The notes below the pieces were generated by a model. It had not been told where the DNA came from. It saw nothing but the letters and a program-made list of their open reading frames with translations, and searched no databases. DNA of 64,000 bases from an uncultured Gemmatimonadaceae bacterium. GTDB lineage: Bacteria > Gemmatimonadota > Gemmatimonadetes > Gemmatimonadales > Gemmatimonadaceae. The stretch covers positions 1-64,000 of the forward strand of contig CAWAGQ010000007.1 of assembly GCA_963781585.1 (NCBI GenBank), in the 5' to 3' direction. Shown in pieces: positions 1 through 64,000 of the stretch (position 1 is the first letter of the stretch; each line of letters starts with the position of its first letter). The position numbers and the translations under genes were made by a program.

Positions 1-142
1 GTGGTACCCGGCAGCAACGTCCGACCGCTTCATGGCTGTGCGCTGACCGCGGGTAGCTGGTCCCGGACAACCGAAAGCTGACTGCTTTTGCGCGCCATCC
101 GCGCATGGAATGGACAGCATCGGTGCTCTCCCGTAATTCTCC

Positions 143-685
143 ATGCCGCTCTCCTGTCCCAAGTGCGCCTCCAAGGATACGCGGAGGCTCCTGCTCATTC
201 ATCGTGAAGCGTTGTCCGTCAAGAACCCAACGACGGCCAGCGCGGACACGACCGGACAACGGGGTGCGATGATCGCCGCCAGGGTGCCTGTTGCGCCAAG
301 TGGACGGCAAGTTCGGGCGGAGCGTTTGAGCAGGAGGTACCGTCTGCCCGTGTCGCCGCCCGAGCCCGATGCGCCGCCCGTGTCGCCGCCCGATGCGCCG
401 ACCAAAGCCCACGGCCAGGTACCTCTCCCGAAGCAGGTGACGCCACCGGAGAAGCGCGTGTGGACGCTCTGGAGTGTGCTCGCACTTGGCGCGATGCTCG
501 GTTCACTGCCTGGCATCCGGCACCCGGGCGTGCTGAATCTCATCGCTTTCGGCGTTGCCGTGCTCGCGGCGCGGATGGGTATCCGGGCGCATCAGTACAA
601 CGCCAACGACTACCCCCGCATCTATCGAGAGTGGGAGCAGTCGTTCATGTGCAGCCGGTGCGGCGAGATCTTCGTCGGGGAGTGA
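143..685 (+). CDS. Hypothetical membrane protein with split zinc-ribbon (N-terminal CPKC, C-terminal CSRC)
   Basis: 180-aa ORF with CxxC at both ends, a Pro-rich duplicated linker (PVSPPEPDAP/PVSPPDAP) and two hydrophobic helices. Confidence 0.6.
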   Translation: MPLSCPKCASKDTRRLLLIHREALSVKNPTTASADTTGQRGAMIAARVPVAPSGRQVRAERLSRRYRLPVSPPEPDAPPVSPPDAPTKAHGQVPLPKQVTPPEKRVWTLWSVLALGAMLGSLPGIRHPGVLNLIAFGVAVLAARMGIRAHQYNANDYPRIYREWEQSFMCSRCGEIFVGE

Positions 686-704
686 GCGCGGGTAAGAGTT
701 GTGG

Positions 705-1304
705 TCAGGCGTGGGCTGGGACGGTTGCCAGATGCGCTGTCGCAGTGCCGGTCTGTTTCCCGACGAGCTTCACGAAGTCGTCGGCAAACCGTTCCACCTG
801 CGCCCAATCGGTGTACTCGTGGTCGCGCGACGTGTCAGTCGAACCACCATTCACGCGCGACGCCCGCTTCATGAACCACCGCAGGAACGGATTGTATCGC
901 GTGTAGTTGACCGCTCCCGCCATGGACGCCGTTAGACGCGGATGCCAGTCCGTACGTACCAGGAAGTTTTCAAGGAGCTGATGGGCCGCATCGCGCGACT
1001 CGGCGAACATGCTCCCGGCGGAGGCGGTCACCGAGTAGAACGCGGACACCGTGGAGTTGAGGGCACTGCGATTGTGCTGCACGAAGCGGCGAATTGCCGG
1101 CTGATGCCCTCGCGGCGCGATGACAGACGATCCCACGATCACGCCGTCGCAGCCGTCGAGCGAACCGCCCGACCCCCGGCCTTTCGCGTCGACCAGCGTG
1201 ACCTCATGCCCGCGTCGCGAAATCAGCTCGTCAAGCCGCGCGGCGATCTTCGCCGTTTGTCCGTAGCTGGTGCCGTAGATGATAAGTATGCGACGTTCCC
1301 GCAT
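705..1304 (-). CDS. Flavodoxin-domain protein, HemG-like (menaquinone-dependent protoporphyrinogen oxidase family)
   Basis: Starts MRERRILIIYGTSYGQTAKIA (FMN-binding loop) and ends with DTSRDHEYTDW, typical of HemG-like flavodoxins. GGAGGGA RBS precedes the ATG at 1304; the longer ORF-track start is not credible. Confidence 0.8.
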   Translation of the reverse strand: MRERRILIIYGTSYGQTAKIAARLDELISRRGHEVTLVDAKGRGSGGSLDGCDGVIVGSSVIAPRGHQPAIRRFVQHNRSALNSTVSAFYSVTASAGSMFAESRDAAHQLLENFLVRTDWHPRLTASMAGAVNYTRYNPFLRWFMKRASRVNGGSTDTSRDHEYTDWAQVERFADDFVKLVGKQTGTATAHLATVPAHA

Positions 1305-1449
1305 GGTCCCTCCGCGCCAAACGACGATGCACGATGCGGCACGGCCGGACCCGGACGCAGGTGGGGAGTTGCACCATTCGGCGTCGGAGACTTCCCGCGT
1401 GTGACGGAACAGTCCTGTCGGGGTTCTGCCGATGGCCGGTCGTGGCTCG

Positions 1450-2859
1450 CTACTCCGACGCGATCTGGTACTGCTCCAGTTTGCCGTCCGGCATCGTGAA
1501 GGTCGTGAGTCGCAGCACCTTCTGGCCGCAGCGAATCGTGAACGCGCGAAAGACCATCCCGCCCCGCAGCGATTGCCCGGTCTGCTCGAACGACTGCGGC
1601 GCGCCGAGCGGCCCGAGGCTCGAGGCGAAATCGGCGATCGCCTGCTGCGAGAAGTAGGCGTTGGCGTTGGCTGTGAACAATGAGCGATCGATCTTCCCGT
1701 GCTGGAGGTCGTCGAAGATGCGGCGCGCCTGATCCACGGCCGGCTTCGTCTCGGCCTCGCTGGCGGTGAACAGCAGCGTGGCGATCCGGCCGGCAATTCG
1801 CGACGACGCGGCGGTCGCGTCGAGATTGGTGAACACCACCACCGCCGCGTGATCGTCGGGATACACCTCGTTGCGCGCGGTGAACCCCGACACCTCACCG
1901 CCGTGCGAGATCATGCGGTGACCGTTGGCCGCGCCGACGTTGACCCCGAGTCCGTAGCCCGTGCCGACCCCGTTGCGGAGCACCGTCTCCGTCTCCAGCG
2001 CGAGGTAGGAGGCCGGTTTCAGGATCTTCTGGTCGATCATGGAGATGTCCCAGAGCGCCAGATCGGACGCGGTCATGGCCAGCTCGCCCGCGGCGAACAT
2101 CCATCCTTTTCCCTCCTTTGGCGCCACCCGAGGCGCTGCCAGCGCATAACGCATGTAGCGTGTGGGGTCATTCGAGCCGAGTGGTGCGAGGTCGGTGTTG
2201 GTGACGGACTTCATGCCCAGCGGTGTGAAGATGCGCTTCCGCAGAAAGTCCATGAGCGGCATGCCGCTCGCCTTTTCGACGATCATGCCGGCGATGACGT
2301 AGTTGGTGTTGCTGTACTGCCACCTGGTGCCGGGATCGAAGTCGAGCGGCTTGCCCGCCCAGGTCTTCACGATCTCCGGGGCGGTGACCGGCTTCAGCAT
2401 GCCGGGCATCACGTAGTCCTGAGGCCAGAAATCCTGGTAGCCGGACGTCATCGAGAGAATCTCGCGCACGGTGATCTCGTTGGCGCGCGTGAGGTCGGGG
2501 AGCCATCGGCTCGCCTTGTCGTCGAGCGAGAGCTTGCCTTCCTCGGCGAGCAACAGGATCGCCGTCGACGTGAACTGCTTGCTGATGGAGCCGATGCTGT
2601 AGCGCATGGCCGTGGTCGCCGGCTTGGGGGGCGCAAGCCGCGCGCGGCCGTAGGCGTGGGTGTAGGCGATCTTCCCGTTGCGCACGACGGCGATCGACGC
2701 ACTCGGCGCACCGGTACTGGCGAGCACCGCGGTGACGGTAGAGTCGATGCGATGCTGGACGTCGGCGCTCAGGGCGTTCTGGGCGGGCAGGGGGGCGGCG
2801 ATGGTTGCGGCCGCCAGCAGCAGGATTGCGACCATGGTTCGCGATTTCAGGTCGTGCAC
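1450..2859 (-). CDS. Secreted serine hydrolase, beta-lactamase class C / peptidase S12 family
   Basis: Signal peptide; SISK (SxxK), YSN and HGG motifs; GGAGG RBS before the GTG start. Confidence 0.9.
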   Translation of the reverse strand: MHDLKSRTMVAILLLAAATIAAPLPAQNALSADVQHRIDSTVTAVLASTGAPSASIAVVRNGKIAYTHAYGRARLAPPKPATTAMRYSIGSISKQFTSTAILLLAEEGKLSLDDKASRWLPDLTRANEITVREILSMTSGYQDFWPQDYVMPGMLKPVTAPEIVKTWAGKPLDFDPGTRWQYSNTNYVIAGMIVEKASGMPLMDFLRKRIFTPLGMKSVTNTDLAPLGSNDPTRYMRYALAAPRVAPKEGKGWMFAAGELAMTASDLALWDISMIDQKILKPASYLALETETVLRNGVGTGYGLGVNVGAANGHRMISHGGEVSGFTARNEVYPDDHAAVVVFTNLDATAASSRIAGRIATLLFTASEAETKPAVDQARRIFDDLQHGKIDRSLFTANANAYFSQQAIADFASSLGPLGAPQSFEQTGQSLRGGMVFRAFTIRCGQKVLRLTTFTMPDGKLEQYQIASE

Positions 2860-2984
2860 GGGGAGCCTCCTGGGTCGATCCGGAAGTCTACGGCCGGTTG
2901 GCGGACGCTGCCAACGCGCTCTTGCGGCATGCGCCCCGCGTCCGTATCGCTGGCGGCGCGGGTCTCCCTGATTCGAGGGCTGCC

Positions 2985-3527
2985 TCAGAAAATCGCGGCC
3001 AGCGGGCTCGCGAATCCCGGCACCACATCCTCGCCGTCCAGCGGGTCTTCATGCCTGACGAGCGCCTCACTGCCATCGGCTCGATACACCCGCGCCAGCC
3101 GGCGTACGGGATCAATGACCCATACGAGGCGAGAGCCCGCTTCCAGCCAGTCGCCGACCTTGGCGAGCACTTCACCGGGGCGTTCGTCCGGCGACAGTAC
3201 CTCTACCACCAGATCCGGTGCGAGCGCGGGGTAGCCTGCCGGGATGGGCTCCGGCACGCGGTCCCACGTCACGTAGGCCACATCGGGAGCGCGCACGGTG
3301 TCGGGATTGCTGGCGAGCTTGAATCCCGTCTCTGCAGCGAAGACGCGGCCCAGGCCGTGCGCCTTCACATGTGCAGTAATGCGGAACGCGAGCTCCGCCG
3401 CGACCGCTCCGTGCCACCCGCCAGGCGGCTCCCGCACTGCGAGCCGTCCGCGGACAAGCTCCGCGGGCTTGCCGCTCGTGTCGAGGTGCAGCAGTTCGTC
3501 GGCCGTGATGAGCGAGCTGGAAGCCAT
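2985..3527 (-). CDS. Uma2 family (DUF820) PD-(D/E)XK endonuclease-like protein
   Basis: ELVRG, APDVAYV, APDLVVEVLSP and LVWVIDP motifs. Start is 3527 or 3557. Confidence 0.9.
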   Translation of the reverse strand: MASSSLITADELLHLDTSGKPAELVRGRLAVREPPGGWHGAVAAELAFRITAHVKAHGLGRVFAAETGFKLASNPDTVRAPDVAYVTWDRVPEPIPAGYPALAPDLVVEVLSPDERPGEVLAKVGDWLEAGSRLVWVIDPVRRLARVYRADGSEALVRHEDPLDGEDVVPGFASPLAAIF

Positions 3528-3738
3528 GTCTGGAATGTACGAGCGTGGTTTGGCCATGGGGAGACAAACTGCTGGCGGTCGTCACTTCGACGTCACCCGG
3601 ATGCGGCCCCTGCTGGGTCGCCAGAGATGGCCTCAACTGGCGGCACGACCGACGATCGATCAGACGGTAAGGTTACGGCCTGTTGCCACGAGCCGGCAAC
3701 GATCCGTGGCGGTAGCCGGTTTGGGCGAGCGCGAGCAT

Positions 3739-6700
3739 TCAGCCCACGGTCCGTAAGGTCGTCACTGAGCGCGGGTGCGCGCCATTGGGGGGCGTCGAAG
3801 AACTGCTCCCTCTGTCCGGCGCCTTGTGTACGCTCTCCTCGATTCTGCTGCGCAGGTACTGCGGCAGCTTCTCGTACTGGTCGGATCGCAGTAGTGACAT
3901 CACCCCTGGCAGCGATTGCGCCACCGCTGCCTCCGCATCAAGTGCCGCTTGCTTCGACCGCTGCAGTGCTTCCCCACCGTACTTGCCATTGAGCGAGGCC
4001 AGGTAGCGCGCGAGATCTGCGTAGATGGAATCGCGGGCCGCCAACACGCGACGGTCCAGCGCCTCGAGTGAGTCCACCTGCTGCGGGGAAAGCTTTAGCG
4101 AATCGCGAAGGCGCAGGATGGCATCCAGCTCGGTCGTGAGACGCGTCGCGACACGGTCCTTGATACGCGATTCCGTCAGCGATTGGTCGCCAGGCGGTGG
4201 ACGGAGCGACAACCTGAGGCGCTGCAGCTCGCGGTTCGGTGAGAGGTCGATGTGCACGTTGAGCCCGATACTGAAAGGGGCTCGTACCGTGGCGCGAGAC
4301 TGCGCCGTACTGCCGAATCGCGGATTCACGTCATAGATGTACCGGCTGGTCGCCGGGTCGAACCCTCGTACGTACAGCAACGTCTGATCCGGCGCGAAGC
4401 CGACGGGCTGGCCCCAACCTCGCAGCCCGTGTGCGCCGTGCACAAGTCGATCCACCGCCGCCAGCGCATTGTCCAGAGTGAACGAAACGGTGGTGCGTTG
4501 GCCCAGATGAAGCCCGCTGGTGCCGGGGATGATCGACACCCTCAGGAGCGAGGTCCACGGGCCGCGACAGCTGTTCCTGGCGGCGACTCTGGTGAGTTGC
4601 GGCCTCAGACACCGCGCGGCCACGCCGCCCGAGGCGAGGAGCTGCGCCATGCCGGTCGCGACGGTCGAATCGGGAGCAGTCGTCGGACTGAACACGAACG
4701 CGCGATCGTTCGCGTACCCATCGCCGTTGATGTCGGTCGACACCCGCGGCGTGAAGGGGCGGCCGGAAAAGAACGCGGCATACGCCGAAACCGTGAACCA
4801 GCCGCGCACATCCAACTGGCCCTGCAGCGTGATCTGGTGCCGCACGTCTCCGCTCGCCCAGGCCCACTCGGCGGCTCGCGGATCTCCGGCGGTCGCCCCT
4901 CCGCTGAATCCGTTCGCCCGCTCGCGATCGTGCTGATTCGCGTAGCTGAGTCGCAGCTGCCCCGTCACGCCACCCCGCGGAGGGAGCTGCGCCGCCAGCA
5001 TGAACTGCACCCGACGGACCCTCGACCTCACTCCCGAGTTGATCTCCGACACGCGCTGAAAGGCGTCGAACCGGCGTGACTCGGTGGCACTGACGGCGCC
5101 TGCCGTGGTCGAAATGCTCGCCGGCGAGACATACACGGGTCGCTCGCTCTCGTCGGGCAGACGGAATCGAGACGACGGGTCGAAGTTGAGATCGGTCGAG
5201 CCGCGCTGGTGGAGGTTGAGCGCGTCGTCATACTGCACGACCCCGAGCAGCGAGCGCGCGAGGAACGCCCTCCACCCAATGCTCCCGCGCCAGCTCTCCG
5301 GCGACTGGTAGCGCGGCGCGAAGAGCGACACCGGAGGGGTGCTCTCCACCAGCGGAGAGCCGATGGTCCCATCGGCGCAGGTCGTCGGAATGTTGCCAAC
5401 CGCGTCCAGATACGCCGACCAGTCGGGAATGGGAGTTGCGTCGCCCACGCAGCGCAGTTGCTGTGCGGCGTTCTGCAGCCCCGTCGTCCGAATCACGGAC
5501 TCGACGCTTGCTGCGTCGATGGGCTGCGCGATGCGCCGCACGCCGCCAAACAACGTCCCCCCGAACAGGTTCCTCGGCGCGACCGCTCCGCTCCGCGCCG
5601 TGTGCGGCGTCCAATTGAAGCCGAGCATGGGCGATACTCCAAACGCTCCAGGGATGCGGTCGGTCCGTCGGCCGAACAGCGAGTCCACGACCGGGTTGTA
5701 CTGCGGTCGCGAGGGAATCGCCGTTCCCTGAAACTGCAAGCCCAATTGGATCTGCACTCCACGCCTGGGCAGGTAGGTGTCGCCCACGCCGAGGAGCAAC
5801 GAGGCATCGCTGGCCGAGCGTGTGGCTGACGCGAGTGTGCGCGTGAACGTCGCCGGCCGGGCGTTCGCGAAGTCGTCAAGGGAGTTGAACTCGAACACGC
5901 CGGGCGATGCGCCTACCACCGAGCGCGACCGCCGAAGCTGGCCATCGACGGTCACCCTGAGCAGGTGCCGACCGTCCACGGTAAACCAGGAGGTCTCGTT
6001 CTTCACCTGGGCCGATGATTGCCGTGCGTCGGTGCCGGGGGCGACGCCGCCCCCGACGGTCACGAGGGAACTGCCGATCTGATCCCCCGATGTGCTGGAG
6101 GTCATGAGCACCCGACTCGCGGGAAACGCGAGGTTGGGGTGCGAGTGTTGTCTGGAGGCCTGGAGACCAACGGTCAGCTCCTCCAGCACCGAGCCCCCGA
6201 CATAGGTCGAGAGTTGCGGCAGCACCAGGACTTGCCAGCCGGCCGATTGTACTCCCGATGCGGCGAGCGATGTCGGGGTGATGCCTCCACCGCGTCCATC
6301 CTGCCACGAGATGATGCCGGTGGCATTGAGCGTGGTGTTCGAGTCCTTACTCCAGTCAAACCGGGGCAGGAGCTGGCCGTTCGTGCTGCGCTGGTATCCC
6401 GGCGCGCCGGAGCGTGTGGGGATGCCGAAGGAATTGCCGAGCGCCGCGAGTCGCGCCACCGAGTCGGCATTCAACCCGAGAGCCGCCAGGGCGCCAGTCG
6501 TGAACGTCGAGAGCGAGGTGAGCGGCCGTGATGTCTGGTCCAGCTGGAAGGGAACGCTGTAAAAGGTCTTGTCCTCCACGAACGGTCCCGACACCGATCC
6601 GCCGAATTGATTGTGCAGGGAGCGGTTGCCTCCAAGGCGAACCGACGGGTCGTTCCACTGGAGTTGCGGTGGCTGGACGGATTCGCGCACCGTTCGCATG

Positions 6701-7446
6701 CGGTAGTCCGATCCTCCGGGCGCGGTGAAGGCGATGCTCGCCCCGCCGGTGCCGCGCCGGCCGGCATCATAGGACACGGTCGAGGCACGTCCCGACAAGC
6801 CCTCGCTGGGCAGGGTGAGGCCGCTGACGGTGATGCCGTTCAAGGTCATCGCGTTGTCGTCGGACAGCGTGCCGAGCACTGAAGTCCGCGGAACCCCATT
6901 GGCGTCGGTCTGGAGGGAGACGCCGGGCACGGCGGCGAGCGCGCTCAGGAGATCGGCCGTTGGATCGTCGCGAAAGATGTGCGTGAGGTCCTCCGGGATT
7001 CCGGCGGTCCCGATTCCCGCGTCTCCGCCGGCACCGCCGCGTGGCGGTCGGGGTCTCCGCACGGCCACCTGGACGGCGTTGAGCGCCTGCACCGAGGGTG
7101 CGAGGTAGAAGGCGATTGCGGGGAAAGTGCCATCCGCCTGCCTGACGACAGTCTGCTGCTGCGGGCGGTAGCCGAGCAGGGCGGCGGTGACGAGATAGCT
7201 CGACGCCGAGGCGTCGCGAGCCGATATCCGGAACTGCCCGACCTGGTCGGTGGTCGCGTTGATGACGGTCTGAGAGTCGGGCGTGACCGCGCGCACGCGG
7301 GCGCCCTGCAGAGGGATGCTGTCGCGACTCAGCACCCGTCCGTGAATATCGCTCGGCTCCTGCGCGGTGAGGAGCGACGAGAAGCCAGCATCTGCAACAA
7401 GCGCGAGCGCCACTGTCGATGCCGCAGCAACGCGGCGGATGCACAT
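3739..7446 (-). CDS. TonB-dependent receptor-like outer-membrane protein with N-terminal carboxypeptidase-regulatory-like domain
   Basis: Signal peptide; IHGRV...PLQGARV...TDQVGQF domain; plug-like segment; NQFGGSVSGP and SGRPFTP...DINGDG motifs of Oar-like receptors; GGAGG RBS. Confidence 0.75.
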   Translation of the reverse strand: MCIRRVAAASTVALALVADAGFSSLLTAQEPSDIHGRVLSRDSIPLQGARVRAVTPDSQTVINATTDQVGQFRISARDASASSYLVTAALLGYRPQQQTVVRQADGTFPAIAFYLAPSVQALNAVQVAVRRPRPPRGGAGGDAGIGTAGIPEDLTHIFRDDPTADLLSALAAVPGVSLQTDANGVPRTSVLGTLSDDNAMTLNGITVSGLTLPSEGLSGRASTVSYDAGRRGTGGASIAFTAPGGSDYRMRTVRESVQPPQLQWNDPSVRLGGNRSLHNQFGGSVSGPFVEDKTFYSVPFQLDQTSRPLTSLSTFTTGALAALGLNADSVARLAALGNSFGIPTRSGAPGYQRSTNGQLLPRFDWSKDSNTTLNATGIISWQDGRGGGITPTSLAASGVQSAGWQVLVLPQLSTYVGGSVLEELTVGLQASRQHSHPNLAFPASRVLMTSSTSGDQIGSSLVTVGGGVAPGTDARQSSAQVKNETSWFTVDGRHLLRVTVDGQLRRSRSVVGASPGVFEFNSLDDFANARPATFTRTLASATRSASDASLLLGVGDTYLPRRGVQIQLGLQFQGTAIPSRPQYNPVVDSLFGRRTDRIPGAFGVSPMLGFNWTPHTARSGAVAPRNLFGGTLFGGVRRIAQPIDAASVESVIRTTGLQNAAQQLRCVGDATPIPDWSAYLDAVGNIPTTCADGTIGSPLVESTPPVSLFAPRYQSPESWRGSIGWRAFLARSLLGVVQYDDALNLHQRGSTDLNFDPSSRFRLPDESERPVYVSPASISTTAGAVSATESRRFDAFQRVSEINSGVRSRVRRVQFMLAAQLPPRGGVTGQLRLSYANQHDRERANGFSGGATAGDPRAAEWAWASGDVRHQITLQGQLDVRGWFTVSAYAAFFSGRPFTPRVSTDINGDGYANDRAFVFSPTTAPDSTVATGMAQLLASGGVAARCLRPQLTRVAARNSCRGPWTSLLRVSIIPGTSGLHLGQRTTVSFTLDNALAAVDRLVHGAHGLRGWGQPVGFAPDQTLLYVRGFDPATSRYIYDVNPRFGSTAQSRATVRAPFSIGLNVHIDLSPNRELQRLRLSLRPPPGDQSLTESRIKDRVATRLTTELDAILRLRDSLKLSPQQVDSLEALDRRVLAARDSIYADLARYLASLNGKYGGEALQRSKQAALDAEAAVAQSLPGVMSLLRSDQYEKLPQYLRSRIEESVHKAPDRGSSSSTPPNGAHPRSVTTLRTVG

Positions 7447-7572
7447 GAAGGTGCGCCTCCATGGCGATGATCGGCGGGGCAATGACGTCTGCCGACGGGC
7501 ACGTCATCGCAACCTGATCGCTCAGACCGGCGAGTTCAAGGTGCGCGCCCGGGAATGGGGTGAGCGTGCCGC

Positions 7573-8169
7573 TCAGGAGCACCGCGGCGTTTCGCCCGGC
7601 GTGGCCGGAGGCAACGGCAGGCTGCGGCCCTCGCCGAGCACCGCCAATTGCACTCCCGTGCTCAGGTTGTATGTCGCGAACGCGTTTTCGAAGGGCCATT
7701 CGAAAACCAGCACGACCCACGCCTGCTGCACCGCGATCGTGGGGGGCACGGCGACCTCGAACTGCAGGGTATCCCGAAGCACCCGCGTGGCCGTGTCGAG
7801 TCTTGCCGGTGTCGCCTCTTCGCCGAACGCCGGCGCTAGCCTCGCGGCCCGACTCTCCGATTCCACGTCCCATTCCCCGTTCGGCAGACAGTGCGCAAGC
7901 CCGGTTCGGAGGCGCAGATCCCAGTACTGCTGCGGATCGCGCTGAAATGTCTGGAGTGTGCCGCGAAGAATCACGACATCGATCCAGTCGCTCCGGCGCG
8001 AAATCGTCCCTTCCAGCCGGGCCTGCACGCCGTACACCGTGTGCATGGAACTGGCGACGAACGGCGTGGCCGTCGAGGACGAACCGGACGAATTGCGTCC
8101 CATCGATGCGCACGCCGTCACGAGGACGCCGGCGGCGGCGCAGATGACGGCTCGTGCGGCGATCGTCAG
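7573..8169 (-). CDS. Hypothetical lipoprotein (start uncertain)
   Basis: The C-terminal part of the 7573..9078 ORF has a hydrophobic stretch, a VTAC lipobox and a beta-rich domain. A possible CTG start overlaps the upstream TGA. Confidence 0.5.
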   Translation of the reverse strand: MTIAARAVICAAAGVLVTACASMGRNSSGSSSTATPFVASSMHTVYGVQARLEGTISRRSDWIDVVILRGTLQTFQRDPQQYWDLRLRTGLAHCLPNGEWDVESESRAARLAPAFGEEATPARLDTATRVLRDTLQFEVAVPPTIAVQQAWVVLVFEWPFENAFATYNLSTGVQLAVLGEGRSLPLPPATPGETPRCS

Positions 8170-8753
8170 ACCTGGGCGTGCAGTCCGGTGTCCGACGGGA
8201 CCGCAGCCTTCGAGCGGGCGATGTTTACGTCGGGGACCGCCGACGAAGCGGGGCACGACGCGGAACGCTCGGGCGCCAGGCGCGGCTCGGCGCCAAGCCA
8301 GTAGAGCCCGTTCGCCATGATGCAGTAGCCCGTCGCGGCGAACCACACCATCGCCCCGCCCACGAAACCCGTGAACGCGAGCCACCAGGGGCTGACCGTA
8401 AGCGACAGCACGGAGGCCACGGTGATGTTGATGCCCACGGCGAGGTAGATGCGTCGCTCGAGGTACCACTTGTCGGTCTGCATGAAGTACAGATTGCCGG
8501 GCGTGGGACCGGCGCGTCCCAGCATCGGCCTGAAGCCGAAGAGGCGGAGCACGTTGCCGACCACGCAGAATCCGGTGAACGCCACGGTGATCGAGAATAC
8601 TGCCGTGACGATCACGCCGAGCACCCAGAAGGGATTCACCAGGGCGGCAAGCGCGGTGCAGGCGATGAGAACTACGCCGGCAATGAGCCAGACCGTGCGC
8701 TCGATGTACCAGCGGTTCGTGGGGACGATGTAGACGCCGGTTCGCATTGTCAT
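8166..8753 (-). CDS. Membrane protein with two tandem YgaP-like (DUF2892) domains
   Basis: Two repeats, WYIER...TGFC and WYLER...TGYC, each a TM hairpin ending in a conserved Cys. Confidence 0.75.
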   Translation of the reverse strand: MTMRTGVYIVPTNRWYIERTVWLIAGVVLIACTALAALVNPFWVLGVIVTAVFSITVAFTGFCVVGNVLRLFGFRPMLGRAGPTPGNLYFMQTDKWYLERRIYLAVGINITVASVLSLTVSPWWLAFTGFVGGAMVWFAATGYCIMANGLYWLGAEPRLAPERSASCPASSAVPDVNIARSKAAVPSDTGLHAQV

Positions 8754-8842
8754 GCCGTCTATGATAGGAATGGCTGCACGCGGACGCCAGATCGTCCGCT
8801 GGCAGCGCCAGTCTGTCGCCTATACTTGTCCCCTGCGCGCTG

Positions 8843-10339
8843 TCATCGGCGAGCCGGTTCGATCTCCACCTTGATATCGCGCCATCTTCCCTGCCGGAAC
8901 CGGACGATGCTGAGCAGACATCGCGTGACGTGCCCCGTGAGGATCGCGGTCCAGATGTGGCCCGGTTGCAGCCCGCTCGTGGCCTGCCAATACGCACAGA
9001 GGCCGAGTGGCACGACGATCTGTGACACGATCGAGATATAGAGCGGGCTCCGCGTGTCCCCGGTTCCCTGCAGTCCACCCGTGTACACGAGTGCGACAGT
9101 AACGAAGAGACCGGACACGCTCAGGTAGCGCAGCAATTGCGCGCCGATGCCGATCACGATGGGATCGTGCATGCCGAACGCCCCGAGCAGCAGCCGCGGG
9201 AGCGTCAGAAACACCAGGCCGACGGCCAAGGCGACACTCACGGCGATCCGGGCGGCGACGTGGACACCGTGTCGCACGCGATCGGGGTGACCCGCGCCGA
9301 GGTTCTGTCCGGCAACGGCGGCCGCGGCTCCCATCAGTCCGACCGAGGTCCAGGTAATGAGCGAGAACAGCTCGGTGTAGCCGACCGTGTAGGCCGCTTG
9401 CGCTTCCGCGCTGTGCTCGAGCGATCCGATGAACCGGAGCAGCAGCACGCCGGCGATGTTCATCGCCACGCCCTGAATGCCGGTGGGGAGGCCGAACCGG
9501 AAGAGCTGGCGGATGATCGACCAGTCGGGACGCCAGCTCACCCCGCGCAGATCGACCACCCAATCCCCCGACAGCAGGCGACGAATTGCGTACACGGCGA
9601 CCCCGGTGCTCGCGGTGATGCTGCCGATTGCGGCCCCGGTGGTGCCGAGCCGCGGAATCGGGCCGATGCCGGGAATGAGGATGACGTTGAAGACGATGGT
9701 GAGGAGCGTGAGCGCGACGCCGAGCCGGAGCGGGGTCCGCGCATCGCCGGCCGATCGCAGCGCGCCGCCGAGCATGAAGAAGACCAGCATGCCGAAGCTG
9801 CAGGTGAAGATCAGGCGGAGAAACGGCAGGGCCTGGGCCTGGACCGCGGGTTCGGCGTTGACGAGGCGCAGCAGGGAAGGGGCGAGGAAATAGCCTAACG
9901 GCGCCAGCACACAGATGGAGAGGACAGCGGCGACGAGGAGGGCCTGGGCGACGGTGCGGTTGACCTTGTCCGGTTCGTTGGCGCCGGCGAAGCGCGCGAC
10001 AAGCACGGCCATGCCGGTGAACATCGAGCCGATGAACACCATGAGGACGAGGAAGATCTGCCAGGAGACGCCGATGGCGGCGTTGCCGGTAAAGCCGACG
10101 AAGTTGCCGACCATGACCTGGTCGACGATGCCCTGGAGACCGCCGATGACGTTCTGGAGCATGGTCGGCCACGCCAGGCGCCAGACGGCCTGCTGGATGG
10201 GCCCCTCGACGATGGAGCGGTCGAAGGTGCGGCGGGGACGGCTCCGGATGCCTGCGACCGGCGCGGAGACGTGCGCCTGGGCGTGCGACTCGGGCGCGGC
10301 AGGGGCGGTGGGAACGGTGGGTCCGCTGGACTGGCTCAA
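8843..10339 (-). CDS. MATE family efflux transporter
   Basis: LAWPTMLQN, RSAGDARTP, GQNLGAG and QGTGDTRSP motifs; about 12 TM segments. Confidence 0.92.
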   Translation of the reverse strand: MSQSSGPTVPTAPAAPESHAQAHVSAPVAGIRSRPRRTFDRSIVEGPIQQAVWRLAWPTMLQNVIGGLQGIVDQVMVGNFVGFTGNAAIGVSWQIFLVLMVFIGSMFTGMAVLVARFAGANEPDKVNRTVAQALLVAAVLSICVLAPLGYFLAPSLLRLVNAEPAVQAQALPFLRLIFTCSFGMLVFFMLGGALRSAGDARTPLRLGVALTLLTIVFNVILIPGIGPIPRLGTTGAAIGSITASTGVAVYAIRRLLSGDWVVDLRGVSWRPDWSIIRQLFRFGLPTGIQGVAMNIAGVLLLRFIGSLEHSAEAQAAYTVGYTELFSLITWTSVGLMGAAAAVAGQNLGAGHPDRVRHGVHVAARIAVSVALAVGLVFLTLPRLLLGAFGMHDPIVIGIGAQLLRYLSVSGLFVTVALVYTGGLQGTGDTRSPLYISIVSQIVVPLGLCAYWQATSGLQPGHIWTAILTGHVTRCLLSIVRFRQGRWRDIKVEIEPARR

Positions 10340-10521
10340 CGCGTGTACGGGACTGTGGCGCGTCGGTGGGCCACGGGCGGCCGGCGAGCGCCGATCGTTG
10401 TGCGACGTGTCGAATGGCTGTCGCCGAGTTGCTGGTTCAAGTTGTCCGAGTGCACGCGGTCTGGCGAGGGCGCGTGGATGGGCGACGGACGCCCCGGCCC
10501 TGACTGGCAGGGAAACCCCTC

Positions 10522-10549
10522 TGGCCTCTGGCCTATGCCCTATGGCCTT
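10522..10549. repeat. Four degenerate heptamer tandem repeats (TGGCCTC/TGGCCTA/TGCCCTA/TGGCCTT)
   Basis: Read directly; lies immediately 3' of the permease stop codon. Confidence 0.55.
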
Positions 10550-10552
10550 CCC

Positions 10553-13039
10553 CTACTCCGTCCGTAACGCGACGTTCGGGTCCACCCGCGCCGCCCGACG
10601 CGCCGGCACCCAGCTCGCGAAGGCCGCCACCCCTACCAACATCAGCACGACCGCGCCGAAGACGGTGGGATCACGCGGCGATTCCCTGAACAGGAGCGGC
10701 TCCACCCATCTGGCGCCCCAGAGCGCCACCGCGGCGCCCACCGCCACGCCGATTCCCGCGATCCGCAAGCCATCCGACACCACCAGCCGCACCACGTCCG
10801 TTCCCTGCGCGCCTAACGCGACGCGCACCCCCAACTCATGCGTGCGCTGGGTCACGTTGTAGGCGATCACGCCGTACAGCCCCACAGCCGCCAAGACCAG
10901 CGCCAGCCCCCCGAACGCCACGAACATCGTGGCGCCGAGCTGCCACGACCGGGTCTGGGGCCCGAGGATATCGGCAAACGGCGTCAGCGTCACGTACGAC
11001 GCACCCGGCATCTCCTGCTGGAGCCGCTTCCGCACCGTTTCCTGGAATCGGCTCGCGTCGCCGCGGGTACGGACGAACAGACCTCCGTTGTTCGGCGCCC
11101 ACTGCGCGGCGGACAGGTAGTAGTAGAATCCGGAATCGGCGCTCAGGCTCTGCTCCTTGATGTTCTCGGCGACGCCGACCACGAACGTGCACGGCATCGT
11201 GTCCGCGCCGACCTTGATGCACTGGCCGATCGGATCCTTGTCGGGCCAGAGCACCCTCCCCATGGCCTGGCTCACCACCATCACCCGCGGTGCGGCCTCC
11301 ACGTCCTGGTCGGTGATGCCGCGGCCCCGCAGCAGCCGGGTGCCGACCGTGGCGAAGTAGTCGGGCGAGACGGCGTTGAGGTCGAACCGCCCCAGCTTGC
11401 GCACAGTATCGATCCCTTCGACGTACAATCCCGTGCTCCACATGCTCCAGAAGGGCATGGACGTCTCGAGACTCGTGTGTTCCACTCCCGGGATCTCACG
11501 CGCCGCGTCCAGCAGCCGGAGGCGCAGCGCCACTGTCCTTGCGCTGTCGAGCTGGACGCCACGCATGTGGAGGTTCACGATCATCAGCGGGTCCACGTCG
11601 TACCCCAGTCGCACACCGCGCACGTTGCGCAAGCTGCGCACGAACAGCCCGGCGCCGATGAGCAACAGCACGGACAGCGCGCCCTGCAGCACCAGCAGTC
11701 CGGTGCGCGCGCGCGATCGTGTGTACGTCCCCTCCCGTGATCCGGCCTTGAGGTCGGACGTCAGGTCGGCGCGCCGTGCCTGCAGCACGGGCGCCAGCCC
11801 GGTGAGCAGCCCCACCGCAACCGCCGCCGCGGCGGCGTAGAGCACCGTGCGCGGATCGCGCAGCCCGGTCGGGGCTTCGCTCTTCGCCATCAGGCCGGCG
11901 CGCAGCGCCGCCCCGCCCCAGTGCGCCAGAACGAGGCCCAGCGCGCCGCCGAGCACACCAAGCAGCAGACTCTCGGTGAGCAGTTGCGTGAGCAGCCGTC
12001 CCCGTCGGATGCCTAACGCCAACCGGACCGCGATTTCGCGGCGCCGCCGCAGCGCCCGGGCAAGCAGGAGGTTCGCGACGTTGGCGCAGGCGACGAGCAG
12101 GACGATCACCGACATCCCGGCCACCCAGGTGGCGACCTTGGCCACGCTGCTGGCGTTCGGTCCCCGGTCGTGGAGGACCGAAGCCACCACGCCGTGCGGG
12201 CGCGCGATCTCGATCGGGGTGGCCCGCGTGTGCTCCTCCATCTCGGACCGGTAGCTCTTGAGGAACGCCTGCGTCACATCGGCGTTCGCGGCCTCGATCG
12301 TGACGCCCGGCTTCCTCCTGACGAGCATGTCCATCCAGCCCCAGCTGTAGGTCTCCCACCATGGCCTGGTCAGCCGGATGAGATCCAGAGCGACGGTCGA
12401 GCCGTAATTGGTGATGGGGATGTACGCCGCCGGCGGCTCTTCGGACCACAGCCCCACGAATCCGGGGGCGGCCACCCCGATCACGGTGTAGATCACGGGG
12501 CCGATCTGGATGGTCGTGCCAAGGACGTTGCCGCGCCCGCCGTACTGCACCTGCCACATCGGATAACTCAGCACCGCGACTGCGGTCCCGCTCGGCGGCT
12601 GGTCTTCCGCGTCGGTGAAATAGCGTCCGAGGGCCGGTGGCGCATCGAACAAACCGAAGAAGCTCGCGCTCACCACGCCGATCGGCATCTCCCGCGATGC
12701 TTCTCCCACTCCCACGGCAAGGTCACGCTCGGTGTATCCGGTCGTGCGCGAAAACGAGGTCGTCCACTTCGCCAGATCGGTGTAGCGCACGTACTCGCTG
12801 ACCCCACTGACGCTCTCCTTCCCCCGATAGGTGTCGTAGAGGTACACGCGGTGGACGGTGGATGGATCCTTCAACAGTGGCGGCGGCCGGAAGAGGAGCC
12901 GATCCACGATGCCGAACATCGCCGCGTTGGCGCCGATGCCGAGGCCGAGGGTCGTGACCACGGCGAGGGCAAAGCCCGGCTTGAGGCGGAGGCCGCGGAT
13001 GGCGTATCGAACGTCGTGCCGGAGGTTGTCGAAGATCAT
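10553..13039 (-). CDS. ADOP-type duplicated ABC permease (MacB_PCD/FtsX x2)
   Basis: LGLGIGANAAMF, ACANVANLLLAR...EIAVRLALG and C-terminal PARRAARVDP; no ATPase domain. Confidence 0.92.
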   Translation of the reverse strand: MIFDNLRHDVRYAIRGLRLKPGFALAVVTTLGLGIGANAAMFGIVDRLLFRPPPLLKDPSTVHRVYLYDTYRGKESVSGVSEYVRYTDLAKWTTSFSRTTGYTERDLAVGVGEASREMPIGVVSASFFGLFDAPPALGRYFTDAEDQPPSGTAVAVLSYPMWQVQYGGRGNVLGTTIQIGPVIYTVIGVAAPGFVGLWSEEPPAAYIPITNYGSTVALDLIRLTRPWWETYSWGWMDMLVRRKPGVTIEAANADVTQAFLKSYRSEMEEHTRATPIEIARPHGVVASVLHDRGPNASSVAKVATWVAGMSVIVLLVACANVANLLLARALRRRREIAVRLALGIRRGRLLTQLLTESLLLGVLGGALGLVLAHWGGAALRAGLMAKSEAPTGLRDPRTVLYAAAAAVAVGLLTGLAPVLQARRADLTSDLKAGSREGTYTRSRARTGLLVLQGALSVLLLIGAGLFVRSLRNVRGVRLGYDVDPLMIVNLHMRGVQLDSARTVALRLRLLDAAREIPGVEHTSLETSMPFWSMWSTGLYVEGIDTVRKLGRFDLNAVSPDYFATVGTRLLRGRGITDQDVEAAPRVMVVSQAMGRVLWPDKDPIGQCIKVGADTMPCTFVVGVAENIKEQSLSADSGFYYYLSAAQWAPNNGGLFVRTRGDASRFQETVRKRLQQEMPGASYVTLTPFADILGPQTRSWQLGATMFVAFGGLALVLAAVGLYGVIAYNVTQRTHELGVRVALGAQGTDVVRLVVSDGLRIAGIGVAVGAAVALWGARWVEPLLFRESPRDPTVFGAVVLMLVGVAAFASWVPARRAARVDPNVALRTE

Positions 13040-13216
13040 GTGTGTATGACACACTCCAGGCCGTGGAGAGTTGGATGACGCGAGGGGGGGAGGGGCGGGA
13101 ATGATAGCCTCCAGCCGCGACGGCGGCAGCGAGAGGTGGTCCCAGATGCCGAGCCCGGCGCCGACGACCCATGGACGCCCTTGCCTTCGAAGCGCGCACT
13201 GCGCTTAACTCAGGCC

Positions 13217-13495
13217 ATGCCCTGCCTTTTCGTCCTCATCGCGCTGATCACGCCGCGCCTGATGATCGCCCTCCTCTGGTTCTTCACGAACTGGTTCTCG
13301 GGGCTTTTCGCGTCGCTGCTCTGGCCCATCCTCGGTTTCATCTTCCTGCCCACCACGCTGCTGTGGTATTCAGTGGTGGTGAACTGGTTCGGTGGCGTGT
13401 GGTCCTTCTGGCCGATCGTGGGGATCGTGATCGCGCTGATGATCGACGTCTCGCCGGCGTCGGGGCGGAGGCGGACGCGTCGCGTCGAGGAGTGA
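13217..13495 (+). CDS. Small Trp-rich integral membrane protein
   Basis: 92 aa, MPCLFVLIALITPRL...LGFIFLPTTLLWY; three hydrophobic segments and a basic tail. Confidence 0.75.
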   Translation: MPCLFVLIALITPRLMIALLWFFTNWFSGLFASLLWPILGFIFLPTTLLWYSVVVNWFGGVWSFWPIVGIVIALMIDVSPASGRRRTRRVEE

Positions 13496-13593
13496 ACCGG
13501 GTCTCTCGCGCGCGCACCGCCGAGGAATCGGAGGAGCACCTGGCCCCAATGGCCGCGCTCTGTGACCTCCGCGCTCTCTGCGCTGAAAACAAG

Positions 13594-15825
13594 CTAGTGC
13601 CGCTTCACCTCCACCTTCCGGCTCGAGTCGTTGAGCACCGCCCGCGTGGAATCCACGGGCGCCAGCCCCAGTTCGTGCGCGAAGAACGTGAGCGTGAGCG
13701 CGGTGTTCCCCACCCGCTGCGCGAACGGCGCCCCGATCCCGTGCCCGGCCTCCATCCGTGTGAGAAGTGCCACCGGATGCCCGGAGGTGGTCGCGGACTG
13801 CAGCGCCGCAGCGAACTTCCGCGACTGCCACGGCGCAACGCGCGGATCGTTGACGCCGGTTTCCATCAGGACTGAGGGATAGGCGGTCCCTTTCTTCACG
13901 TGCTGTAGCGGCGAATACCCGTAGAGGGCCGCGAACTCCGCCGAATCCGACGTGTCGCCGTACTCGGTGACGTTGAAGGCGCCGTTGGGGAAGGTCTGGT
14001 GCCGCACCATATCATAGATGCCGACCATGCTGACCACGGCGCGGAACGCCTCGGGGTGCTGAGTGAGTTCGGCGCCCATCAGCAGCCCGCCGTTGCTGCC
14101 GCCGCGGATGCCGAGGCGGTCGGTCGACGTCCACTTCTGCCTGACGAGCTCCTGCGCGGCGGCGTAGAAATCGTCGAACACGTTCTGCTTATGCGTCTTC
14201 ATACCGGCCTGGTGCCACGCCTCGCCGAACTCGCCGCCGCCGCGGATGTTGGCATACGCCAGCACGCCGCCGCGCTCCAGCCACGCGAGGTACGGCCCGA
14301 TGAAGAACGGCGCAGTCGGGATGCCGAAGCCGCCGTACCCGTAGAGGATCGCCGGCGCCGACCCGTCCTGCGGGGTCCCGCCCATCGCGAGCACGGTGAC
14401 GGGCACGCGCGTGCCGTCCTTCGACGTGGCCTGGATCACGCGCGACGTGACGCCGGAGTAGTCGGCCGCCGCCTTGACCTCGAACAGCGTGGTGAGCCGG
14501 CCGGTGCGTCCGTCGTAGCGCTGCCACCGCGGCGGCGTACTCCACCCCGACCACGAGAAGAGCGCGTCGCTCGACGCGGAGGATGACGCGATACCGTCGA
14601 CGCCGATTCCCCCGGCGGGGAGCTTCACCGTGCGGACCAGAGCACCCGACGCTGCATAGTGCTCCACCCGCCAGTCCGGGCCCGATACCCGCAACACCAG
14701 CATGCCGCCCGCAAGCGGTGCGATGCCCTGAATCGCCCAGTCGCCCTCATCCAGCACGTTGGAGGTCGAGCCATCGGGCGCCACAGCCATGATGCGCCCG
14801 TGGGGTGCGCCCGCGGTGGCGACCACCAGCAGACGCGAACCCACATACGACGCCGTGGTCACGCCCGCACTCCCGTCGAGAGCGCGGGTCCAGCCGTCCT
14901 TGCCGCGCAGATAGACTTCCGCGGGACCGCCGTCGCCCTTGTTGGCGAGCGCGGCAACATGACGCCCGTCGTCAGAGGTGAAAAGTCGGTATTCGGCGAT
15001 CGGGGAGTAGCCGGCGCCGAACTCGGCGGAGTCGTCAGGCACCCCGAACCGATGATGATACAGCGCGACGTCGAACGGGCGGAGGGGAGCGCCGGAGTCC
15101 GGAACCGGATATCGCGCGTACACCACACCCTGCTCGTCGGCGTCCCAGGCCAGCGTCTGCGGTGAGGTGCCTCCGCCCGCGTACGGCAGCGTATCGGGAA
15201 GGGCCTCGCCGGTGCGCGCATCCATGAAGTGCACCGTGGTGAGCTCGCTTCCGTCTTCCGCGGTGCCATAGGCGAGCAATTGCCCCGAGGGCGACGGCCA
15301 GTACGCGGCGATGGTGGTTCCGCCGCCTGACGCGTTCACGTCCACCAGCACCTTCTCCGGACCCGACGGCCACCGCGAGGCGACCAGCACCGGCTGCGGT
15401 TGGGGCGGCGTCTCGCGCAGATAGTACAGCGTGTTGCCGGCAATGACCGGGGAGAACCGATCCGCCGACGTGGTCGCCAGTGTTTCGATCCGCTTCTCGA
15501 ACTCCGCCCCCTGGTTGAACAGCTTGACGATGCTGTCGGTGTACGCGTTCTGCGCATCGATCCACTGTTTCACATCGGGCGAATCGCCCTGCTCGAGCCA
15601 GCGGTACGGATCGCGCACCGTGGTGCCGAAATACGTGGAGTCCGCTGATACCGTCCGAGCCTGGGGAGGCAGGGGCAGGGGAGGCGCAGGCGGCCCATGC
15701 TCACCCCCGCGGCACGACACCGCCAGCAGTCCGATGCACGCCGCGCAGTGTCGAAGCACGATCGTCGTCCGTCGCTGGCTCACCGGTGCTGCGGCGATCT
15801 GTTCTGCACTGGCGTCATCTCGCAT
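13594..15825 (-). CDS. Prolyl oligopeptidase (peptidase S9A), probable lipoprotein
   Basis: DPYRWLE, GYGGF, NIRGGGEFG, catalytic GGSNGG, DPRV and AGHG; lipobox-like AVSC. Confidence 0.93.
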   Translation of the reverse strand: MRDDASAEQIAAAPVSQRRTTIVLRHCAACIGLLAVSCRGGEHGPPAPPLPLPPQARTVSADSTYFGTTVRDPYRWLEQGDSPDVKQWIDAQNAYTDSIVKLFNQGAEFEKRIETLATTSADRFSPVIAGNTLYYLRETPPQPQPVLVASRWPSGPEKVLVDVNASGGGTTIAAYWPSPSGQLLAYGTAEDGSELTTVHFMDARTGEALPDTLPYAGGGTSPQTLAWDADEQGVVYARYPVPDSGAPLRPFDVALYHHRFGVPDDSAEFGAGYSPIAEYRLFTSDDGRHVAALANKGDGGPAEVYLRGKDGWTRALDGSAGVTTASYVGSRLLVVATAGAPHGRIMAVAPDGSTSNVLDEGDWAIQGIAPLAGGMLVLRVSGPDWRVEHYAASGALVRTVKLPAGGIGVDGIASSSASSDALFSWSGWSTPPRWQRYDGRTGRLTTLFEVKAAADYSGVTSRVIQATSKDGTRVPVTVLAMGGTPQDGSAPAILYGYGGFGIPTAPFFIGPYLAWLERGGVLAYANIRGGGEFGEAWHQAGMKTHKQNVFDDFYAAAQELVRQKWTSTDRLGIRGGSNGGLLMGAELTQHPEAFRAVVSMVGIYDMVRHQTFPNGAFNVTEYGDTSDSAEFAALYGYSPLQHVKKGTAYPSVLMETGVNDPRVAPWQSRKFAAALQSATTSGHPVALLTRMEAGHGIGAPFAQRVGNTALTLTFFAHELGLAPVDSTRAVLNDSSRKVEVKRH

Positions 15826-16046
15826 GGCACGACCCCTGTAGGATGCAGCTGCCCATGGTCACGTCCTGGCCGCTCGCGTTGACGGCCCGGGTCAGGACCG
15901 AAGCGCGAGGGTGCAGCGCCTCCGCCAGCGGTCGGTCTTCAACTCCGTCTCCCACAATATCATCGAATGTCGGAAGAGAGGAGAGACGCCGATTCGCCGG
16001 GCGTTGCGTCCACGCAACGCCATTCGCCGGGGCGTCGCGCCGCGCG

Positions 16047-16955
16047 TCAGCGGCCCACCACCCCACCATCGCGAAGCTGCACCTCGACACCGGGGAACTT
16101 CGTGATCTCGATGGCCGCGGCCGCGAGGTGCACGCGATCGGAGACCTTGTCGACTTCCTCGAGAAGTCGCGTGAACAGCCTGTCCTTGGTGGTCCGGCGC
16201 AGCCGGTAGTCGACCACGTAGCGCAACGTGAATTCCAGCCAGTCCGAGGTCGCCACGGTAGTGACCGTCGGCTCAACGCGCGCATTCTCGAGGCGGAACT
16301 TGAGGACCATGGCACGCCACGTGGCCTCGGCACTGCGAGCGTACTCCCCGACCAGCTCCTCGCCGATCCGGGTCAGGATGGACCGGGCGAGCTGATAGTC
16401 GCTCCCATACTTCACGCCCACGGTGAGCTCGTCCCACAGAAAGGGGAAGTCGGCGGAATAGTTGTACACCGGCTCCTTGAAGACATAACTGTTGGCGACC
16501 CGGACGATCCGGCCGTTGTACAAGTCGGCTTTGACCCAGTCGCCCACCTCCATGAGGGTGGTGCGCAGCAGACCGATATCGATCACGTCGCCCTTGATGC
16601 CGCCGAGCTGCACGCGATCGCCGGTCTTGTAGAAGTTGCCGAACGCGATTGCCACCCACCCGGCGACGCTGGCGATCACCTCCTGCAGGGCGAACGCGAT
16701 ACCCGCCCCGGCGACGCCGAACGCCACGCTTGCCTGCCCGAGACTGGGGCTGAACAGCACGATCAGCAGGACGAAGCTCGCCAGGTAGCCGAACAGGCTC
16801 ACCGCTTTCCGGGCCCGGTACCGGCCATCCGGAGTGTCGAATTGGCGGGTGGCCACGCGGCTCAGCAGCCGTACGGCCAGATAGATCGCCACGATTCCGA
16901 CGATCGCCGCGAAGAATCGCTGCAGCCCCGGGTGCCCGATCCACAGATTCGTCAT
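16047..16955 (-). CDS. Small-conductance mechanosensitive channel (MscS family)
   Basis: Three TM helices, GIAFALQ, GDRVQLG and IGLLRTTL motifs. A TATAAT -10 element lies upstream (16968-16973). Confidence 0.9.
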   Translation of the reverse strand: MTNLWIGHPGLQRFFAAIVGIVAIYLAVRLLSRVATRQFDTPDGRYRARKAVSLFGYLASFVLLIVLFSPSLGQASVAFGVAGAGIAFALQEVIASVAGWVAIAFGNFYKTGDRVQLGGIKGDVIDIGLLRTTLMEVGDWVKADLYNGRIVRVANSYVFKEPVYNYSADFPFLWDELTVGVKYGSDYQLARSILTRIGEELVGEYARSAEATWRAMVLKFRLENARVEPTVTTVATSDWLEFTLRYVVDYRLRRTTKDRLFTRLLEEVDKVSDRVHLAAAAIEITKFPGVEVQLRDGGVVGR

Positions 16956-17464
16956 CGATGGCCGTCAATTATAGGGAATCGAGCGCGCGATGAAAGGCGA
17001 GCCGGCGGCGCGTACGCGTGCCATCAGCGACGGCGTCGCGCCGCGCGCGCCGCGAACGGCGCCAGGAGGCCGGCCACGCCCCGGGCCATCGGCGCCGCCG
17101 GACCGAGCCGGTGCGACACCGCACCGAGCCATGATTGCGAATCCCGTCGAATCTTGGGAGCCGCGCCCCGCAGCGCGGCATCGCTGTACCTGATGGCAAC
17201 GGGGCGCGCGGGGAGACCGTGGTCCATCGCGCGGATCGCCGCGACGAACCGCTCGGTGAACCGGCGGCGCGATGGTCCCCGCATTGCGTAGTCGATGCGC
17301 CCATGGTCGACGCAGTAATCTGCGCGACGGCCCGCAACTCCCGCTCGTGCGGGTTCCCGAATACGTACGATCGCTCCTCACGCACGCCGGACTCGTCAGG
17401 TTCGTTCCCTTCGCGCTTGAGCATCCAGTCGCGCCCCACCATCAACTCCTTCGCAACGATCGCC

Positions 17465-17590
17465 GCCCACCGGGGCGAGCAGGCCTTCGGCAGTCGTCAC
17501 CCACGCCGCTCCCGATCCGTGCAGCGCGATGCCAAGGCCCAGACCGGTGACCAGTGCCCCCAGCGACCACGCCGTCAGACGCTCGCTGCC
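17465..17590 (-). pseudogene. Possible remnant of a dicarboxylate/amino acid:cation symporter N-terminus
   Basis: SERLTAWSLGALVTGLGLGIAL...LLAPVG resembles TM1 of DAACS (GltP/DctA) transporters. There is no clear start and the similarity ends abruptly. Confidence 0.35.
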
Positions 17591-17639
17591 GATTGGCGCC
17601 CGGTGTTCGCCTCGAACGGCCTGGATCGCGCACGGTGCG

Positions 17640-19064
17640 CTACCCTTGCGCCACCAACGCCGGGATCGAAACGCGGAATTCGGTACGGCCGGGACGCGAT
17701 TCAACGCCGATCTGGCCGTGATGGGTACGCAATATTCTCCGACTGATATCGAGGCCGAGTCCGGTGCCAGACCCGATGGGCTTGGTGGTGAAGAACGGAT
17801 CGAAGATCTGAGTCTCGATTTCGGGCGGGATGCCCGGACCGTCGTCCGTAACGCACACCACGACGCTGTCTCCATCGCGTGAGGCGCTCACGATCACGTG
17901 GCCCGGCGACTCCACGGCATCGAGCGCGTTGTCGATCAGATTCGACCACACCTGATTCAGCTCCCCCGCGAAACCTGACACTCTGGGGAGATCCGCCTCC
18001 ACGTCGAGTCGGACCGACACGGACTTCTGTCGGGCCTTCCCCGCCAGCACAGATACCGTGTCGGCGAGGCCTTGCGCGACGTCGGTCGGCTCCATGACGA
18101 CGGCGCGGTCCATGTAGGTGAACCGTTTGACCGCCGAGACCAGATCGTAGATGCGGTCGGTGGCGCGCTCCACGTCGCGAACCAGCGCCCGCGCGGTCCG
18201 GTCGGCCGCGATCCAGCGCAGGGCCGCGTCGAGCGGCGTCCCGCTGATCACTTCGGCGAATTCGTCGAGCCGTTCGCTGGTGACGTCACCTTCCGCCAGC
18301 GCGGCGGCCCGACTGGTGTCCGCTCCGTGGGCCGCGAGCCAGCTCACGATCTCCTCTTCGCGATCAGAGCGCTCGATCGCTGAGAACACCCCGGTGGTGG
18401 CCGGTATCAGGCTCCGGTCGCGAAGGTCCAGGAGTCGCCCGCGTTGGGTAACGGTGAGATTCGTCGCGCCCAGCAGCCGCGACGCCTCTTCCACTTCCCC
18501 CAACACCTCGCCCAGCAGCCGGGCGCTGCGCGCCGCCGCCGACGCCGGGTTGTTCAGCTCATGCGCCATGCCCGCTGACAATCGCCCCAGCGACACCATC
18601 TTTTCGTCCTGCCAGTCGGTGGACGCGAATTGACGCGCGCGATCGAGCATGACATGCACGATTGCCGCGGTGATGACCGGGCACTCGCGTATCATTTCCG
18701 GAAAATGATCGCGCGAGACCATGAGCGCTTCGGTTGGTTCCTCCATCACCACGTCGCCCACGACCGCGACCACGCGGGAGTAGGGGAGTGCGCCGGTAAC
18801 CGTGCCGCCCTGCGTCTCCATGAGGTGGCGACGTCCCGTGGCACGCTCGACGTACACGACATTGCGTCCCGTCAGCATGATCACCATCTCGTCGATCGGC
18901 TGACCCTTCGTCAGGTACACGTAGCCGGCCGGGAAGCGGCGGAGCTCGCCACGCGCTGCGAGCCACTCCAGCTCCGTGCGGGGCGCGTGCCCGAGCGCAC
19001 GATGCGCAGACAGGCGGTCGACAAGATTGTGCCGGTCCGCGCCTACAATGACATCGGCGGTCAC
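17640..19064 (-). CDS. Cytoplasmic sensor histidine kinase with N-terminal cyclic-nucleotide-binding domain
   Basis: H-box MAHELNNP, N-box NLIDNALDA, DDGPGI, FDPFFTTK and GTGLGL; cNMP-like N-terminus; AGGAG RBS before GTG at 19064. Confidence 0.9.
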   Translation of the reverse strand: MTADVIVGADRHNLVDRLSAHRALGHAPRTELEWLAARGELRRFPAGYVYLTKGQPIDEMVIMLTGRNVVYVERATGRRHLMETQGGTVTGALPYSRVVAVVGDVVMEEPTEALMVSRDHFPEMIRECPVITAAIVHVMLDRARQFASTDWQDEKMVSLGRLSAGMAHELNNPASAAARSARLLGEVLGEVEEASRLLGATNLTVTQRGRLLDLRDRSLIPATTGVFSAIERSDREEEIVSWLAAHGADTSRAAALAEGDVTSERLDEFAEVISGTPLDAALRWIAADRTARALVRDVERATDRIYDLVSAVKRFTYMDRAVVMEPTDVAQGLADTVSVLAGKARQKSVSVRLDVEADLPRVSGFAGELNQVWSNLIDNALDAVESPGHVIVSASRDGDSVVVCVTDDGPGIPPEIETQIFDPFFTTKPIGSGTGLGLDISRRILRTHHGQIGVESRPGRTEFRVSIPALVAQG

Positions 19065-19217
19065 ATGATCTCCTGGTGTCCCAGAACGATGCACCCGTTC
19101 TCCGGAGGGCGCGACTGCCGTCTTCCGGTCGCCGCGTCTTCGTCCTATTGTCCACAAGTCCGGCGCCGCCGGGCGTCACGCATCGTAGCACGTTCCTCCC
19201 CCCGCTGGAGTCTTCCG

Positions 19218-20183
19218 ATGGCCCCTCCTCGCGTCTTCTCCGCCGCCTGTGCCATGGCCGCATTCGTGGCGGCGTGTCAGCGGCAGCCGGCTGACGAGCA
19301 CCTGGACCACATGTCGCCGGGTGACGTGGCCGCACCCGCCGCCGTTCCCGGCACCGACCAGGGAAGGATGGACCTCCCCGCGAGCGATCAGCACGCGGCC
19401 GCCCGCCTGAACGCGAGTCCGCGCCATGGCGAATGGGTGAAGATCGCCTGGGAGCCCGGTTCGAGCGACTCCCTCATGGCGTGGATCGTCTATCCCGTCA
19501 CGTCGAATCCGAAGACGCCGGTGGTCGTGGTGGTACACGAGATCTACGGGCTCTCCACCTGGGTGCGCGCGGTGGCCGACCAGGTCGCAGCCGAGGGATT
19601 TATCGCCATCGCGCCCGACCTGGTGTCGCGGGCGCGGGGTGGGCCGAGCACCGTGGAGTTGTCGAGACAGGAGGCGAGCGCGCTCATCAGAGGGGTGGAT
19701 GGCAACGAGCGCACCCGCGGCATCGATGCGGCGGCGCGCTACGCGATGTCACAGCCCTCGGCGGCACAACGATACGCGATTATCGGATTCTGCTGGGGCG
19801 GCACCACGACCTTCCTGCACGTCATCAACGGCGGCGTCAACGGATTCGTGGGCGGCGTGGCGTTCTACGGACTGCCGCCCTTCAACGGCCAGGTGCCTGA
19901 CGCGGACTCGCTGGCGAAGATCAGGACGCCGGTGATGCTGCTGAGCGGTGCCAAGGATGCGCGCATCAGCGCGGGCATGCCGGCGCTCGATTCAGCGATG
20001 AAGGCCATGCACAAGGACTATTTCGGCAGGAATTACGACGGGGCGATCCACGGCTTCATGCGCGCCCAGGACGACTCCACCACGCCGCCGCGACCCGAGG
20101 AACAAGCGGCCAACCTTGCCGCGGCGAAGGACGCCTGGCCGCGGACGGTGGCGTTCCTGAAGGATCATCTCGGGGGAAAGTAG
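19218..20183 (+). CDS. Dienelactone hydrolase family lipoprotein
   Basis: VAAC lipobox, HEIYGL, GFCWGG nucleophile motif, HGF. Confidence 0.9.
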   Translation: MAPPRVFSAACAMAAFVAACQRQPADEHLDHMSPGDVAAPAAVPGTDQGRMDLPASDQHAAARLNASPRHGEWVKIAWEPGSSDSLMAWIVYPVTSNPKTPVVVVVHEIYGLSTWVRAVADQVAAEGFIAIAPDLVSRARGGPSTVELSRQEASALIRGVDGNERTRGIDAAARYAMSQPSAAQRYAIIGFCWGGTTTFLHVINGGVNGFVGGVAFYGLPPFNGQVPDADSLAKIRTPVMLLSGAKDARISAGMPALDSAMKAMHKDYFGRNYDGAIHGFMRAQDDSTTPPRPEEQAANLAAAKDAWPRTVAFLKDHLGGK

Positions 20184-20184
20184 A

Positions 20185-20260
20185 TCAGCTGGCAGCGGTC
20201 AGCTGGCAGCGGTCAGCTGGCAGCGTTCTGACCTCCGACTGCTATTTGCTGACCGCTGCC
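20185..20260. repeat. Tandem 14-bp repeat TCAGCTGGCAGCGG (x3) plus an inverted copy; likely hairpin between convergent genes
   Basis: Three direct copies are followed by GCTGACCGCTGC, the reverse complement of GCAGCGGTCAGC. Confidence 0.7.
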
Positions 20261-20265
20261 TCTAT

Positions 20266-21597
20266 TCACTTCCACGCAATTCTGTACTGCTTGATCCGCG
20301 CCACGTCGTTCTCGTCGTACGCCACCGCCCACAGCTGGTCGCCGCGGCGCGCGACGGTGGACACGCGCGCGGGAATCCGGACCTGGCCCAGGTAGGTGCC
20401 GTCGCGCTCGAACACGTCGTACAGCGCGGGATGGGGTTCTTCTTCGTCACGCGACGTGAGCGTGCTGCGCGGCCGGCCCTGTCCCTTGAACCCGGCGCCC
20501 ATTGGCCCGGAGGAATTGACCGAACCGATCCGCGGCGAAACCTCGGGCACAACGGCGACCCACACGCGCCCGTCGTCCCCAACAGAGAGATTGTCATAGT
20601 ACGACTTCGTGTCGGGGATGTCCGGCCCGTTCCAGCTCCACGACGGATCGGTCTGGCGCAGCGACTCCTCCACCCGCTGGCGAGCCGCGTTGCGCTCCTC
20701 CCGGGTCACCCGCTCGGGCTTCGCATCAGCGCGCCGGATGCTCACCACCGGCCGCCGCGGCTCGTGCAGCTCGAACGCATAACGATTGGGCAGGCCGGTC
20801 ACGAAGTAGCCGAACGGGCTGATCGCCGACACAGGACGCGGCTCGAACGGCACCCCTGCCGAGGATATCGCATGGCCGCCATTCGCCGTGGCCACGAGCT
20901 GATGCGGCATAGCCTCCGGCAGCGGCGGTACGACTGTGTCGATGGCTGAGCCGTCGGCGCGATATCGCACCCACACCGTCGCGAATCCACCGGTCGGCGA
21001 TCGCCGGCTGAACAGCGTGCGGCGCGTCCAGATCACTCCGGTCGTGTCGACGGCCAGGGCGCGCGAGTAGGTCGCTACGCTGCTTCCACTCGACCCGCTG
21101 GGGGTGGTCAGCTGCGTGATGTAGTCGCCCACCTCCGAATAGACGTTGATCCGCCAGTTCCCCGTGTCCCACAACAGGAGGCGCCCGTCGGGCGCGAGCG
21201 CGATGCCCGACGCCGAGCCGTACTCGCCGGGGCCCTGTCCCTTTCGACCGATGTTCCGGACGTAGCGCCCCTGAGCGTCGTACAGGCGGACCACGGGAAC
21301 CTGGCGGTCGTAGACGTACATCGATCCGTCGCGTCCCACCGCGAGGTCGGCCACGTCGCCGAACATGTACTCGTCCTTGCCGGTCTCCACACCGACGCTC
21401 ACCTCCTGGACGAGCTCCGCGATTCCGGCGTGCACGGGCTTACCGGCCACCCTGACCACCGTGTCAGCGGCGTGAACCTGAAGGGCGCGGGCGCTCGGAC
21501 CGGGTGCGAAGGCACTCGCGAAAGAAAGGGCGAGCGCGGTCGGCGCCGGGAAGACGCGGCCTGCACGTCGATGCATCGAGAGGAAGGTTGGTTGCAT
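20266..21597 (-). CDS. Secreted 6-bladed beta-propeller (NHL-like) protein
   Basis: IGRKGQGPGEY, DGSMYVYD and YDVFERDGTYLG motifs. Start is 21597 or 21576. Confidence 0.8.
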   Translation of the reverse strand: MQPTFLSMHRRAGRVFPAPTALALSFASAFAPGPSARALQVHAADTVVRVAGKPVHAGIAELVQEVSVGVETGKDEYMFGDVADLAVGRDGSMYVYDRQVPVVRLYDAQGRYVRNIGRKGQGPGEYGSASGIALAPDGRLLLWDTGNWRINVYSEVGDYITQLTTPSGSSGSSVATYSRALAVDTTGVIWTRRTLFSRRSPTGGFATVWVRYRADGSAIDTVVPPLPEAMPHQLVATANGGHAISSAGVPFEPRPVSAISPFGYFVTGLPNRYAFELHEPRRPVVSIRRADAKPERVTREERNAARQRVEESLRQTDPSWSWNGPDIPDTKSYYDNLSVGDDGRVWVAVVPEVSPRIGSVNSSGPMGAGFKGQGRPRSTLTSRDEEEPHPALYDVFERDGTYLGQVRIPARVSTVARRGDQLWAVAYDENDVARIKQYRIAWK

Positions 21598-21932
21598 GGC
21601 GCGTGTTGCGCGATGGAATTCCAGCGGAAAGTCCACAGCGGTGCGGCGTGGGGCCTCTGACCTCTGGTTCCGCGTGTCTTCCGTCACCCCCTGGGTCGCT
21701 AACGGTTGCTCCGGCGGTGGACAGCTAGCCGTAAAACTCAGTTGGCGGACGCCCAGATTCGTGCTATCCCCGTTATCTGGCTGAGTCTGGCCGGAGACCC
21801 CAGCTTCGCGCTGCTCCGCCGGTCGGCCGGGACCGAACCCGGCATCGAGACCGGCCTCCCGTTCCCAAAGAGATTGCGGGCGCCCACCTGGCCACCGATA
21901 CTGGTGTGCCCCCGCGACCGGTCGAGGACAAC

Positions 21933-24365
21933 ATGCAGGATGTGCGATACGCCCTTCGCAGTCTCCGCCGGTCGCCTGGGTTCGCGGCCGTCACGATCCT
22001 CACGCTCGCGCTGGGCATCGGCGCCAACACCGCGATCTTCAGCGTCGTGCACGCGATGCTGCTGGCGCCTTTGCCGTACCGCGATCCGTCGCAGCTGGTC
22101 TTCGTCTGGTCGGACCTCTCGTCGGCAGGGTATCCGCGGGCGCCGCTGTCGGGTCCGGAACTGAAGGATCTGCGCGATCGCGCCACGGTCTTCTCGGAGT
22201 TCGGCGCGATCTGGGCCACGACCGGAGCGCTCACCGGAGAGGGCGACCCGGAGCAGCTGCGCGTCGGTCTGGTGACCAGCAACTACTTCTCGATGCTGGG
22301 CGCCCAGGCCGCGTACGGCCGGACGTTCTCCGCCGATGACGAGTCGCCGGCCGCTCCGCGCGCCGTCCTTCTCGGGTGGCCCCTCTGGCAGCGCCGGTTC
22401 GCCGGCGATCCCGGCATCGTCGGCCGGCAGATCCACGTGAACGGCGGGGCAGTGACGGTCATCGGTGTCATGCCCGAGTCATTCCGGCTGTTGATGCCGC
22501 CGGACGCCAATGTCCCCGACGATCTGGAAATGTGGACGCCGCTCAACCCGAACGCCCTCACGCGTGGCGCGCGCGGACAGAAGTACCTCCGCGTCGTCGG
22601 CCGCATGAGCCCGGGAGTAACCATCGAGCAGGCGCGACGCGACATCGACCAGGTGGGCGCCGCGATCTCGCGCGAGTTCGCGGACTACGGAGGCGCGGGT
22701 CGCCAATTCACGACCGTCGGACTCCAGGCCGATGACGTACGCCAGCTCCGGCCGATGCTGCTCGCGCTGTTCGGCGGCGTGGCAATTCTGCTCATGATCG
22801 CGTGCGTGAACGTGGCCAGCCTGCTCGTCGCGCGGGCGGCGAGCCGTACCCGCGAGACGGCGGTGCGCATCGCCCTTGGCGCGGGCGTGCGGCGGCTGGC
22901 GCGCCAGTGTCTCGCCGAGGGACTCGTGCTCGCGGGGCTCGGCACGGTGGTGGGGCTGGCGGTTGGGTACCTGAGCCTCCGCACACTGCTCGCCTGGCGG
23001 CCCGAGAGCCTGAGCCGGCTTGGGCTGGCCACCATAGACGGACCGGTGCTCGCCTTCACGATCGTGACCTCCGTGATCTGGGGCCTGCTGTTCTCGCTCG
23101 CGCCCGTGGCCGAGGCGACGCGCACCGACGTGTCCGTCGCGCTGCAGCAGGACGGCCGGAGGGCTGGCGGCGCCATTCATCATCGCATCCGGTCGGCGCT
23201 GGTTGTGCTGCAGATCGCGCTCAGCGTGGTGCTGGTGGTTGGTGCATCGCTGCTGGTTCGCACCTTCCTCGGCGTCAGGCGCGTTGATCCCGGTTTTCGC
23301 AGTGAGCACGTGCTGTCACTCAAGATCTCGCTGCCCGGCGGACGTTACGGCGATCCGCAGCGATTCAACGAATTCGGCCGGCGGTTGCAGACAGAGTTGG
23401 CTACCCTGCCCAGTGTGACGGGCGTGGGCAGTGTGAGCCACATGCCGTACGACAACGTGCCGAACTGGGGAGGCCCGTACCTGTCGCGGCGCGGCCAGGA
23501 CGAATCGCAGGCGCCGTTCGCCGACAATCGAGCGGTGAGCCCAGGGTACTTTGAGACCGTGGGCGCACAACTCGTGGAAGGCCGGTTCTTCACCGAGGCC
23601 GACGACGAGCGTCAGTCGCCGGTCGTGATCGTCGACGATCAGCTGGCGAATCGGTCGTGGCCGGGGGAGAGCGCGATCGGCAAGGAGATCGTGGCCGACC
23701 CGTTCGTGACCGGACATCCGGTCTTCCGGGCAACGGTGGTTGGTGTGATACGACACGTGCGGCACCGGAGTCTGCTCGAGAACCTCACCGATCAGGTCTT
23801 CTTTGCCGAACGGCAGGTGCAGCGCAATCCCATGGCGTACGTGGTGCGGACAAGGGGAGATCCGGCGTCGGTCGCACCGGCCATACGCCGGACCGTGAAC
23901 GTACTCGATCCCTTGCTACCGGTCTACGACGTGCGACCGTTGTCCGACTACGTGGTGGGCGCGCGTGCCGCGCAGCGCTTCACGTCGATCGTCGCGGCGG
24001 CCTTCGCGTCGCTGGCGCTTCTGCTGGCGTCGGTGGGCGTGTACGGTGTGATCGCGTATGCCACCATGCGCCGGCGCTATGAATTCGGGGTGCGGCAGGC
24101 GCTCGGTGCGCGTCCGGCGCAGGTGTTGTCGCTGGTGTTGCGGGAAGGCGCCGCGTTGACCGCGATTGGCCTGGCCATCGGCGTCGCGGGTGCCGCGCTC
24201 TACGCGAGGGCGCTCCGCAACCAGCTGTACGGCGTTGGGGTGACCGATGCCGCGAGCTATCTGATCGCGGCGGCGGTCATCGGGCTGGTGGCGTTGCTGG
24301 CCTGCTGGCTGCCCGCGCGGCGCGCGTCGGCCGTGAGCCCGCTGGTGGCGATGAAGAGCGAGTGA
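21933..24365 (+). CDS. ADOP-type duplicated ABC permease
   Basis: MQDVRYALRSLRRSPGF...GIGANTAIFS, two FtsX repeats, PARRAS; GAGG RBS. Confidence 0.92.
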   Translation: MQDVRYALRSLRRSPGFAAVTILTLALGIGANTAIFSVVHAMLLAPLPYRDPSQLVFVWSDLSSAGYPRAPLSGPELKDLRDRATVFSEFGAIWATTGALTGEGDPEQLRVGLVTSNYFSMLGAQAAYGRTFSADDESPAAPRAVLLGWPLWQRRFAGDPGIVGRQIHVNGGAVTVIGVMPESFRLLMPPDANVPDDLEMWTPLNPNALTRGARGQKYLRVVGRMSPGVTIEQARRDIDQVGAAISREFADYGGAGRQFTTVGLQADDVRQLRPMLLALFGGVAILLMIACVNVASLLVARAASRTRETAVRIALGAGVRRLARQCLAEGLVLAGLGTVVGLAVGYLSLRTLLAWRPESLSRLGLATIDGPVLAFTIVTSVIWGLLFSLAPVAEATRTDVSVALQQDGRRAGGAIHHRIRSALVVLQIALSVVLVVGASLLVRTFLGVRRVDPGFRSEHVLSLKISLPGGRYGDPQRFNEFGRRLQTELATLPSVTGVGSVSHMPYDNVPNWGGPYLSRRGQDESQAPFADNRAVSPGYFETVGAQLVEGRFFTEADDERQSPVVIVDDQLANRSWPGESAIGKEIVADPFVTGHPVFRATVVGVIRHVRHRSLLENLTDQVFFAERQVQRNPMAYVVRTRGDPASVAPAIRRTVNVLDPLLPVYDVRPLSDYVVGARAAQRFTSIVAAAFASLALLLASVGVYGVIAYATMRRRYEFGVRQALGARPAQVLSLVLREGAALTAIGLAIGVAGAALYARALRNQLYGVGVTDAASYLIAAAVIGLVALLACWLPARRASAVSPLVAMKSE

Positions 24366-24435
24366 GGCGTGATGCGGCACGCACGGATCCGGGCGAGCAG
24401 GGTCCGTCGTACGCGATGTCACCCGGTCCGCCTGA

Positions 24436-24825
24436 CTACGCCGCTACAACCTCGATGTCGTACGACCGGAACGTTCGGTCCGCGGTCATGATCGGAAGGT
24501 CTTCCAATTGCGCTTGCGCGACGAGCAATCGATCGAACGGATCACGATGATGCGGAGGGAGCGACGCCACTCGCAGTGCGTGGCGGTGGTGGACCGGCAG
24601 CGGCGTGACTCCCGTGCGGAGCATCAGGCCCGGGATGTACTCCTCCGGCGGCTCGGGAAGCGTGAGCTTGCCGAGGCCGTGCTTGATCGCGATCTCCCAT
24701 GCACTGGCCGCCGAGAGGAGCAACTCGTTCTCGGCGGCGGCGACGACTGCGCGGCTCTTCCGGGACAACCGTTCCGGTGCGGCGAGCATCCAGAGCCACA
24801 CCTGGGTATCGAGCAGGAGCCTCAC
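24436..24825 (-). CDS. vapC: VapC-type PIN-domain toxin
   Basis: LLLDT, SAWEIAIK, HRDPFDRLL and TAD acidic motifs; GTGA overlap with the antitoxin gene. Confidence 0.92.
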   Translation of the reverse strand: MRLLLDTQVWLWMLAAPERLSRKSRAVVAAAENELLLSAASAWEIAIKHGLGKLTLPEPPEEYIPGLMLRTGVTPLPVHHRHALRVASLPPHHRDPFDRLLVAQAQLEDLPIMTADRTFRSYDIEVVAA

Positions 24826-25070
24826 GTCGCGAAGGCGTCGAGCACGTCCGCCGGGAGCGGCGCGTCAAAGTCGTCCGGCACGACGAACCGACCCCGCTCG
24901 GTCCCCAGCGGGCGTGCGGTATCGGACCGGGTGACCGGCACGAGGCGCGCGATCGGCGTGCCCGCGCGCGCGATGATCACCTCATACCCTTCGGCGGCGC
25001 GCTCGAGCAGCTGCGACAGATGCGTCTTGGCCTCGTGGACGTTGTAGGTAGTCTGTCGGCGCGGCTTCAT
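24822..25070 (-). CDS. Phd/YefM family antitoxin
   Basis: NVHEAKTHLSQLL...EVIIARAGTPIARLVP...DDFDAPLP. Confidence 0.92.
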   Translation of the reverse strand: MKPRRQTTYNVHEAKTHLSQLLERAAEGYEVIIARAGTPIARLVPVTRSDTARPLGTERGRFVVPDDFDAPLPADVLDAFAT

Positions 25071-25076
25071 GCGGCG

Positions 25077-25105
25077 AACTTAGCTAAGTCATCGGACTAA
25101 GTCAA
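25077..25105 (-). promoter_or_regulatory. Sigma70-type promoter with autoregulatory operator of the phd-vapC module
   Basis: Minus strand reads TTGACT-17 nt-TAAGTT-6 nt-ATG. It overlaps the palindrome ACTTAGCTAAGT and the repeated GACTTAG. Confidence 0.7.
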
Positions 25106-25194
25106 GCGATGCGACTGGCCGCGCCGCGCCGATCTTCGGGGGATCGTGCTCGTCGGCTGACCGATCGTCCCCGGACTCTGCTGGCGGCGCTCGC

Positions 25195-25797
25195 CTAATC
25201 CGCACAGCGATCGGCCCTCACGGGATCCACGGCAAACGCCTGGCCGGGGAAGGTCACGTCCCACCCGGGCGAGTCCCTCGGAACAAAGTCGGGCGTCTCT
25301 CCCATGGTGAACCTGCCCACGCCGTCAAACGGCCATATCCCCTGCAAAGTACTATCCCGTTGTGCAGAGTTACTGCCGCCGTGGAACGCCGCCGAGTCGA
25401 CAGCGACAAGAAGAATCCCGTCGTCGTCGAAGGGAGTCCATACCAATGTCGTTGTGTCGGCTGGACCGAATACGCGCAGCGTCCAGGATTCCGGAAACGT
25501 CAAACACGCCGACCGGGTGTTCACTTCCCCCACCACACGGAAGCCCTCTATTGGTTGAGGGACCGCAAAGGTCAAGACGAATGCTCGAACTTCGATCGTC
25601 CGGCAGCCTGCACCATCACACAGCGCGCTCTTCACCAGAACCGTGGGCCGGACGTTTGCTGGCGCTGTTGGCTGCGAGCACGCAACGGCGACCGCGGCCA
25701 TCAACACGAGGGATCGAGATGCGCGACAGCACATCGACCGCCGCCCGCTCCGAGAATGATGACGATCCTGCGCCTCACGAGGTGTGATCACGGACAT
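25195..25797 (-). CDS. Hypothetical lipoprotein (start uncertain)
   Basis: AVAC lipobox followed by SQPTAP; several Cys; no family recognised. Confidence 0.55.
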   Translation of the reverse strand: MSVITPREAQDRHHSRSGRRSMCCRASRSLVLMAAVAVACSQPTAPANVRPTVLVKSALCDGAGCRTIEVRAFVLTFAVPQPIEGFRVVGEVNTRSACLTFPESWTLRVFGPADTTTLVWTPFDDDGILLVAVDSAAFHGGSNSAQRDSTLQGIWPFDGVGRFTMGETPDFVPRDSPGWDVTFPGQAFAVDPVRADRCAD

Positions 25798-26358
25798 ATG
25801 ACGTCAGGCTTGACTGGGCCGTTTGGGGCCATCCGGTTGCACTGATCATCGTCCTTCTCTCCTACGGCGCCCCATGCCTTCGCGCGGAACGCGACGTTGA
25901 TCATCGCATATTGAGCCGCGCGGGCCTTATGAAGCCGGTAGCAAGAGTGTGGACTCCGCCGCAACGCAACCATCGGATGATCTGCTCAGTCTTCGTGCGG
26001 GATTCTTCGACTCGTATGTCGCATTTTGGCCGCCACGCCCTCGCACCTGCCACTGGCTGCCCCCGAGCGCGTCACGCAGCGGAAGCAGGACGGCGAGCGA
26101 TCCATCGTCGGGCAAGGCCGGCACGAGCGAATCACCTCGTTTCATCAACACGAGAGACCTGCTGCCTGCGACGGCCAGATTCGCGGGTCATAGCCGGCAC
26201 CGCAACACCATGATGGCCTTGCGGCGGCGCAGCGACGGCCGGATGCAGCGGCTCGTCCCCGAACCGCGACCCATGCGCTCGTCGTCACGCGGCGACCGGC
26301 CAGTGGCGTCCATCCGGTCGTCCGACTGGTGCAGGCCTCGCGGCAACCCGTGTTGTCG

Positions 26359-26799
26359 TTAGGCGTTCATCCGGTCCAGGGGGTGTCGCCAGCGCACTCC
26401 CGGAAAGCGCGCGAAGTCCCGATCGGTCGTCACCCACTCGCAGCCGTGCTCGATGGCGAGCGCGGCGGGGTACGCGTCGGCGACCAGATTGCCTTTCGCC
26501 GAAGCATCGCGCACGAGGTGCGTGAAAATGTCCCAGTGCCGCGGCCCCGGCTGAACGACCACGCAATTCGGTTGTGTCCGAAGGGCTTCCACGTACGCGA
26601 GCGAACGATCCACGGGAGTGGGCGGGGCGAACACGCGGGGATGCGTGAGCACGCGCACGACACCGCTCAGCACGAGCTCGGAGAGCGCAAAGGCCTCGTG
26701 TGCGCGCACGCGCCCCTGAAGCCAATCGCGGAATTCCGCGTGGCGCGGTGCGTCCTCACGGAATGCGTGAATCAGCACGTTGACGTCGGGCAGGATCAT
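26359..26799 (-). CDS. vapC: VapC-type PIN-domain toxin
   Basis: MILPDVNVLI...GNLVADAY.AALAIEHG...TTDRDFARF; ATGA overlap with the antitoxin gene. Confidence 0.9.
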   Translation of the reverse strand: MILPDVNVLIHAFREDAPRHAEFRDWLQGRVRAHEAFALSELVLSGVVRVLTHPRVFAPPTPVDRSLAYVEALRTQPNCVVVQPGPRHWDIFTHLVRDASAKGNLVADAYPAALAIEHGCEWVTTDRDFARFPGVRWRHPLDRMNA

Positions 26800-27179
26800 G
26801 TCGATCCGCCCGACGACGTGCTCCGGTTGGTCCGCCTGGTACGAGGTTGCGATGCCGAGACAGACGACTCGACACGAGCCGTTGGTGGTTCAGCGACCTT
26901 CGCGACAGTCGGGCTGCCGGACGGGTTGTGCGCAGGACCGGCGACGCTCGGCGCCTCCATCAGCTCCAGGAGCGCGGCGCCGTCATCCACATCGACGCCC
27001 GGCTGCAGCCCCCGTCCCCGGAACGTGGGGAGCTCGACCCTGCGTGTGGACGTCGCTCGCGGCGCAAGGGCCGCGCGGACCGCATCCGCGATGAAGTCAT
27101 TCAGCGAGCGGCCGCTGGCCGCCGCCCGGGCCTTGGCGCGCCGAAGGAGGGCGTCCTCGAGTCGTATGGTGGTCCGCAT
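26796..27179 (-). CDS. vapB: VapB-type ribbon-helix-helix antitoxin with extended C-terminus
   Basis: MRTTIRLEDALLRRAK...SLNDFIADAVR...LPTF...PGVDVDD. Confidence 0.8.
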   Translation of the reverse strand: MRTTIRLEDALLRRAKARAAASGRSLNDFIADAVRAALAPRATSTRRVELPTFRGRGLQPGVDVDDGAALLELMEAPSVAGPAHNPSGSPTVAKVAEPPTARVESSVSASQPRTRRTNRSTSSGGST

Positions 27180-27212
27180 ACATCCAAGTGTCATGGCATG
27201 ACACTTGGATGT
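27180..27212. promoter_or_regulatory. Perfect 16-bp inverted repeat operator abutting the vapB start codon
   Basis: ACATCCAAGTGTCATG-G-CATGACACTTGGATGT; overlaps TGGACA-17 nt-GACACT on the minus strand. Confidence 0.8.
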
Positions 27213-27477
27213 CCACTCGCCCTCCGGTCGCCCCGCTCCCCCCGGCTTCGCGTGGTGACCCCCGTGGCACACCGGGCAGGTCGCCCGGCCGAAGATCAGC
27301 GATACCTGCCCGGGCCGCCTCGCTGGCGCCGGTCGCACGGTTCGCCGAGATTGTCGAACTCCACTGGTCACCCAGCCACGTCCGCGATGCGCGTGGCCGG
27401 TCGAGCCGTCCATGTGGCTCGGCCTCGCGCTCACGCCAATCCGAGTGCTCCATGACTGACGTGTGGCAGCCACCCGC

Positions 27478-29460
27478 ATGACTGATCCGCCGCGGAAGCC
27501 CGCTCCCGCACGCACTTCCCGCCAGCGCTACCTCGGCTTCGTCGAAGACTACAGGCACCGGCGCCTCGATGACGTCCTGAATTCCGAAGCCGACGGGAAG
27601 GCCCTGACTGACGGCGCTGCCAGGGAGGGCCAGCCCCCCGACCTGACGACCGCGGCGGGGGCACCCGCACGCCAGGGCAAGTCCAAACGCCGCACCTACG
27701 TGCGCCAGTATCTCCGCTGGCTCAAGCCGCACCGGTACGCCGTCGGCGCGTTCATCGTGCTCGCCCTGATCGTGGCCGGACTGCAGATGATCGAGCCGCT
27801 GTTCATGCGGTTCATCATCGACCGGGTGCTGCTCAATCCGGCGCTGGACGCGCCATCACGGTTCGCGCGCCTGAACATGGCGGGCGCGGTGTTTCTGGGC
27901 GTGATCGTCCTGTCGAACGGGATCGGCGTCCTCAAGGACTACCGCCAGCGGCTGCTCAACACGCGCGTGATGCTGTCGCTCAGGCGCGCGCTGTTCAACC
28001 GGATGCTGCACCTGCCGCTCCCCACGCTCTACGACATGAAGACCGGCGGCATCCTCTCGCGCCTCACCGGAGACGTCGACACCACCACCGGACTGCTCCA
28101 GATGGCGCTGGTCTCCCCGACGATCTCACTCGTCAGGCTGATCATCGCGGTGGGCATCCTGACGAAGCTGAACTGGCGGCTGGCGCTGATGGCGCTGGCG
28201 ATCATCCCCGGCATCGTGCTGATCAGCTTCACGTTCGCGCGCCGCATCCGGCCCATCTACCGCTCGCTGCGCAAGGACGCGGAACGTATCGACGGGCGCG
28301 TTGGCGAGACGTTCTCGGGCATCCGCGTGGTGCGCGCGTTCCGACAGGAGACACTCGAGCTGCTCGGCTACATGCGCGGGCGACACACCGTGCTGCGGAA
28401 GGAGATGTTCGCCCAGCGGCGCGAGATGGTCCTCTGGGGATCGTGGGGACTGCTGCTCGGCGTGGTGAACGTCGTGATCGTGTGGTACGGCGGATTCCTG
28501 AATCTCCGCGGCGGCGCCTCGATCGGCACGATCATGGCGTTTCAGTGGTACACGTTCCTGCTCCTGAATCCGGTGTGGAACATCGTCAACTCGTTTTCCG
28601 AGCTGCAGCGGTCGCTGGCGGCCATGGAGCGGGTGTTCGACGTGCTGGGGATGGAGGGGGACAAGCCCGACCGCCCCGACGCGCGCGATGCGCCGCCGCT
28701 GGTGCGCGAGATCCGGTTCGAGGACGTGTCGTTCGAATACCGGACGGACGCGCCGGTGGTCCGCGACTTCAACGTCGTTGTGCCGGGTGGGTCGGTGGTG
28801 GCGCTGGTGGGTCGGAGCGGCGCCGGCAAGACCACGGTGACCGATCTGGTGGCGCGGTTCCACGATCCCGGGCAGGGACGGATCCTGCTCAACGGGACCG
28901 ACATCCGGGAGTTCAAGCTCCGGACCTATCGGGACCTGCTGGGCATCGTGCAGCAGGACGTTTTCCTGTTCGACGGGTCGGTGCGCGACAACATCGCCTA
29001 CGGGCGCCACGACGCGACCGACGACGAGGTGATCGACGCCGCGCGGCGCGCCAACGCCGACGAGTTCATCGTCAGGCTCCCCGACGGCTACGACACGTTC
29101 ATCGGCGAGCGCGGCGTGAAGCTCTCGGGCGGGCAGCAGCAGCGACTGGCGATCGCGCGGGCGATTCTCGCGGCGCCGCAGATCCTGATTCTCGACGAGG
29201 CCACGAGCAACCTCGATACCGAGAGCGAACAGCTCATCCAGGCGTCGATGGGCTCGTTGTTCGCGGGGCGCACCACGTTCGTGATCGCTCATCGCCTGTC
29301 GACGATCCGTCGTGCCGATTTGATCCTGCTCATGGATGAGGGACGCGTGATCGAGCGCGGTACGCACGCCGAGCTCATGGACGCGCAGGGCCTCTACCAT
29401 GACATGGTGCGCCGGCAGATGGAGGCGCAGGTCGAGGGTGGGGAAGAGGTGCTGCGGTAG
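27478..29460 (+). CDS. ABC exporter, fused permease/ATPase (MsbA-like)
   Basis: N-terminal TM domain, Walker A GRSGAGKT, LSGGQ, Walker B ILILDE, H-loop IAHRLST. Confidence 0.95.
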   Translation: MTDPPRKPAPARTSRQRYLGFVEDYRHRRLDDVLNSEADGKALTDGAAREGQPPDLTTAAGAPARQGKSKRRTYVRQYLRWLKPHRYAVGAFIVLALIVAGLQMIEPLFMRFIIDRVLLNPALDAPSRFARLNMAGAVFLGVIVLSNGIGVLKDYRQRLLNTRVMLSLRRALFNRMLHLPLPTLYDMKTGGILSRLTGDVDTTTGLLQMALVSPTISLVRLIIAVGILTKLNWRLALMALAIIPGIVLISFTFARRIRPIYRSLRKDAERIDGRVGETFSGIRVVRAFRQETLELLGYMRGRHTVLRKEMFAQRREMVLWGSWGLLLGVVNVVIVWYGGFLNLRGGASIGTIMAFQWYTFLLLNPVWNIVNSFSELQRSLAAMERVFDVLGMEGDKPDRPDARDAPPLVREIRFEDVSFEYRTDAPVVRDFNVVVPGGSVVALVGRSGAGKTTVTDLVARFHDPGQGRILLNGTDIREFKLRTYRDLLGIVQQDVFLFDGSVRDNIAYGRHDATDDEVIDAARRANADEFIVRLPDGYDTFIGERGVKLSGGQQQRLAIARAILAAPQILILDEATSNLDTESEQLIQASMGSLFAGRTTFVIAHRLSTIRRADLILLMDEGRVIERGTHAELMDAQGLYHDMVRRQMEAQVEGGEEVLR

Positions 29461-29485
29461 GTCGCCGCCCGCATGAGCAGGCGCT

Positions 29486-29507
29486 GATTGTGAGCCCGGT
29501 CACAATC
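29486..29507. promoter_or_regulatory. CRP/FNR-family binding site upstream of the minor pilin operon
   Basis: GATTGTGA-N6-TCACAATC contains the exact TGTGA-N6-TCACA consensus. A weaker TCGCA-N6-TCACA site lies at 29515-29530. Confidence 0.65.
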
Positions 29508-29699
29508 CGGTCGGTCGCAAACATGTCACACGTAAGGCGGTTGGTGCATCCCGCCCGATCCGGTCATTACGACCGCTGGCCCCGTTCGTCCATTATGCGC
29601 AACGCGATAACAGCGCGGTGAAGGGTTCAGTCCCGAGGAACGCGCGGAACGCACCACACCAGGGATCCGTGACCAAGACGCTCTGAATTTCGGACTGCC

Positions 29700-30143
29700 A
29701 TGAAATCCCGGCGCGGCCTGACCCTTGTGGAGCTCATGCTCCTGATCTCGGTACTCGGGATCGTGGCCGCCATGTCGCTGCCGAAAGTGAACCAGCTCCT
29801 CCGCCAGAACCGGGCGATCTCAGCCTCGGTCGCTGTGGCGTCCGATGTCGAGGGGGCGTTTTCACTGGCGGCCCGCGAGCGGAAGCCGGTGCGCCTCACC
29901 TACGACGCCCCTTCCGAGGAGCTTCGGCTGGCCGATCGTGCAGCCGGCACGATATACCGCCATCGCCCGTTAGGTGCGACCTCCGAATTCAAACTCGACG
30001 CCGTTGACCTCTCACCGCCAACGGTCGACTTCTTCCCCAACGGACTGGCCTCCAGCGCATTCACGATCACGTTGACCGACGGCAAGTTCGCGCGGCAGGT
30101 GGTGGTGACGCGCACGGGCCTCACGAGAACGGTGGTGCCCTGA
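29700..30143 (+). CDS. Type IV minor pilin / pseudopilin, FimT/GspH-like
   Basis: Class III signal RRG|LTLVEL; ARERKPVRL; FFPNG; C-terminal VTRTGL. Confidence 0.85.
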   Translation: MKSRRGLTLVELMLLISVLGIVAAMSLPKVNQLLRQNRAISASVAVASDVEGAFSLAARERKPVRLTYDAPSEELRLADRAAGTIYRHRPLGATSEFKLDAVDLSPPTVDFFPNGLASSAFTITLTDGKFARQVVVTRTGLTRTVVP

Positions 30144-30145
30144 GC

Positions 30146-30592
30146 ATGATTTCCCGCACTCATCGCCATTGCGGCTCGCAAGGCCGGACGCCGCTCCGGC
30201 TTCGCGCGCGAGCCGGACTCTCGATCGTCGAGGTGGTCGTCGCGCTGGTGATCTTCAGCATCGGCTTGCTCGGCGTGGCCGGCACGCTGGTGAAATCCGC
30301 GTCGAGCGGCGGCCAAATGCGCACGCTGACAGGGCGTTCGGCCACCCTGGCGCTCCAGCTCAGTCGCCTGTCGGCGCTGCCTTTCGATTCCCTCACCAAC
30401 GCTGCGGGTTGCACGACCGTCACGACGCCTCCCTTCAAGCACACGCGGTGCGTCGCGCTGATCAGCATCGCCGTCGGAACGGGCTCGACCCAGGTGCGAC
30501 TCATCGTCATTCCGGCGAACGCGCATCTTCGGGCGGACACCGTCTACCTGATTCGTTCCAGGGGTGCGTTGCCCAACCCGCTGAACTACTGA
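30146..30592 (+). CDS. Type IV minor pilin, PilV-like
   Basis: RAG|LSIVEVVVALVIFSIGLLG prepilin motif. Confidence 0.8.
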   Translation: MISRTHRHCGSQGRTPLRLRARAGLSIVEVVVALVIFSIGLLGVAGTLVKSASSGGQMRTLTGRSATLALQLSRLSALPFDSLTNAAGCTTVTTPPFKHTRCVALISIAVGTGSTQVRLIVIPANAHLRADTVYLIRSRGALPNPLNY

Positions 30593-31449
30593 TGAACCCC
30601 CGCCTCGCTCTTCGCAACCACGCCGGATATGGCCTCGCCGAGGTACTGGTCTCCCTGGTCCTCCTGGGAATCGTCGGCATTGGTCTGACCAGGACGCTCA
30701 TCTCCCAGACACGCTTTGCCGACATGGAGCACAAGCAGAGCGGCGCGCGCAACGTGGCGCGCTCGCCGGTGAATCTGCTGCTCTCGGAGGGTCGGATGGT
30801 CGAGAACGGCAACGGCGTGGCGGCCGCGATCTCCGCATCGGGAGCCTCCTCCGTCACGCTCCGCGTTCCGGTCAGCATGGGACTGGTCTGCGGGGCGTCG
30901 GGCGCCGGGACCGCGGTGAGCATGATGCCCACCGACTCCGTGGCGCTCGCCGGCGCCGCGCTGTCGGGCTATGCCTATCGGGCCAGCAGTGGCGCGTACG
31001 ACTACACCGAAACGCCGATCACCCTGTCATCGGCTGGTGCGGCGGTATGTACGGCCGCGCAGATCACGACCGTCCCCGGCGGTCGCGTGGTGACGATCAC
31101 CCCGGCGTTCCCGGCTGCGGCCACCGCCGGCTTGCCGGCGTTCATCTATCAGCGGGTCAGGTATTCGTTCGCCGCGTCCACATCCATCTCAGGCCGCCTG
31201 GCACTCTGGCGCACCCTCGAAGCCACCAACACCGCCGAGGAGCTGGCCGCGCCGTACGATACCTCGTCGCGCTTTCGCTTTTTCCGGAACAACAACGACA
31301 CGTCGGACGTGACTGTTCCGGCGCTCACGGAAATCAATGGAATCGAGCTTGTCCTCGTCGGCGCGAGCGAGAAGGGACGGTTCGGCCGGTCCACGCCCGA
31401 AACCGCGACCGTGCGAACAGCGGTGTTCTTCTCCAACCGAACGAACTAG
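30592..31449 (+). CDS. Type IV minor pilin, PilW-like
   Basis: HAG|YGLAEVLVSL prepilin motif; TGATG coupling to the upstream gene. Confidence 0.8.
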   Translation: MNPRLALRNHAGYGLAEVLVSLVLLGIVGIGLTRTLISQTRFADMEHKQSGARNVARSPVNLLLSEGRMVENGNGVAAAISASGASSVTLRVPVSMGLVCGASGAGTAVSMMPTDSVALAGAALSGYAYRASSGAYDYTETPITLSSAGAAVCTAAQITTVPGGRVVTITPAFPAAATAGLPAFIYQRVRYSFAASTSISGRLALWRTLEATNTAEELAAPYDTSSRFRFFRNNNDTSDVTVPALTEINGIELVLVGASEKGRFGRSTPETATVRTAVFFSNRTN

Positions 31450-31454
31450 GAAGC

Positions 31455-32567
31455 ATGCGCAACAGGCGAGCCGCGAATCGCTACGGGTCACCCCGCCGGG
31501 CGCGCCGCGGCTCAGCGCTGATCCTGTCGCTGCTGGTGATCGTGGTGCTCTCCGTGACTGTGGCAGGCACCTTGAGCATGATGTTATCGGAGCGCAAGTC
31601 ACTGGGCGATTTCGAGGCCAGCGTAGATGCATACGACCTCGCACGCTCGGCGTATGACGAATTCATCGCGGATCCCACCGGCGCGCTGGCCGGATTCGCG
31701 CCACCCACGTGGGTCGGTCCCGATTCGGTGTACTTCACGTTTCCCACCGGCTACGCCTACGTGAGCGTGCAACGCGTGATGCCGGCCGCAGGAACCACCC
31801 CCGCGACCTATCTCGTGCGTTCACGTGCGGTCCGTACCGCGTTCCGGTCAGGGAACACGCCAAGCGCGGAGCGCATCTTCGCGCAATACGCGCAATGGTC
31901 CACGGGCTCGCTGGGCACGCTCTCCGCCTGGACGAGCCTGAGCGGATTGCACAAGAACGGCGGCTCCGGGACGATCAGCGGCGTGGACGCCTGCGGCGCA
32001 ACGCCGTCGGTGGCAGGCGTGGCGGTACCGACCGTGCCCGGCTACACGCAGAACGGAGGGTCCACCGTCCCGAACGGATCGCCGCCCATCCTCGACATGG
32101 GAACGCAGGCGAATGCGGACTCGATGGTGAAGATCGACTGGGCCGGGATCGTCAATGGTGCGGCGCTCACTCCCGACATCACCATCCCCGGCGGGAGCTG
32201 GCCAGGCTTCTCGAACGCGAGCTATTGGCCGGTGATCTACGTCGATCAGCCGGGTGCGTTCTCGGTGCCCGGTGCGGGTCGCGGGGTGCTCATTGTCAGG
32301 AACGACCTCACGATCAGCGGCTCGAACATGTGGAGCGGTGTCATCCTCGTCGGCGGCACGCTGACCTCCAACGGAAACAACACCGTGAGTGGCGCGGTGG
32401 TGTCGGGCCTGAACGTGCTCCTGGGGCAGGCTGTCCCGGTCAACGCGGTCGGCAACGGGAACAAGACGTTCGAGTACAACTCGTGCAATATTACCAGTGC
32501 AACGGCACGGTTCGGTGGCCTGATACCGCTGCGAAACACGTCGGTCGACAACTGGCCATCGTATTGA
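31455..32567 (+). CDS. Type IV minor pilin, PilX-like
   Basis: RRG|SALILSLL lacks Glu+5, as in PilX/GspK; C-terminal Gly/Asn-rich repeats (GVLIVRNDLTISG, GVILVGGTLTSNG). Confidence 0.8.
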   Translation: MRNRRAANRYGSPRRARRGSALILSLLVIVVLSVTVAGTLSMMLSERKSLGDFEASVDAYDLARSAYDEFIADPTGALAGFAPPTWVGPDSVYFTFPTGYAYVSVQRVMPAAGTTPATYLVRSRAVRTAFRSGNTPSAERIFAQYAQWSTGSLGTLSAWTSLSGLHKNGGSGTISGVDACGATPSVAGVAVPTVPGYTQNGGSTVPNGSPPILDMGTQANADSMVKIDWAGIVNGAALTPDITIPGGSWPGFSNASYWPVIYVDQPGAFSVPGAGRGVLIVRNDLTISGSNMWSGVILVGGTLTSNGNNTVSGAVVSGLNVLLGQAVPVNAVGNGNKTFEYNSCNITSATARFGGLIPLRNTSVDNWPSY

Positions 32568-32760
32568 CGTCCCGTCGCGGATGCCCGACCGGCGTCCAAT
32601 CCGCGATTCCACGGGAAGCTGAAGGTGCGGACGCTCGGCTGGACGAGGCGAAGATCCAGCTCTGACTGGTCTCAGGAACCAAGGCGCGCATTCCAGGGCC
32701 GTCTTGCGGAGCGGCGCCGGGCCACAAGAACGCCTGAGCCGGCCCAACGGGGCGGGGCGA

Positions 32761-33507
32761 TCAGGGGTCCACGCCTAACGAGGCGTAGTAGCCGGCGACC
32801 CGTTCGCGCGAGCCCGGCATCGTATACACGTCGGGCTGCCGGGTCTCGATCACGCGGGCGATGACCGCGGCCACATCGTCCGCGCTCTGCGAATGCGGCA
32901 GCCCACGGGAATCGGGCCCTCCATGCACGGCGCTGAGCCCGAAATCCGTGCGCACCACCGGCGGCGACACAATCGAGAACTGGATGTCGGGATGCGTCGC
33001 CTGCACCTCGGCGCGGAAGGTCGCGGTGAGCGCATTCATGAAGTGCTTCGCGCCACAGTACGCGGAACGGATGACCGCGAAGGGAATGCGGCCGAGCATG
33101 GAGGACACGTTGATCACGTGGCCGGTAGCGCGCTCCCTGAAGTGCGGCAGAACTTCCTGCATGCCGTAGAACGCGGACTTCACGTTGATCCGCATCATGT
33201 CGTCCAGATCCTGGTCCGTGAGCTGCGAGGGCACACGCGAGATCCCCTGGCCGGCGTTGTTCACCCAGACGTCGATGTGCCCGAACCGGGAGAGCGACTC
33301 GGCGACCACGCGCTTGACGTCGTCGCGGCGGGTGACGTCCGCGACGATGACGTGGGCGCGCCCGCCGCAGCGCGCGGCGACGTCGCGGAGAAGCGCCTCG
33401 CGCCGCGCCACGAGGACAAGACTCGACGCGCTCTGCGCGAGCAGCCCGGCCAGAGCGGCTCCGATGCCGCTGCTGGCGCCGGTGATGACGACGACACGAT
33501 CAGCCAA
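32761..33507 (-). CDS. SDR family oxidoreductase
   Basis: ITGASSGIG, VNNAG, NVSS and YCGAK; probable TTG start after GAGG. Confidence 0.9.
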   Translation of the reverse strand: MADRVVVITGASSGIGAALAGLLAQSASSLVLVARREALLRDVAARCGGRAHVIVADVTRRDDVKRVVAESLSRFGHIDVWVNNAGQGISRVPSQLTDQDLDDMMRINVKSAFYGMQEVLPHFRERATGHVINVSSMLGRIPFAVIRSAYCGAKHFMNALTATFRAEVQATHPDIQFSIVSPPVVRTDFGLSAVHGGPDSRGLPHSQSADDVAAVIARVIETRQPDVYTMPGSRERVAGYYASLGVDP

Positions 33508-33550
33508 CCCTGTATTCCTCGATGGAGGTTGGCCGCAACCTGTTCCGCTT

Positions 33551-33802
33551 TCACGATCCGGGCAAGCCGTGCTCGGCCCGGCGCCACACGTCCCGCCAGG
33601 CTGCTTCGAGCTCCCGGTTGATCGACCCCACGATACCCGGGATCTCCGGATCGGGCTCGCCAAGGCACGCGTTCAGCGCGAACCGCCTTGCGGCCAGCGG
33701 AATCCGCGCCAGGAAGGCTTCGAGACGTGCCGGATCGACCCGCGGGTCGAGCGCGGCACGTTGTTCCCGGGTCAGGCGAGCTGATGGTCCCGACGATTCC
33801 AT
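33551..33802 (-). CDS. Small hypothetical protein
   Basis: 83-aa ORF filling the gap between co-oriented genes; no motif recognised. Confidence 0.45.
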   Translation of the reverse strand: MESSGPSARLTREQRAALDPRVDPARLEAFLARIPLAARRFALNACLGEPDPEIPGIVGSINRELEAAWRDVWRRAEHGLPGS

Positions 33803-33858
33803 TGGTTCACGACTCAGAGGCCGCCTCGGCAGGTGATCGCACCAGCGCTCCCGTCAGG

Positions 33859-34341
33859 CTACCACCGCTCGAGCTGCCTCCGATGCCTCAACAGATGACA
33901 GACGGCATGCTCCAGAATCATCTCCGGATCGTAGACCGGTCCCCACCGCACCGTGAATGTCAGTCCCTGGATCTCTTCCTGTGGCGCGTTCAACAACGGC
34001 TCGACGGTCGCTTCGGTGAACGTGATTCCCTCGGCGAGTGCCCCACGCACGTCACGTGGCGAGCCGATCCGGGCGGGGTCCAGGTCGTAGGGTTCGACGA
34101 AGTCCTGGCCGCGTGCTTTCCGGATGTAATGCGCGTACCGATGGGCCGCGCCGCAGGCGTGCACACAGATGGACTTCGGCGAAACGGTATTTGGATTGTT
34201 CGACGCGCGTTCCGTCATGAACCGCGGGGGGTCGAAGGTCTCCACCACGCGGCAGAAGTCTTCGGCGGCGCGCGCGTACTCGTCCATCAGGGCGCCGAAC
34301 GGGCCCGAGCGGCCGGGATGCATGATGAATGGGGTGGTCAT
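33859..34341 (-). CDS. DinB family protein
   Basis: SICVHA and ILEHAVCHLLRHRRQL His pattern. Confidence 0.8.
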   Translation of the reverse strand: MTTPFIMHPGRSGPFGALMDEYARAAEDFCRVVETFDPPRFMTERASNNPNTVSPKSICVHACGAAHRYAHYIRKARGQDFVEPYDLDPARIGSPRDVRGALAEGITFTEATVEPLLNAPQEEIQGLTFTVRWGPVYDPEMILEHAVCHLLRHRRQLERW

Positions 34342-34456
34342 GGAACTGGTGGGTGAAGGCTGGAATGTCGCAGGGCGCCTGGCGGCGGAGCCACGTACAC
34401 GTGAGGTTGTCGGTGGGGTTGGATGCCCAACCCCGTAGCCGCAGCCCTCCGTTGCT

Positions 34457-36427
34457 TCACGGCTTCCTCCACATGTTGTTGCCGCGGTCGACGTCCGGGA
34501 AATTCCCCGCCAGATCGATGGCGACGTGGGTGACGGGTTGACTCACGGCGTGGGTTGAGGTGATCTGTCGCGCACCGACGAACCATACCGACGCCGGTTC
34601 GCGCCACGACACCAGCGACCCGTCGGCCAGTGTGGCGGTCAGATCGACCGGCGCGTACAGGCCGCCCAGGTTCTCGACAGTCACGCTGACCTTGCCGCGA
34701 CTGGATTCGGCGCTGGTCACCGCCTGATCGAGCCGCTCGTTGGTGAAGAACCAGGGCTCCCAGAACCAGTCCAGGTTCTGGTGCGTCACGTCGGCGAACG
34801 CGTTGAAGAAATCCCACGGCGTGGGATGGCGGTAGGCCCACCGCTGGATGTACGTGACGTACGCCCGGTGAAAGAGATCCGGCCCCAGAATGGTGCGCAG
34901 GGCCCAGAGCGTCGAGCCCGGCTTGTCGTAGGCCTCGGGCCCGTAGCCGGAATTCGGAGACACGCCGAATGCATTGGCCGGGGACATCATCGTGAAATCC
35001 TCGTCGGCGCTCTTCGCGAACGCCACGTACGTGTCGCGCGAGTCGATCCGGCCCCGGTCCTGATTCGTCGTCCGGAAGTAATCATCGGTGGCGAAGAACG
35101 TGTCGAACGTGTTCAGCCCTTCATCCTGCCAGCCGTATCGCGTCTCGTCGCTCCCGACCAGCATCGGGAACCATTCGTGGCCGATCTCGTGCGCGGTGAC
35201 GCCGTCCAGCCGGAAGGTATCGGCGTAGGCCTGCACGAAAACGGTCATGGGGTATTCCATTCCACCGCTGCCGCCTTCGGTTTCGGTGAGCTGGGGATAG
35301 GGATAGGGCACCATGCGCGCCGAATGGGATTCCAGCGCGCTCCGTGCCATCGCGGCCACCTGCGTGAAGCCCGGGGCGCCCGGCCGGTACAGCACGTTGA
35401 CCGCCGCGTAGCGATGCGCCGCGGAATCGACCAGGGCCCGGGTCGCGTCCCACAGGTAGTGGTCACTGAACGAGAACGCCACGTCGCGCACGCTGTCCGC
35501 CGTGAAGGTCCAGGTCAGCAGATCGCCCGGTCGTCCCACTGTCGCCCCGCCGCCGCCTGACGAGGACGGCGTGACCACGTGCGCGATCTCGTCGTTCCGC
35601 ATCGCGCCGTCCAGCGCCTGCCGAACAGATGGCGGCAGCACCGCGTCGGCGTTGGTCAGGGTGCCGGTGCCGCCCACGAGGAATCGGGCGGGCAGCGTGA
35701 TGCTGTACCGGAAGCGGCCGTAGTCGAGATAGAACTCTCCGGTACCGGTGTACTGCTGCTCGTCCCAGCCGTGGAGGTCGTCGTACACGGCTACTTGCGG
35801 ATACCACTGGGCAACCTGGGCCGTGGTGGCGTCCTGCATCCCCATGCGGTCGGCGTTCGCCGGCGGGATAGTGAAGTGCCACTGGATGTGGAACGTCGCC
35901 GAATCCCCGGGAAGCAGCGGCCGGTGCGGCCGGACGATCAGCAATGTACCGATGACCTGCGTGGTATCGCCCATGGCAAACGCCGGCGTGCCCGCGATGC
36001 CCGGCGGGATGGGCAGCACGCCACCCTCCTCCTCCAGCCGATCGAGCACCAGACCGGCCGTGGTCCACCCGTTAGGCTGCTCGCGGGCCGCGCCGGCCGC
36101 GAACAGGTTCTGATAGACGTGCACCACCACATGCGACAGCGTATCGGGCGACCGGTTGAAGTAGACGATAGTCTCGTCGCCGCGCAGCAGGGAATCGCGC
36201 GGTGACACCGTGGCGTGGATGTCGTAGTTGGCGCCGTTCTGCCAGTAGCGCGGCCCGGGGGCACCGTTGACGGCGCGTGTGCCGCGCGCCACGGCACGCT
36301 GCACCGCGGGAGGCGGCACCACGAGCAGGGGCGAGAGGGCCGGCCCCTTCTGCTGGGCAGAGGCCGGAACGGCGGTACCCGCCACCGCCAGCACCATCGT
36401 CGCACGAAGCACCGGCCTGCTCCTCAT
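34457..36427 (-). CDS. M1 family aminopeptidase, secreted
   Basis: GGMEYP, HEIGH-x18-E and AYDKP motifs; signal peptide from ATG 36427. Confidence 0.92.
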   Translation of the reverse strand: MRSRPVLRATMVLAVAGTAVPASAQQKGPALSPLLVVPPPAVQRAVARGTRAVNGAPGPRYWQNGANYDIHATVSPRDSLLRGDETIVYFNRSPDTLSHVVVHVYQNLFAAGAAREQPNGWTTAGLVLDRLEEEGGVLPIPPGIAGTPAFAMGDTTQVIGTLLIVRPHRPLLPGDSATFHIQWHFTIPPANADRMGMQDATTAQVAQWYPQVAVYDDLHGWDEQQYTGTGEFYLDYGRFRYSITLPARFLVGGTGTLTNADAVLPPSVRQALDGAMRNDEIAHVVTPSSSGGGGATVGRPGDLLTWTFTADSVRDVAFSFSDHYLWDATRALVDSAAHRYAAVNVLYRPGAPGFTQVAAMARSALESHSARMVPYPYPQLTETEGGSGGMEYPMTVFVQAYADTFRLDGVTAHEIGHEWFPMLVGSDETRYGWQDEGLNTFDTFFATDDYFRTTNQDRGRIDSRDTYVAFAKSADEDFTMMSPANAFGVSPNSGYGPEAYDKPGSTLWALRTILGPDLFHRAYVTYIQRWAYRHPTPWDFFNAFADVTHQNLDWFWEPWFFTNERLDQAVTSAESSRGKVSVTVENLGGLYAPVDLTATLADGSLVSWREPASVWFVGARQITSTHAVSQPVTHVAIDLAGNFPDVDRGNNMWRKP

Positions 36428-36455
36428 GGCGCAATCCCCCGGTTCATATGGGCCC

Positions 36456-37013
36456 TCAGCATCGCAGTGCCGGCCGCTTCTCCTTCGGCTTGGGCCCGAG
36501 AAGAGAATACCAGACCATTTCTCCGACGTAGGCCCCGAACTGGGCCATCGTGGCGTGCGACCGGTCTCCGCCACACCGATTGAACCACCGGGTGTCGCCT
36601 GGCGCTTTCACCGAATCGTCGTTGCTGGTGAACAGCACCGCGACATCCGACGGCGCCACGCACGTATACCGGCTCCCCGTGCCCGGCAATCGGTCGCAGA
36701 GCGAACGGGTGTCGACCTGGGGCCGCACGGTGATCGAGAACGATGCGTCCATCCCCTGCAGCCGGAGCGCGTGGAGCGTGAGCGCGTGTCGCAGCGCAGT
36801 CTCGAAATCATCACCCGACCCGTACCGCTCATCGGCGCCGTAGTTTCCCGAATTCTTTCCCGGGCCCCAGTCGATCACGAGCTGGCAGGAATGCATCACG
36901 CAGGGAATCGTGCCGCCCGCCTGATTCTGCGAGGCCGCCATCGCCGGAATGAGCACGACGGCCGCGCTGGCGAGTCCATTCCTGATCTGCCGTTGAGCCA
37001 CACGCATATTCAT
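36456..37013 (-). CDS. Hypothetical secreted protein with six Cys
   Basis: Signal-like N-terminus and GGGAG RBS; ends 28 bp before the M1 peptidase start. Confidence 0.6.
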   Translation of the reverse strand: MNMRVAQRQIRNGLASAAVVLIPAMAASQNQAGGTIPCVMHSCQLVIDWGPGKNSGNYGADERYGSGDDFETALRHALTLHALRLQGMDASFSITVRPQVDTRSLCDRLPGTGSRYTCVAPSDVAVLFTSNDDSVKAPGDTRWFNRCGGDRSHATMAQFGAYVGEMVWYSLLGPKPKEKRPALRC

Positions 37014-37267
37014 CGCTCCCGAAAGCACGCGGAAATGACGTGGAACCGCGGGGCATCAGGCAACCTCCCCGCGGCCGTTGTCCGATCACCACTGAATTCT
37101 ATCGGCAATACGCCGCGACGCTGACCCCTGCTGCAGTCGGCGGCTCGGTCGATCATCGACGCAACGCCCCGTGGGCGCCCAATTGCGAGCCACCCGACCG
37201 CTCGCGCCACGCGCACGCACGTGTCCGGTTCGTCCCAGCACTGGCTGCCCGACCATCGCCGACCCAC

Positions 37268-37315
37268 TTGTCGGCGGTATTTCGTATAAATACTCTTTCA
37301 GCATATTTACCGCCG
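37268..37315 (+). promoter_or_regulatory. Promoter/operator of the padR-permease pair
   Basis: TTGTCG-17 nt-TACTCT in an AT-rich patch; inverted repeats CGGCGGTA...TACCGCCG and GTATTT...AAATAC. Confidence 0.55.
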
Positions 37316-37372
37316 CTGTATTTGTCGGAACCGGTCGGCCGTGCAGCGCGGAGAACTCAACACGAGAGCGGC

Positions 37373-37702
37373 ATGAGCATCCTCGAATACCATGTGCTGT
37401 TGGCGCTCGCAAGCAGTCCGCTCTACGGGTATGCCATCAAGGACGCCGTGGCTACGGAGTCCGCAGGCACGCTGACCCCCCGTGCAGGCTCACTCTACCG
37501 CGTACTCGCTCGACTGATGACCTCCGGACTGGTTTCCGAGACCACGCCGGCTGACATGCCTCCGCCCCACCCGGGTCACGCGCGGAAATACTACGGACTG
37601 ACCGGAGCCGGGCGCAGGGCACTCACTGCCGAGGCTCGGCGGCTGAAGCGCACCGCCACGGTCGCCGAAAAGCGACTCGGCGTGGCCCAGGGCCGCCCGT
37701 GA
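37373..37702 (+). CDS. PadR family transcriptional regulator
   Basis: VLLALA...YGYAI...AGSLYRVLARL...RKYYGLTGAG; GTGA overlap with the permease gene. Confidence 0.9.
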   Translation: MSILEYHVLLALASSPLYGYAIKDAVATESAGTLTPRAGSLYRVLARLMTSGLVSETTPADMPPPHPGHARKYYGLTGAGRRALTAEARRLKRTATVAEKRLGVAQGRP

Positions 37703-40359
37703 GATCTGTGCTGACTCTGCTGGTGCGACTGTTCCCGTCTGCGTTCCGGGAGCAGTTCGGCGCGGGGATCACCGAGCAGGTCGAGCGCGACTATGACCGC
37801 GCGCGGTCGCGCGGATTCCCGGCGGCGCTCTGGTGCACGCTTGTCACGGCGCTGGATCTCGTTCGATCGGCCGTCGCCGAGCGATGGAGTCCCACCTGGG
37901 TGAGCGCACCTCCGCCTACGATGAAGGAGAGGAATATGCGGTCGACCCTGAGTGAATGGGCACGGGACCTGCGCCACGCGTCGCGCTCGCTCAGGCGATC
38001 TCCCGGATTCGCGGCGGTGACGATCGGAACCCTCGGCCTCGCGATCGGCGCCAATGCGGGCATGTTCAGCGTGGTCGATGCCGTCCTGTTGAAGCCTCTG
38101 CCATACGGCCACGCCGATCGACTCGTATACATCGCGGCCTCCGCACCGGGTTCCGATTTCCCCGCGGAGTTCGGCGTGTCGTCCGAGTTCTACGTGCAGT
38201 ACAAGGAGCAGTCGCGTCTGCTCGAGGACGTCTCGACGTTCAACTCGTTCACCAACACGCTGCGCGCGGGCGACCGTGTGGAGCGCGTCCGGATGTCGTG
38301 GCCCACGAACTCGCTGTTCTCGACGCTTGGCGCGAAGCCGATCCTCGGTCGGCTGCCGGTGGCGGACGATGGGAGCCGCGTTGCCGTGATCAGCTACGCA
38401 CTCTGGACGACGTGGTTCGGCCGCGACTCGGCGGTCATTGGGCGGTCGTACGAGATGGGTGGCGCTCCCCGAACCGTGATCGGCGTGATGGGACCGGAGT
38501 TCCGCTTCCCCAACGACGGCACGCTCCTCTGGCTCTCGAGTGAAATCACTGGCGACTCGATCGTCCCGGGTCGGTTCGGGACATCGCTCGTGGGTCGGAT
38601 GAAGCCGGGCGTCACCACCGAGACACTGGCGAAGGAACTCACCACGCTGTCCAGGCGCCTGCCGGAGCGCTTCGGCGGATCGCCGGCGTACGCGCGCCTG
38701 ATTTTGCAGCACCGCGCCGTCGTGCGCCCGCTCGAGGAGCAGCTCCTGGGTCGCGTTGCCTCTCCGCTCTGGGTGCTGGTTGGGGCGGTCGGCTTTGTCC
38801 TGCTGATTGCGTGTGCCAACGTGGCGAACCTGTTCGTGGTGCGCGCCGAGGGGCGGCAGCGCGATCTGGCCGTGCGTCGCGCCATCGGAGCTGCCAGAGG
38901 GCAACTCATCCGCCTGCAGATCTCGGAAGCGGTCGTGGTCGCGACGTTCGCGGGCGTCTTCGCCGTGATGTTCGCGATCGCGGGACTTCCGACGTTTCTC
39001 CATGCCGCGCCCGCGGGGATTCCGCGCCTCGAGGACGTGGGGATCAATGCCACGACGCTGCTGTTCACGGTGACCGCCGTGCTGCTCTCGGCCATCGCCT
39101 GCGGCATCGGTCCGGCCGTTCGGGCTTCCGCGCCGGACCTCGCGCGGCTCCGTGAAGGAGGGCGCGGCGCGACGCACCGACGAAGCTGGGCGCGTGACAG
39201 CCTGGTGATCGGGCAGACGGCGCTGGCGCTCGTGCTGCTCATCGGGTCGGGACTTCTCATCCGCAGTTTCCGTGCACTCAGCCACGTCGACCCCGGCTAC
39301 AGCACGAAGGATATCTTCACGTTCCAGATTGCGCCGGACCAGCCGCAGCTGAAGGACGGTCCATCATTCGCGCGCTTCGATCTGGATTTCGTGGATCGTC
39401 TCCGGGCGCTCCCGGGCGTGGAATCGGTAGGCCTGGTGGAGAACGTGCCGCTCAACGAGGGAACGGCGAGCGCGCATTTTCTCAGTGAAGCGATGGTCGG
39501 TGGTGACGGTGTGCTGCTGAACTACACTTTTGCCGCTGGCGACTATTTCAGGACGATGGGCATCGACCTGCTGCGCGGCAGAACGTTGGAGAGAGCCGAG
39601 GAGACGTCGTGGCGTGGGAACGTCGTCATCAGCCAGTCGGCAGCGAGGCTGCTGTGGCCCGGCGAGAATCCCATTGGCCGGCGAATGCAGCAGCGGGGAG
39701 ACTCCACATGGGTGACGGTCGCGGGCGTGGTCGAGGACGTGATGCAGTACGGCTTCCGCGACACGCCGCAGCCGCTCGTCTATCTGCCTCTCGTCGGACC
39801 CACCCCGACGAGCTGGTTCATCTCCTCGCCGGCGTATGTGGTGAAGACGCCGCGGGCCGAGCACATCGCACCCGACGTGCTCGCACTCGTGAGGCAGGTG
39901 GCGCCGGAGGCGCCGATGTACCGCATCTTCACCATGGCGGGCCTGGCGGCGGACTCGATGGTGCAGTTGTCGTTCACGATGCTGACCCTCGGCATCCTGT
40001 CCACGCTGGCGCTGATCCTCGGTGCGGTGGGACTCTACGGCGTGCTCTCGTACATCGTCACCGAGCGGACGCGGGAGATCGGTCTCCGGATGGCGCTCGG
40101 CGCCAGGGGCGAGCAGGTGCGGCGCATGGTGGTCGTGCAGGGAGCACGACTGGTCGCGGTGGGGGTGGTCCTCGGCATCGTGGTCGCCGTGGCCTCCACG
40201 CGCATCCTCGGGAGTCTGCTCTTCGGTGTCGCGGCGCTCGACACGGTTACCTTCATGGCGATGTCTGCTTCAATGGTCGCGGTCGGGCTGCTGGCGAGCT
40301 ACCTGCCGGCGCGGCGCGCGTCCAACGTAGACCCGATCGAATCGCTGCGTGGCGAGTGA
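37699..40359 (+). CDS. ADOP-type duplicated ABC permease with N-terminal extension
   Basis: About 80-aa extension (LFPSAFREQFG), then DLRHASRSLRRSPGF, two FtsX repeats and PARRASNVDP. Confidence 0.92.
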   Translation: MRSVLTLLVRLFPSAFREQFGAGITEQVERDYDRARSRGFPAALWCTLVTALDLVRSAVAERWSPTWVSAPPPTMKERNMRSTLSEWARDLRHASRSLRRSPGFAAVTIGTLGLAIGANAGMFSVVDAVLLKPLPYGHADRLVYIAASAPGSDFPAEFGVSSEFYVQYKEQSRLLEDVSTFNSFTNTLRAGDRVERVRMSWPTNSLFSTLGAKPILGRLPVADDGSRVAVISYALWTTWFGRDSAVIGRSYEMGGAPRTVIGVMGPEFRFPNDGTLLWLSSEITGDSIVPGRFGTSLVGRMKPGVTTETLAKELTTLSRRLPERFGGSPAYARLILQHRAVVRPLEEQLLGRVASPLWVLVGAVGFVLLIACANVANLFVVRAEGRQRDLAVRRAIGAARGQLIRLQISEAVVVATFAGVFAVMFAIAGLPTFLHAAPAGIPRLEDVGINATTLLFTVTAVLLSAIACGIGPAVRASAPDLARLREGGRGATHRRSWARDSLVIGQTALALVLLIGSGLLIRSFRALSHVDPGYSTKDIFTFQIAPDQPQLKDGPSFARFDLDFVDRLRALPGVESVGLVENVPLNEGTASAHFLSEAMVGGDGVLLNYTFAAGDYFRTMGIDLLRGRTLERAEETSWRGNVVISQSAARLLWPGENPIGRRMQQRGDSTWVTVAGVVEDVMQYGFRDTPQPLVYLPLVGPTPTSWFISSPAYVVKTPRAEHIAPDVLALVRQVAPEAPMYRIFTMAGLAADSMVQLSFTMLTLGILSTLALILGAVGLYGVLSYIVTERTREIGLRMALGARGEQVRRMVVVQGARLVAVGVVLGIVVAVASTRILGSLLFGVAALDTVTFMAMSASMVAVGLLASYLPARRASNVDPIESLRGE

Positions 40360-40449
40360 AGCGAGGCTCGCACGCTCCTCGGCCGGGTCGGGGGGACTCC
40401 GACGTACCCCTCCATCGTGGCGGCCTGGCGACGACCGCTCACCTGGCCG

Positions 40450-41535
40450 TCAGGAGTTGAGGCCGACGTAGGTGAAGACGAGGAGGAAGGCGATCGTGGC
40501 GAAGCCGGCGATACGCCAGGTCGGGCGGTACGCTCCGTCTTCTCCCGGCTTGTCGAGGAAAGGGATGAAGATGAGCAGCGAGGCGACGAGGCTGAACGCC
40601 ACGATTCCGAAGGCATCGCCATCGAGGCCGAGCACCTTGGCGGGGAGGTACTTCAGCATCTGGTACGGCGCCATGAAGTACCACTCGGGCTTGATACCAG
40701 CGGGGGCCGGACTGAACGGGTCGGCTTTCGTCCCGAGTTCGCCGGGGAAAAACACCGCGAGCGCGGCGATGGTGCCGAGGGCGAGGAGCCACCCGATGAG
40801 GTCGTGGAGCAGAAAGTTCGGCACGAACGGCACGGAGCGCGGCGCGCCCTTGCGCTCCACGCCCGGCGGCACGCTCATCCCGAGACGTTGCACCAGCAGG
40901 ACGTGTATCCCGAGAAACAGGAACGTGAGGCCCGGCAGCAGCGATGTGTGGAGCGCGTAGAAGCGGGTGAGTGTCGCGCCGGTCACGTCTGTCCCGCCCC
41001 GCAGCATGCGTTCGATGAATGGACCGATGCCGGGAACCACGCCGGCCATCGACGTGCCCACCCGCGTCGCGAAATAGGAGAGCGTGTTCCACGGCAGCAG
41101 ATAGCCGGTGAACCCGAGGCCGAGGGTGAGGCCGAGCAGGCCGAGGCCGCTCAGCCAGGTCAGCTCGCGGGGCGCGCGGTAGGCCTTCAGGATCCACACG
41201 CTGAACAGATGAATGAACAGCACGAAGATCATCAGGTTGGCGCCCCAGACGTGGATGGAGCGGATCAGCCATCCGAACTTGGCCTGCGTCATGAGGAACT
41301 GGACCGACTCGTACGCTTCGCCGGCGCTGGGCCGGTAGTAGAAGAGCATGAGGATGCCGGTACAGACCTGAATGACGAACAGGAACAGCACCATCCCGCC
41401 CAGGAAATACCAGACGCTGTGGCGGTGGACCGGCACCCGTTTCTTGTGGATGAGCGGGAGCACGTCGCTCATTCCGATGCGATCGTCGAGCCAGGTCCAG
41501 AGGCGGGCTCCGCGGCCGGCTGGTGGCTCGCCCAT
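40450..41535 (-). CDS. Cytochrome b subunit of a Rieske/cytochrome b (bc-type) complex
   Basis: Four heme-b His (IRSIH...FIHLF; YALH...GIHVL), GFTGYLLPW and the Qo motif KPEWYF. Confidence 0.95.
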
Positions 41536-41537
41536 CG

Positions 41538-41966
41538 TCAGGCTTCCTTGTTCACGACGATCTGGTCGCCGCGCACGTTCACGGCATACGGCGTGAGCGG
41601 CCTTGGCGGCGGCCCGGAGACGTTGCGGCCGTGGAGATCGTAGTGGCCGTTATGGCACGCGCACCAGATATCGGTATTCTCGGCGCTGTACTGCACGATG
41701 CAGCCGAGGTGGGTGCACACGGCAGTGAACGCGCGAACTTCGCCGGCCGAAGTCCGGATGATGAGGGCCGGCTCGTTGCCGAACTTGAAGATCTGGCCGG
41801 AGTTGGGTTTCAGATCCGACGGCTTCATCGTGAGCGTGACCGAGTTGACGGAAGACTCCCCGGCCTCGGGGGGCACGACGTAGCGAAACATCGGATAGAA
41901 CACCGCGATGAGCAGGCCACCGAACGTGGTGCCGAGCAGCCAGTCGATGAACTTCTTGCGGGTCAT
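41538..41966 (-). CDS. Rieske [2Fe-2S] subunit
   Basis: CTHLGC, CACHNG and GPPPRPL; Tat-like anchor MTRKKFI. An alternative coupled TTG start lies at 42074. Confidence 0.93.
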
Positions 41967-42070
41967 GGCGGTCGGGTGCGGAGTGGTGTGTCGAAGCGGA
42001 TCTGCCGAGCCGCGGAGCGTTAGGCGGTCTTCGTGAGCGGCCGGACGCGCGTCACCCTCGGCCCCCGGCG

Positions 42071-43423
42071 TCAACGGGTCCTCTTTCCAGTCGTGACATG
42101 CTCGTCCTCCTCGTCGCGCTGCTCGGCCTCGATCATGCGGAGCCGGAGCCAGAGGGTGCCAGCGAGTCCGAGAATGATAGGCACGGAGATGGCCAGGCCG
42201 AGGCGCCGATACCGGTGTTCCGCGAGCGCGGCCTGGCCCTGACCGGCCGCCCCGGTGGCGGTCTTCAGGCCGACCGCGACCTGTTTCGCCACCGTATCCG
42301 CCCGGAACGAATGGACCGCGGTGCGCGCCTTCGTCAGTGCGGTGGTCACTTCGCTCAGATCGAACTGTGCCTGGCTCACGTCCATGCCCAGGTTGTTGGC
42401 CTCGTCGAGTACGTTCTGGCTGTGCTCCTGCGCCGTGCGCAACGAATCGAGCAGCGTCCGCATGGCGAGGAACTGGCGGCCGGCAGGAGTGTCGGCGTCG
42501 TGACACCGCTGACACACCGTGTGTGCGCGCGCGGTCAACGTCGTCTCCGCCGGCTGCACGATGTCGTGATTGCTGTGACAGGTGACGCACCCCGGAAGCT
42601 TGTTAGCCGTGAAGATGCTGTCGTGTCCGTTGGCGGCAAAGTAGTCGGCGACGGTCGAGTGGCACTGGCTGCAGACGTGGGGCACGTCCGCCACGCCTGG
42701 CGGGGTGGCGCCATGATTGCCGTGACAACTGTTGCAGACCGGCGCCGAAAGGTCGCCCTGCTTCAGCATGTCCTGGCCATGCACGCTCTCCGTCCACAGC
42801 CTCTGCTGGTTCGTCGGAATGTCGTAGCGCGCCATGCGCTTCGAATCCGAGTGGCAGCGGCCGCAGGTCTCGGGCACGTGCGTCGGGTACACGGAGGACG
42901 CCGGATCGGACGGCGGCAGGATGCGGTGCGCGGGGTGGCAGTCGATACAGGTCGCGACCGACGTGTCGCCATATTCGAGCAGCCGCTTGCCGTGCACGGA
43001 GGTGCGATACTCCGCCACCTGGTCCACGCGCAGCATCGGGTTGAAGCGCTTCATGAACCCGGCATCGGAGTGGCAGCGGCCGCACAGGATGGGGATGTCG
43101 CGACGGGCCGGCTTGGCCAGGAAACCCGCGCCCGGGGTGATGTTGCGCGGATCGTCGCCATGCTGCGTGACGTTGCCATGGCAGTCGAGGCAGCTGAAGC
43201 CCTTCTGCGCATGGATGTCGGTTTCGAAGTTCTTCGCCGGGGCCGACAACCGCTCATCCCGCTGCTTGAGGTGGCAGTCAATGCAAACCTGCGAGCTCGG
43301 TAGCTGCTGCGCCCATGCGCCCGCCGGGGCGGCCAGCAGCGCGACGAGCGTCAGCAGTGCCGGCGCGCGCACCAGCGCACGCGCTGCCCCCCGCCTCGTG
43401 ATTCGCACGCGGGGGCTACGCAC
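42071..43423 (-). CDS. Nonaheme cytochrome c with signal peptide, helical stalk and C-terminal membrane anchor
   Basis: Nine CXXCH motifs, AWA|QQ signal cleavage and C-terminal TM LGLAISVPIILGLAGTLWL. GTG start at 43423 or 43408. Confidence 0.88.
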   Translation of the reverse strand: MRSPRVRITRRGAARALVRAPALLTLVALLAAPAGAWAQQLPSSQVCIDCHLKQRDERLSAPAKNFETDIHAQKGFSCLDCHGNVTQHGDDPRNITPGAGFLAKPARRDIPILCGRCHSDAGFMKRFNPMLRVDQVAEYRTSVHGKRLLEYGDTSVATCIDCHPAHRILPPSDPASSVYPTHVPETCGRCHSDSKRMARYDIPTNQQRLWTESVHGQDMLKQGDLSAPVCNSCHGNHGATPPGVADVPHVCSQCHSTVADYFAANGHDSIFTANKLPGCVTCHSNHDIVQPAETTLTARAHTVCQRCHDADTPAGRQFLAMRTLLDSLRTAQEHSQNVLDEANNLGMDVSQAQFDLSEVTTALTKARTAVHSFRADTVAKQVAVGLKTATGAAGQGQAALAEHRYRRLGLAISVPIILGLAGTLWLRLRMIEAEQRDEEDEHVTTGKRTR

Positions 43424-44885
43424 CAGGGACCTTCGTGTGACAGAGCAGGCAGCTCTGCGGATTGCGCTGCTGCGCCCGCTTGGCATCGAAGCCGGCAGGG
43501 TGCGGATTGATTCCCCAGCCGCCGGTGGCGGAATGACACTGCGCGCAGCTGGCCTGCGTGTGACAGGCGGCGCAGGCCTCGAGCCCCTGCCGAGCGGCCT
43601 GGCCGTGGTTGAGCAGCCAGAGCGGCTGCGCGCTGTGGAACGGCGCGTTGGTGCGCGTGCGCGCGCCGTTTCCTGTCCGCATGTGACACGTGCGGCAGAA
43701 CGCTTCGGTGCTGTGACAGGCTGTGCACTGCGCGTCGCTGCCATAGGCCTCCGGACCGTGCTGCTCGACGAAGTTCGGCGGATGGTACTGTGCCTTCTGG
43801 CCCTGGTGACAGTCGACGCAGAAGCTGCGGGCGTGGCAGGCGGCACATGCGCCGCCTGCTGCGGCTTGGGCGGGGTGGTCTTTCAGGAATCCGGTTGCGT
43901 GAACCGGCCGCTGTGGGATATGCACCCCGAAAAGGGTGTCGGCTCCCGGCGCCGGCAGCGCGTCGATGGCCGGTGTCACGCCTGAGCGATGACAGGTCCG
44001 ACAACTCGCCTGGACGTGACAGTTGCTGCACGTTCTGGTGGCCGCCACAACGCCGCCCGTGCCGACCCCGCCACCACCGGCGACAGTACCGTGTTTCCAC
44101 TGCCACGTACCGGTGTCGTGGCTCGCCGGCTTCGGGTACGATGGCGCGCGTCCGCGCACCAGCGCGGCGATGCGGTCGTCGGGTTCGAGCGCGCGGATGG
44201 CCGGAATCGTGGCGGCATTGAAATGACAGCGCTGGCAGCTCTCCCGCGCGTGGCAGATGGCGCAGCGGCCAGTCGCGATGCCCGGAGTGGAAGGTGCGTG
44301 CTGCATCACCCAGTCGGGCGCCGCATGGTCGGTCGGTTTTGGCAGCATCTCGACTCGAAAAGCAGGCAACCGGGTGCGGACGAGTGCGACGTGGCACGTG
44401 GCGCAGCGCGCCGCCGTGTCCGTGTGCTCGGGAGCCGCATGCGCGTGGCATCCGATGCAATACTGTGGTTGAGGCCCGCTCACTGCCATTGCGCTCGTGT
44501 CTCCCGGCGTGCGGTGACAATCGAGACAGGTCAGCCGATCGCCGGCAGAGTCGATCGACTGTTGATGCCGCACGTGCGAGTAGGCCAGGTTGGAGATCCG
44601 TGGCGTCGGGCCCATCCAGCTCACAGGCGGCTGCACCGTGCCGTCGTGACAGTTCGCGCAGGCGCCGGACGGCGGGAACATCCTGGCCGTGTCGCCCGTC
44701 GGCACACCGGAATGGCACGTGGCGCACTGGGTAAACAACCCCGCGTGCCGGCGGTGTGGAAACTGCGGCGTTGCCGGCTGGGCATACGCGTCGGTCGCCC
44801 GGCCTGGCGCAAAGGGAGCCGTCTGCGCGGTAACGGTGACGAGGAGACCTATCAGGAGCGGTGAAGCGAGAGCAGCGACTCGCAT
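43416..44885 (-). CDS. 16-heme periplasmic cytochrome c
   Basis: Sixteen CXXCH motifs; Sec signal from ATG 44885 with AGGAGG RBS and TGATG coupling. Confidence 0.9.
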   Translation of the reverse strand: MRVAALASPLLIGLLVTVTAQTAPFAPGRATDAYAQPATPQFPHRRHAGLFTQCATCHSGVPTGDTARMFPPSGACANCHDGTVQPPVSWMGPTPRISNLAYSHVRHQQSIDSAGDRLTCLDCHRTPGDTSAMAVSGPQPQYCIGCHAHAAPEHTDTAARCATCHVALVRTRLPAFRVEMLPKPTDHAAPDWVMQHAPSTPGIATGRCAICHARESCQRCHFNAATIPAIRALEPDDRIAALVRGRAPSYPKPASHDTGTWQWKHGTVAGGGGVGTGGVVAATRTCSNCHVQASCRTCHRSGVTPAIDALPAPGADTLFGVHIPQRPVHATGFLKDHPAQAAAGGACAACHARSFCVDCHQGQKAQYHPPNFVEQHGPEAYGSDAQCTACHSTEAFCRTCHMRTGNGARTRTNAPFHSAQPLWLLNHGQAARQGLEACAACHTQASCAQCHSATGGWGINPHPAGFDAKRAQQRNPQSCLLCHTKVPGA

Positions 44886-46414
44886 CACATTCCTCCTGGC
44901 GCCGGCAACCCTGGCTCGGCGCCAAGGGCCCAGGTGCATGTGATGGTGGCGCGCAGCTGGCTCCAGTTCGGTCCGTTCTCCGGGACCCTTCCCACGTGTC
45001 GGTAATCGAAGACGGACGCGTTCAGCCGGCTGCGACTATTTAGGCGCAGTGCGCCATCCAGTCCTATTCCCACCACCGTGCCACTGCGCACACGCAGCTC
45101 GTCGGCTGTCTGGAAGGCCGTGCCGCTGAGGGCGACGGAATTGCCGTCCGCGAGGGAGCGACGCAACTGCAGACCTGCCCGGCTCCTCGCGGTGCCGAAA
45201 CCCAGGTCGAGACCGTACTGCGCATCCACGGCCCATTGCGGAGCGAGGCGGACCGCGCCGGAGCCGTTGAGCGACCACCCGCTGGAGTGCAGCGGTGCGA
45301 AGTCGACGGCGACGTCGGTATCGAGGTAGTGGCGGCGTGAGACCTGGCCGTCGAACGTGACCGCGCCGTCGCCGCGGCGCCAGCTCGCACCCGCTCCGCC
45401 GTCGACGTAGCCGACGGCGCCGAACGCGCCCCAGATGGTCCACAGATCGAAGTACGGCCGGTGTCGGCGGGCGAAGGCACGGACGGTCACACGCGGGTTG
45501 AGCGTGTAGTGAAACTGTCCGCGCAGCTCGTTCAGATCGGCCGTCGCCAGGTCGAGTTGAGCTGCCCAGTCGAACGACATCCGGTCGCCACGGAGCATTC
45601 CGTTCGTTGCCGCCCGCTCCGAATAGAGTCCGTTGCGATTCGCCGCAATGGTGCGCTCGTAGACGCCGGACAGCGACAGCGCCGGGACCGGCCGCGCCTG
45701 CGCGCGCAAGCCGAGAAGCACACCGCGCGACTCCGGGGCAAATGGCTCGACGGCCGCCAGGGCGCCACTGGTCACCGGCTCGTTGAGCCCGTTCTCCAGG
45801 GTCCATCCGCCGTACGCTTCGACGCTCAGCGCCCTCGTCGGGCGCAGCAGCACCGACGCGCCGTCGAAGTTGTTGAATGTCAGCCCGCTCACGTCCCACT
45901 GCCGGCCGGCACGCACGCGATACCGTGGGCGCTCCAGTTCGAGGTAGGCCTCCAGGGCGTCGAAATGGTCGTTGGCCTGCGGCCAGAGACTGTTGCTTCC
46001 TGCAACGACGGCCCGGCCGCGAACGTCGGCGTAGAAACGTACACCGCGTCCAAACCCCCACGCGCTCACGCGCAGATCCTGGAGCGCCGGTGCGGAGGAG
46101 GCCGTGGTTCCGCTCCCGTATACGTAGCAGTACGGCGCCGGATCGACGCACTCGACCGTGCGCCCGTCGGGGGCGCGGCGCAGCAGCGCATCACCCGTTG
46201 TGGTGGACGACAACACACTGTCGATCCGCAGCGGTCGCAGCTCCACGTAGTTCATGGTGGTGGTACCGCTGATCCGGACATGCTGTGCATCCACCCGCCG
46301 CGCGGAGACCAGCAAGGTGCTGAGGAGCGCGGCCACGAGCGTCCCGCGTGCGCGGAGCGACGCGCGACGCGCATCGATATCGAATCGAACGTCGAGAGGG
46401 CGCCGGGAATTCAT
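44885..46414 (-). CDS. Predicted outer-membrane beta-barrel (porin) of a porin-cytochrome module
   Basis: Signal peptide, many alternating amphipathic strands (EAYLELE, YRVRAGRQW, LSVEAYGGW, final LRATITCTWALG), no heme motif; translationally coupled between multiheme genes. Confidence 0.75.
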   Translation of the reverse strand: MNSRRPLDVRFDIDARRASLRARGTLVAALLSTLLVSARRVDAQHVRISGTTTMNYVELRPLRIDSVLSSTTTGDALLRRAPDGRTVECVDPAPYCYVYGSGTTASSAPALQDLRVSAWGFGRGVRFYADVRGRAVVAGSNSLWPQANDHFDALEAYLELERPRYRVRAGRQWDVSGLTFNNFDGASVLLRPTRALSVEAYGGWTLENGLNEPVTSGALAAVEPFAPESRGVLLGLRAQARPVPALSLSGVYERTIAANRNGLYSERAATNGMLRGDRMSFDWAAQLDLATADLNELRGQFHYTLNPRVTVRAFARRHRPYFDLWTIWGAFGAVGYVDGGAGASWRRGDGAVTFDGQVSRRHYLDTDVAVDFAPLHSSGWSLNGSGAVRLAPQWAVDAQYGLDLGFGTARSRAGLQLRRSLADGNSVALSGTAFQTADELRVRSGTVVGIGLDGALRLNSRSRLNASVFDYRHVGRVPENGPNWSQLRATITCTWALGAEPGLPAPGGM

Positions 46415-47286
46415 CGGGACGCACCCCCGGTCTGATTGGCCGAACCCTGGGGCGGTTGGAGCATGTGGCACCGGGCGCAGACCCGGCCCGGTTCATGGTT
46501 TACCCGGTCCGCATGGCAAAGGAGACATTCATCGCGCGACAGCGTGGCAACCTTCACTGGAGCGTTCTGGTGACATCCCGAGCCCGCGCACCCGTTGTGA
46601 GCGGCGTTGGTATGAACGCCGGCCGGCGGTGGTTGGTGGCAGGTGCGACAGTTGGCCTGGCCTTCGTGGTGCACGTGGCAGGATCCGCAGGCCTTCGTCG
46701 GCACGAGTTGCGGCTGGTTGATGTGGCAGTCCGAGCACTGCACGCTCGTGTGCCATCCGTGGTCGAAGGTCACGCTTCGCTGCCGCGGCGTGGGCCACAC
46801 CGACAGTTTCCATTCGAGATTGAGCGTCACGGGCCCGCGGCTCGCGGGCGCGGCATGGCAGCTCATGCACGGTCGTCCTTGCGCTGTGGCGTGATGGCAG
46901 CCGGCGCACTGATCCCCTGCGGGTGGCGGGCCCGTGGCGGGTACCGGGGCGTGGCATGACGTGCAGGCCACATTCGTGTGTGCCGCATGTCCCGGTACCG
47001 CGGCGTGGCAGCGCACGCATTGGAGGCTCCGGTGCTTCTCGTGCCGGAAGGCGTACGGACCCAGGGAAACGGCTACCCGAGAAGCCCGGGTCAAGGCGCT
47101 GGTTGGGACGGTCGGAGGCTGCGAGGAGGCGGCGGACGAGTCCACGGCCGTGGAGTCCCCCGAGGCGGCCATCCCTGAATCCCCGGCCGCCTGCTCGGGC
47201 GCCCGCGAGCATGAGAGAACCGCGACGGCCAGCATCAGCCAGCAGGAAACAACCCGCACAGACCCCTCGAGTCTGGTCCCGGGCAT
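46411..47286 (-). CDS. Multiheme cytochrome c lipoprotein (9 CXXCH + 1 CX4CH)
   Basis: VLSC lipobox, Ser/Ala-rich tether, dense heme motifs. Confidence 0.88.
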   Translation of the reverse strand: MPGTRLEGSVRVVSCWLMLAVAVLSCSRAPEQAAGDSGMAASGDSTAVDSSAASSQPPTVPTSALTRASRVAVSLGPYAFRHEKHRSLQCVRCHAAVPGHAAHTNVACTSCHAPVPATGPPPAGDQCAGCHHATAQGRPCMSCHAAPASRGPVTLNLEWKLSVWPTPRQRSVTFDHGWHTSVQCSDCHINQPQLVPTKACGSCHVHHEGQANCRTCHQPPPAGVHTNAAHNGCAGSGCHQNAPVKVATLSRDECLLCHADRVNHEPGRVCARCHMLQPPQGSANQTGGASR

Positions 47287-47314
47287 TAATAAGGATCGGC
47301 GCGTCCGCGCGCCA

Positions 47315-48763
47315 TCAAGGCGCTATTCTCCTGGCCGGGAGAATGTTCTCGAGCGTGATGCCGGCGACCGCCGGGATGCCATAGCTCTTCTGGAGCTGCT
47401 TGATGCTGGCGGTGAGCAGTGCCTCCATCAGGAATGGATTGTGGACCGGCGAGCCGGCCATGGCGCCGAGGGCAGCATTGAACTTGGCTCCTTCGCCAGG
47501 GGTGATCACGCTGTCCGTATTGACGAACGCCGATTTGGGCACCTGCGCCAACATGGCGTTGACCTCTTGCACCAGCAGGGAGATGCGCTCGGTGGCCACC
47601 TCCTTGGCGTTGCGGGCCACGCTCTGGTCGCCGTGACAGCCGCTCCTGGCGCAGGCGGCGAAGCTGCGCTGCGACTCGTCGCAGCCCTCGTCGACCGTGG
47701 GCTTGCCAGTGGCGTCGAGGCAGGGAATGGGCACGAAGAGGTGACCTGTGGAGTTGAACACCACCGCCCCGCTCGCGTCCTTCACATCCATGCGTGCCAC
47801 ATGACAGGTGACGCACAAATCCTCGTTGCGCGAGGAGCCGTGGGTTCCGTGGATCGTCGTGTCAACGGGCCCGAAGTCCGGCGATCGCCAGCCGGCCGAG
47901 CCGAGGAGGAGGGGACCCTGCGGCGACATCGGTCCGCGCTGGTTCGCGGCGATGTCCGGCTGGGAGCGATAGTGGTGGCACTTCATGCACAGGTTGTCGC
48001 TGACGCTTGCCACCGTAATCGGGTAGCGCAGTTGCTTGTCATTGGTCGCGTCGTGGGGATCGTGGCATACCCCGCACACGATGGGCATGTGACCAGCAAC
48101 GGCAGCCAGGCTGTCCTGCTCGGCGTATCGCACGTCGGCGCCCCACGCCTGCAGTGCGCCGTTGCCGGTGTGGCAGTCACGGCACGGCTCGTTTACCCCT
48201 GCGCTGCTGCTTGCGCGCGGCACCAGGCCGTGCGCCGACTGCGACCACTCCTCCAGGAACGGATACTGCGCGGTCTGATGGCACTCGCCGCAGCCGTTGG
48301 TGAGTGATTGCCCCACGAACATGGAGGCGAGCGGCTGCGAGACGTCAGGGTTCGTCACATGCGTCAGCCCCGGACCATGGCAGGATTCGCACTGGACATC
48401 CTGATAACGGGCGTTGCGCGTCGCCGTCCAACCGACGTTTGCGTCCGTCACGAAGTTCCCGTTGGCGTTCACGGTGTGGCATCCTTCACAGGCCGCCGAC
48501 GACATCCCGCTGTTTCGCAGATCCGTCCAGGCGTGGGAGTGCGCGGTCTGCTTCCACTCGCCGAGCTTGCCGATGTGACAATTTCCGCACACCGGCGTGC
48601 GCGCCGCGGTGTCCGAGAAGCCGAGGAACCCCTGCGCGGCCTCCGGCGGAGAATTCGCGGACGAATTCGGCGCGACGATCTGCGTCTTGTCCACGCAGGC
48701 AGCGACAGCGAGCGTCAGGATCACGACTGCCGAGAAGCGATTCACCCTGTTCTGCACATCCAT
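47315..48763 (-). CDS. Multiheme cytochrome c lipoprotein (8 CXXCH + 1 CX4CH), c554-like N-terminus
   Basis: VAAC lipobox, VQCESCHGPG, CGVCHDPH and C-terminal helices with VHNP; GGAGG RBS before ATG 48763. Confidence 0.88.
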   Translation of the reverse strand: MDVQNRVNRFSAVVILTLAVAACVDKTQIVAPNSSANSPPEAAQGFLGFSDTAARTPVCGNCHIGKLGEWKQTAHSHAWTDLRNSGMSSAACEGCHTVNANGNFVTDANVGWTATRNARYQDVQCESCHGPGLTHVTNPDVSQPLASMFVGQSLTNGCGECHQTAQYPFLEEWSQSAHGLVPRASSSAGVNEPCRDCHTGNGALQAWGADVRYAEQDSLAAVAGHMPIVCGVCHDPHDATNDKQLRYPITVASVSDNLCMKCHHYRSQPDIAANQRGPMSPQGPLLLGSAGWRSPDFGPVDTTIHGTHGSSRNEDLCVTCHVARMDVKDASGAVVFNSTGHLFVPIPCLDATGKPTVDEGCDESQRSFAACARSGCHGDQSVARNAKEVATERISLLVQEVNAMLAQVPKSAFVNTDSVITPGEGAKFNAALGAMAGSPVHNPFLMEALLTASIKQLQKSYGIPAVAGITLENILPARRIAP

Positions 48764-49175
48764 GCAGGTACCCTCCCCAGTGGCACGCAGCCCTGATGGT
48801 AATTCCGCCCCCTGGGCAGCGGCCGCGTTATGCAAAGCGTCGGACGCGTTTCTCGGCTTCTGTGTCAGGCGTTTCCGCCGTCCGTTGCCCGGGTTTTCAC
48901 CGCGATCCCAGCGGCCCTGCAGCGATAACGCCTCGAAGAAGATTGACTGAGAGGGAAACCCCTACTGGTCGCGTCGGACATTTGCCGCGATCCGTGCCCC
49001 GATTCCGTCTGACATGGATGGTCTGCACGACGGGTGCGGGGCGCGCGCAATGTCACCGAAGCTGTTGTCTGGAAAGAGTTTGGGATGAAACGTTAGGCGA
49101 ATCGGATTCGGGGCAGCGCGACGACAGCCGGTGCTTTCCCCACGAGCATGGATCCGTGCCGAGACTCCGGTGATG

Positions 49176-49213
49176 CGCAACGTGCCGGGGATCCTGAGCC
49201 CCGGCACGTTGCG
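49176..49213 (-). terminator. Perfect 15-bp hairpin downstream of the S10 peptidase
   Basis: CGCAACGTGCCGGGG-8 nt-CCCCGGCACGTTGCG, about 20 bp after the stop; no U-tract. Confidence 0.65.
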
Positions 49214-49232
49214 AGCCCCCCGACGTCACCTC

Positions 49233-50804
49233 TCAGGGCAGCACCGGCGTCGGGTGCTCCGTCGACGCAATGAAGTCCGCGATGTCCTTCTTGAGCTTCT
49301 TCGCCGACGACTGGTTGAGATACGCCATGTGGCCGCTCTCGTAGTACGCGAACTTCACCCGATCCGAATACGTCTTGTCGAAGCCAAGGTGCCTGAAGGT
49401 GTACTCGGCGCCCGCAAACGGGGTCGCCATGTCGTAGTAGCCCGCGCCCACCATCACGTGCAGGTAGGGGTCCTTGGCCATCGCGGTCCGCAGTGATTCG
49501 ACCTCGCTGGCGTAGCCCCCGCCAAAGCTGGCCGTCGTGTACTCCCAGCGACCCGTGTGGCCGCCCATGTAGTATTGCAGGTCGCTGGAGTATCCGAGAT
49601 CGTCGTGGAGATAGCGCATGAACGCCGACATGAACGCGCCCGACGGCGCCACGTCGGACGGATCGTAATCCTGTCGCTGACTGGCGGCGTTGCCGTTGAT
49701 GCCGATCATGCGGCTGTCATAGCGCCCCACGGTTTCACGCTGCTCGCGCAGCAACTCGGTCCGGTACGTGCCGGCGTCGATGCGCAGGTTGGTGTTCAGG
49801 ATGTACTGCTGCGACACCCCCGTGAGCTGCGCGATCTTCCCTGCGGTGGCCGTCCGCTCCGCAGGCGTCATCGCGTTGCCCCTGGCCAGCGCGGTCAGGT
49901 AATCGCCGAACGCGAAGTCCCGGGCCTGCTGCAATGCCTGCTCGAGGCTCAACTTCTGCAGGTCGGCGGGGAGTTTCTTGTGATACCAGGCGGTCGCGGT
50001 GTACGTCGGAAGAAAGGTGGCGAAGGCAAGATCGTTGTTAGGCGACTGGGCGATGGTCTGGAAGTCGAGCACCGTGCCGAGCAGCATGATTCCATTCAGC
50101 TCGATCCCCTCGTTGCTCTGCAGCTCCGACGCCAGCCCCGCCGATCGGAAGGTGCCATAACTCTCGCCGAACAGGTACTTCGGCGACGCCCAGCGCTGGT
50201 ACTTGTCCAGGTAGTTCCGGATGAATTCGCCGAACATCGCGATGTCGTTGCGATCGCCGGTGTAGTCGCTGGCCTTCACCCCCGGCCCCGGGCGGGAATA
50301 GCCCGTCATCATCGCGTCGACCTGAACGAGGTCGGTCACGTCGAGCGGCGAGTACGGATTGGTGGTGAGGTTGTAGGGGGGAGCCGGCTGCGTGCCGTTG
50401 GGGCCCATGTCCGGGTGCATCGGACTCATGATGCCCATGTCGAGCCAGATGGACGCCGAGCCCGGGCCACCGTTGTAGAAGAAGGTGACGGGACGGGTGG
50501 CTGCATTCTCTCCATCGCGTGTGTAGGAGATGTAGAACACCGTGGCCTTGGGTTTCCCGTCCGCGTCATGCAGAACCATACTGCCCGTGTGGGCGGTGTA
50601 CGCGATCTCCTTGCCGTCGATGGTGATCTTGTGCTGCGTGGTCGACACCTTCTCCACGGCGCGAACGCCCTCTGCGGCTCCCGAGTCGGACGGGGGAGCG
50701 CCGCCGCGACCGCCGGGGCCCCCCGGCGTTGGGCGCTGGGCCGGAACGGGCCCGACGGCAAGGAATGAAGTGGCGACGCCGAGCAGAAGCAGTCGAACGT
50801 GCAT
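49233..50804 (-). CDS. Serine carboxypeptidase (peptidase S10), secreted
   Basis: NGGPGSAS, GESYG, YYDMATP and SGHM; GGAGG RBS. Confidence 0.92.
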   Translation of the reverse strand: MHVRLLLLGVATSFLAVGPVPAQRPTPGGPGGRGGAPPSDSGAAEGVRAVEKVSTTQHKITIDGKEIAYTAHTGSMVLHDADGKPKATVFYISYTRDGENAATRPVTFFYNGGPGSASIWLDMGIMSPMHPDMGPNGTQPAPPYNLTTNPYSPLDVTDLVQVDAMMTGYSRPGPGVKASDYTGDRNDIAMFGEFIRNYLDKYQRWASPKYLFGESYGTFRSAGLASELQSNEGIELNGIMLLGTVLDFQTIAQSPNNDLAFATFLPTYTATAWYHKKLPADLQKLSLEQALQQARDFAFGDYLTALARGNAMTPAERTATAGKIAQLTGVSQQYILNTNLRIDAGTYRTELLREQRETVGRYDSRMIGINGNAASQRQDYDPSDVAPSGAFMSAFMRYLHDDLGYSSDLQYYMGGHTGRWEYTTASFGGGYASEVESLRTAMAKDPYLHVMVGAGYYDMATPFAGAEYTFRHLGFDKTYSDRVKFAYYESGHMAYLNQSSAKKLKKDIADFIASTEHPTPVLP

Positions 50805-51337
50805 GAGGATACCTCCGTGGTCTTGTGATAAAGTCGCGGACCAACCGGACGCGAGAGACGCAAAGGCCGCGGGCGCCTGCGCGGTGGGCCGTGGCCGACG
50901 GGTTGTAGCGTACCTTAGTGGTATCGCGCGATCATCGCGAGGCGTTGAGCCGGCTCAGCCGGCACGGGCGCAAGCTGGTTAACAGGGGACTGCCGTGCCT
51001 GCCGAATGCTGGACAGGAAACGCGCCGCGATCCGCTGCCAGGCCGGCACGCCGTCCGCGACGCGGTTCCGAGTCCGCCGCCAGCAATTTCAAGGACAGGC
51101 TTCGCGGCGGCCTCATGGTCAGCACCGGAGATAGTTTCCCGGAGAGCCGCTCCGCAGAGTTGCCGCGGATGATTGCGAGTTCGCGGAGAGGGGCGAAGTC
51201 AAGTTGCAAGGAGGGGAGGGTTGGTGGCGGAGAGCGCTGGTGCTGGTCCGTCAGCCATCGCAGCTCCGGGGCCGGAATCCGGGGTAGAACGACGCCACCC
51301 ATTTCACCTGATAGCTACTTGCGGTAGGGTACGATAA

Positions 51338-51724
51338 ACCTCTTGTCCCGATCCCGCCGGATTCACTCAGCCCTGCAACTCCCGCAGCTATGATGCCGTT
51401 CCGAACTTTACCTCGCAGTCATGCCGCGACGCGTCCGCTTGTACGACCGAGTACGTGAACGGTGCCACGCCGCCAATAAAGCTCTGGTGCCAGTACAGAA
51501 CTGGTGGTGGCGCCCAGGACGGCGACAGCGGATCACCATTCTTCAGTGTCGTCGACTGCGCTCCCGGGCAGCCGACGCGCGCCGATGGCACGGCGTGTGT
51601 CAAGTTTGCGGGTCTTCACGGGGGCACAAACCCCGATGGCCGAAGTCTCTTTTCTTCAATCACTGGCATGCAAACAGATTTTGGATATGACCTGCTGATG
51701 CGTCCGACCGATTGGCCCCACTAA
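51338..51724 (+). pseudogene. C-terminal remnant of a trypsin-like (S1) serine protease
   Basis: WCQY...GDSGSPFF...AGLHGG...FSSI. The frame is closed by TAA at 51335-51337, so the catalytic His/Asp half is missing. Confidence 0.55.
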
Positions 51725-51794
51725 ACGACGCATCCTGCGAACGCGACTTGCGGCACATCGTTATCGCGTGTCGCTGGTAATCATGGAGATCCTC

Positions 51795-52202
51795 ATGCAA
51801 CTGCACCGCATATTCTTGCGGGCCATGGTGGCCGCACTGCTGATCTCTTTCGGTGTGTCCGCGTGCGAGCCCGAGGTGTTCACCTGTGCCGAACCAGGCA
51901 GAGGGAGCCTCACAGCAGCAGTCGTCAATGCGGTGACGGGTCTCCCGGCCGGTTGGGCTGCCACGCTGAATATCCGGTCCGGTGCACATGTCGCGACCTA
52001 TGCAGCGACCGACTTCCCTGCCAGTGATTCTCTGCGAATCGTCCTGCTATCAGTCCCGGTCGATTGTCCGGGACTCTACGACGTCACTGTATCTCGCGAG
52101 GGATTTGCTACGTGGAGAGGCAAGTTTAGCGCCACCGCCGACCGCTGTGGTGTCAAGGACGCCGCGCAGATCGTCGTGCGCCTTCAGCAGATGCACCCTT
52201 GA
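51795..52202 (+). CDS. Small lipoprotein with carboxypeptidase-regulatory-like beta-sandwich
   Basis: VSAC lipobox, VVNAVTG, PGLYDVTVSREGF; GGAG RBS. Confidence 0.7.
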   Translation: MQLHRIFLRAMVAALLISFGVSACEPEVFTCAEPGRGSLTAAVVNAVTGLPAGWAATLNIRSGAHVATYAATDFPASDSLRIVLLSVPVDCPGLYDVTVSREGFATWRGKFSATADRCGVKDAAQIVVRLQQMHP

Positions 52203-52316
52203 GGTTGACCGTTCGATTTCCGGTGCGGCGCGCGTCGGCGGTCGACCCCATCGGGTCGCTTCGCGGCAGGTAGAGGCCGCCTGACAAGTCGGCGGTGCCG
52301 CGCGGTCTCCTGCTGG

Positions 52317-52483
52317 TCAGGAAGCACCGGCATCGGATGCGCCGTCGACGCAATGAAGTCCGCGATGTCCTCTTCAGACCCAGTGCCGCCTGCGGGGGCG
52401 GGGGCGGTCAGTGGCCGAAGGGCTGTAGTGGTACGTTGTTAGTGGTATCGCGCGGTCGTCACGAACCGTTGAGCCGGCTCAGC
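52317..52483. repeat. Composite direct repeat of 49233-49288 and about 50874-50959
   Basis: 30-bp identical run CCGTCGACGCAATGAAGTCCGCGATGTCCT (49259-49288 and 52342-52371); shared TTAGTGGTATCGCGCG and CGTTGAGCCGGCTCAGC. Confidence 0.85.
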
Positions 52484-52682
52484 AGTGATCGCCGTGTGCT
52501 CCGAAATGGGGTCCGCAGAAAATGGGGTCAGACTCGATTTATCGGACCGGGGCTCCCTTCGTCGCATCGAGTCGGGCCCTGGAGCCCGGCATTGCCCCGG
52601 AAACGCTTTCCATAGGAACGATTCGGCTGTACTTTCGCCTTCGATCCCGGCTTCGACCGGGAGGCCTCTTGCACCTATTGTC

Positions 52683-53342
52683 ATGGCCTTCTCCTTCTTC
52701 CGCGCCGCGACCGGATCCGCGCTCGCCCTGAGCACCCTCGCCATCCCGAGCGCCGCCCAGACGCCCCTGTCGGGCGTCGAGCAGGCAAGGCAGGACAGCA
52801 TCCGCCGGCCCTACACCAGGGCCGACATCGACTTCATGTCGGGGATGATCGGCCATCACGCCCAGGCCGTGAAAATGGCGGGCTGGGCGCCGTCGCATGA
52901 TGCGAGCAAGTCGCTCCAGATCTACTGCGGCCGGATCGCGATGGGACAGTCGGCCGAGATCGGGCTGATGCAGGCCTGGCTCCGGGACCGGAACCAACCG
53001 GTTCCGGAAGCCGATCCACGGGGCATGAAGATGGAAATGGGGGGCATGACCCACTACATGGTGATGCCCGGCATGCTCACCGACTCCCAGATGGCGCAGC
53101 TCGACTCCGCGCGCGGCGTGGAGTTCGACCGGCTGTTCCTGATCTTCATGATCCAGCACCACCAGGGCGCGATCGATATGGTGGATACCCTGTTCAACAC
53201 GCCGGGCGCCGGACAGGACGAGATCGTCTTCAAGTTCGCCAACGACGTCCAGGTGGATCAGAGCACCGAGATCGAGCGCATGAAGCAGATGCTGGCGGCG
53301 CTCCCGCCGGCGTCGAAGCCCCGACCGCATAACCACGACTGA
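52683..53342 (+). CDS. DUF305 (ferritin-like, CopM-related) secreted protein
   Basis: ADIDFMSGMIGHHAQA, FDRLFL.FMIQHHQGAIDM and Q..EIERM. Confidence 0.88.
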   Translation: MAFSFFRAATGSALALSTLAIPSAAQTPLSGVEQARQDSIRRPYTRADIDFMSGMIGHHAQAVKMAGWAPSHDASKSLQIYCGRIAMGQSAEIGLMQAWLRDRNQPVPEADPRGMKMEMGGMTHYMVMPGMLTDSQMAQLDSARGVEFDRLFLIFMIQHHQGAIDMVDTLFNTPGAGQDEIVFKFANDVQVDQSTEIERMKQMLAALPPASKPRPHNHD

Positions 53343-53420
53343 ATGGCGCGACGCAGCTGATCGCGCGCATCGCGTCTTTCCCCGGATTGCCCCGCTCCCT
53401 CACCCAGACCGGAAGCACCC

Positions 53421-55667
53421 ATGCGTCCCGTTCCATCCACGCACCGTATTGGTGCGAGATCCCCATGGCCCGTGCTGCGCACCGCTTGCGCGGCGATTGC
53501 CTCGCTCGCCGTGGCAGGCTGCGCGTCATCGTCAGGCAGCGCGATGTCGGAGAATCCGCAACCGCAGGGGATGGTCGACATGTCCGGGCCGGTGGTGACG
53601 GCGCCGTCGCCCGATCCGCGGGTCGGCCTGAAGGCCGGGCTTCAGGACGCCGGATCGGCGATCTGGAACATGCGGCTGGTCTCGCACACGCCGTCGCCGC
53701 AGGGATTTGCGGGGATCACCAACTCCGACCTCGCGTTCTCCGGCCAGAATGTCATTCAGGGGAATTACAACGGCTTCCAGGTCTGGGACGTCTCGAATCC
53801 GGCCCAACCGAAGCTGCGAATCGGCAAGATCTGTCCGGCTTCGCAGAGCGACGTGTCGGTCTATCGGAACCTGCTGTTCGTTTCGGCCGAGGCGCCGAGC
53901 GCGCGCCTCGATTGCGGAACGCAGGCCCCGCGCGATGTGGTGAGCAGCGATCGCATTCGCGGCCTCCGCATATTCGACATCACCGACATCGACAATCCGA
54001 AGTACATCGCCAACGTGCAGACCTGCCGCGGTTCGCACACCCACACCGTGGTGCACGATCCCCGGGACCCCGCCAACGTGTACGTCTACATCTCGGGGAC
54101 ATCGGGTGTGCGTCCATCCGAAGAACTCGCGCGCTGCAATGACAATCCGTGGGACCCCAACACCTCGCAGTTCCGCATCGAGGTGATCCGGGTTCCGCTC
54201 GCGCACCCCGACCAGGCGGAAGTCGTGAGTGCACCCCCGATCTTTGCCGACCCCACGTCGGGCTCGGCCGCCGGTCTCGCGTACATCACCAGCCACGGCG
54301 CGTCGCCGGCGGACACCGCGAACCTTCGACGCCGGGCGCAGTTCGACAGCGCGCGTGCCCGGTTGGCGCCGGTGACCGCGACGTCGACCGCGGCGGATTC
54401 CGCGCGCTGCAACGCGGAGGTCGAGGCGCTGGCGCGGACGTACGAGGTGGACCTGACGGCGGGGCGTGGGGGGCGCGGCGGTCGCGGCGGACTGGTGGGC
54501 GGAGGATGCGGACCCGATGCCGTTGGCGGACGGGGGGGCCGCGGCGGTCGCGGCGGGGGAGGGAATGCGGCTCCCGTGACGCGTGAGGATTCGGCGCGCG
54601 TCGCCTTTACGAATGCGGTGGAGGCGCTCAGGCCTCTGACCGCGACGTCGAACAGGTCGGACTCCGCCGCGTATCGCACACAGGTCGATGCGCTGGCGAA
54701 ACGGTACGGGGTCACCTCGCCGTTCGCGCCGCGCATGATCACGCAGTGCCACGACATCACCGTGTATCCGGATGTCGGCCTGGCCGGTGGCGCGTGTGCG
54801 GGGATGGGGCTGCTGCTCGACATCCGCGACACACCGCATCCGAAGCGCATTGCCGCGGTGTCCGATTCCAACTTCTCGTTCTGGCATTCGGCGACCTTCA
54901 GCAACGACGGGTCGATGGTGCTGTTCACCGACGAGTGGGGCGGGGGCGGTGCGGCCTACTGCCGGGCCGGCGATCCGCGGGAGTGGGGGGCCGACGCGAT
55001 CTTCCGGATCGTGAACGGGAAGATGGTCTTCCAGAGCTACTACAAGCTGCCGGCGCCGCAGACCCAGCTCGAGAACTGCGTGGCGCATAACGGCTCGCTG
55101 ATTCCCATTCCGGGACGCACGATCATGGTGCAGGCCTGGTATCAGGGCGGCCTGTCGGTGTTCGAGTGGACCGACCCCCGGCATCCGCACGAGATCGCGT
55201 TCTTCGACCGGGGACCTAACGATTCGACGCGGGCGATGGGCGGTGGATTCTGGTCCGTATACTGGTACAACGGACATCTGGTCGGATCCGAGATGCAGCG
55301 CGGACTAGACATCTTCGAACTCACGCCGAGCGCGGCGATTTCGCAGAACGAGATCGACGCGGCGCAATCCGTCCGGATGGATTTTCTCAACGTGCAGGAT
55401 CAACCAAAGTTCGTCTGGCCGGCGAGCTTTGCGCTGTCGCGGTCGTACGCCGATCAGCTCGAGCGATGGAAGGGTCTTGCGCCCGACCGGATCGCGGCGC
55501 TGCGCAGCGGCCTGACGAGCGCAGAGGCGCTGACGGGCGCCGCACGGAAGAGCGCGTTGAGCGCGCTGGCCGGGCAGGTGGGTGGATACGCGAAGGGGTC
55601 GGGCGATCCGCAGCGCGTGCAGTGGCTGGCGGCGTCGGTCCGGGATCTCGCGGACGCGACCCGCTGA
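53421..55667 (+). CDS. LVIVD-repeat beta-propeller lipoprotein
   Basis: LAVAGC lipobox; NSDLAF, GLRIFDI, CRGSHTHT, CHDI, FWHSATF and NCVAHN. Confidence 0.8.
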   Translation: MRPVPSTHRIGARSPWPVLRTACAAIASLAVAGCASSSGSAMSENPQPQGMVDMSGPVVTAPSPDPRVGLKAGLQDAGSAIWNMRLVSHTPSPQGFAGITNSDLAFSGQNVIQGNYNGFQVWDVSNPAQPKLRIGKICPASQSDVSVYRNLLFVSAEAPSARLDCGTQAPRDVVSSDRIRGLRIFDITDIDNPKYIANVQTCRGSHTHTVVHDPRDPANVYVYISGTSGVRPSEELARCNDNPWDPNTSQFRIEVIRVPLAHPDQAEVVSAPPIFADPTSGSAAGLAYITSHGASPADTANLRRRAQFDSARARLAPVTATSTAADSARCNAEVEALARTYEVDLTAGRGGRGGRGGLVGGGCGPDAVGGRGGRGGRGGGGNAAPVTREDSARVAFTNAVEALRPLTATSNRSDSAAYRTQVDALAKRYGVTSPFAPRMITQCHDITVYPDVGLAGGACAGMGLLLDIRDTPHPKRIAAVSDSNFSFWHSATFSNDGSMVLFTDEWGGGGAAYCRAGDPREWGADAIFRIVNGKMVFQSYYKLPAPQTQLENCVAHNGSLIPIPGRTIMVQAWYQGGLSVFEWTDPRHPHEIAFFDRGPNDSTRAMGGGFWSVYWYNGHLVGSEMQRGLDIFELTPSAAISQNEIDAAQSVRMDFLNVQDQPKFVWPASFALSRSYADQLERWKGLAPDRIAALRSGLTSAEALTGAARKSALSALAGQVGGYAKGSGDPQRVQWLAASVRDLADATR

Positions 55668-55730
55668 CCGCCTGCAGGTTCGGATCCGGGCAACTCGTGA
55701 GGTTCATTTTCCTGAGGAGACGGTAGCCAC

Positions 55731-56807
55731 ATGCGCAGCGCACCTCTCGCCCTCCTGTCCGGCATCCTGACCGCCGTTTCGGTCTCCGGTCGCCCGCCCA
55801 TGGCGCCTCCGGTCGCGCCGTGCACCCACGCCGTCACGGCTTGCGAGCGGTGGATCATCTACGGCAGCGGCCCCGCCCGGTCGATGGTCTACTCGAGCTA
55901 TGCGCTCGATGCGCCCAATCCGGCCATCACGCGCGCGCTCATCATGGTGCATGGGGCCGGCCGGAACGCCGACCACTACTTCGAAACGGCCACGTCCGCG
56001 GCATTCCTCGCGGGAGCCCTCGAGAATACCGTGGTCATCGCGCCGCGCCTGATCGCCTCCCCCGACAAACCGCAGCCGGACGAGGTCGTGTGGCCGAACG
56101 GTCGCAACAGTTGGCGAGCCGGCGGGGTGTCCCCGTCGAATCCAACCCTCACGTCGTTCGACTTCGTCGACGAGATCGTGCGGAAGCTCGCCAACAAGAA
56201 GACGTTCCCGAACCTCACCCGGATCGTCGTCACCGGCCATTCGGCCGGCGGCCAGTACACGACCCGTTACGAGATGGCCAACAAGGTCAACGATACCCCC
56301 GGCGTGTCGATCACCTACGTGGTGGCCAATCCGTCGAGCTACGCCTGGCCGGCCGCTGTGCGGCCGCTTCCCACCGGAGACGCCGATCCCGCGACCGCCG
56401 ACAAGGAGGCGCTGGGCCGGGATGGCGAGAAGGTGCACACCCAGTTCAGCTACGGGCCGTTCGACTCGACCAGGGTGCGCAACTACAACCAGTGGCCCAT
56501 GGGACTCGATGATCTGGCGGGGTACACCGAGAAGATGACCGCCGATCAGCTGCGCCGGCAGCTCGCCCAGCGCCCCACCACGTACCTGCTGGGTCAGGTG
56601 GATGTCCTCCCGCTCGGCGGATTCGATTCGTCGCCGGCCGCGATGGCGCAGGGTCCGACGCGACGGGCGCGGGGCGAAGCGTTCGTCAAGTATGTCGACG
56701 ATTCGCTCGGCGCGAAGCACACCGCGATCATCGTTCCCGAGTGCGGCCACAACGACCGCTGCATCTTCACGACCGATATCGTGTTTCCGGTGATCTTCCC
56801 GAAGTAG
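55731..56807 (+). CDS. Secreted alpha/beta hydrolase
   Basis: VHGAGRNA, GHSAGGQ nucleophile motif, ANPSSY and CGH; GAGGAG RBS. Confidence 0.85.
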   Translation: MRSAPLALLSGILTAVSVSGRPPMAPPVAPCTHAVTACERWIIYGSGPARSMVYSSYALDAPNPAITRALIMVHGAGRNADHYFETATSAAFLAGALENTVVIAPRLIASPDKPQPDEVVWPNGRNSWRAGGVSPSNPTLTSFDFVDEIVRKLANKKTFPNLTRIVVTGHSAGGQYTTRYEMANKVNDTPGVSITYVVANPSSYAWPAAVRPLPTGDADPATADKEALGRDGEKVHTQFSYGPFDSTRVRNYNQWPMGLDDLAGYTEKMTADQLRRQLAQRPTTYLLGQVDVLPLGGFDSSPAAMAQGPTRRARGEAFVKYVDDSLGAKHTAIIVPECGHNDRCIFTTDIVFPVIFPK

Positions 56808-56894
56808 CGCAGTTCGCCCCGAACGATCACTGTGGGCCACCGCGTCCGGCGGGGCCGCACGCCGAAGCGTCCCGCGAGCCGGCCGGCCAACCAC

Positions 56895-56947
56895 TTGACA
56901 GTCTAGTGATGAGCGCAGCATCTTGCGCCAATCACTAGACCGTCTAG
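56895..56947 (+). promoter_or_regulatory. Promoter and PadR operator
   Basis: TTGACA at 56895; inverted repeat GTCTAGTGAT-20 nt-ATCACTAGAC; palindrome CTAGAC-C-GTCTAG just before the ATG. Confidence 0.7.
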
Positions 56948-56949
56948 CC

Positions 56950-57291
56950 ATGGTGCCCATGTCCGGCAAGCACGCGCCGCTGCTGCAAGGGACGCTCGAC
57001 CTGATCGTGCTCCAGCTCCTCAGGGCCGAGCCGACCAACGGCTACGATCTGAGCCTCCGCATCCAGGCCATCTCCCGCGACGTCCTGAACGTGAACGCCG
57101 GATCGCTCTACCCGGCGCTCTATCGCCTCGAGGAACGCGGCCTGGTGCGCGCGGCATGGCAGGAGACCGGAACCGGCCGGCGCGCGAAGGTCTACTCCGT
57201 TACCGCCGCCGGCCGCCGTCACCTCGCCGCACAGCGTGAGAACTGGGGGCGGTTTTCCGCTGCCCTGACCGCCATCCTCAAGGTCGACTGA
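56950..57291 (+). CDS. PadR family transcriptional regulator (ADOP-associated type)
   Basis: LLQGTLDLIVL...NGY...GSLYPALYRLE...GRRAKVYSVTAAG. Confidence 0.92.
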   Translation: MVPMSGKHAPLLQGTLDLIVLQLLRAEPTNGYDLSLRIQAISRDVLNVNAGSLYPALYRLEERGLVRAAWQETGTGRRAKVYSVTAAGRRHLAAQRENWGRFSAALTAILKVD

Positions 57292-57304
57292 CCGGCGAAC
57301 GGCC

Positions 57305-59992
57305 ATGCTGCACCGGATTCGCCTGTGGCTGCGCGTGCTCCTCCACGCCGAGGCGCTCGAGGAGGACATGGACCTGGAGATGCGGCAGCACCTCGACCGC
57401 GCTACCGAGCGCTTCGTCGCCCGCGGCCTGTCGGTGCGCGACGCGCGGAGAGAGGCACGCCGGGAATTCGGCGATTTCGATGATGTCCGCGACGAGGCGC
57501 GCAACGCGCGCCGGGGACGTACCGCCATGGAACGATTCATCACCGGATTCCGTCAGACGATCCGCCGCCTGGTCCACGAGTGGCGCTTCTCGGCTGCCGT
57601 CGTGCTGGTGCTGGCGGTGGGAATCGGGCCGACCGCCGCGATCTCCTCGGTGGTCTACGAGATTCTCATCCGGCCGCTCGAATACCGCGACCCCGACCGT
57701 CTCGGATTGGTTCGCATCACGCTGGGACAGATCGAGAACCATCCCGGTCTGTCGCAGGGTGAGGTGCTCGACCTGCGACGCGCCGACCTGTTCGAGAGCG
57801 TCGAAGCCGAGGCCCGGCTGGATGAGGCCTCGCTGGGAACGGCGCCCGATCTGGTCCCGCTGCTGCGAATCGGAATCAGTCCCGGCATGCTCTCCATGCT
57901 CGGCGTGAAGCCGATCCTCGGTCGCGACTTTCTCGAGGAGGATCTGTTCACCCCTCCGCCTCCGGGGCAGGCGCGTCCCCAACCGGGTGCTCCGGGGGGA
58001 GCCGTTCCCCCGCCGCCGCCAATACGGGTGCTCCTCGATTACGCGACGTGGCAGAACCAGTTTGGCGGCGCAGGCGACGTGATCGGGCGATTGCTGCAAC
58101 TGAACGGCAATCGCGCCGAAGTGATCGGCGTCCTGCCGGATGGCTTCCGTCTGGTCACCGGGCGCGGCGTCCCGCAACGCGTGGACCTCTACTATCCCAT
58201 CCGCCTGACCGAGTACCGGAATTTCTGGGGACAACCGACGCTCGTCAGGCTGAAGCCCGGGACGACGTTTGCCCAGGCCGAAGCGAGGCTCGCCTCGATC
58301 GCGACCGCGATGAAGAGCGAACATCCCGACCTGTATCCGGACCAGCTGCGACTCACCGTGACGCCGCTCCTCGCCGACATGACCCAGGCGGCGAGACCGG
58401 CGCTTCGCGCAGCGGCGGCAGCGGTGCTGCTGCTCTTCATCATCGCGTTCGCGAATGCCACCGCATTGCTCGTGGCGCGCCTCAAGACCAGGGAAGTGGA
58501 TGTGGTGGTACGCTCGGCCCTCGGCGCACGATCGGGCGCGCTGGTTGGCGAGGTGGTGCGCGAAAGCATCGTCCTGGCCGCGGCCGGTGCGGTGGTGGGA
58601 GCCGTGCTGGCGATGGCGGCGACGATCGGCATCCGCGGGATCATTCCGAGAACCGTGCCCCGATGGGACCAGATCGGCGTCGGTTGGGAGCAACTGCTGT
58701 GCGCCACCGCCCTCACCCTCGCAGGGCTCCTTCTGCTCGGCGTGATCCCGGCGTGGAGAATTTCGCGCGGTCCCGACTTCAGGATCCTGCGGTCGGGATC
58801 GGTGCAGGGCGGGAAGGCCGAGGGCGCACTGTCGCGACTCGTGCTGGTGGGTTCGCAGATGGCCTTCACGGTGGTGCTCGGATTCGGCTGTGTGCAGCTG
58901 GCGCGCAGCGCCGTCGCGCTGCGGCGGGTCGACCTGGGCTTCGACCCCAACGTGCTCACGCTCCAGGTTCCCTACGACTTCCGGCGTTACCGGTCGGACA
59001 CCGCACGGGCGCTGCTCTATCAGCACATCCGTGATCGCGTGCGACAGGTGCCCGGCGTGACGGCGGTGGGCGTCACCACGCACATCCCACTAAGCGGATC
59101 GATGATGATGGATGGCTATGAGGCGGATCTTTCGAAGGAGCCGTCGTTCAACCAGTCGGCGAACTACCAGGGCGTGACGCCGGGGTACTTCGCGGCACTG
59201 CGAATCCCGTTCGTGGACGGTCGCGACATCACCGATGTCGAGGATGCCGCGCAGCAGCCGGTCATTGTCGTCGACGAGTCTCTGGTGCGCACGGTATTCC
59301 CGGGTGAGCAGCACGTCCTTGGCCGGGTGCTCCGGCTGGGGTGGGGGTTGCAGAACGCGCAGATCGTGGGAGTGGTGCGGCACGCACGGACCGTGGACGT
59401 GACGCGCGAAGTGCGCCCACAGATCTACGCGCCGATCGGGAACCTGTTCCAGCAGGCGGGGATCGTGACCGTGCGCGCCTCGGTCGATCCGCGATCGCTT
59501 TCGAGCGCGATCATCAGCGCCATCAACGAGGTGGGGCCCGGACGCGCGGTGTCGAAAGTCGCGATGCTGACCGATAACGTTTCGGCTGCGACCAGTACCC
59601 TCCGTGCGGTGACGGGACTCGTCACGCTCCTCACCCTGTCGGCGGGACTGCTTTCGGCGGTTGGCCTCTATCTCGTGATGGCATACATCATTCACCAACA
59701 TCGTCGCGCCACGGCCATCCGGTCGGCACTCGGCGCCACTCCGCGACGCGTGATGTGGGAGCACTGCAGGACGAGCGGTCTCGTCGCCGGAGCCGCGCTT
59801 CCCGCGGGTGCGCTGCTGTCCCTGGCGGTGGCGCCGTTCTTCGGTGATCTGGTGTATCGGGTTGCTAATCGCGATCCCGTCAGCCTCTCGGGCGCGATCG
59901 TGCTGGCCGCCGTGGCCGGCCTGCTCGGCACGTACCTTCCGGTCAGAAGATCCGCCAACGTGAATATCCTCAACACGCTGCGGGAGATGTAG
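57305..59992 (+). CDS. ADOP-type duplicated ABC permease with N-terminal prefix domain
   Basis: Prefix EEDMDLEMRQHL...GLS..DARREARREFG, two FtsX repeats and a Pro-rich insertion. Confidence 0.88.
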   Translation: MLHRIRLWLRVLLHAEALEEDMDLEMRQHLDRATERFVARGLSVRDARREARREFGDFDDVRDEARNARRGRTAMERFITGFRQTIRRLVHEWRFSAAVVLVLAVGIGPTAAISSVVYEILIRPLEYRDPDRLGLVRITLGQIENHPGLSQGEVLDLRRADLFESVEAEARLDEASLGTAPDLVPLLRIGISPGMLSMLGVKPILGRDFLEEDLFTPPPPGQARPQPGAPGGAVPPPPPIRVLLDYATWQNQFGGAGDVIGRLLQLNGNRAEVIGVLPDGFRLVTGRGVPQRVDLYYPIRLTEYRNFWGQPTLVRLKPGTTFAQAEARLASIATAMKSEHPDLYPDQLRLTVTPLLADMTQAARPALRAAAAAVLLLFIIAFANATALLVARLKTREVDVVVRSALGARSGALVGEVVRESIVLAAAGAVVGAVLAMAATIGIRGIIPRTVPRWDQIGVGWEQLLCATALTLAGLLLLGVIPAWRISRGPDFRILRSGSVQGGKAEGALSRLVLVGSQMAFTVVLGFGCVQLARSAVALRRVDLGFDPNVLTLQVPYDFRRYRSDTARALLYQHIRDRVRQVPGVTAVGVTTHIPLSGSMMMDGYEADLSKEPSFNQSANYQGVTPGYFAALRIPFVDGRDITDVEDAAQQPVIVVDESLVRTVFPGEQHVLGRVLRLGWGLQNAQIVGVVRHARTVDVTREVRPQIYAPIGNLFQQAGIVTVRASVDPRSLSSAIISAINEVGPGRAVSKVAMLTDNVSAATSTLRAVTGLVTLLTLSAGLLSAVGLYLVMAYIIHQHRRATAIRSALGATPRRVMWEHCRTSGLVAGAALPAGALLSLAVAPFFGDLVYRVANRDPVSLSGAIVLAAVAGLLGTYLPVRRSANVNILNTLREM

Positions 59993-60013
59993 CGCCCGAC
60001 AGGCCGACCCGGT

Positions 60014-61918
60014 CTAGTTCTGTCCCGTCCGGGTCGCCGTGCGCATCCGCAGCCCGGGCGTGCATAACGATGCCAGGATCGTCGGAGTCTGACCGGCTGC
60101 CGTGATCGTCCAGTTCGACACGGCGTTCGCCGCCGGCGCCCACGAATCGTCCCACCCGTTCACACCGCCGAAGTCCGGCGTGACCAGCCCGACTGCCGCG
60201 CCGGTACCCGTCCAACCGACGGTGGCCGTCATCGACACCGTGTTCCGAACACCGGTCAGCGGGAAGTAGGTGAGCGCGACGAAGACGTTGTAGTCGGCCG
60301 CCAGAATGAACGCGCTGTTGAGCCGCTTGTACGCCCCCGACGCCTGAATGACCGCCGGCGCAATCTCCGGCGGCAGGTCGATCGCGCGATCCGCCATGGA
60401 GTGGAACACCTCGGTGACGCTCCGCGTGCCGGTCGTCGCTGTGGTCGCCCCGACGCTTACCATGTGCATGTCGCCCGCCCGCATCCTGGCGTCAGGAATG
60501 CCCACGAGCAGGAAGGGAGAAGTCGCCGGCGAGTACCCGGTGAGCGCCGACGCGTCGCACGACGCCCCGCTCAGGAACACCACGCTCGAGGTGATGATGC
60601 TGCCGGCCGCCACGCCGTTCAGGGTGAAGTTGCCCGTCGCGGCGGCAAACGACTCGGCGCCTGATACGTCGAGCGTGCCGACATTGGTGTTGTGCACCAG
60701 AGTCTGGTCCTGGCGAATGAGCCCCCGATCCTGCGCGCTCGGCGCCGACGTGCTGCGGAATACCACCAGATCGTGCGCCCCGTCGGGCACGTTGGACAGA
60801 GTGAAGTTGGGGAGAGCGGGCGATGCGATGCCGGGCCGCCCGCCCAGGTATACGTTCGCCGCCTCACCGCCGCTCAATCCCGCGACCGTGCCCGTGATCG
60901 TGCGCGTGGGCGGGGCCGCCGCGTTGCAGAAGTTCGTCGGCGCACCGCCGGCGCTGACCTCCGCGCGCGTCCCGAAGAAGACCGTCGTGCTGTGCGTGGC
61001 GCCCGCCTGTTGCGGCGTGACGTAGGCGTAGCCGCCTTTGGCCTGGGTGATCGTGAAGGTATACGTGTCATTCGTTCCTGTGACACGCACCCAGGTGCCC
61101 GACTCGCCGTCCAGGAACGCTACCCAGACTGGCCTCTGCGCGACGTTGCACTGCGAGAAGTTGAGCGTCACCGATCCGCTCCCGCCACCGGTGGCGGTGA
61201 TCGTGACCGCGACCGCTACCGTCTGTTGCGTGGCGCCGGAGGCTGTGCCGCGGACAGTGAGGTTGTACGTACCGGTCGCGAGGCTGGCGGTGGCCGTGAG
61301 CGTGAGCGTGGAGGTGGCGCCGGTGACGCTCGTGGGGTTGAGCGAGGGCGTGAGTCCTGCCGGCGCACCTTCGACGGTCAGAACAACCGCGCCCGCGAAT
61401 GGCGCGGTGCGGGAAATGGTGAGCGTGGTCTGCCCGTTGGCGCCTTGCGCGAGCGAGAGTGCCGCCTGACTGACCGAGAGCGTGAAGCTGCCGTTTCCTC
61501 CACCGCTGCTCGTGAGGCTGAGGGTGAGCGTGGCGCTGATCGTCTTGACGCCCGAACCGGATGCGCTGACGGTAACGGTGGATGATCCCGCGGTCGCCGA
61601 GTTTCCCCCCGCGAACGTGATGACGGCGGTGGTGGTCGTACCGTTCGTGTTCTGGGTGTTCGAGGCTACGGTCACTCCGGTCGGCAGGTTCGCCACGCTG
61701 AACGTCACCGCTCCGCTGAATGTGCCGGTCCGCGTGACCGTCGCCGTCACGGCACCTGTGCCTCCGATCGCGACGCTGACGACCGAGAGATCGAGCGACA
61801 TGGCAATCGAGCCCGAGCCCGGACCGGACGAATCACCTCCTCCCGAGCAGGCGAACAGCGCGCCGACGGCGAGGAGCGCTGCACGGCGGACTGCGCGAGC
61901 GAACGGCGTGGCGTGCAT
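60014..61918 (-). CDS. Thr/Gly-rich surface lipoprotein with tandem Ig-like domains
   Basis: LFAC lipobox; two repeats of VT.T.TR...F.GAV..V...P.G.T; GAGGAG RBS before ATG 61918. Confidence 0.7.
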   Translation of the reverse strand: MHATPFARAVRRAALLAVGALFACSGGGDSSGPGSGSIAMSLDLSVVSVAIGGTGAVTATVTRTGTFSGAVTFSVANLPTGVTVASNTQNTNGTTTTAVITFAGGNSATAGSSTVTVSASGSGVKTISATLTLSLTSSGGGNGSFTLSVSQAALSLAQGANGQTTLTISRTAPFAGAVVLTVEGAPAGLTPSLNPTSVTGATSTLTLTATASLATGTYNLTVRGTASGATQQTVAVAVTITATGGGSGSVTLNFSQCNVAQRPVWVAFLDGESGTWVRVTGTNDTYTFTITQAKGGYAYVTPQQAGATHSTTVFFGTRAEVSAGGAPTNFCNAAAPPTRTITGTVAGLSGGEAANVYLGGRPGIASPALPNFTLSNVPDGAHDLVVFRSTSAPSAQDRGLIRQDQTLVHNTNVGTLDVSGAESFAAATGNFTLNGVAAGSIITSSVVFLSGASCDASALTGYSPATSPFLLVGIPDARMRAGDMHMVSVGATTATTGTRSVTEVFHSMADRAIDLPPEIAPAVIQASGAYKRLNSAFILAADYNVFVALTYFPLTGVRNTVSMTATVGWTGTGAAVGLVTPDFGGVNGWDDSWAPAANAVSNWTITAAGQTPTILASLCTPGLRMRTATRTGQN

Positions 61919-62162
61919 GACTCCTCTGGCGCGAAGGTTGGCTACCCCAGTCAATGCGCCAAAGGCGGGCAGAAACCGTCAGCGGGGCGGCCGGCTCCTG
62001 GGCAGCGCCCGTTCGATCGGGTCGATCACGACCGCAACGTCAACGGAAGCCGGTGATCGGTTCACGATCAAAGAGGCCGGACTCCCGTCCGCGCGACGAA
62101 CTCGTCCCGATACACCATCCCGGGCGAGCCGACGCGTTCGACGCCAGGTCTGTTTCGCGCGC

Positions 62163-62435
62163 CTATTTGTACAGGGTGGAGAGGACCGCTCCGGCATCGG
62201 CGTCCTCGAGGACCGGCGTCGTCTGCAAGGGCAGGAATTCCGCCCACTCGGCCACCCAGGCGCAGAGCGCCTTTGCATCACTCGTGTCGACGACAGCGAA
62301 CCCGGCGCCGCTCATGCCGTGCCATCGGCCGATCAGGTTCACCCCTGCGGGCGGCATGCCGCCGCCCTTGAGGAAGCGCGCTACGGCCGGTCGAAAAGTG
62401 TTGGGTGGCAGGGACCAGGAAACGACGAATTTCAT
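62163..62435 (-). CDS. DUF3303 family protein
   Basis: MKFVVSW...ARF...PPAGV.LIGRWH...GFAVV...W...TPV.ED. Confidence 0.75.
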   Translation of the reverse strand: MKFVVSWSLPPNTFRPAVARFLKGGGMPPAGVNLIGRWHGMSGAGFAVVDTSDAKALCAWVAEWAEFLPLQTTPVLEDADAGAVLSTLYK

Positions 62436-64000
62436 GGCCGACTTTGGTCGGAGAGGACAACGTGCGTCTCGTTCACCGACCATACTTCCAGCCTCGCGTC
62501 AGCGCCAGACGTCAGGGCGCCAGCCGGCAAATTCAGGATCCGACGCCGCCATCCGGTGCCGGTGGCTCGGCATCCATCCGGCCGCGCACCATCGTCTCGG
62601 GAGTGCCGAGCAGGATGTGGTCCACCGCCTCGACTCTCTGCAGCGCAGAGCGATCCTGGTTGGACACCTCGTACCTCCGTGGTGTTTCGCGCCGAGGATT
62701 CCCGGCTGGCTGCCGCGAGCCGATGTCCCGCCTGGCGAATCACGTCGGGAGGCCGCACGCCGCGACGGATGTGCCACCACCAGCGGTTCGGCCCCGCACT
62801 ACCGCGCTCCAGCACCACGTGTCCCGAGGCCTCATCCACCCACGTTTGGCCGCCAATGCCGCGCTCGATGACCACTACCGCAATCGGCGCCTCCCTCTGC
62901 CACAGCGTGTCGCGACGAATGACGCGTAATGAGTCGAGTCGCGTCGCGACAGGATTGGGTCCGAACAGGCTGTAGACCGGCGCCACGAACTGCTGTCCTG
63001 CGGCCGGGTTGGCGGCGGCGATCGCCGCATGAATCGCGAGGCCTCCATAACGCTCGCCCGTCGCCGGAGCATCGAACAGCGCCGCCGGTTTCCCCGCCGG
63101 AACGACCCATCCGGTCACGCGATCGGCCGTAACGAGCATCGACGCCGAGTCACCGGGAGCGCGCACGGTTTCCACCTCGGTCGCCAGCGAACCGGGCGAC
63201 GTGCGCGAATACTGAATTGCCGTGACGGTGCCGAGCGAATCGAACCAGGTGTCCTGCAGCGCCCACCGCTGACCACTGGTGCGCGCGACAGCGCTTACCA
63301 CATAAGCTCCATTGCCGCGTCGTATTTCACCGCCCACCGAGCTCTCATAGGTGTCGAGGGTATCGGTTCCGACGGTCAGCGTAGCGGTTCGCAGATAGCC
63401 CAGGGGACCGGCGCCCGGACCGCCGGTGACCAGACGCTCGCGTCGCGTTGTGATGTCATACACGTAGATGCCCGACCACCCGTCCACCCGCTTCGCATAG
63501 GCAAGCTGCCGACCGTCAGGAGACGGTTTCACAGTCGGCACGACGGCGGCGTCCACCACTCGGCGCACCACGGTATCTCGCGCACCCTTCATATAGATGG
63601 CGCGTGCGCCATCGCGGTCGGACTCGAAAAAGGCAAACTGACCGCTCCTGGTCCAGATGGGAGCCGAATCGCCGGAGTGAATCCCGTCAACCGGCGACAA
63701 TCCCGATCCGTCAGTCCGGATCGCGACCGGGCGCTCGCCGTTCCGTGCCGCGCTCATGTCGGCCGGACTCATCTCCTTCCACAATCGCTTCGGATACGGC
63801 ACCTGACTGAACGTGATCGTCTTGCCGTCGGACGACCAGCGCGGTTCCTCCGCACCATACGAGGAGTCGGTGAGTTGCCGCATTCCGGAGCCGTCACTGT
63901 GAACGATGAACACGCGGTCGCGCGTCTCGCTGTTGTCAGGCCGGCCCTGGAAGACAATCTCCTGGCCGTCAGGCGAGAACGAGGCCTCGTAATATCCACC
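62432..64000 (-). CDS. TolB-like PD40 beta-propeller protein, 5' end outside the window
   Basis: The frame is open to the window edge; repeats SFSPDG, PRWSSDG, FESDRDG and PSPDGRQLAY. Confidence 0.8.
   Translation of the reverse strand, partial: GGYYEASFSPDGQEIVFQGRPDNSETRDRVFIVHSDGSGMRQLTDSSYGAEEPRWSSDGKTITFSQVPYPKRLWKEMSPADMSAARNGERPVAIRTDGSGLSPVDGIHSGDSAPIWTRSGQFAFFESDRDGARAIYMKGARDTVVRRVVDAAVVPTVKPSPDGRQLAYAKRVDGWSGIYVYDITTRRERLVTGGPGAGPLGYLRTATLTVGTDTLDTYESSVGGEIRRGNGAYVVSAVARTSGQRWALQDTWFDSLGTVTAIQYSRTSPGSLATEVETVRAPGDSASMLVTADRVTGWVVPAGKPAALFDAPATGERYGGLAIHAAIAAANPAAGQQFVAPVYSLFGPNPVATRLDSLRVIRRDTLWQREAPIAVVVIERGIGGQTWVDEASGHVVLERGSAGPNRWWWHIRRGVRPPDVIRQAGHRLAAASRESSARNTTEVRGVQPGSLCAAESRGGGPHPARHSRDDGARPDGCRATGTGWRRRILNLPAGALTSGADARLEVWSVNETHVVLSDQSRP

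Follow-up and report, generated by a model that had tools for sequence, protein, structure and literature searches.

Can a single operon connect the quinone pool to the cell exterior, with a Rieske/cytochrome b complex at one end and a porin-multihaem conduit at the other? The question is raised by seven genes of an uncultured Gemmatimonadaceae bacterium (GCA_963781585.1, contig CAWAGQ010000007.1, positions 1-64,000; this stretch of 64,000 nucleotides is referred to as the window). The original prediction, made from the nucleotide sequence, read them as a candidate complete extracellular electron transfer chain.

Organization of the operon

An ORF and motif scan finds seven consecutive open reading frames, A-B-C-D-E-F-G, on the minus strand from 48763 to 40450 (Table 1). 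They are separated by junctions of 28 bp, ATGA, TGATG (or GTGA), 7 bp to the GTG at 43408, 104 bp, and 2 bp, which match the list given earlier, with the D/E gap set at 7 bp. A TTG at 42074 had been considered as a possible start of the Rieske gene; the start is placed instead at the ATG at 41966, and the homologues align from its twin-arginine-like N-terminus. The recount of haem motifs is identical to the earlier one, 42 CXXCH and 2 CX4CH. ORFs A, B, D and E account for 42 of the 47 CXXCH motifs in the six frames of the window, and the chance expectation per protein is a mean of 0.03-0.14, with a maximum of 3 in 2000 residue shuffles. All seven genes have a coding-type GC3 of 0.78-0.88, and dN/dS values of 0.07-0.26 against a same-genus genome indicate purifying selection; the value for B was obtained over 241 codons because the same-genus copy of B appears split. 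The reading frames, the tight junctions and the purifying selection all agree with a seven-gene minus-strand operon.

Table 1. Features of the operon in window coordinates
Feature	Positions	Strand	Characteristics
A, nine-haem lipoprotein, OcwA/OmhA-like fold	47315..48763	-	8 CXXCH + 1 CX4CH
Hairpin in the A/B gap	47297..47314	-	7 bp, weak T tail
B, ten-haem class III (c3/c7-like) lipoprotein	46411..47286	-	9 CXXCH + 1 CX4CH; tether of ~60 residues
C, predicted 22-strand outer-membrane barrel without plug	44885..46414	-	AF2 model, pLDDT 89.8
D, sixteen-haem exported cytochrome	43416..44885	-	16 CXXCH; N-terminal part like HmcA/c7
E, nine-haem cytochrome with C-terminal membrane anchor	42071..43408	-	9 CXXCH; one C-terminal hydrophobic segment
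F, Rieske [2Fe-2S] protein, low-potential type	41538..41966	-	PF00355 over cut-off
G, fused cytochrome b (b6 + subunit IV type)	40450..41535	-	PF00033 + PF00032

The hairpin in the A/B gap may allow a higher output of A than of the downstream genes, and alone it is weak evidence, since 8 terminator-like sites are observed where shuffled sequences give 3.5. No sigma-70-type promoter was found for the operon, and FNR-like boxes are no more frequent than expected by chance and do not occur upstream of A.

Structure of the candidate surface cytochrome A

The family profile of A matches the nine-haem cytochromes OmhA (6QVM, E 7e-21) and OcwA (6I5B, E 3e-15), which are cell-surface cytochromes of Gram-positive metal reducers; a role of OcwA in iron reduction is described in the available text of PMC9250108. 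The structural model of A (pLDDT 84.8) superimposes on OcwA with Z 16.6 and an rmsd of 3.5 over 329 residues, where the next match reaches Z 11.5, and Foldseek gives E 3e-7. The model retains the nine-haem fold that combines c554-like and NrfA-like parts with a C-terminal helical bundle. A lipobox is present in 61 of 64 A homologues. Seven extra histidines are invariant in A, a number that would fit seven six-coordinate haems and two open ones. The histidine pairs of OcwA at the open haems align to Gln143-Tyr144 and Met256-Ser257 of A in our own mapping (offset +29), and position 257, the second histidine of the haem-5 pair in OcwA, is Ser or Ala in 65/65 sequences. Methionine replaces histidine above one open haem in 14 of the 65 homologues, 12 of which are copies from operons with E-F-G. 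The CXXCK motif of the lysine-ligated nitrite reductase haem is found in none of 65 A rows and in none of the seven operon genes. A differs from OcwA and OmhA in its low identity (~20-23%), in the loss of the open-haem histidine pairs, and in being a lipoprotein of a two-membrane bacterium with a barrel next door. Taken together, the comparison makes A a candidate surface terminal reductase. We also note that the GspE/PilB-like ATPases of the genome score below the T2SS cut-off.

The barrel C and the sixteen-haem cytochrome D

Positions 44885-46414 had been proposed to encode a beta-barrel, and the model concurs. The count of 22 strands is our reading of the DSSP list from the model; fold searches return generic barrels only and do not settle this number, as 18-strand Occ porins score near the 22-strand ones. 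Alignment of C to TonB-dependent receptors covers their barrel part only (PirA, Z 19.3, rmsd 4.1, 356 residues aligned). Neither Pfam nor NCBIfam holds a family for C, NCBIfam is also blank for 25 C homologues, and the C profile found no solved relative among PDB sequences; these searches gave no link to OmbB-type porins. An ESM Atlas search returned matches to unnamed Gemmatimonadota clusters.

The subunits had not been recognised as MtrABC orthologues, and the searches bear this out. C has no match to the MtrB family, and no PF11854 match was found genome-wide (the control set gave only one match, below the cut-off). In the Foldseek search of C, MtrB appears only at rank 40 with an rmsd of 20, and it is absent from the best 50 VIA rows, a listing that does not exclude it. 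Against TIGR03508 (the MtrA/DmsE decahaem family) A scores 34 bits where the cut-off is 192, and B, D and E have no match.

Porin-cytochrome conduits are characterised by a barrel gene adjoining a multihaem cytochrome gene and by a large barrel that lacks its own plug. The first is observed here, and the second is given by the model, in which the lumen of C could accommodate a haem chain. The likely occupant is D, in which 16 extra histidines are invariant in 69/69 alignment rows, so that an all bis-His wire is predicted. D follows C directly in 78 of 80 related loci, the remaining 2 terminating at contig ends, and C is followed by D or a shorter D relative in 40/40 further fetched loci.

The Rieske/cytochrome b module and its cytochromes

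F aligns to b6f Rieske proteins, and the 2Cys-2His ligand boxes, the disulfide cysteines and the N-terminal anchor are present in 27/27 sequences. The hydrogen-bonding serine is missing in all 27 (Gly occupies its place here) and the tyrosine is retained in 21, which identifies F by its residues as a low-potential, menaquinol-type Rieske protein. Since the potential-raising serine is missing, we estimate that its potential probably lies near +100 to +170 mV. In G, the haem histidines 95, 109, 196 and 211 are invariant (27/27), and the Qo motif is PEWY in 26 sequences and PDWY in one. The haem-ci cysteine of the b6f type was not found in helix A of G, where Phe or Tyr is present in 27/27. As judged from their residues, F and G carry everything that a Q-cycle quinol oxidase needs.

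E is proposed to take the place of cytochrome c1/f. Some longer E homologues carry an added TerB domain; PF01292 is present on one long match among the 120 E matches listed, which does not establish homology of E to the CbcL haem domain. B matches PF02085 over the cut-off (44 bits). Its lipobox is found at 22 of 26 loci with E-F-G versus 5 of 41 others; from this distribution, B segregates with E-F-G and not with the barrel, and it is probably a periplasmic shuttle belonging to the Rieske module. Because of this segregation of B, the idea that the gene order mirrors the electron path from outside to the quinone pool does not hold in simple form.

Elsewhere in the genome, cytochrome c maturation (ccm) genes, whose presence had been suggested as a check, are found, and a second A-C-D copy adjoins them. 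Menaquinone (futalosine) genes are present as well. F-G is the only intact Rieske/b complex in the genome, the second copy being devoid of Fe-S ligands and PEWY. Other possible electron sinks are a clade II NosZ, a NirK-like gene, two haem-copper oxidases and ACIII. RuBisCO was not found in the genome, which is 93.5% complete.

Distribution and modularity

Of 401 Gemmatimonadota genomes, 182 carry a member of the C family. The exact seven-gene order is kept at 26 of 80 related loci, in line with the claim that a single conserved operon encodes both the conduit and an intact Rieske/cytochrome b complex, and E-F-G is absent from 36 of 61 evaluable conduit loci. Of the best 42 E matches in the 401 genomes, 22 have a C-family barrel within 10 kb and 31 within 25 kb; the other 11 lack one at this distance or are on other contigs. 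One genome (G003, locus L164) has B-E-F-G without A, C and D, its own conduit being more than 1 Mb away, and another (G416, L158) has E-F-G with no barrel within ~30 kb. In a quick tree, from whose E-F-G label the frameshifted L063 was excluded, the E-F-G-linked barrels lie within a single 30-row branch (SH-aLRT 99) that spans several families. Adjacency of module and conduit is regained in other gene orders (L146, L147, L148, L151), and in a related class a distant barrel (hhalign E 4e-4) stands with F-G-E in one operon. Elsewhere the conduit is found without the module, with Nap-like/NrfD modules, or with a clusterless bc-like module. NapA-like genes lie beside the conduit in 13 of 80 loci; the notion that such variants are working nitrate reductases is weakened by the presence of the molybdenum-ligand loop in just 4 of the 13 proteins.

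Comparison with known systems

Pairings of this kind, of porin-cytochrome with PetAB, have precedents in print (PMC3903129, PMC13264449, PMC5877670). The Mtr cluster of Zixibacteria RBG-1 (Castelle et al. 2013) comprises MtrA and MtrB homologues, multihaem cytochromes and PetAB, and resembles the present operon in holding a porin-cytochrome pair, multihaems and Rieske/cytochrome b together; in the accessible text it was read as Fe(II) oxidation since an extracellular cytochrome was lacking (PMC3903129). The present operon differs from that account in its unnamed, predicted 22-strand barrel family, its 16-haem wire and its OcwA-like lipoprotein. Porin-cytochrome clusters with petB and petC are also noted in karst MAGs (PCC clusters; 2026, PMC13264449), among which SAW209 is a Gemmatimonadales MAG. 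The same or a sister cluster may therefore already be drawn in print; apart from a figure, the available text mentions these clusters in a single sentence, and it neither defines a family nor proposes a mechanism. PMC13264449 credits the co-occurrence of petB and petC to PCC4, and the word Rieske is absent from the accessible text of the PCC4 source. In the available description of He et al. 2017, PCC3 and PCC4 have a five-helix inner-membrane protein, and PCC4 adds 4-, 5- and 10-haem cytochromes. This is in contrast to the PF00033/PF00032 cytochrome b and the haem counts of 9, 10, 16 and 9 observed here.

The Geobacter extHIJKLMNOPQS cluster likewise unites a porin, several multihaems, Rieske and cytochrome b in an operon-like arrangement, and is linked to selenite and tellurite (PMC5877670). 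As described in the available sections, it has a short-form cytochrome b and genes for a rhodanese and a selenoprotein, neither gene type being present in the operon here, and ExtI is a predicted 12-strand barrel and proposed solute channel whose loss left Fe(III) citrate reduction unaffected. Ext orthologues above the curated cut-offs were not detected among the operon proteins (ExtP 201 against a cut-off of 290, ExtM 23 against 800, no match for ExtI, ExtKL and ExtN).

MtrCAB (6R2Q) and OmbB-OmaB-OmcB / ExtABCD provide the working model of a barrel, a threaded multihaem wire and a surface lipoprotein cytochrome. The Shewanella and Geobacter conduits reach quinones via CymA, ImcH or CbcL (PMC6295460) and not via an adjacent Rieske/b complex, as proposed for the operon here. 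Rieske/b complexes that lack a class I c1, with multihaem acceptors proposed, are described for Caldithrix (PMC5317091) and anammox bacteria (PMC12954380); in these accounts they feed periplasmic enzymes (Nap, Hao), whereas an outer-membrane conduit is the neighbour here. Our literature searches, largely of openly accessible papers, found no study devoted to this Gemmatimonadota system, and the available texts of PMC7399161, PMC11237511, PMC11495043 and PMC11492766 hold nothing on it.

Proposed electron flow and alternatives

On the basis of the residues and models above, we lean moderately toward a chain that carries electrons out of the cell to high-potential acceptors and conserves energy on the way. 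Menaquinol would be oxidised at the PEWY site of G and F; one electron would be recycled via the b haems to yield proton motive force, and the other would pass from the Rieske protein F to E and on to the tethered B, then along D inside the barrel C to A at the surface, and thence to the outside acceptor. As F is without the potential-raising serine, this route is plausible only for acceptors of fairly high potential. Likely ones would be Mn oxides, chelated or fresh Fe(III), oxidised humics or a poised electrode, and not crystalline Fe oxides, a division that reflects the potentials of these acceptors. The predicted route to insoluble acceptors gains from the likeness of A to a known surface Fe(III) reductase and is narrowed by the low-potential Rieske protein. 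The plugless model of C, its constant adjacency to D, the invariant distal histidines of D and the fold of A all argue for the outward chain, as do the intact F and G residues, the lack of any other intact Rieske/b complex in the genome, the menaquinone genes, the proximity of E to barrels, the single barrel branch and the operon of the related class. Against it stand the separability of the modules, the majority of conduits that lack E-F-G, the NapA-like neighbours in other genomes, the NosZ, NirK-like, oxidase and ACIII sinks, each of which could be the real one, and the Fe(III) citrate result with ExtI in the similar ext cluster.

Conduits can run in either direction. Fe(II), reduced humics or partner cells could donate electrons that enter via A-D-C and reach the N2O or oxygen reductases, or that are driven uphill via E-F-G into menaquinone. 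This inward flow, which we consider unlikely, agrees with the Fe(II) interpretation of the Zixibacteria cluster, with NosZ and the oxidases as high-potential sinks, with the NapA-like neighbours, and with the methionine at the open haem of A, which could raise the potential of that haem. But the Zixibacteria interpretation relied on there being no extracellular cytochrome, and A resembles a surface reductase; few of the NapA-like proteins keep the molybdenum-ligand loop; and a genome in which RuBisCO was not found has no obvious need for uphill flow, which favours respiration over lithoautotrophy. The outward chain is also to be set against two co-regulated, loosely coupled modules, with B-E-F-G as a general anoxic quinol oxidase for a periplasmic pool (NosZ, NirK) and A-C-D fed by other inner-membrane complexes. 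The loci with B-E-F-G or E-F-G alone, the conduits with no module or a different one, and the additional A-C-D copy next to the ccm genes suit such a division; the overlapping or very short junctions at the module boundary, the retained gene order, the adjacency regained in other orders and the distant barrel beside the same module in another class make it rather improbable. We regard as slightly more improbable again a system that reduces or detoxifies a soluble compound (nitrite, NO, hydroxylamine, selenite, tellurite), in which A would be a periplasmic enzyme of the NrfA superfamily and C a solute channel like that proposed for ExtI. A does fall within the NrfA/ONR/HAO fold family, OcwA shows slow nitrite reduction and hydroxylamine turnover according to the accessible text of PMC6703420, and both the ext cluster and the TerB domain of some E homologues have a place in this reading. 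It is countered by the missing CXXCK motif, the replaced histidine pairs at the open haems of A, the predicted strand count of C, nearly twice that of ExtI, the ExtP and ExtM scores below cut-off, and the long haem wire that always follows C.

Implications

It is possible, though we hold it with some doubt, that nearly half of the Gemmatimonadota genomes encode a porin-cytochrome conduit that has gone unrecognised and that includes a surface reductase of the OcwA type. In this lineage the conduit would then receive its electrons directly from a genuine Q-cycle complex, by way of a nine-haem stand-in for c1 and a ten-haem shuttle on a tether. If true, it would mean mineral, humic or electrode respiration with extra energy conserved at quinol oxidation and tuned to high-potential acceptors; our literature searches found no demonstration of such respiration in Gemmatimonadota. 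The C family is invisible to Pfam and NCBIfam and would therefore be missed by family-based iron-gene surveys. Q-cycle and CymA-type quinol oxidation differ in proton yield. With its seven genes, the operon is a compact system for testing whether extracellular electron transfer can draw on a Q-cycle complex and thereby gain a higher yield than the CymA type gives. The low-potential Rieske protein predicts that activity sets in only once the potential of the acceptor exceeds a threshold. Should the proposed chain be functional, a phylum widespread in soil and sediment could respire or exchange electrons with solids.

Operon Organization

Seven ORFs, A to G, occupy the minus strand of the window from 48763 to 40450. 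A recount gives the same 42 CXXCH and two CX4CH motifs as the original prediction, whose gene junctions also agree; it had left the Rieske start at 42074 or later, and the later ATG at 41966 is adopted while 42074 is set aside. Residue shuffles of the seven proteins give at most three haem motifs per protein, and all seven genes are under purifying selection (dN/dS 0.07-0.26, with a same-genus genome as reference). Taxonomic labels on homologues assign the host to Gemmatimonadota. Judged from its sequence, the operon is real and conserved, and its function is predicted. The flanking genes are apparently unrelated to it; a similar peptidase lies upstream of the operon in a compared locus, L035.

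Coordinates of the operon and of other features of the genome (haem motifs as CXXCH + CX4CH)
Feature	Location	Strand	Haem motifs	Description
A	47315..48763	-	8+1	Lipoprotein
B	46411..47286	-	9+1	Lipoprotein
C	44885..46414	-	0	Barrel
D	43416..44885	-	16	Cytochrome
E	42071..43408	-	9	C-terminally anchored cytochrome
F	41538..41966	-	0	Rieske protein
G	40450..41535	-	0	Cytochrome b
Flanking gene	37699-40359	+		ABC permease (MacB/FtsX)
Flanking gene	49233-50804	-		S10 peptidase
Second A-C-D copy	G000:C10:123288-128134 (L002:7292-12135)			39-46% identity; no B or E-F-G
Other bc-like cluster	G000:C7:445050-454000 (L001:7052-15988)			Includes 9-, 21-, 12- and 11-haem genes; ~5 kb from clade II nosZ
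Stand-alone cytochrome	G000:C11:89543-91705 (L003:7550-9706)			Eight haems, TPR tail

The Predicted Conduit

C belongs to no Pfam or NCBIfam family; among 25 homologues, NCBIfam gives no match and Pfam just three porin matches, weak or partial. The AF2 model (pLDDT 89.8, input of 113 sequences) shows 22 barrel strands by our count and a small beta-rich first loop that contains two invariant cysteines. The model lacks a plug and superposes on TonB-dependent receptors over their barrel portion. The family is present in 182 of 401 genomes of the phylum. Of 80 loci, 78 have D right after C, and the other two break off at contig ends. A D-profile match, in some cases split or with 12 haems, also follows C in 40/40 further loci, which we picked on long contigs, half of them divergent and four seemingly repeats of earlier loci. 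Since 16 other histidines are invariant beside the 16 haem motifs (69/69 rows), D is expected to be a pure bis-His wire. In L116, L117, L118 and L124 the conduit (A-C-D) is followed, after a few kb, by very large multihaem genes with 19, 23 and 33-34 motifs.

The profile of A matches OmhA and OcwA, and its model resembles OcwA (Z 16.6) more closely than nitrite reductases (Z ≤11.5). Its seven invariant extra histidines agree with the seven six-coordinate and two open haems reported for OcwA (PMC6703420). CXXCK is absent from A in 65/65 rows and the His-His pairs of OcwA are replaced by Gln-Tyr and Met-Ser, which argues against A being a small-molecule enzyme. A lipobox is present in 61 of 64 homologues. 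We also note a methionine in place of the histidine above one open haem (residue 256 of the mature alignment) in 14 of the 65 homologues; E-F-G operon copies account for 12 of them, which may reflect common descent.

The Inner Module

B carries a lipobox in 22/26 E-F-G loci versus 5/41 other loci, where a 20-haem form is frequent, and genome G003 holds B-E-F-G without A, C and D. B is therefore probably part of the inner module, as a tethered periplasmic shuttle, and the proposal that gene order mirrors the path from outside to inside is corrected accordingly. Many longer homologues of E (L043, L045, L048, L050, L055; proteins P0308-P0346) bear a TerB domain (PF05099).

In 27/27 operon copies F keeps both ligand boxes and lacks the hydrogen-bonding serine. 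Because loss of this serine lowered the potential of the yeast Rieske protein by 130 mV (PMC12954380), we estimate about +100 to +170 mV for F, which would fit menaquinol; futalosine-pathway genes are found in the genome. G retains four haem histidines and PEWY, and the haem-ci cysteine is absent from its alignment. At the only other cytochrome b locus of the genome, the Rieske-like gene lacks the ligands and PEWY is absent, so the operon encodes the genome's only intact Rieske/b complex.

Linkage and Genome Context

The exact order A to G occurs in 26 of 80 loci, namely L056 and 25 of the 61 loci that continue for 3.5 kb or more past D; this share is inflated by taking the best 80 of 439 by likeness to our alignment. 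Among 401 evenly sampled genomes it was verified, within a fetched subset of candidates, in at least five, our own included. Tallied from coordinates, 22 of the 42 strongest E matches from these genomes have a C-family barrel at a distance of up to 10 kb, and 31 have one at up to 25 kb; among the others are two clear cases of separation (G003 and G416), a genome that has no barrel match and several fragmented contigs. In a quick tree, barrels linked to E-F-G are all placed in a single 30-row branch. As kin are not independent, these counts speak for conservation and are not functional proof. A different class of the phylum, to which one homologue labelled Glassbacteria belongs, has a single operon (L168, L169, L170, L174) that joins a distant barrel-like protein, 11- and 14-haem genes and F-G-E; a nine-haem protein carrying a T9SS-type sorting domain is encoded beside it.

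Redox islands of at least 30 kb (L155, L156, L157, L159 with L175-L177) combine an ACIII/Qrc-like cluster, a four-haem cytochrome, E-F-G, A and a clusterless bc-like module; wherever the sequence was retrieved, they also contain a 19-haem gene, a barrel and a 12-haem gene. A NapA-like gene adjoins the conduit on the same strand in L049, L060, L068, L076, L097, L100, L106, L108, L110 and L114 and on the opposite strand in L061, L074 and L082, mostly accompanied by small multihaems and by genes resembling NrfC/NrfD; the molybdenum-ligand loop was found in just 4 of these 13 proteins.

Cytochrome c maturation genes, anticipated elsewhere in the genome, were found adjoining the second A-C-D copy, which directly follows ccmB, C, E and F. 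The genome also encodes clade II NosZ, an ACIII-like cluster, two haem-copper oxidases, a NiFe hydrogenase and a NirK-like protein scoring below the cut-off; no NrfA, NapA, MtrB or RuBisCO was detected in the 93.5% complete assembly.

Related Systems and Proposed Mechanism

MtrAB and PetAB within one cluster were reported from Zixibacteria in 2013 (PMC3903129), and a 2026 paper describes petB and petC in porin-cytochrome clusters of four MAGs, one from Gemmatimonadales (PMC13264449). An mto-like system was noted in a Gemmatimonas MAG (PMC6137239), and OcwA-like cytochromes in porin clusters of peat Acidobacteriota and Verrucomicrobiota (bioRxiv 10.64898/2026.05.27.727921). The operon resembles the Geobacter ext cluster in the kinds of parts that it contains (PMC5877670). 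Our search of a largely open-access literature found no study on the C barrel family or the operon, which by the features tested lies outside the Mtr, Ext, PCC3 and PCC4 families.

Sequence and models show the cofactor residues and folds, whereas we infer how the partners contact one another, where they are located and in which direction electrons flow. Several observations weigh against outward electron transfer from menaquinol: E-F-G is absent from most conduits, the conduit and the Rieske module are apart in some genomes, this genome has other electron sinks, and Fe(III) citrate reduction is reported to be independent of the porin in the analogous Geobacter ext cluster (PMC5877670). That the two modules are only loosely coupled seems improbable. 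Electron flow in the inward direction is unlikely, and reduction of a soluble substrate is quite doubtful.

We somewhat favour outward transfer, in which menaquinol would be oxidised by a Q cycle and electrons would pass from the Rieske protein to E, B, D through C, and A, which would deliver them to a high-potential acceptor outside the cell. The operon would work like a porin-cytochrome conduit.
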